From: Deltaproteobacteria bacterium TL4
GTDB taxonomy: Bacteria; SAR324; NAC60-12
Direction: 5' to 3'
Length of the DNA: 20,388 nt
Assembly (NCBI GenBank): GCA_051382335.1
Contig: JBBCAX010000293.1
Span: 1 to 20,388, forward strand
The notes beneath the pieces were generated by a model. The model saw only the letters and a list, made by a program, of their open reading frames with translations. It was not told where the DNA came from and did no database searches. Made by a program: the position numbers and the translations under genes. This document shows positions 1 to 20,388 of the stretch, piece by piece; position 1 is the stretch's first letter; each line of letters starts with the position of its first letter.

Positions 1-126
1 TCTTAAAATTATCGCCTTATTTGGAGAAAGTGTTGCCAAATTTTATCAATTGGATGACTTGAATCAGCCTCTTCTCGAAAAATATGGCTAATTCATTTTT
101 CTTGTAAACACACTGCTCAATGTCAG
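1..126 (+). mobile_element. Probable 3' end of an IS1634-family element (transposase C-terminus plus right end)
   Basis: Frame 2 reads LKIIALFGESVAKFYQLDDLNQPLLEKYG* (stop 89-91), resembling the 'LKIL.LFG...KYY' C-terminus I associate with IS1634 transposases. It is followed by TGCTCAATGTCAG (114-126), similar to IS1634-type termini. Only the tail is in the window. Confidence 0.5.
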
Positions 127-139
127 CTCAAGACACAAT

Positions 140-244
140 TATAGTGTTTCAGAAAAGTATTTTGGGCTGGGAGCGCAGGCGTCCCGCCTGCTTTTGCGGG
201 CAGGATGCCCGCGTTCCCAGGAAAGGCTTACCTGAAAGTCTATA
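140..244. repeat. Nested palindromic (REP/MITE-like) element
   Basis: Inner GC-rich imperfect inverted repeat ctgggagcgcaggcgtcccgcctgc-tttt-gcgggcaggatgcccgcgttcccag (167-220). Outer inverted repeat tatagtgtttcagaaaag (140-157) / cttacctgaaagtctata (227-244) matches at 14/18 positions. Confidence 0.75.
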
Positions 245-379
245 GATGGATCAAAAGCCTTAGGTGTCGATCGAATAAGCAAAGCTATTTATGGCGGAAA
301 CCTGGAAAAAAACCTGACGGATCTGGTAGAACAGGTTCACAAGGAAAGCTATAGATCACTGCCAAAAAGGGAGGCTTAA
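245..379 (+). pseudogene. Fragment of a group II intron reverse transcriptase/maturase (RT0-RT1 region)
   Basis: Translates DGSKALGVDRISKAIYGGNLEKNLTDLVEQVHKESYRSLPKREA*, matching the conserved 'KA.GVDG.T...Y..NL..NL..L...L....Y.P.P.RR' N-terminal motif of intron-encoded RTs. No start codon, and the rest of the RT is missing. Confidence 0.8.
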
Positions 380-403
380 GATCCGACTGAAACGAAATTT
401 GAA

Positions 404-486
404 GAGCCGCGTGCGGGAAATTCGCATGCGGGGATCTGTGAGGGGTTCATCTTCTTCCATCGGAGAAGGGGATGAATCTACTCAAT
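404..486 (+). ncRNA. Group II intron domains V and VI with 3' splice end (remnant)
   Basis: GAGCCGCGTGCGGGAAATTCGCATGCGGGGATCTGTGAGGGG is DV-like (AGC triad, GAAA loop). It is followed by a DVI stem ggttcatcttcttcc-atc-ggagaaggggatgaatct with a bulged A, and ends ACTCAAT (AY terminus). Confidence 0.88.
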
Positions 487-527
487 AAGACACTTGTCCG
501 CGTCATCAAAACAGTTCAGGAGAGCTC

Positions 528-1166
528 ATGAGGGTTGTACGAAATCGGTTTGAACAATTAATTAAGTCCCGAGGCGTCAAGTTGGAAACCAGGCGTCAGA
601 TGATGATTGAATTGGAAGCGTTTGACAAACTGGCAAACTGGGCGATGGATCAGGGTATTTATGAAAAACAAATGTTTTATACTAAAGTCAGCGCTTGGAT
701 TAGAAAGCATAAATTGCCGAAGGTTGCCTTAAAACGGGACATTGAGGATGAAAAAAGATTCAAAGACATTGACGAATTGGTGAGGGAACGAAGAAACTCC
801 CAACAAGCGCGTCTGCAAAAGGTCGCGCCTTTACGTATGGAAGATGAAGCCTATCAAATTCTTCTCCGTTGGGGCTATAAACAGGGAGTGACCAGCCAGG
901 AAGAATTATCCTCTGCCTTTTCCTCCGCCGTGTTGAAAACAGTTCTTCCTGGAGGCAAAGAAGAAGAGTCTTCGTTACAAACGGATGAAAATGAAGACCT
1001 TTCCAGTTCAGAAGAGGCGGAATCAGGTGAGGAACCTCAAAAAACGCAAAAGCAAGCACCCCAGAAAAAAACCGCCTCCCAATCCAAGACCTCGAATAGA
1101 AAAAAAACTCAAAAACAGGATGATTTGAGTGAAGTTTACTCTTTAGAAAAGACAGAGGACGAATAA
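528..1166 (+). CDS. Hypothetical protein with basic helical N-terminal part and low-complexity acidic/Lys-Gln-rich disordered C-terminus
   Basis: 212-aa ORF with a good RBS (AGGAGA, 518-523) upstream of the ATG. No recognisable family motif. Confidence 0.75.
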   Translation: MRVVRNRFEQLIKSRGVKLETRRQMMIELEAFDKLANWAMDQGIYEKQMFYTKVSAWIRKHKLPKVALKRDIEDEKRFKDIDELVRERRNSQQARLQKVAPLRMEDEAYQILLRWGYKQGVTSQEELSSAFSSAVLKTVLPGGKEEESSLQTDENEDLSSSEEAESGEEPQKTQKQAPQKKTASQSKTSNRKKTQKQDDLSEVYSLEKTEDE

Positions 1167-1441
1167 TGAATCAGAATCATTCCGATCATGCCTAAGAAGA
1201 CCGTTTCGATCAATTTCTTAGACAGAGACAAACGGAATCCAAAAACCGTTGGCTCTGTCATCGTAAGTTCCGTCACTCTAAAGAAAGTGGAGCTAACTAA
1301 GCGTTGCAAATTTGGGGATTCACAGCGTCCCATTTCAGGCAAACTGGGGCACCTTTCTTTTTTACTGGACTTTTCATCCTTCAACTCGTTATTGCAAGAG
1401 TAGTCAACCATTAAATCGAGAAACGCCTGACTTCAAGGATT

Positions 1442-2344
1442 ATGAAATATCAATTTTCTATATTAAATACTTCAAAGGGGTATTTTTTTAAAAATTTTAC
1501 TTATCCGGTTTACCAGTCCGTCTTAATGCGGACAGATCTTGGTGAACCTCAGACCCCTGTTCTGGCGATAGGAGTGCTGGATAAAAACAAACCGATCGGT
1601 TTGACGATTGCGAATATTGACAAAAATGAAAAAAAAGCGGATCTTCTTTCCGTTTTTGTTGAAAAGGCTTATAGACGGCAAGGGCTTGCGACACAACTCA
1701 TTGAGGCTGTGGAAAAGGCCTTAAAAGAAAAAGGCTGTGAGCAATTTCGTGCGGATTATGAAACAGGAAGACCGATCACGTCAACCTTGGAAGGATTGTT
1801 GGGAAAAACCGGTTTTCCTAAAGCTAAGGCTCTCGCCTTAATCGGCCGGTGCCATGATATTCGTAAAACCAATATCCCATGGGTTGAAAAAATCAGAGTT
1901 CCCTCAGCGTTTGAAATATTTCCCTGGACTGAGCTAAAACCGGAAGACAAAGAAAAGCTTGAGCGCCATAAAGGGGATCTCCTGTGGTACTCTGAAACCT
2001 TGTCACCGTTTCGGGATTCAGCGATTTTTGAACCTTTGACCAGCGTCGGGTTACGTCACAGACAGGAAGTGGTTGGATGGCATATTACTCATAGGATTGC
2101 ACGGGATACCATTCGTTATACCGCCGTTTTTGTCAGGAAAGATCTTCAACCCTTTGGACTGATTTTCCCGTTGCTGGGGACCTCAATTCGTTTGCAAATT
2201 GAAAATAAGGATGAATTCTTAAAAAAAATTACCTTTATGGTTTTTGTGGAAAATGAAGGGATGTCAACCTTCATGAAAAAAAGAATGAAACCACACCTTG
2301 ACGAATTGAACGAATCTATGCAATCAATAAAAATAATTGGGTAG
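1442..2344 (+). CDS. GNAT-family acyltransferase, tandem GNAT-like domains (type associated with NHLP/Nif11 RiPP clusters)
   Basis: Motif A LSVFVEKAYRRQGLATQL in the N-terminal domain. A second, degenerate GNAT-like domain reads VVGWHITHRIARDTIRYTAVFVRKDLQPFG. RBS AAGGA precedes the ATG. Confidence 0.88.
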   Translation: MKYQFSILNTSKGYFFKNFTYPVYQSVLMRTDLGEPQTPVLAIGVLDKNKPIGLTIANIDKNEKKADLLSVFVEKAYRRQGLATQLIEAVEKALKEKGCEQFRADYETGRPITSTLEGLLGKTGFPKAKALALIGRCHDIRKTNIPWVEKIRVPSAFEIFPWTELKPEDKEKLERHKGDLLWYSETLSPFRDSAIFEPLTSVGLRHRQEVVGWHITHRIARDTIRYTAVFVRKDLQPFGLIFPLLGTSIRLQIENKDEFLKKITFMVFVENEGMSTFMKKRMKPHLDELNESMQSIKIIG

Positions 2345-2416
2345 AACTCGTGAGGAGTGAGCGTCTGTTTCTCACCTCTGTTGAGGATAAAATTTCAATG
2401 TGGAAGATAGGAAAAA

Positions 2417-2659
2417 ATGGAACAATTACAAGAAGAAATTAAAGCAATATTAGCAAGTTTGTTTGGCGTTTCTGCAGACGAAATTACTCCAGATGCTAAT
2501 TTCGTTGATGATTTAGGCGCAGATTCGATGGATGCGCTGGAAATCATAATGCGTATGGAAGACAAATATCAGATTACGGTAGATCAGGGGTGTTTGCCAG
2601 AAATGACCAATTTACGCAAAGTGACGACCTTGGTTCAATCGCTTTTGCAGGCAAAATAA
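2417..2659 (+). CDS. Stand-alone acyl carrier protein
   Basis: 80 aa, acidic, with the phosphopantetheinylation motif FVDDLGADSMDALEIIMRMEDKY. RBS AGGA. Confidence 0.93.
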   Translation: MEQLQEEIKAILASLFGVSADEITPDANFVDDLGADSMDALEIIMRMEDKYQITVDQGCLPEMTNLRKVTTLVQSLLQAK

Positions 2660-2678
2660 TACAACTTTTACCGAGACC

Positions 2679-4406
2679 ATGTTTGTGAAGAATCTACAAC
2701 AAAAAATACCGTCTACATTATTGTGTCTTTCCTTGGGTTTCCTCTTGAGCGTTTTTTTCGTGTTCATCGCGTCGCCTTCAATGGCACAGGATGATTTTGA
2801 AGAGGACGTAGAGAGCGTTGACACGGGCAGGGGGTTGAGTATTCTGGACTCGATTCAATTAGCCTTGTCGAGAAATCCGAATATCCAGATGCAAGAATTG
2901 CAAATTCAAGTAGTCAGGGGGCACATTCAACAAGCCAAAGGAATCTTTGATCTGACGTTTAATTCATCGGTGAGTCAGGGCTCCGCATATACGCCCCTAT
3001 TATCGGAAACACGCGATCAATTGCAAAAGCAGGAAGATGAACAAAAACAATTTCAATTGCTTTTCAAGGAATCAGGGCCGCCATTTTCAACAATTGCGTC
3101 TTATTTTTTTACCGATGAGGCTTCCAGTCAAAAAATACGAAACGCGGCGGTAACCCATACGAGGACTTTCAGTTTCAGTAGTGAGAAACGTTTTGAAACA
3201 GGCATCCTTTTCAGTCCCGTGCTCGAAGTCACTCAAGTTGAACAGCAAGCCTTTAATCCGAAAGATGATCCTGACCCCTTGAGTCAAGGGACTCTTTCCT
3301 TTGTGTTTCGCATCCCGGTACTTCAAGGGTGGGGAAGTGATGTAAATGGAATAGGGGTAAAGAGCGCTGAAAGCTCAGAGAGATCCAGTATCTTTGATCT
3401 TCAACATACGAACAGTGAAGCGATTCTTCAGACGGCTATCGCTTATTGGGATTATTGTGCCGCCCAAAAGATCTTGGAAATTCAGAAGGAGTCCAAAGAT
3501 CAGGCCGATTTGTTTTTGGAGCAGCTCAAGATCCTGGTCAAAGAAGGAGAACGTCCTAAAACGGATTTAAAACAACTGACGGCAAACCTTGCGGATAAAC
3601 TCACGAATGTGATTGCGGCAGAACAACAATTGCTCGATTCCAGACAGCAATTGGGAATTACGATCGGACTTCCTTTCAAACAAATAAGCACCTTGCCGCC
3701 TACAACGGATACTTTTCCTGAGGTTCCTGAGGATCTCAATCTTGATCAGCAAATCTATATCGACTATGCCTTGAAAAGACGTGCGGATTTGAAAGCCTTA
3801 AGGGAACGTAAGCACTCCTCGGAATTGATAAAAGTGGCCGCGCAGAAAAATGTCAAACCGCAATTGGACACCACGGTTAGCTTTGGCGCCATTGGTATTA
3901 CAAAAGGAAATGGAACCGGGGACATTATCAATTCTGTCTTGAATAATCAAGCAGGGCCTAATGTCCTGGGTACGGTTTCCTTTCGTTGGCCTATTGCCAA
4001 TAATACAGCTTATGGAATGCTGGAAAGCGCAACGGCTTCCTATCAACAAGCGGCAATTTCCATACGTCATCTGAAGCGAACCATTCGCTCCGGTGTGGTT
4101 CGCCGAATATCGGGCTTACTCAGTACCATTAAAAAATATCGGCAATCGGAGTTTGCTGTCGCGCAAAACCGTGAGGCGGTGGAGATTGAGCGAGAAAAAT
4201 TAAAACTGGGCTTCTCGACTACTTTAAACGTTACGGTGGCACAGGATCGACTGACTTCCGCGTTAATGGGATTTATTTCCATTCAAAGAGAGTATGCGCT
4301 TTCTCTACTGTTACTGCGTTATGAAACCGCAACCCTGGTAGATCTTGCGGATGATCGATACATCATCAACAGGGAGCATATGTTTTCGGTTCCTTTCGTT
4401 GAATAA
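2679..4406 (+). CDS. TolC-family outer membrane efflux protein
   Basis: Signal peptide ending ASPSMA-Q. OEP repeat motifs LSILDSIQLALSRNPNI, AIAYWDY, ALKRRADL, PQLD, EREKLKLGFST. Confidence 0.9.
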   Translation: MFVKNLQQKIPSTLLCLSLGFLLSVFFVFIASPSMAQDDFEEDVESVDTGRGLSILDSIQLALSRNPNIQMQELQIQVVRGHIQQAKGIFDLTFNSSVSQGSAYTPLLSETRDQLQKQEDEQKQFQLLFKESGPPFSTIASYFFTDEASSQKIRNAAVTHTRTFSFSSEKRFETGILFSPVLEVTQVEQQAFNPKDDPDPLSQGTLSFVFRIPVLQGWGSDVNGIGVKSAESSERSSIFDLQHTNSEAILQTAIAYWDYCAAQKILEIQKESKDQADLFLEQLKILVKEGERPKTDLKQLTANLADKLTNVIAAEQQLLDSRQQLGITIGLPFKQISTLPPTTDTFPEVPEDLNLDQQIYIDYALKRRADLKALRERKHSSELIKVAAQKNVKPQLDTTVSFGAIGITKGNGTGDIINSVLNNQAGPNVLGTVSFRWPIANNTAYGMLESATASYQQAAISIRHLKRTIRSGVVRRISGLLSTIKKYRQSEFAVAQNREAVEIEREKLKLGFSTTLNVTVAQDRLTSALMGFISIQREYALSLLLLRYETATLVDLADDRYIINREHMFSVPFVE

Positions 4407-4510
4407 ATGCATCCTTAAAAACTAAGGTTAATGTCTTTAAATCAGGACCGAGTTAATACCTCCATTCTATTCGTTTTTTTTCAATTTTTGTGTTTTTGTA
4501 AAGTGATATT

Positions 4511-5767
4511 ATGCGGCAACATATTTTTAGAAAAACATCGCTAGAACGTTTGTCCTCACCTGAACAACTGGATCAGTTGATGCAGATCACAACGCCTAAA
4601 GGCTGGTTCTCTTTGATTGCCTTAAGTTCCTTGCTGTTTGTGACGATCCTCTGGGGGATCTTTGGCATGATTCCAACTAAAGTTAACGGACAAGGTATTT
4701 TGATTAAAAAGGGAGGTATCTTGAATATTGTCTCAATGAGCAGTGGGCAAATTTCGGATATCGCGGTAGTTGTGGGAGATCTTGTGGACAAAGGTCAAAC
4801 GGTTGCCAGAATTTCACAACCCTCCATTGTGGATCAACTTCGTAGTGAAAGAGCTCGTTTACAGGATCTGCAAAGTCAAGAAACCAGTATCCTCAGCACT
4901 AGTGCGAAAAGTGTACAGAAAAGTTACGAGGTCTTGGATCAACAAAAAGCAAACCTCACTAACAGTATTGAGATTGCAGAAAAAAACATAAAGTCCTTGC
5001 AAGAAAAAATTCAAGGACAAACACGGCTTTTGACGAAAGGCCTGATCACCAAACAGCAATTGGAAAACACCAAACAGGAATTCTTTGCGACACAACAACA
5101 AATCGAACAGCAAAAAAATCAGATTAACGAAATTGAAGTTCAAAAATTGAAATTAGGAGGCAGCAAAGAACAAGAACGGCGTAATCTCGTGATTCAAATG
5201 AATGAAGTCAAAAGAACCGTTGAGATCCTGGAGGACCGCTTAGTGCTCAACAGTCGCGTGGTGAGTCCCCATCGAGGAAGAATCATAGAAATACGAGCAG
5301 ACGAGGGAAGCATTGTTGGAACAGGTGCCCCCATTTTAAGCTTGGAGCGAATCAGCAAGGAAGAGGCCTTAACCGCGGTGATTTATGTGCCTCCTACTGA
5401 AGGGAAAAAAGTCCGCATGGGGATGAATGTCGGGATCTCTCCCTCAACGATAAAAAGGGAAGAGTTTGGTGTTATGAAAGGGAAGGTGACTTATGTTTCA
5501 AAATTTCCATCCACATCCGAAGGGATGATGAATGTGATCAAAAACCATGAATTAGTCCAGAGTTTATCAAGGGGGGGAGCTCCTATTGAAGTTCATGTAG
5601 ATTTACTTCCCGACGAAACAACCTCGAGTGGGTATCAATGGACTTCATCCAAAGGCCCCTCAACCAAGATCTTTAGTGGAACTATTTCGACCGCCTCTAT
5701 TGTGGTAAGCGAACAACGTCCTATCGGATTGGTTATTCCTTACCTCAAAAGTGTTGTGGGTTTTTAA
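4511..5767 (+). CDS. NHLM bacteriocin system secretion protein (HlyD-family membrane fusion protein)
   Basis: Diagnostic N-terminus IFRKTSLERLSSPEQLDQLMQIT, one TM helix, a coiled coil, and C-terminal SGYQWTSSKGP...RPIGLVIP. Confidence 0.95.
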   Translation: MRQHIFRKTSLERLSSPEQLDQLMQITTPKGWFSLIALSSLLFVTILWGIFGMIPTKVNGQGILIKKGGILNIVSMSSGQISDIAVVVGDLVDKGQTVARISQPSIVDQLRSERARLQDLQSQETSILSTSAKSVQKSYEVLDQQKANLTNSIEIAEKNIKSLQEKIQGQTRLLTKGLITKQQLENTKQEFFATQQQIEQQKNQINEIEVQKLKLGGSKEQERRNLVIQMNEVKRTVEILEDRLVLNSRVVSPHRGRIIEIRADEGSIVGTGAPILSLERISKEEALTAVIYVPPTEGKKVRMGMNVGISPSTIKREEFGVMKGKVTYVSKFPSTSEGMMNVIKNHELVQSLSRGGAPIEVHVDLLPDETTSSGYQWTSSKGPSTKIFSGTISTASIVVSEQRPIGLVIPYLKSVVGF

Positions 5768-5803
5768 AAAGTTATATTTTGTGGCAGTTTACCTATAAAT
5801 CCT

Positions 5804-8071
5804 ATGAAACCGATTGAAAATATTAAAACAAAAGTCGCTGTCAAAGCCAAAAAAGGTCCACTAGGGAAATGGTTAGAGCGCACCTTCCAATTGAGTCGTC
5901 TCAAAACACCTACGGTCTTGCAAATGGAGGCTGTCGAATGTGGTGCCGCATCCTTGGCTATTATTCTGGGATATCATGGGAAGATTGTGCCCTTGGAAGA
6001 ACTGCGAATTGAATGCGGTGTGTCCAGAGATGGCAGCCGTGCTGATAACGTTTTAAAAGCGGCGCGTAAATATGGACTCATTGCCAAGGGGTACAAACAT
6101 GAGCCTGAGGATTTGATTCAGTTCCCTTTGCCGCTGATTGTGTTTTGGAATTTCAATCACTTTGTCGTTGTTGAAGGTTTTGCGGAAGGCCGAGTTTATT
6201 TGAATGATCCCGCCTCAGGACCAAGAGTTGTCACGTTTACAGAATTTGACGAATCCTTTACCGGGGTTGCTCTTGTTTTTGAAAAAGGTGAAAATTTCAA
6301 GACTGGTGGCGAAAAGAACAACCTCCTTGCCGCATTAAGAAAACGCCTTAAAGGTTCGGAATCCGCACTGACTTTTGTGGTTTGGGCTGGACTGGCTTTG
6401 GTCATTCCAGGCTTGGTCATTCCCATTTTTACCAAAGTCTTTGTTGATGAAATTTTGATTGGCGGATTGAATGACTGGTTGAAACCGCTACTCTTTGGCA
6501 TGACGCTTACCGCCATTCTGCGTGCTGGCTTTATGTGGCTGCAATCCTATTATCTGTTACGTTTTCAGACCAAACTGGCCTTAAGTTCTTCAAGTCAATT
6601 TTTTTGGCATGTCCTTCGTCTGCCCATTGAATTTTTTCAGCAACGATTCGCCGGAGAGATAGGGTCACGAGTTGCCATTAACAACAAGGTTGCGGGGGTT
6701 GTCTCCGGTCAATTTGCCTCAACCATACTGAATGTGATCATGATTGTCTTCTTTTTCATTCTGATGCTGGAGTATGATGTTTCGATGACGCTTTTGGGCG
6801 TTGTGGTCGCGTTGATCAACATGGGATGTTTGAAATATGTCTCTCGTATTCGCATTGATGCCAGTCGCAAATTACTTCAGGATCAGGGGAAACTCACCGG
6901 GATTTCAATGGCGGGATTGAGTAATATTGAAACGATCAAAGCGACGGGAGGCGAGTCTGATTTTTTTTCGATGTGGGCTGGATATTATGCCAAGGTTATC
7001 AACGGGGATCAAAAACTGGGAATTGCTTCGGTGTATTTATCAGCAGTTCCGCCTTTACTCTCAGGACTGAATAATGTCACCATTCTGATGATGGGCGGGT
7101 TTTTGGTAATGGATGGGAAAATGAGCATTGGAATGCTCGTGGCGTTTCAAAGTCTCATGTCCAGCTTTATCGGTCCTGTCAATAGTCTGGTTGGTTTAGG
7201 CAGTATGCTGCAAGAGTTGGAAGGCGATATGAACCGCTTGGATGACGTCTGGCGTTATGAGCAAGATCCTCAATTTAAACATGATATTAAAATACATGAG
7301 GTCAAAGAAATAGGACGTGAAGGGAACTCCGAGGGGGACATCCATCGTCTTACGGGACATGTGGATATCCGCGGATTGTATTTTGGCTATTCCAAGATGG
7401 GGGAGCCCTTAATCAAAGATTTTAATCTGTCCCTTGATCCCGGAAGCCGAGTAGCGTTGGTGGGTCCGTCTGGATGCGGAAAATCTACCATCGCGAAGAT
7501 CGTCGCGGGACTTTATACTCCGTGGGAGGGAAACATTTATTTCGATTCAAAGAAAAGAGAAGAAATTCCCAATGCGGTCTTAAGAAATTCAATTGCGATG
7601 GTGGATCAGGATATTTTCATGTTTGAAGGAACTATCTATGAAAACCTGACGATGTGGAATAAAACAATTCCTGAATTTCATATCCATCAAGCCGCAAAAG
7701 ATGTAGGGATTCATCAATTGATCTCAACACGCTCTCACGGATATGAAAGTCCCATTGAAGGCATCGGGCATAATTTTAGCGGAGGGCAGCGTCAATTACT
7801 GGAAATTGCCAGATCTCTTGTGATTAACCCCAATATTTTAATCTTAGACGAAGCCACAAGTGCCTTGGATCCAAAGACCGAAAAGTTTGTTGATGATAAT
7901 TTAAGACGACGGGGTTGTACCTGTTTGATTGTGGCTCATCGCTTGAGTACCATTAGAGATTGCGATGAAATACTCATCCTTCGTGGCGGGAAAGTGGTTC
8001 AAAGAGGAACTCATGAAGAAATGATAAAAGATAAAGCCAGTCCTTATGCACAACTGATTCAAGCGGAATAA
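5804..8071 (+). CDS. NHLM bacteriocin system ABC transporter, C39 peptidase/ATP-binding subunit
   Basis: KTPTVLQMEAVECGAASL (catalytic Cys), FWNFNHFVV (His), YLNDPA (Asp), a TM domain, Walker A GPSGCGKS, signature FSGGQRQ, Walker B ILDEATSALD. Confidence 0.96.
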   Translation: MKPIENIKTKVAVKAKKGPLGKWLERTFQLSRLKTPTVLQMEAVECGAASLAIILGYHGKIVPLEELRIECGVSRDGSRADNVLKAARKYGLIAKGYKHEPEDLIQFPLPLIVFWNFNHFVVVEGFAEGRVYLNDPASGPRVVTFTEFDESFTGVALVFEKGENFKTGGEKNNLLAALRKRLKGSESALTFVVWAGLALVIPGLVIPIFTKVFVDEILIGGLNDWLKPLLFGMTLTAILRAGFMWLQSYYLLRFQTKLALSSSSQFFWHVLRLPIEFFQQRFAGEIGSRVAINNKVAGVVSGQFASTILNVIMIVFFFILMLEYDVSMTLLGVVVALINMGCLKYVSRIRIDASRKLLQDQGKLTGISMAGLSNIETIKATGGESDFFSMWAGYYAKVINGDQKLGIASVYLSAVPPLLSGLNNVTILMMGGFLVMDGKMSIGMLVAFQSLMSSFIGPVNSLVGLGSMLQELEGDMNRLDDVWRYEQDPQFKHDIKIHEVKEIGREGNSEGDIHRLTGHVDIRGLYFGYSKMGEPLIKDFNLSLDPGSRVALVGPSGCGKSTIAKIVAGLYTPWEGNIYFDSKKREEIPNAVLRNSIAMVDQDIFMFEGTIYENLTMWNKTIPEFHIHQAAKDVGIHQLISTRSHGYESPIEGIGHNFSGGQRQLLEIARSLVINPNILILDEATSALDPKTEKFVDDNLRRRGCTCLIVAHRLSTIRDCDEILILRGGKVVQRGTHEEMIKDKASPYAQLIQAE

Positions 8072-8129
8072 ACGATATCCTCATAATTGTTAAAATCTGA
8101 TTTTAAAACCATTTTTGATAAAGATTGTC

Positions 8130-11045
8130 ATGCAAGACTCTCAAACATCCCAAGGCTCAGGACAGACAACCGATTTGTTTTTGCCTGTTTCGGGCAACAC
8201 ACCTTTTTTGTTAAATAATTATGATGGAGTCTTTATTATTCAATCCGGGGACGTGGATGTTTTTTCAGTAAGGGTTCATAACGGGGAGAGTGAAGGACCC
8301 CGGAACTATTTGTTCAGCCTCAGCGAAGGCGATGCTTTATTTGGAATCAGATCACAGTTATTGGGACAGTATTATGGTATTTTAGTGGTTGGAAAAAGAG
8401 GAACCACGCTTTTACATTTGCAGGAATTTCTTTTACACCAAATGTCCGAAAGTACCGACAACCACTTGAAAATCATTAACTGGGTTGACGGATGGATTAC
8501 CGCTTTATCCGAAAGTGTTGTTCGTGGAATTCCTCCGAAAACTAATATTAAATTTGAATACGATCAGGAAATCCATTTAAAACCTAAAGAAATCCTGTAC
8601 TCTCCTTCGAAAATGTTTTGGATCCGACCTTTGGAAGGGTATTTGTATTTTACCGGACAAGAAGAGTTGCCCCCTATCACTCCGGATCATATCTGCCCTA
8701 TTTGTCCTACGACATGGCTCAAAGCCGGAGATCAGTGCAGTGTGTTTGGTGTCGATACCCAAAGATTGTTGTTTCAAGGGATATTATGGGAAACCATTGA
8801 AGCTTCACATGAACTGATGCTGACCTATATTGTTTCAAATATGGGAAAGTCTATCCAGGATGAAAAAAATCGGTTAAATCAACAAGAACGGAATACCCTT
8901 CATGTTATTGAAGAGACGCTTTCAAACGTCGTTTCCATCCTGAATACGGATTCCAATCAAGCCTTCACGGAAGAATCCTCCGAGGACCCATTTTTTAAAG
9001 CGTGCGAAAGAATAGCTTCGTTTTTGGGTGTTCAGATTGAGGAGCCCCCTTCACACAAGAATAAAACGCTTCCTGATGCCGAAAAATTGTTCAACATTTC
9101 TAAAACTTCCCGTTTCCGGACCCGACGCATCATTCTGCGTGATGACTGGTGGAATACAGATAATGGCCCCCTGTTAGCAAAAATGGAGGAAGATAATCGT
9201 CCTGTCGCCTTAATCCCTGCTGGGGATAAAAGTTATATTCTTTATGATGAAGTCAACAAGGTACAATATCCTGTCAAAGATAAGGTTGCCGCGAAGATCG
9301 TTCCTTTTGCCCATATGTTTTACCGATCCTTTCCGAATGAAGTCCTTGATGTTTGGAAGTTGCTCAAGTTCGGACGTCAAGGCTGCATGGGGGATATCCT
9401 AACCATAGGTGCGGTAGGAACATGTAGCGGTATTCTGGGCATGTTGGTTCCTATTGCCACAGGCTTGATCTTTGATTCCGTTATCCCCGGTGCCCAGAGG
9501 GGACAAATGGTTCAGTTGGCCTTAGCCTTGTTTGCGAGTATTTTTGCCACAGCGCTGTTTGGTTTGACAACCTCGATTGCCATGCTGAGATTAGAAGCCA
9601 AAATGGGAAATCCAATGCAGGCGGCTGTATGGGATCGGCTTTTGAATTTACCGACTTCCTTCTTTAGAAAGTTTTCCGTTGGAGATTTGAGCCAGAGAAG
9701 TAATGGGATCACGGCCATACAAAACACCTTGACGGGTGCGGCTTTAGCTTCGATTATGGGAAGCTTCTTTTCTTTGTTCAGTTTTGGACTACTTTTTTAC
9801 TACGATGTGACGCTGGCCTTAGTGGCCCTGCTACTGGTTACGGTGATGTTGAGTTCCACGTTGCTCATTGGAATTTATCAAGTGAAGTATCAACGAGTTT
9901 TGCTGAACTTAAGTGGAAAAATCGCGGGGATGGTGTTGCAGTATGTGACGAGCATTGCCAAGTTGCGTGTTGCCGGAGCCGAAAATTTCGCCTTTGCCAC
10001 CTGGTCCAAGGAATATATGAAGCAAAAGAAAATTGCTTTTAATGTCGGTCATGTTTCTAATGCCTTTTCTATTTTCAATGGAACGTTCCCCATTATTTCT
10101 TCAATGACTATTTTTTCCATGATGAGTCTGACTGTAGAGAACACCATCAGTACTGGAGAATTTCTCGCGTATAATGCGGCGTTTGGCAATTTTCAATCCG
10201 CAATGTTGAGCATGGCCAGTTCCGTAATAGCCGTCATCCGAATCATTCCGCTTTATGAAAGAGCCAAGCCCATTTTAGATACCTTGCCTGAAGTGAGTGC
10301 TGATAAATCCTCTCCTGGAGTGCTTTCAGGAGAAATCGAAGTCAGTCATGTTTCGTTCAGATATAATCCCACGGGACCGTTTACACTAAGGGATATTTCG
10401 TTGCAGATTAAACCGGGCGAATTTATAGCGTTTGTCGGTCCTTCAGGCTCAGGTAAATCAACCCTGTTGAGGATTTTACTGGGCTTTGAAACCGCTGAAT
10501 CCGGTTCGGTTTACTATGATGATCACGATATAGCGACGATTGACCTTCAAGCTTTACGACGTCAATTAGGGGTTGTTTTGCAAGAAGGAAAACTCATGCA
10601 AGGTGATATTTTCAGCAATATTGCTGGTGCCTCAGGTGCAACCTTGGAAAATGCCATGGAAGCCGCGAGAATGGCAGGTTTTGATTCGGATATCAAAGAC
10701 ATGCCGATGGGGATTCATACCATTGTCAGTGAAGGCGGAACAACCCTTTCAGGAGGACAGCGGCAACGGTTACTCATTGCGCGGGGATTGGTTCACAAAC
10801 CTAAAATCTTATACTTTGACGAAGCCACCAGCGCACTGGATAATCAAACTCAAAAGTTGGTGACTAGTAACCTGGAAAAACTTGAGGTTACCCGCGTTGT
10901 CATCGCACATCGGTTAAGTACCATCATCAATGCGGATCGTATTTATGTGTTTACTGCGGGAAGAGTGGTTCAAGTGGGAACCTATCAGGAGTTGTTAGAG
11001 GAAGAAGGAGTTTTTTCAGAGTTGGTAAAACGACAAATGTTATAA
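8130..11045 (+). CDS. NHLM bacteriocin system ABC transporter, second ATP-binding subunit (long N-terminal extension, no peptidase Cys motif)
   Basis: LRDDWWNTDNGPLL, QAAVWDRLLNLP, Walker A GPSGSGKS, LSGGQRQ, FDEATSALDN. The N-terminal ~270 aa look cNMP-binding/cupin-like. ATG at 8130 is preferred over TTG at 8115. Confidence 0.94.
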   Translation: MQDSQTSQGSGQTTDLFLPVSGNTPFLLNNYDGVFIIQSGDVDVFSVRVHNGESEGPRNYLFSLSEGDALFGIRSQLLGQYYGILVVGKRGTTLLHLQEFLLHQMSESTDNHLKIINWVDGWITALSESVVRGIPPKTNIKFEYDQEIHLKPKEILYSPSKMFWIRPLEGYLYFTGQEELPPITPDHICPICPTTWLKAGDQCSVFGVDTQRLLFQGILWETIEASHELMLTYIVSNMGKSIQDEKNRLNQQERNTLHVIEETLSNVVSILNTDSNQAFTEESSEDPFFKACERIASFLGVQIEEPPSHKNKTLPDAEKLFNISKTSRFRTRRIILRDDWWNTDNGPLLAKMEEDNRPVALIPAGDKSYILYDEVNKVQYPVKDKVAAKIVPFAHMFYRSFPNEVLDVWKLLKFGRQGCMGDILTIGAVGTCSGILGMLVPIATGLIFDSVIPGAQRGQMVQLALALFASIFATALFGLTTSIAMLRLEAKMGNPMQAAVWDRLLNLPTSFFRKFSVGDLSQRSNGITAIQNTLTGAALASIMGSFFSLFSFGLLFYYDVTLALVALLLVTVMLSSTLLIGIYQVKYQRVLLNLSGKIAGMVLQYVTSIAKLRVAGAENFAFATWSKEYMKQKKIAFNVGHVSNAFSIFNGTFPIISSMTIFSMMSLTVENTISTGEFLAYNAAFGNFQSAMLSMASSVIAVIRIIPLYERAKPILDTLPEVSADKSSPGVLSGEIEVSHVSFRYNPTGPFTLRDISLQIKPGEFIAFVGPSGSGKSTLLRILLGFETAESGSVYYDDHDIATIDLQALRRQLGVVLQEGKLMQGDIFSNIAGASGATLENAMEAARMAGFDSDIKDMPMGIHTIVSEGGTTLSGGQRQRLLIARGLVHKPKILYFDEATSALDNQTQKLVTSNLEKLEVTRVVIAHRLSTIINADRIYVFTAGRVVQVGTYQELLEEEGVFSELVKRQML

Positions 11046-11064
11046 ACTGAAATTAAGGATTATT

Positions 11065-12216
11065 ATGCGAATACTGCAGGGGTTAGGGATCATCGTGTTC
11101 CTTCTGTCAATCATATCGTGTGACTTGTTTCAACAAGCCTACCGGGGTGCTGATTCTGAGGAAATTGTCATTGGTGTGGCAGGTCCCTGGTTGGAACTTG
11201 CGCAAAAAAATAGTCACTTGCTCGATGGCATCACCATGGCGGTTGATGAAATTAACGCAGAGGGTGGTATTTTGAATAAACAAATCCGGATGGTGCGTAA
11301 AGATGATAAGCAGTCTGTTGATTTGGGCCGTTTGATTGCGAAAGATTTTGCGGATGATCCCTCTATGATTGCGGTAATTGGACATGTTGACTCATACGTC
11401 ACACGTGCGACCTCGGCGACTTACGAATTTTCAGGCATGTTGATGCTTTCACCCACGTCTACAGACCCTGTTATTTCGGAGCAGGAATTCAAGTATATTT
11501 TCCGTAATATCCCAACTGATGAAGAGATCGGAGTACAAATTGCTGAGTTTGCGAAGACTCAGGGGCATAAACGGATGCTGATTTATTATGTTAAGACGGA
11601 ATATGGACGCAAAATGGCAAATACCTTTGAGAAAAGGGCGGAAGAACTGGATATTTTCATTGTGGACCGGCTTTCTTACACGGATGTGACGGAGCGTAAC
11701 TTTAGAAGAGTCTTAAACGGTTGGAAAGATCGGGAGTTTGATGCCATCATGCTCATTGGTTCTTTGCCCCAAGCCGCAGCCTTTGTCAAACAGGTTCGAC
11801 AAATAGGTATCAAAAGTGCCATTATCGGTTCAAACGCCTTGGATGAACAAGAACTCATCGATCTTTCAGGGGAAAATTCGGAAGGTATGATTGTTGCGTC
11901 AACTTTTCATTCTGAGAATCCCCGGCCGTCAGTTAAAGCGTTTAGCGAGGCTTTTTCAAAAAAATATCAAATTCAACCCGATAGTTGGGCCGCACAAGGT
12001 TATGATGCGGTTAAATTACTTGAGGAAGCCATCAAAAAAGCGGAAACTGTTGACCCTGCTGTCGTCAGTGAAACCTTGCGGAACTTAAAGGATTGGTCAG
12101 GGGTTACTGGAAACCACACCTTCACCTCCAGCGGCGATGTCAGCAACAAACCCATTGTATTTAAAATAATTCAAAAAGGGAAATTCACTTTTTTAAAAGA
12201 ATTTATCAATAATTAA
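11065..12216 (+). CDS. Branched-chain amino acid (LivJ/LivK-like, type 1 PBP) substrate-binding protein, probable lipoprotein
   Basis: GITMAVDEINAEGGI, AVIGH, LSPTSTDP, YIFRNIPTD, AAQGYDAV, GVTG..TF...GD. Lipobox-like LLSIISC at the N-terminus. Confidence 0.9.
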   Translation: MRILQGLGIIVFLLSIISCDLFQQAYRGADSEEIVIGVAGPWLELAQKNSHLLDGITMAVDEINAEGGILNKQIRMVRKDDKQSVDLGRLIAKDFADDPSMIAVIGHVDSYVTRATSATYEFSGMLMLSPTSTDPVISEQEFKYIFRNIPTDEEIGVQIAEFAKTQGHKRMLIYYVKTEYGRKMANTFEKRAEELDIFIVDRLSYTDVTERNFRRVLNGWKDREFDAIMLIGSLPQAAAFVKQVRQIGIKSAIIGSNALDEQELIDLSGENSEGMIVASTFHSENPRPSVKAFSEAFSKKYQIQPDSWAAQGYDAVKLLEEAIKKAETVDPAVVSETLRNLKDWSGVTGNHTFTSSGDVSNKPIVFKIIQKGKFTFLKEFINN

Positions 12217-12238
12217 CGACCTGCTTTGAAGGACTTCT

Positions 12239-13312
12239 TTGACGATTAGGAAAGAATTACTAAGCTCTTTAGGGGTCTCTTTGTCTGTCGTTGAAGAACT
12301 CCTGTCTTATAACCGCAATCATTTTAAACATCCGTCGTCCATCACTTCCCGATATGGACTCCCCTTAAATGATGAACTTTTCGTGGAAGCATGGAAAAAC
12401 TATATCCAGGAAAGTAAGGAGGGTTCTGTTTTTGAGGTTCTTCGTCAAAAATTGATTCAATTTCAGTTTCCCATTCAAAAAGGCATCAGTGATTCCATCC
12501 CTTACCAAAAAGCCATAAAAACAGGGATCCTTCCTTCAAATCTTGCAAATCCTCTTCAGTTACGTGATCCTCAGTTGTTGCAATTAGAACTCTATCCCTC
12601 ATTAGCAGGTCATATTCCTCTCATCAGCACTCCCAATAAGGACGATTTTTTTCGAATGGTACAAGCGTTAGCCTTAAAAAATGAACCGCATCCCTTCCCA
12701 AATTCGATCGGTGCCGTGATGATAACAGGTTATAATAATTGGGATCGGTTGAGAACAGCAAAAGCCTCAAGTCCCGATCGTTTCATCCTCTTAACTCAAG
12801 GAAATTACAGCGGAGTCTCTGCCGCAGAAATTGAAATGAATGACAAGGATTGGAAAACGGCGTCCAGAATCATCAGGTTGGAACACGAGTGTACTCACTA
12901 CTTAACAAAACGTCTTTTAACTTCAATGCAAAATAATCCATTTGATGAGTTAATCGCAGACTTCATGGGAATCACCTCCTATGCTCAACGTTATCACTCG
13001 AAGTGGTTTCTGCGCTTTATGGGCCTTGAAGCTTATCCTCAGGTCAGAGCAAACGGGCGCTTACACTTTTATCGGGGTAATTTATCAGAACCCGCTTTTG
13101 AAAGCTTATGCTTTGTGTTAACACAAGCATCAGCGTCGTTGGAAGATATCGCCAACCCTTTATTGAGTACCTCTGAAAATTTCCGTCTTACTCAAGTTCA
13201 AATCATGATAGCCCTCACGTTGTTAACCCTTGAGGAAATAGCCTTTGACGAACAGCGCTCTTTCTTTTGTGCCGCATTTAAAAAAGCCAAACAAAGAGTT
13301 ACATTTCTGTAG
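12239..13312 (+). CDS. DUF7005-like protein with HExxH motif (putative metalloprotein found in NHLP-type RiPP clusters)
   Basis: EELLSYNRNHF, SLAGHIP, GYNNWDR, DRFILLTQGNYS, IRLEHECTHY, SMQNNPFDELIADF, FMGLEAYP..R..GRL..YRG. TTG start with RBS GAAGGA. The family name is from recall. Confidence 0.75.
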   Translation: MTIRKELLSSLGVSLSVVEELLSYNRNHFKHPSSITSRYGLPLNDELFVEAWKNYIQESKEGSVFEVLRQKLIQFQFPIQKGISDSIPYQKAIKTGILPSNLANPLQLRDPQLLQLELYPSLAGHIPLISTPNKDDFFRMVQALALKNEPHPFPNSIGAVMITGYNNWDRLRTAKASSPDRFILLTQGNYSGVSAAEIEMNDKDWKTASRIIRLEHECTHYLTKRLLTSMQNNPFDELIADFMGITSYAQRYHSKWFLRFMGLEAYPQVRANGRLHFYRGNLSEPAFESLCFVLTQASASLEDIANPLLSTSENFRLTQVQIMIALTLLTLEEIAFDEQRSFFCAAFKKAKQRVTFL

Positions 13313-13887
13313 CCGCATGATTTTGTACAGGTTTTAAAAACGGAATTACGCCTTGGTGTGCTTAAGGTTTTTGATCATAGTAATTTGATTGCCTTTTTCG
13401 TTCCATGTCACTTCATTTAATAACCGCCCATTTAATTCAATTGTTTTTTCTCTAGCCCAGGGTTTTAAGGAGTAAATTTTTAAAAATTGGCGAAGGTATT
13501 GTTTACTAACCCATTATTATGGGGAAGTATCTACAATTTGACGTAAAGTTGCAAAGAAATAATATTTAAATGAAAGAGAATACACTTCATTTTTTCTAAA
13601 AAATTGAATATGATCAGGACTTGATGCCCCATTGTTCTAGCTTGTATATCGGTATCCCACCTGAAGGCTGGGCTACATTGAGCGTGATTGAGTTCAAATA
13701 ATAAGACACCATTCAAATTTCAGTTGACTCTTTTTTGTCGTTGCGCAGATAGAAATCCAGCTTGTGATCTCAAGACAAAACATTCCAATATCAGGAACTG
13801 TCGAGCCGCAAACTGTTTTGCCGTTTTCTGAAAGTTGCCTGAAATAGATTTAATTTCTATAGGAAATTTAATTGAGGAAAGTATATT

Positions 13888-14745
13888 ATGGAAAAGAGAA
13901 TTCTGGTTCCTATTGATTATTCAGGAGTGAGCAAAAAAGTCCTTACCTTTGCGGATGAGTGGTGTCAACGAACGGGTGCAACCTTATTCATTTTATATGT
14001 CACGGTCATCCGTTATACGGATTATCCCGAAATCTGGAATAAAAAAGAGCAAAGATTAGAATTTCATCGTGAAGAGTTAAAGGCCTTTGTTGAAGCGCTT
14101 AAACTCAAATCAAACGTCCAACTTTTGAATGATGTGGGGGTTGCTTATGAGCAAATTCTTAGAGCTGAAAAAGAGCATCATATCGACCTGATCATCATGG
14201 CGGCACATTCCCACACCATTTTGGAACGAATGTTTTTGGGGAGTAATACAGATCAAATCTTACACCAGTCTCAATGCCCTGTCTTTGTTTTCAAAGATCC
14301 TGACAGTAAGTTAAAAAATAAAATCATACTCCCGATTGATAATAATGAAGTGGATCAATATGTGATCCAAAAAGCGGATGAGTGGGCCCTAAGAACCCAT
14401 TCCACCTTATATTTTATTCATGTCTATTCCCCTTTTGCCAATCCCTTTGAGCCCTCTATTGCAGAGCACCCTCCTCAATTACTCACACTGGAATTGGATA
14501 TTAAACTCAATGAGTTTATTTTAAGCCAGAATGTTAAATCGCCTTATCGTACCATTATCAAGAAAGGAAAGCCGTATGATCGGATCCTGAAATTACAGAA
14601 GAAACAAAAGGCCAATTTGATCATGATGGCAGCACACTCACATACTCAAATCGAACGGTTTTTGATGGGAAGCAATACGGATTATTTAGCACATCACTCT
14701 TCTTGTCCAATGTATGTCTTCAAAACTCCCAAAATTAAGGAATAA
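13888..14745 (+). CDS. Universal stress protein, two tandem USP domains
   Basis: KRILVPIDYS ... DLIIMAAHSHTILERMFLGSNTDQILHQSQCPVFV, repeated as KIILPID ... NLIMMAAHSHTQIERFLMGSNTDYLAHHSSCPMYV. RBS GAGGA. Confidence 0.95.
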   Translation: MEKRILVPIDYSGVSKKVLTFADEWCQRTGATLFILYVTVIRYTDYPEIWNKKEQRLEFHREELKAFVEALKLKSNVQLLNDVGVAYEQILRAEKEHHIDLIIMAAHSHTILERMFLGSNTDQILHQSQCPVFVFKDPDSKLKNKIILPIDNNEVDQYVIQKADEWALRTHSTLYFIHVYSPFANPFEPSIAEHPPQLLTLELDIKLNEFILSQNVKSPYRTIIKKGKPYDRILKLQKKQKANLIMMAAHSHTQIERFLMGSNTDYLAHHSSCPMYVFKTPKIKE

Positions 14746-14934
14746 ATAGGTTTTGACCTCAGCCTTTGTTTATCGCTCAAGATTCGTGATGGCAAGGGGG
14801 AGTGATGAACGCTCTCCTCCTCTAGAGCGTTTTTTAAACGGAATCGTCATAGTCCTTTTTATTTGATGAATTATTTGCAGAGGTTATAAGTTTTGACAAC
14901 CTGTTGAATTTTATGATGAGCAAAATACAACAAT

Positions 14935-15339
14935 TACTATAGTGTCAATACCTTGTAGTGATTAACTGGGATGGGTTTGACACCACTTGGTTTGGCTCGA
15001 TTGATGGTGGCCTCCAGACCTTGTTCCACCAGTCGCGCTCTCACATTTTCTACGGTACGAATGGTTACTCCCACGGCTTGACTGATTTGTTCATCTTTCC
15101 AACCTGGGCCTCCCTCTCCTATGTCCGATTGCAGAAGAATTTGAGCATGTAAACGTTTATGAGCCGATGCTTTACCCGTACTCACCAGGGATTGCAGCTC
15201 CGCTCGTTCCGCCAGCGATAATCGTACCCTATATTTCTTTGCCATCACAAACCTCGTTTCCATTGGATTTGATAAAAATTCAGAAAATGAAAACGAGGTT
15301 ACCTCAATTACCCGAAAATTGAAAGCTGACTATGTAGTA
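14935..15339 (-). mobile_element. Internally deleted IS630-family element retaining both ends
   Basis: Imperfect terminal inverted repeats beginning with TA: tactatagtgtca (14935-14947) versus minus-strand tactacatagtca (15339-15327), 10/13 identical. They bracket a transposase fragment. Confidence 0.7.
14937..15245 (-). pseudogene. IS630-family transposase, N-terminal HTH part only (DDE domain absent)
   Basis: MAKKYRVRLSLAERAELQSLVSTGKASAHKRLHAQILLQSD...WKDEQISQAVGVTIRTVENVRARLVEQGLEATINR is a typical IS630 N-terminus. Likely start is the ATG at 15245 with a GAGG RBS. Confidence 0.88.
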
Positions 15340-15424
15340 GGATGTGTTAGCGAGCTTGCGAGCGTAACGCATCAGGCAGATGCGGGTTTATTGATGCGTT
15401 ACGCCTACCGGCTAAACATCCTAC
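15337..15424. repeat. Inverted pair of GTAG-type REP sequences (REPIN-like)
   Basis: gtaggatgtgttagcgagcttgcgagcgtaacgcatca (15337-15374) and tgatgcgttacgcctaccggctaaacatcctac (15392-15424). GTAG/CTAC termini and complementary arms. Confidence 0.85.
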
Positions 15425-15454
15425 TTTGAATAGCTGTCCCGGCTTAAGTGAAGT

Positions 15455-15611
15455 AGCCTGCAGGTACTTGTTTTAGCCACGAAGAACATGAATAAAAAAA
15501 GGAATATTCACAGAAAACATCTGTTTTACGGAATCATTACTTCTGTTTAAAACCCATTTTTTAGTGATCTTAGTGTTCTTCGTGGCTAATTTAGAAACTA
15601 CCTGCACAGCT
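15455..15611. repeat. MITE-like palindromic element
   Basis: Perfect 16-bp inverted repeat ttagccacgaagaaca (15473-15488) / tgttcttcgtggctaa (15574-15589), plus an outer 8-bp inverted repeat tgcaggta (15459-15466) / tacctgca (15599-15606). Confidence 0.8.
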
Positions 15612-15619
15612 CGGAATTT

Positions 15620-15982
15620 TTATGAAACTGGACCAATTAAGCTTTCTAAGGGGATATTTAATTCAGCATGAAGGATTCGAATCATACTAAGTGTCAACTC
15701 TCTTTTTCGATTCAATATTTCTGAAACTCTTCCACTAGAACCCATAAATGGCTCTAAATCTTTTTGTCTTAAGCCCAATTGTTCCATACGAAATTTAATG
15801 GCTTCCACTGGGTCAGGAGAAGCGATAGGAGAATGCTTCTTCTCATAAGCTTCAACCAGAGTTACTAAAACATCCAGCTCATCCCCTTCAGGCGTATCTG
15901 CTTCAGCATCCATCAATTTCTCAATTCTTGCTAAGGTCTTATCATAGTCAGCTTCAGTTTTAATCGGTTCTATCGTAATCAT
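15620..15982 (-). CDS. higA: HigA-family antitoxin (XRE HTH)
   Basis: IKTEADY...IEKLMDA...EGDELDVLVTLVEAYE...PDPVEAIKFRMEQLGL..KDL...GS.GRVSEILNRKRELTL.MIR.LH. ATGA overlap with the toxin gene. Confidence 0.95.
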   Translation of the reverse strand: MITIEPIKTEADYDKTLARIEKLMDAEADTPEGDELDVLVTLVEAYEKKHSPIASPDPVEAIKFRMEQLGLRQKDLEPFMGSSGRVSEILNRKRELTLSMIRILHAELNIPLESLIGPVS

Positions 15983-16281
15983 ATTATCTCCACATCAATT
16001 GCATCATACTGCTGATGACTTCCTATAAAGCGGATATAAATCACGCCATACGGATAGTTGATTTTGACCACTAGGCGATACTTATTACCTGCTATGTTAA
16101 AAACTACTCTGTTTGATTTCAGGACACTTGCACTGCGGTATTGTGCCTTAATATCTTGTGGCGATTTCCACACAGATTTAGCTGCCTCCTTGTACCATAT
16201 TTCAAGAGCAGATTTGGCATCCTTGTATTTGGGATCACTTTCCCAAAATTCTATTAACGTTCGTTTTGCGATCACTCTCAT
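15979..16281 (-). CDS. higB: HigB-family toxin (RelE-like mRNA interferase)
   Basis: MRVIAKRTL.EFWE...W.SPQDIKAQY.SAS....RVVFNIAGNKYRLVV.INY....YIRFIGSH..YD.ID. The toxin gene precedes the antitoxin gene. Confidence 0.95.
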   Translation of the reverse strand: MRVIAKRTLIEFWESDPKYKDAKSALEIWYKEAAKSVWKSPQDIKAQYRSASVLKSNRVVFNIAGNKYRLVVKINYPYGVIYIRFIGSHQQYDAIDVEII

Positions 16282-16324
16282 GTAAAACTCTTATCTCGCA
16301 ATGTGTCATTATTCTTAATGAACC

Positions 16325-16353
16325 AATGTAACACCCTCCCATATTGGGAGCAA
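16325..16353 (-). promoter_or_regulatory. Putative sigma70 promoter of higBA with overlapping palindromic operator
   Basis: Minus strand TTGCTC-17 bp-TACATT. The palindrome CTCCCA-tat-TGGGAG (16336-16350) overlaps the -35 box and spacer. Confidence 0.7.
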
Positions 16354-16463
16354 GCTTAACTTTCTCTATTGCAACGTCGAACTGCGGTTGTTAAAGGGGT
16401 ATTATGCTGGTGGGTAATGGTTATTGGAGAACTGGGACATAGAAGAGATGCTGAGAGGCTCCG

Positions 16464-17699
16464 TTATGTCAGAAGGGGTTCCTGATGTTTTAGATCCAAT
16501 TCATCAATGAGCGCTTTAATGCGAAAACGGGTTTCCTGTCCCTTGGTACCATCCAGACGTTTAGACAAGTTTGGACGCAATTGTGCCATAGGAAAGTCCC
16601 AATGATACGCCTTGGTATAAAGCAGAATTAACTTGCTAACCAAATCACTCCATTCCTTTTGTGACAGATCCTGAAGGCGAAACAGGTTTAGATCTTTAAA
16701 AGCGTCCCCATAATTTTGTTTAAAATAGGGAATTTCCACCTCGTTCCGTATCCGCGCTTTTTCGTAATCTTCATTTTTTAGTTTTTGAAAAAAATCTTCA
16801 GTAAAGGCAAAAATAGGAAACAGTCCCGCATTCGATGAAGTATTTTTAAACAATTGGTACAGGGTTGAATAACTTTGACTTCGTTGAAGAAGCGACATTT
16901 GGCAAATGGCTTCGCCTTCATCAAATAAAAGCACCCAGCCTTGATAACCCATTTTTTGAAAAAGTAGGGCCAAAGCTCGAAGCATTTGCAGATACGGCTC
17001 CGTACCTTTGCAGTTCAGGGACCCTTCCCGATAAAAAGGAACTTGCCGATATTTGAAGACCTGACGTAAGCGAGTCAGAGGAATATCGAATCCTGATAAA
17101 GATTTTGAAAGCAGATCCGTGAATTCTTTGGGGCGAAAACCGACATGTGTGCTTGATTGTTTCTGTTTTTCCGTAAGCGTCACGTTCTTTTGAACCATTG
17201 CCGTCAATATTGATTTGAAGCGCAAAGGCATTTCTTTCGGAAGAAGGTCCAGCAGATGGTCTTTCAACTCAGGCTGGGTGACTGTCTCTACCTTAAACCA
17301 ATTTTTCCAGCAGACCGCCAGGGAGTTTTTGCTGTCAGGAAACTGTAAATTAGATAGCAATTCCCGATAAATCGTTGTGAAGTTATTGAAAGGGACTTCA
17401 CGGAGATCCAGATTGACCATACTGGTAACAAAGTTTTTTTGTAGCGCCCGATCCTGGATATAAGTGAGCGTATGGGATTTTCCCTGTCCATAAGCACCAC
17501 AAACGCAGTAATGGGAAGAATTTCCTTTGGCGACGTTTTGAAATTCCGCATCCAGGACTTGATTCAAGTGAGACTCATGTGCTGTCAGCAAACGGACAGC
17601 CAGAGAATCAAACAGTCCCTCACGCAGACGTTCCACCGCACGACGCAAAGCAAAGTTGGTTTGTTGAGTCAAGGTTTCCAAAAACAGTGCGTCATCCAT
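16464..17699 (-). CDS. BrxD/DUF2791-like P-loop ATPase (copy 2)
   Basis: RRAVERLREG, Walker A CVCGAYGQGKSHT, MGYQGWVLLFDEGE (Walker B). Likely start is the ATG at 17699 (MDDALF), overlapping the upstream stop as TAATG. Confidence 0.85.
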   Translation of the reverse strand: MDDALFLETLTQQTNFALRRAVERLREGLFDSLAVRLLTAHESHLNQVLDAEFQNVAKGNSSHYCVCGAYGQGKSHTLTYIQDRALQKNFVTSMVNLDLREVPFNNFTTIYRELLSNLQFPDSKNSLAVCWKNWFKVETVTQPELKDHLLDLLPKEMPLRFKSILTAMVQKNVTLTEKQKQSSTHVGFRPKEFTDLLSKSLSGFDIPLTRLRQVFKYRQVPFYREGSLNCKGTEPYLQMLRALALLFQKMGYQGWVLLFDEGEAICQMSLLQRSQSYSTLYQLFKNTSSNAGLFPIFAFTEDFFQKLKNEDYEKARIRNEVEIPYFKQNYGDAFKDLNLFRLQDLSQKEWSDLVSKLILLYTKAYHWDFPMAQLRPNLSKRLDGTKGQETRFRIKALIDELDLKHQEPLLT

Positions 17700-19003
17700 T
17701 ATGAATCCCACTTAGGTTGCAGTTGTTCCATCTTTTCACGCTCCATTTCTTTCTGACTTTCGATGATGTGAGCATTGACATCCGTATTTTCATCAGGAGC
17801 TTCGCCTTGTTCTGCCATATCCAAATATCGAATTACCAGTTTGATGAACAACCGCACCTCACTCAGCATTCCCATTTTCTTTTGTGACAGACAAACCTTT
17901 TCGATGAGTTTTTCCTGAATAGCTACAGCGTCCCAACGATAGGCAAGTTCATGGATTTTTTTAAGAGACAATCCCAGTTCAACCAATTCACTGTTTTCCA
18001 AAGGCGTACGGTGTAAATTAATCAAAACCCCCCGGAAATTAAGACGATCTCCTTCCCCTATAGAGCGGACACGACTCCAAAGGGCGTCATAGGATTTAAA
18101 ACCTTTTTCTGAGGAAAGAACATCAGGAATGATTGAAAAAAAGATATGAAGATTTTGAGAATGCTCCGTATTATCAATCAGGAGACGAACATTTTCATAG
18201 GCGGCATTCCGTACTGACGTGGATTGAGCAATGACCGTTTCCAGCTCATCCATCAACAGAACAAACCCTTTGTAATTCAAATGTAACAGGAAAGTCACCA
18301 AAGAGCGGAGGAACAGTTTACTATTGTTTTTATTAAGACTTTCAAAGATCTGAAAGGGTTTTAAGTCCCGTTTTGAAACTTTTGCGCCTTCGAACCATTG
18401 ATAGAGGGTTTCCAACGCCTGTGCCCGTTCTTCAGCAATTTCGCCGTCTTTAGGAGAAGCAAAACGGAAATCGAGTAAGCTCCTCAGCGCATTGGCAAAG
18501 TTAAGGTTCATTCCCGGCAACGCGTGCAGGGTTTCTGCGAGAGCAGACAGTTTCTCCTGAAAGTTGTTTTCAGTCGTTGCCGGGGTCAGCAGTTCTTTTT
18601 GCGTATCGGCCCAGTGATTGACTAAAGGACGTATGCCTTCCCCTTCGAAATTTCCGCGTATTTGTTGGACTAAATGCTGATAGACTATTTCAAATTTATG
18701 AATAGGCACTTCATGTGTCAGTACTACAAACGAAACCGCAAAATCTTTTTCCATGGCAAGGTGACGGATGATGGACATAAAGTGGGTTTTCCCATCACCA
18801 TAATCGCCATTGATGAAACGAACTTTGGAGCCTCCTTCCGCAATATACTGATCTAAATCTTCCTCAATAAATTTCAGCCAGTTCGATCGACCGACGGTAA
18901 AGGCTTTCACATACTCCGTTGGAACACTGCCCTCACGCAGGGCTTCAATAATTGTTCGCGCTTGAAAGGGTTTGAGTTGTTCGAGATCGGTTGCTGTTGT
19001 CAT
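17699..19003 (-). CDS. BrxD/DUF2791-like P-loop ATPase (copy 1)
   Basis: ARTIIEALREGSVP...TVGR, VRFINGDYGDGKTHF (Walker A), YKGFVLLMDELE (Walker B), RNAAYENVRLLID, GFKSYDALWSR. Confidence 0.9.
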   Translation of the reverse strand: MTTATDLEQLKPFQARTIIEALREGSVPTEYVKAFTVGRSNWLKFIEEDLDQYIAEGGSKVRFINGDYGDGKTHFMSIIRHLAMEKDFAVSFVVLTHEVPIHKFEIVYQHLVQQIRGNFEGEGIRPLVNHWADTQKELLTPATTENNFQEKLSALAETLHALPGMNLNFANALRSLLDFRFASPKDGEIAEERAQALETLYQWFEGAKVSKRDLKPFQIFESLNKNNSKLFLRSLVTFLLHLNYKGFVLLMDELETVIAQSTSVRNAAYENVRLLIDNTEHSQNLHIFFSIIPDVLSSEKGFKSYDALWSRVRSIGEGDRLNFRGVLINLHRTPLENSELVELGLSLKKIHELAYRWDAVAIQEKLIEKVCLSQKKMGMLSEVRLFIKLVIRYLDMAEQGEAPDENTDVNAHIIESQKEMEREKMEQLQPKWDS

Positions 19004-19842
19004 TCGCTACTTTTGTTGAAAGAAAGGGAAGTGATTTGACGTTTTTCACCGTCTGGGTCAATCAGCCAAAGTGAGTTGTTTCGTCCTGGTCTCAACGCTA
19101 AACTGTAACCATCCGAAGTTCCGCCTGTATTTGCTTGAAAATAGCACCACAAGTCAATTGAAAATTGCTCCAGGCTGTAACCCTTGAATTTTCCTTTATC
19201 CATATTTTGAAAGAAAAGGTTACTCTGCATTAAAAGCACATGTTCCCGGTAAAAGGTTCGGATCGGCACCAGTTCCCCGACGTTCATTCCAGCATTCTTC
19301 AAAGTCAAGGTATAAGAGGAATACAGGCTGTCAATGAACTCTTGAGGATCAAAAGGACGGTCATAAAGTTGTCGTTTGTATTTTAGAGCGGCGGACACTA
19401 TTTTTTTAGGATCAATCGATTTGAGTTCTTTTTTATTAATGGTGGTGACCCGGCCTGGGAAATCTATCTCACCTTCAATGCCTTTCAAAACATAAAAACG
19501 AGGGAAATCAACCTCAATCGGAAGCTCTGATTCCTGGGCTAAAGTCTTCAACTTTTCAATAAACTCAATCCGATACTGATCCACTTTTTCGTCAGCATAA
19601 TTTAATAACTGCTTGAATATAGGGTCACATTTCTGCAACTCGGGATCCTCCAGCAGTTTTTCCGCAGTCTTGCTCCTCAATAACTCATCTAATTGAAAAA
19701 AGTCTTCACGCTCCGCACCATGAATACATTGGAGAATCGCCTCAACCATTTTTTGGCGACGATTGCTTTCCTGCTGATAGGGTTTAACAATTTCTGACAG
19801 TTTTTCTTGGCTTTCCTGAAGAAGCGACTCATGAGCACTCAT
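19000..19842 (-). CDS. Hypothetical protein, first gene of the ATPase operon
   Basis: 280-aa ORF with RBS AGAGGA upstream and an ATGA overlap with the next gene. Helical N-terminus and alpha/beta C-terminus; no motif recognised. Confidence 0.85.
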   Translation of the reverse strand: MSAHESLLQESQEKLSEIVKPYQQESNRRQKMVEAILQCIHGAEREDFFQLDELLRSKTAEKLLEDPELQKCDPIFKQLLNYADEKVDQYRIEFIEKLKTLAQESELPIEVDFPRFYVLKGIEGEIDFPGRVTTINKKELKSIDPKKIVSAALKYKRQLYDRPFDPQEFIDSLYSSYTLTLKNAGMNVGELVPIRTFYREHVLLMQSNLFFQNMDKGKFKGYSLEQFSIDLWCYFQANTGGTSDGYSLALRPGRNNSLWLIDPDGEKRQITSLSFNKSSE

Positions 19843-20121
19843 AACAATCCTCTGTGCGTGATATCAATAAAAATAGGAGTAATTTCCTTACCCAGCATAC
19901 TATTGAGTTCAGCTATAACCATACCGATTAAAAGGCAAGTTGAAACTTATTTACTGGTCTTTTGAAGTTCGGATTTTTTGGCATTCATCACTCAGCTCGT
20001 GAAAAGGGGGAGCCCAGAAGGAAACCTATTATTATTCGCATTAGGGGCTTGAACAACAAATCCTTGATAAATCCTAAACCAGGCTTGAAACCTCGAATTT
20101 TGGTGTCCCCTACGTGTACTG

Positions 20122-20160
20122 TGGTTGCCTGTATTTTTACCAAAAAAGGCAACCATTTTT
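20122..20160 (+). terminator. Possible intrinsic terminator hairpin
   Basis: tggttgcct (20122-20130) pairs with aggcaacca (20147-20155), with an inner T5/A-run pairing, followed by TTTTT. Confidence 0.4.
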
Positions 20161-20232
20161 ATAGATGAGTCTACTCCGAAAAGTACGACAATTAACTATC
20201 TGAAATAATTGTTAATTTTGCGAAATACTATC

Positions 20233-20261
20233 TTGACTGCGAGAAATATATTCAGTATATT
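20233..20261 (+). promoter_or_regulatory. Putative sigma70 promoter directed out of the window
   Basis: TTGACT-17 bp-TATATT in an AT-rich intergenic region. Confidence 0.5.
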
Positions 20262-20388
20262 CTGAGTATGAATTGTTCATTGATACTCTCTTTTTCAACA
20301 ATAGGTGTGCTGTATGTTTCGCAAAAGTGGACTCAGTCAACAGGAAGACTTTTTTGGTAGTTTTGATTTTAACTTCAGTTCTCGTAAA

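Follow-up and report, generated by a model that had tools for sequence, protein, structure and literature searches.

At the head of an export operon in Deltaproteobacteria bacterium TL4, a tandem GNAT lies next to a stand-alone acyl carrier protein (ACP), an arrangement that raises the question of whether a ribosomally synthesized peptide is fatty-acylated by this system and whether the adjacent ACP delivers the chain. The window, meaning the whole 20,388-nt stretch of DNA analyzed, contains the following operon:

1442..2344, + strand: tandem GNAT assigned to the selidamide (KspN/NpuN) family and predicted to acylate the Lys1 side chain (PF00583, identity, model)
2417..2659, + strand: stand-alone ACP, 80 aa (PF00550, Ser37 in a DSM motif)
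2679..4406, + strand: TolC-like outer-membrane efflux protein (PF02321)
4511..5767, + strand: NHLP system membrane-fusion protein, MFP (TIGR03794)
5804..8071, + strand: NHLP system C39 peptidase/ABC transporter (TIGR03796)
8115..11045, + strand: second NHLP system ABC transporter, ABC2 (TIGR03797)
11065..12216, + strand: LivJ-like periplasmic binding protein (PF13458)
12239..13312, + strand: HExxH protein, equal to DUF7005 (PF22541)

The operon and its exporter

The preliminary description of eight co-oriented genes with short gaps and an NHLM export trio is borne out, as all eight open reading frames are present, separated by 72, 19, 104, 36, 43, 19, and 22 bp (5' to 3'), and the three exporter proteins each exceed their profile cut-offs (TIGR03794, 394 bits against 156; TIGR03796, 1084 against 853; TIGR03797, 935 against 709). 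Given that a promoter and terminator scan of the window returned nothing exceeding chance level, we infer co-transcription from the gene spacing alone. The C39-ABC protein retains both of its motifs, Cys (VECG) and His (FNHF), and is predicted to cleave at Gly-Gly, and ABC2 carries an N-terminal extension of ~290 aa without a Pfam match. The TolC-like protein is 42% identical to its ortholog in the closest relative (genome G043), where the corresponding gene lies directly 3' of the GNAT gene. The LivJ-like protein, with a lipoprotein-like N-terminus, is likewise encoded between the ABC2 and DUF7005 genes in G043 (58%); product sensing or recapture would be a guess at its role. DUF7005 occurs in two of the 88 genomes of the phylum (G000 and G043) and, at three further loci (L008, L127, L129), in the vicinity of NHLM or GNAT genes; an Atlas search with the protein matched DUF7005 clusters, its fold computed without an alignment reached a pLDDT of only 36, and the term DUF7005 is absent from the literature searched. 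No precursor peptide gene was found within the 20,388-nt window, no YcaO in G000 or G043, and no sequencing runs are listed.

A predicted selidamide-type acyltransferase

The window GNAT is 33% identical to KspN over 297 aa (E 4e-60) and 32.3% identical, over its full length, to NpuN (WP_012412981.1), values that support its placement in the selidamide family and sustain its earlier assignment as a selidamide-type acyltransferase. KspN is represented here by P0153 (CBN59340.1) from a Kamptonema cluster, so identified because the cluster core fits published kamptornamide (4 Arg, Thr11, Cys19, Asn20). In the tree, the window GNAT falls outside the KspN/NpuN subclade, in a separate subclade, and its 12-member clade (support 0.995) includes the GNATs of loci L089 and L090. 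The family comprises more than 1,100 clusters at 50% identity; single-sequence searches gave 5 matches for the GNAT, 3 genome loci, 3 metagenome loci, and no match in viral contigs.

Although PF00583 matches the N-half only, the tandem architecture is upheld by a model (pLDDT 95) whose structural matches are tandem GNATs of at most 16% identity. The P-loop is canonical in the N-domain (about residues 79-84) and the C-domain loop 235-243 is divergent; a clear P-loop in the N-domain only is common to this protein and NpuN as reported. Where His265 is proposed for NpuN, the window GNAT has Asn271 in the alignment, and NpuN residue 182 is Glu in the numbering used here versus Asp in the paper, so the catalytic mapping is uncertain. 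Position 240 is Leu in 6/6 members of the subclade and Arg in 109/193 others; Leu240 is no clean marker of ACP use, as the residue is Arg in L040 and Leu in G043, which lacks the ACP.

Precursors and LanM encoded in trans

Nine intact precursors, each with two NHLP leader domains and a GG/K core, are encoded on six other contigs, two of them at C404:1006-1644 and C21:11907-12494. Lys occupies core position 1 in all nine (8 distinct cores) and in 7/7 precursors of G043, with Lys making up 3-9% of core residues; by comparison, Lys1 occurs in 1/24 precursors from seven genomes without a GNAT match, a status judged from five candidates scored per genome. That control left out G253, G341, G437, and G445, which had no GG site by the pattern used, and set aside G140 (0/9) and G449 (0/1), with a fused or split GNAT match; the precursor in G045 begins with Ser. 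The cores are 50-71 aa long with 0-1 Cys, which is present in five of the nine.

An intact orphan LanM is encoded on contig C114, unlinked to the operon (TIGR03897, 760 bits, motifs kept; 49% identical to the G043 LanM), and is a class II synthetase, its LanKC profile score being 75 versus a cut-off of 575. The GNAT and LanM each occur in 3/88 genomes of the phylum, and precursors of this kind in the same three. Elsewhere in the phylum, TIGR03793 gave weak matches; of the 27 loci checked, 20 carry the metal motif of nitrile hydratase and none a GG-leader motif.

The nine precursors are thus likely substrates of the window GNAT, and Lys1 conservation together with the GNAT family argues for the Lys side chain, rather than the N-terminus, as the acylation site. 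Fitting precursors had been anticipated for this system and do exist, although they and the LanM lie outside the window; with so dispersed a layout, neighborhood-based mining would miss the substrates. Leaving the ACP aside, we hold with considerable confidence that a selidamide-type pathway acylates these nine precursors at Lys1, removes their leaders, and exports them.

That the GNAT serves another target, for instance a cargo protein of type I secretion (as HlyC does) or a small molecule whose acylation confers self-resistance, is the least probable account, for although the family is large, fusions to DUF4915, TPR, or glycosyltransferase domains are common in it, many members lie beside C39-ABC genes and giant ORFs without a precursor, and L007 is without RiPP genes, the window exporter is the NHLP-specific trio and Lys1 is found in 16/16 cores, alongside the 3/88 co-occurrence with LanM.

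The acyl carrier protein and its relatives

The ACP gene is intact and preceded by a purine-rich ribosome-binding site. That its product is the housekeeping AcpP was considered and rejected: it is 30-32% identical to AcpP, scores below the TIGR00517 cut-off, and falls, away from AcpP, into a DSM-type subfamily (UFBoot 87), and the genome's AcpP is encoded on contig C109 beside FabF (70% to the G043 AcpP). A single-sequence search with the window ACP returned only itself. The Asp two residues after the Ser is shared with the genome's AcpP and absent from 12/12 subfamily members.

The ACP had been described as lying outside any fab/PKS context, a view that its relatives contradict. They sit in KSalpha/KSbeta-FabG-FabZ cassettes, so the window ACP has fab/PKS ancestry and may be a relic. 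It shares 43.6% identity with the ACP in the L090 cassette, which is linked to a GNAT, runs Nif11 precursor (PF07862)-GNAT-FabG-KSbeta-ACP-KSalpha-FabZ, adjoins an NHLM exporter, and has a KSbeta without the catalytic Cys; in G087 and L171 the subfamily occurs as FabG-FabZ-KSalpha-KSbeta-oxidoreductase-ACP-MMPL. Locus L040 reads KSbeta-FabG-ACP-ORF-GNAT-NHLP, with a LanM and exporter, and L089 reads GNAT-FabG. In G172, FabZ-KSalpha ends contig C80 and KSbeta-FabG-ACP begins C149, likely a full cassette spanning a contig break.

The GNAT-ACP linkage is not generally conserved: of 51 other GNAT loci, several of them cut by contig ends, 2 have an ACP close by, in a survey that used unpruned (overlapping) ORFs and found L040 in this way. 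The closest relative, G043, has all other seven operon genes, the LanM, and seven GG/K precursors, but no such ACP, its GNAT abutting TolC. The present genome lacks a KSbeta ortholog, the best match reaching 29-31%, as well as any FabG or FabZ close to those of the cassette; all three stand-alone KSs checked keep the catalytic Cys, and a KSalpha plus Cys-less KSbeta with ACP is absent from the window and the assembly. A plasmid search with the L090 KSbeta gave FabF-like matches only.

The GNAT:ACP complex, whose modeling had been proposed as a check, passes with a score of 0.63 against 0.00 for the best of 3 controls; the score mark is reached by 116/157 solved complexes and 2/215 mismatched pairs, counts that apply approximately to the alignments used here. 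At least 91% of contacts are reproduced between runs, with a partner pLDDT of at least 87. In the model, the ACP docks on the C-domain loop 235-243 and Ser37 contacts Gly239 and its neighbors. The score, computed for the window ACP, does not tell it apart from AcpP as a partner, and the pass may reflect memory of solved GNAT-carrier complexes.

Proposed pathway and the source of the acyl chain

In the pathway that we propose, the LanM from C114 would close one (methyl)lanthionine ring in the 5/9 cores that contain Cys. A host phosphopantetheinyl transferase (two PPTases are encoded in the genome) would prime Ser37 of the ACP, which, as the relatives' KSalpha/KSbeta-FabG-FabZ genes are not in this assembly, would receive its chain from host enzymes of fatty-acid metabolism or through an acyl ligase. 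The acyl-ACP is predicted to dock, through its helix II, on the C-terminal domain of the GNAT and to acylate Lys1 before the leader is removed. By analogy with known NHLM systems, the C39-ABC protein would then remove the leader, and ABC, MFP, and TolC would export the product, a putative lipopeptide of 50-71 residues that is often amphipathic and likely membrane-active.

We lean modestly toward the window ACP being the working acyl donor in this pathway. The initial proposal of a dedicated donor ACP survives insofar as the protein is not AcpP and the model passes; the linkage is not generally conserved, and the ancestry is that of a cassette. A broader reading, held tentatively and taken jointly in its three parts, falls a little short of an even chance: first, that selidamide-type GNATs with a dedicated ACP/KSalpha/KSbeta-FabG-FabZ chain placed on a Lys side chain form an undescribed branch, of which the window is a streamlined version; second, that L090 and L040 represent its full form and the window's GNAT-ACP-exporter hub lipidates a genome-wide double-leader library; and third, that carrier proteins dock on the C-terminal GNAT domain, whose P-loop is divergent.

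Alternatively, the ACP may be left over from a lost KSalpha/KSbeta-FabG-FabZ cassette, with the GNAT using acyl-CoA or acyl-AcpP from primary metabolism, an explanation that we consider unlikely while giving it real weight. The loci form an apparent series from the full cassette (L090) through the ACP alone (window) to none (G043), no loading KS pair is found in the genome, and KspN and NpuN work with acyl-CoA; yet the ACP is intact, with Ser37 and the ribosome-binding site kept, neither flank holds remnants of cassette genes, and an ancestral order like that of L090 would require two independent deletions that left the ACP in place. The AcpP-like Asp after the Ser would fit adaptation to host enzymes, a weak point resting on one residue.

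A third account, in which the ACP carries a special chain from an unassembled KS/CLF, FabG, and FabZ, or from a borrowed KS, and yields a side-chain-acylated polyketide-peptide hybrid, is improbable. The assembly is in 445 contigs, with precursors and LanM already dispersed, full cassettes occur in L090 and likely G172, and a candidate borrowed KS is found on contig C237 (40% to the L090 KSalpha); that KS, however, is accompanied by an adjacent ACP of its own and by a type III PKS-like neighbor, no Cys-less KS was found in the genome, and the genome is 100% complete by markers.

Significance

With the ACP as predicted acyl donor, what is new is a selidamide-family GNAT with its own ACP, absent from the loci of the characterized members examined (ksp, npu). 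Such a pair allows the question of the selidamide donor to be addressed directly in E. coli, for which three small genes suffice, and ACP docking would offer a reason for a C-domain without a CoA P-loop. In the full-cassette loci, dedicated chain building of the goadvionin type would be combined with lipidation of a side chain, which could allow both halves of a lipopeptide to be gene-encoded.

Comparison with known systems

The cassettes of the window ACP's relatives, which we take to be highly reducing type II PKS-like KS/CLF systems, share its ACP subfamily, whereas the window has the ACP alone. Among the selidamides (kamptornamide, ksp; phaeornamide, pha; nostolysamides, npu), the acyl group of phaeornamide is described, in the accessible text, as 3-(S)-hydroxydecanoyl. 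Such a chain points to the CoA beta-oxidation pool.

The selidamides have in common with the present system the tandem GNAT family, GG precursors of the NHLP type whose cores begin with Lys, and a LanM, here a candidate for ring formation, and the npu cluster, ordered GNAT-MFP-C39ABC-ABC2, matches the window's succession of GNAT and then NHLM exporter. The present system differs in its precursors and LanM encoded in trans, doubled leaders, long cores (50-71 aa) with 0-1 Cys, and added TolC, LivJ-like, and DUF7005 genes. No ACP was found at the ksp and npu loci, whereas here one adjoins the GNAT; the characterized selidamides lack dedicated acyl genes, the window has an ACP without a KS pair, and L090 and L040 have dedicated genes. 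In the accessible portions of the source papers, Lys1 is the only Lys that NpuN acylates (PMC13060382), KspN and NpuN are active with acyl-CoA in vitro (PMC13647313, PMC13060382), acyl-CoA is the donor hypothesized by the authors of the 2026 paper (PMC13647313), and the acyl groups of characterized selidamides are described as coming from primary metabolism (PMC8784127, PMC13060382, PMC13647313). No ACP-linked selidamide was found in the literature searched (subscription journals outside its scope), and the term 'ACP' occurs neither in the two main texts (PMC13647313, PMC13060382) nor in the supplements to PMC13060382. For the TIGR03794/03796/03797 export cassette, paralogous expansion of NHLP precursors has been described (PMC2887384); lipidation or ACP was not found in the available part of that paper, in which 'acyl' has 0 occurrences.

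In lipoavitides (LpvE), too, a GNAT and enzymes of the fatty-acid type belong to a RiPP cluster, but, according to the available part of the report, the pathway is ACP-independent, the CoA-bound chain being made by FabH and the acylation being N-terminal (10.1101/2023.10.25.564083). The preliminary description had drawn its parallel with HlyC and acyl-ACP; goadvionin GdvG, an ACP-dependent GNAT in a RiPP pathway that takes ACP-bound chains only, is nearer, as portrayed in the accessible sections of its sources (PMC9811515, PMC8784127, 10.1101/2023.10.25.564083). In goadvionins and lipolanthines, as far as these sections extend, dedicated PKS/FAS genes provide the acyl chain that a GNAT attaches to a RiPP, yet the GNAT belongs to another lineage, the peptides are actinobacterial class III lanthipeptides, and the N-terminus is acylated after leader removal; here, a class II/NHLP precursor would be acylated at the predicted site, a Lys side chain.

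The operon and its surroundings

The eight-gene operon (1442..13312, + strand) very probably acts, within a dispersed selidamide-type pathway, as the hub for lipidation and export: the GNAT would lipidate precursors supplied in trans and the NHLM exporter would export them. An ORF check of the window bore out the gene order and short spacing of the preliminary description (gaps of 19-104 bp), as did a profile search its NHLM assignment, with TIGR03794, TIGR03796 and TIGR03797 all above cut-off. By domain search, the operon opens with a GNAT of 300 aa (a tandem GNAT in the predicted structure), followed by a carrier of PF00550 that has Ser37, and it closes with a DUF7005 protein that keeps its HExxH motif and for which no paper was found in the literature search. 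No precursor is encoded in the window, which is a complete contig (C293) of a 6.59 Mb genome in 445 contigs. In G043, the closest relative, the ABC2, LivJ-like and DUF7005 genes (window 11065-13312; locus L085) stay joined and the remaining operon genes are relocated. The rest of the window comprises the following.

151-255: ~100-bp repeat, REP- or MITE-like, with many copies at 80-97% on other contigs, some as inverted pairs
240-486: remnant of a group II intron, matched by Rfam RF00029 at 402-486 (41.9 bits); a short stretch before the match resembles, by eye, an intron reverse transcriptase start
528-1166: ORF of 212 aa whose tail is charged and of low complexity; it matches nothing in Pfam or NCBIfam and has no paralog in the genome
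13888-16281: tandem Usp protein, IS630-like fragment, HigB toxin with HTH antitoxin (domain search)
16464-19842, - strand: a tandem pair of ATPases of the BrxC/BrxD family, with an ORF of 280 aa that has no family (domain/family search), a possible BREX-related defence module

Precursors and LanM in trans

A profile search with TIGR03793 gave 21 matches in the genome, yielding nine intact precursors of ~195-220 aa with two NHLP domains each.

Precursor copies by contig
C404 (3), C239 (2), C21, C45, C144, C385: intact
C87: frameshifted
C171: remnant

Lysine directly follows Gly-Gly in all nine cores (eight distinct, two being identical) and in all seven like precursors of G043; it comes first in 1/24 control cores, drawn from seven GNAT-negative genomes of a cyanobacterial-phylum sample whose kin are not independent. 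Five candidates were scored per control genome for GNAT-negative status, and the control left out G253, G341, G437 and G445 (no GG site by pattern) as well as G140 (0/9) and G449 (0/1), which have a fused or split GNAT match. This first core position is the NpuN acylation site (PMC13060382), and KspN prefers whichever Lys or Orn lies closest to the N-terminus while the leader is still attached (PMC13647313). The cores, of 50-71 aa, have a common GP[LM][LM]xG-like motif, and in 6/9 the helical hydrophobic moment exceeds that of 95% of shuffles. Contig C114 holds an intact orphan LanM, 49% identical to one of G043, and GNAT and LanM co-occur in the same 3/88 phylum genomes, many of the 88 being incomplete. 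Double NHLP leaders in one chain, found here on C404, C239, C21, C45, C144 and C385, are also present beside LanM in cyanobacterial loci (L008, L014, L017); a term search of PMC12537861 gave no mention of tandem leaders.

The GNAT and its family

The GNAT family is large (1,119 clusters at E 1e-30, with a profile built from the first relatives). The same profile retrieved a Kamptonema locus, L018, with LanM, NHLP precursor and the GNAT CBN59340.1, which is taken as KspN because the precursor core has the four Arg, Thr11, Cys19 and Asn20 published for kamptornamide (PMC8784127). The proposed grouping with selidamide acyltransferases held at family level (33% identity to KspN over 297 residues; 32.3% to NpuN, WP_012412981.1), but the GNAT forms its own subclade outside the KspN/NpuN grouping in trees of family members only, without an ordinary GNAT outgroup. 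As the npu cluster runs LanM, Nif11 precursor, GNAT, MFP, C39-ABC, ABC2, a GNAT at the head of an NHLM exporter is a layout already known.

Elsewhere in the family, many cyanobacterial members (L015, L023, L025, L026, L028, L030, L033, L046; P0006-P0149) follow one of two patterns. Some adjoin a C39-ABC gene, frequently in the vicinity of giant ORFs, and no precursor was found there; others are fused to DUF4915/TIGR03032 (8/25 long proteins), TPR or glycosyltransferase domains. For the C39-ABC-adjoining or fused cyanobacterial GNATs, secreted proteins could be acylation targets, the HlyC parallel drawn earlier. Complete LanM-GNAT fusions make up 6/25 long members scanned (P0025, P0054, P0086, P0118, P0137, P0148). 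At L007:9944-14555, a family GNAT lies immediately 5' of 953-aa and 186-aa ORFs, without RiPP genes; by eye these resemble a type III translocator and chaperone. At L044:9509-11569, a divergent GNAT adjoins three NHLP precursors whose C-terminal poly-Lys tails suggest C-terminal acylation sites.

The carrier protein as candidate acyl donor

That the adjacent ACP donates the acyl group to the GNAT is somewhat favoured. Modelling of the pair gave a score of 0.63 (best control 0.00) with own alignments, for which the benchmark counts of the model mark (116/157 solved complexes, 2/215 mismatched pairs) hold only roughly. Runs share at least 91% of contacts, with partner pLDDT of at least 87. Predicted contacts join ACP 36-48 (including Ser37) and 54-63 to GNAT 147-157, 235-243 (a divergent P-loop) and 273-281, all in the GNAT C-terminal half; the corresponding NpuN domain is described in the NpuN preprint as having an open groove and no clear CoA motif. 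The model supports binding, may echo solved GNAT-carrier complexes, and is silent on dedication of this ACP versus AcpP, the modelled pair being the GNAT and the window ACP.

The ACP is, as proposed, distinct from the housekeeping AcpP, which adjoins FabF on contig C109. Its position outside any fab/PKS context does not extend to its ancestry: relatives sit in KSalpha/KSbeta-FabG-FabZ cassettes. Those labels, and that of highly reducing type II PKS, follow general background knowledge. The window ACP is a basal branch of this KS-cassette subfamily (UFBoot 87), members of which also occur in a KS cassette without GNAT (G087). It shares 43.6% identity with its counterpart in metagenome locus L090 (CEQE01069783.1), which is ordered Nif11 precursor, GNAT, FabG, Cys-less KSbeta, ACP, KSalpha, FabZ, this row standing back to back with the NHLM exporter and TolC. 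In L089 the pair GNAT-FabG lies where the contig ends. In L040 (G172) the order is KSbeta, FabG, ACP, one ORF, GNAT, NHLP precursor (with Lys in position 2), LanM, exporter, with FabZ-KSalpha at the end of a second G172 contig; as the ACP there reaches just 28% identity and the GNAT falls outside the window clade, this pairing may be a separate recruitment. The cassette loci (L090, L040, G087) and the tree thus point to ancestry in a dedicated chain-building cassette and a recurring link to the GNAT family. Separately, C237:38544-41647 carries KS-ACP, then ORFs resembling by eye a type III PKS and methyltransferase; its KS is the best match to the L090 KSalpha, and the locus is a separate lipid pathway.

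The main rival, that the ACP is a relic, is rather unlikely. Several findings limit a donor role. The expected conservation of GNAT-ACP linkage was not borne out (2/51 other GNAT loci), and in G043, where the other seven operon genes persist in two blocks at 41-72% identity, no ACP of the window type was found. In vitro, acyl-CoA serves both KspN and NpuN as donor, conversion by NpuN being incomplete (PMC13647313, PMC13060382). Because no cassette KSbeta, FabG or FabZ was found in this genome, the donor reading is left with candidates only for priming and loading: two PPTases and nine stand-alone AMP-binding enzymes. Phaeornamide carries 3-(S)-hydroxydecanoyl, which under the R/S rule for hydroxyacyl groups, a matter of general background, points to the CoA beta-oxidation pool.

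Relation to known systems

The literature searched, the PMC8784127 cluster-map supplement excepted, yielded no selidamide cluster described as linked to an ACP or a KS. In enzyme and precursor the system has what defines selidamides, and a lipidated product is predicted. Goadvionins are similar in the logic of a dedicated carrier, and the operon is not a member of that family.
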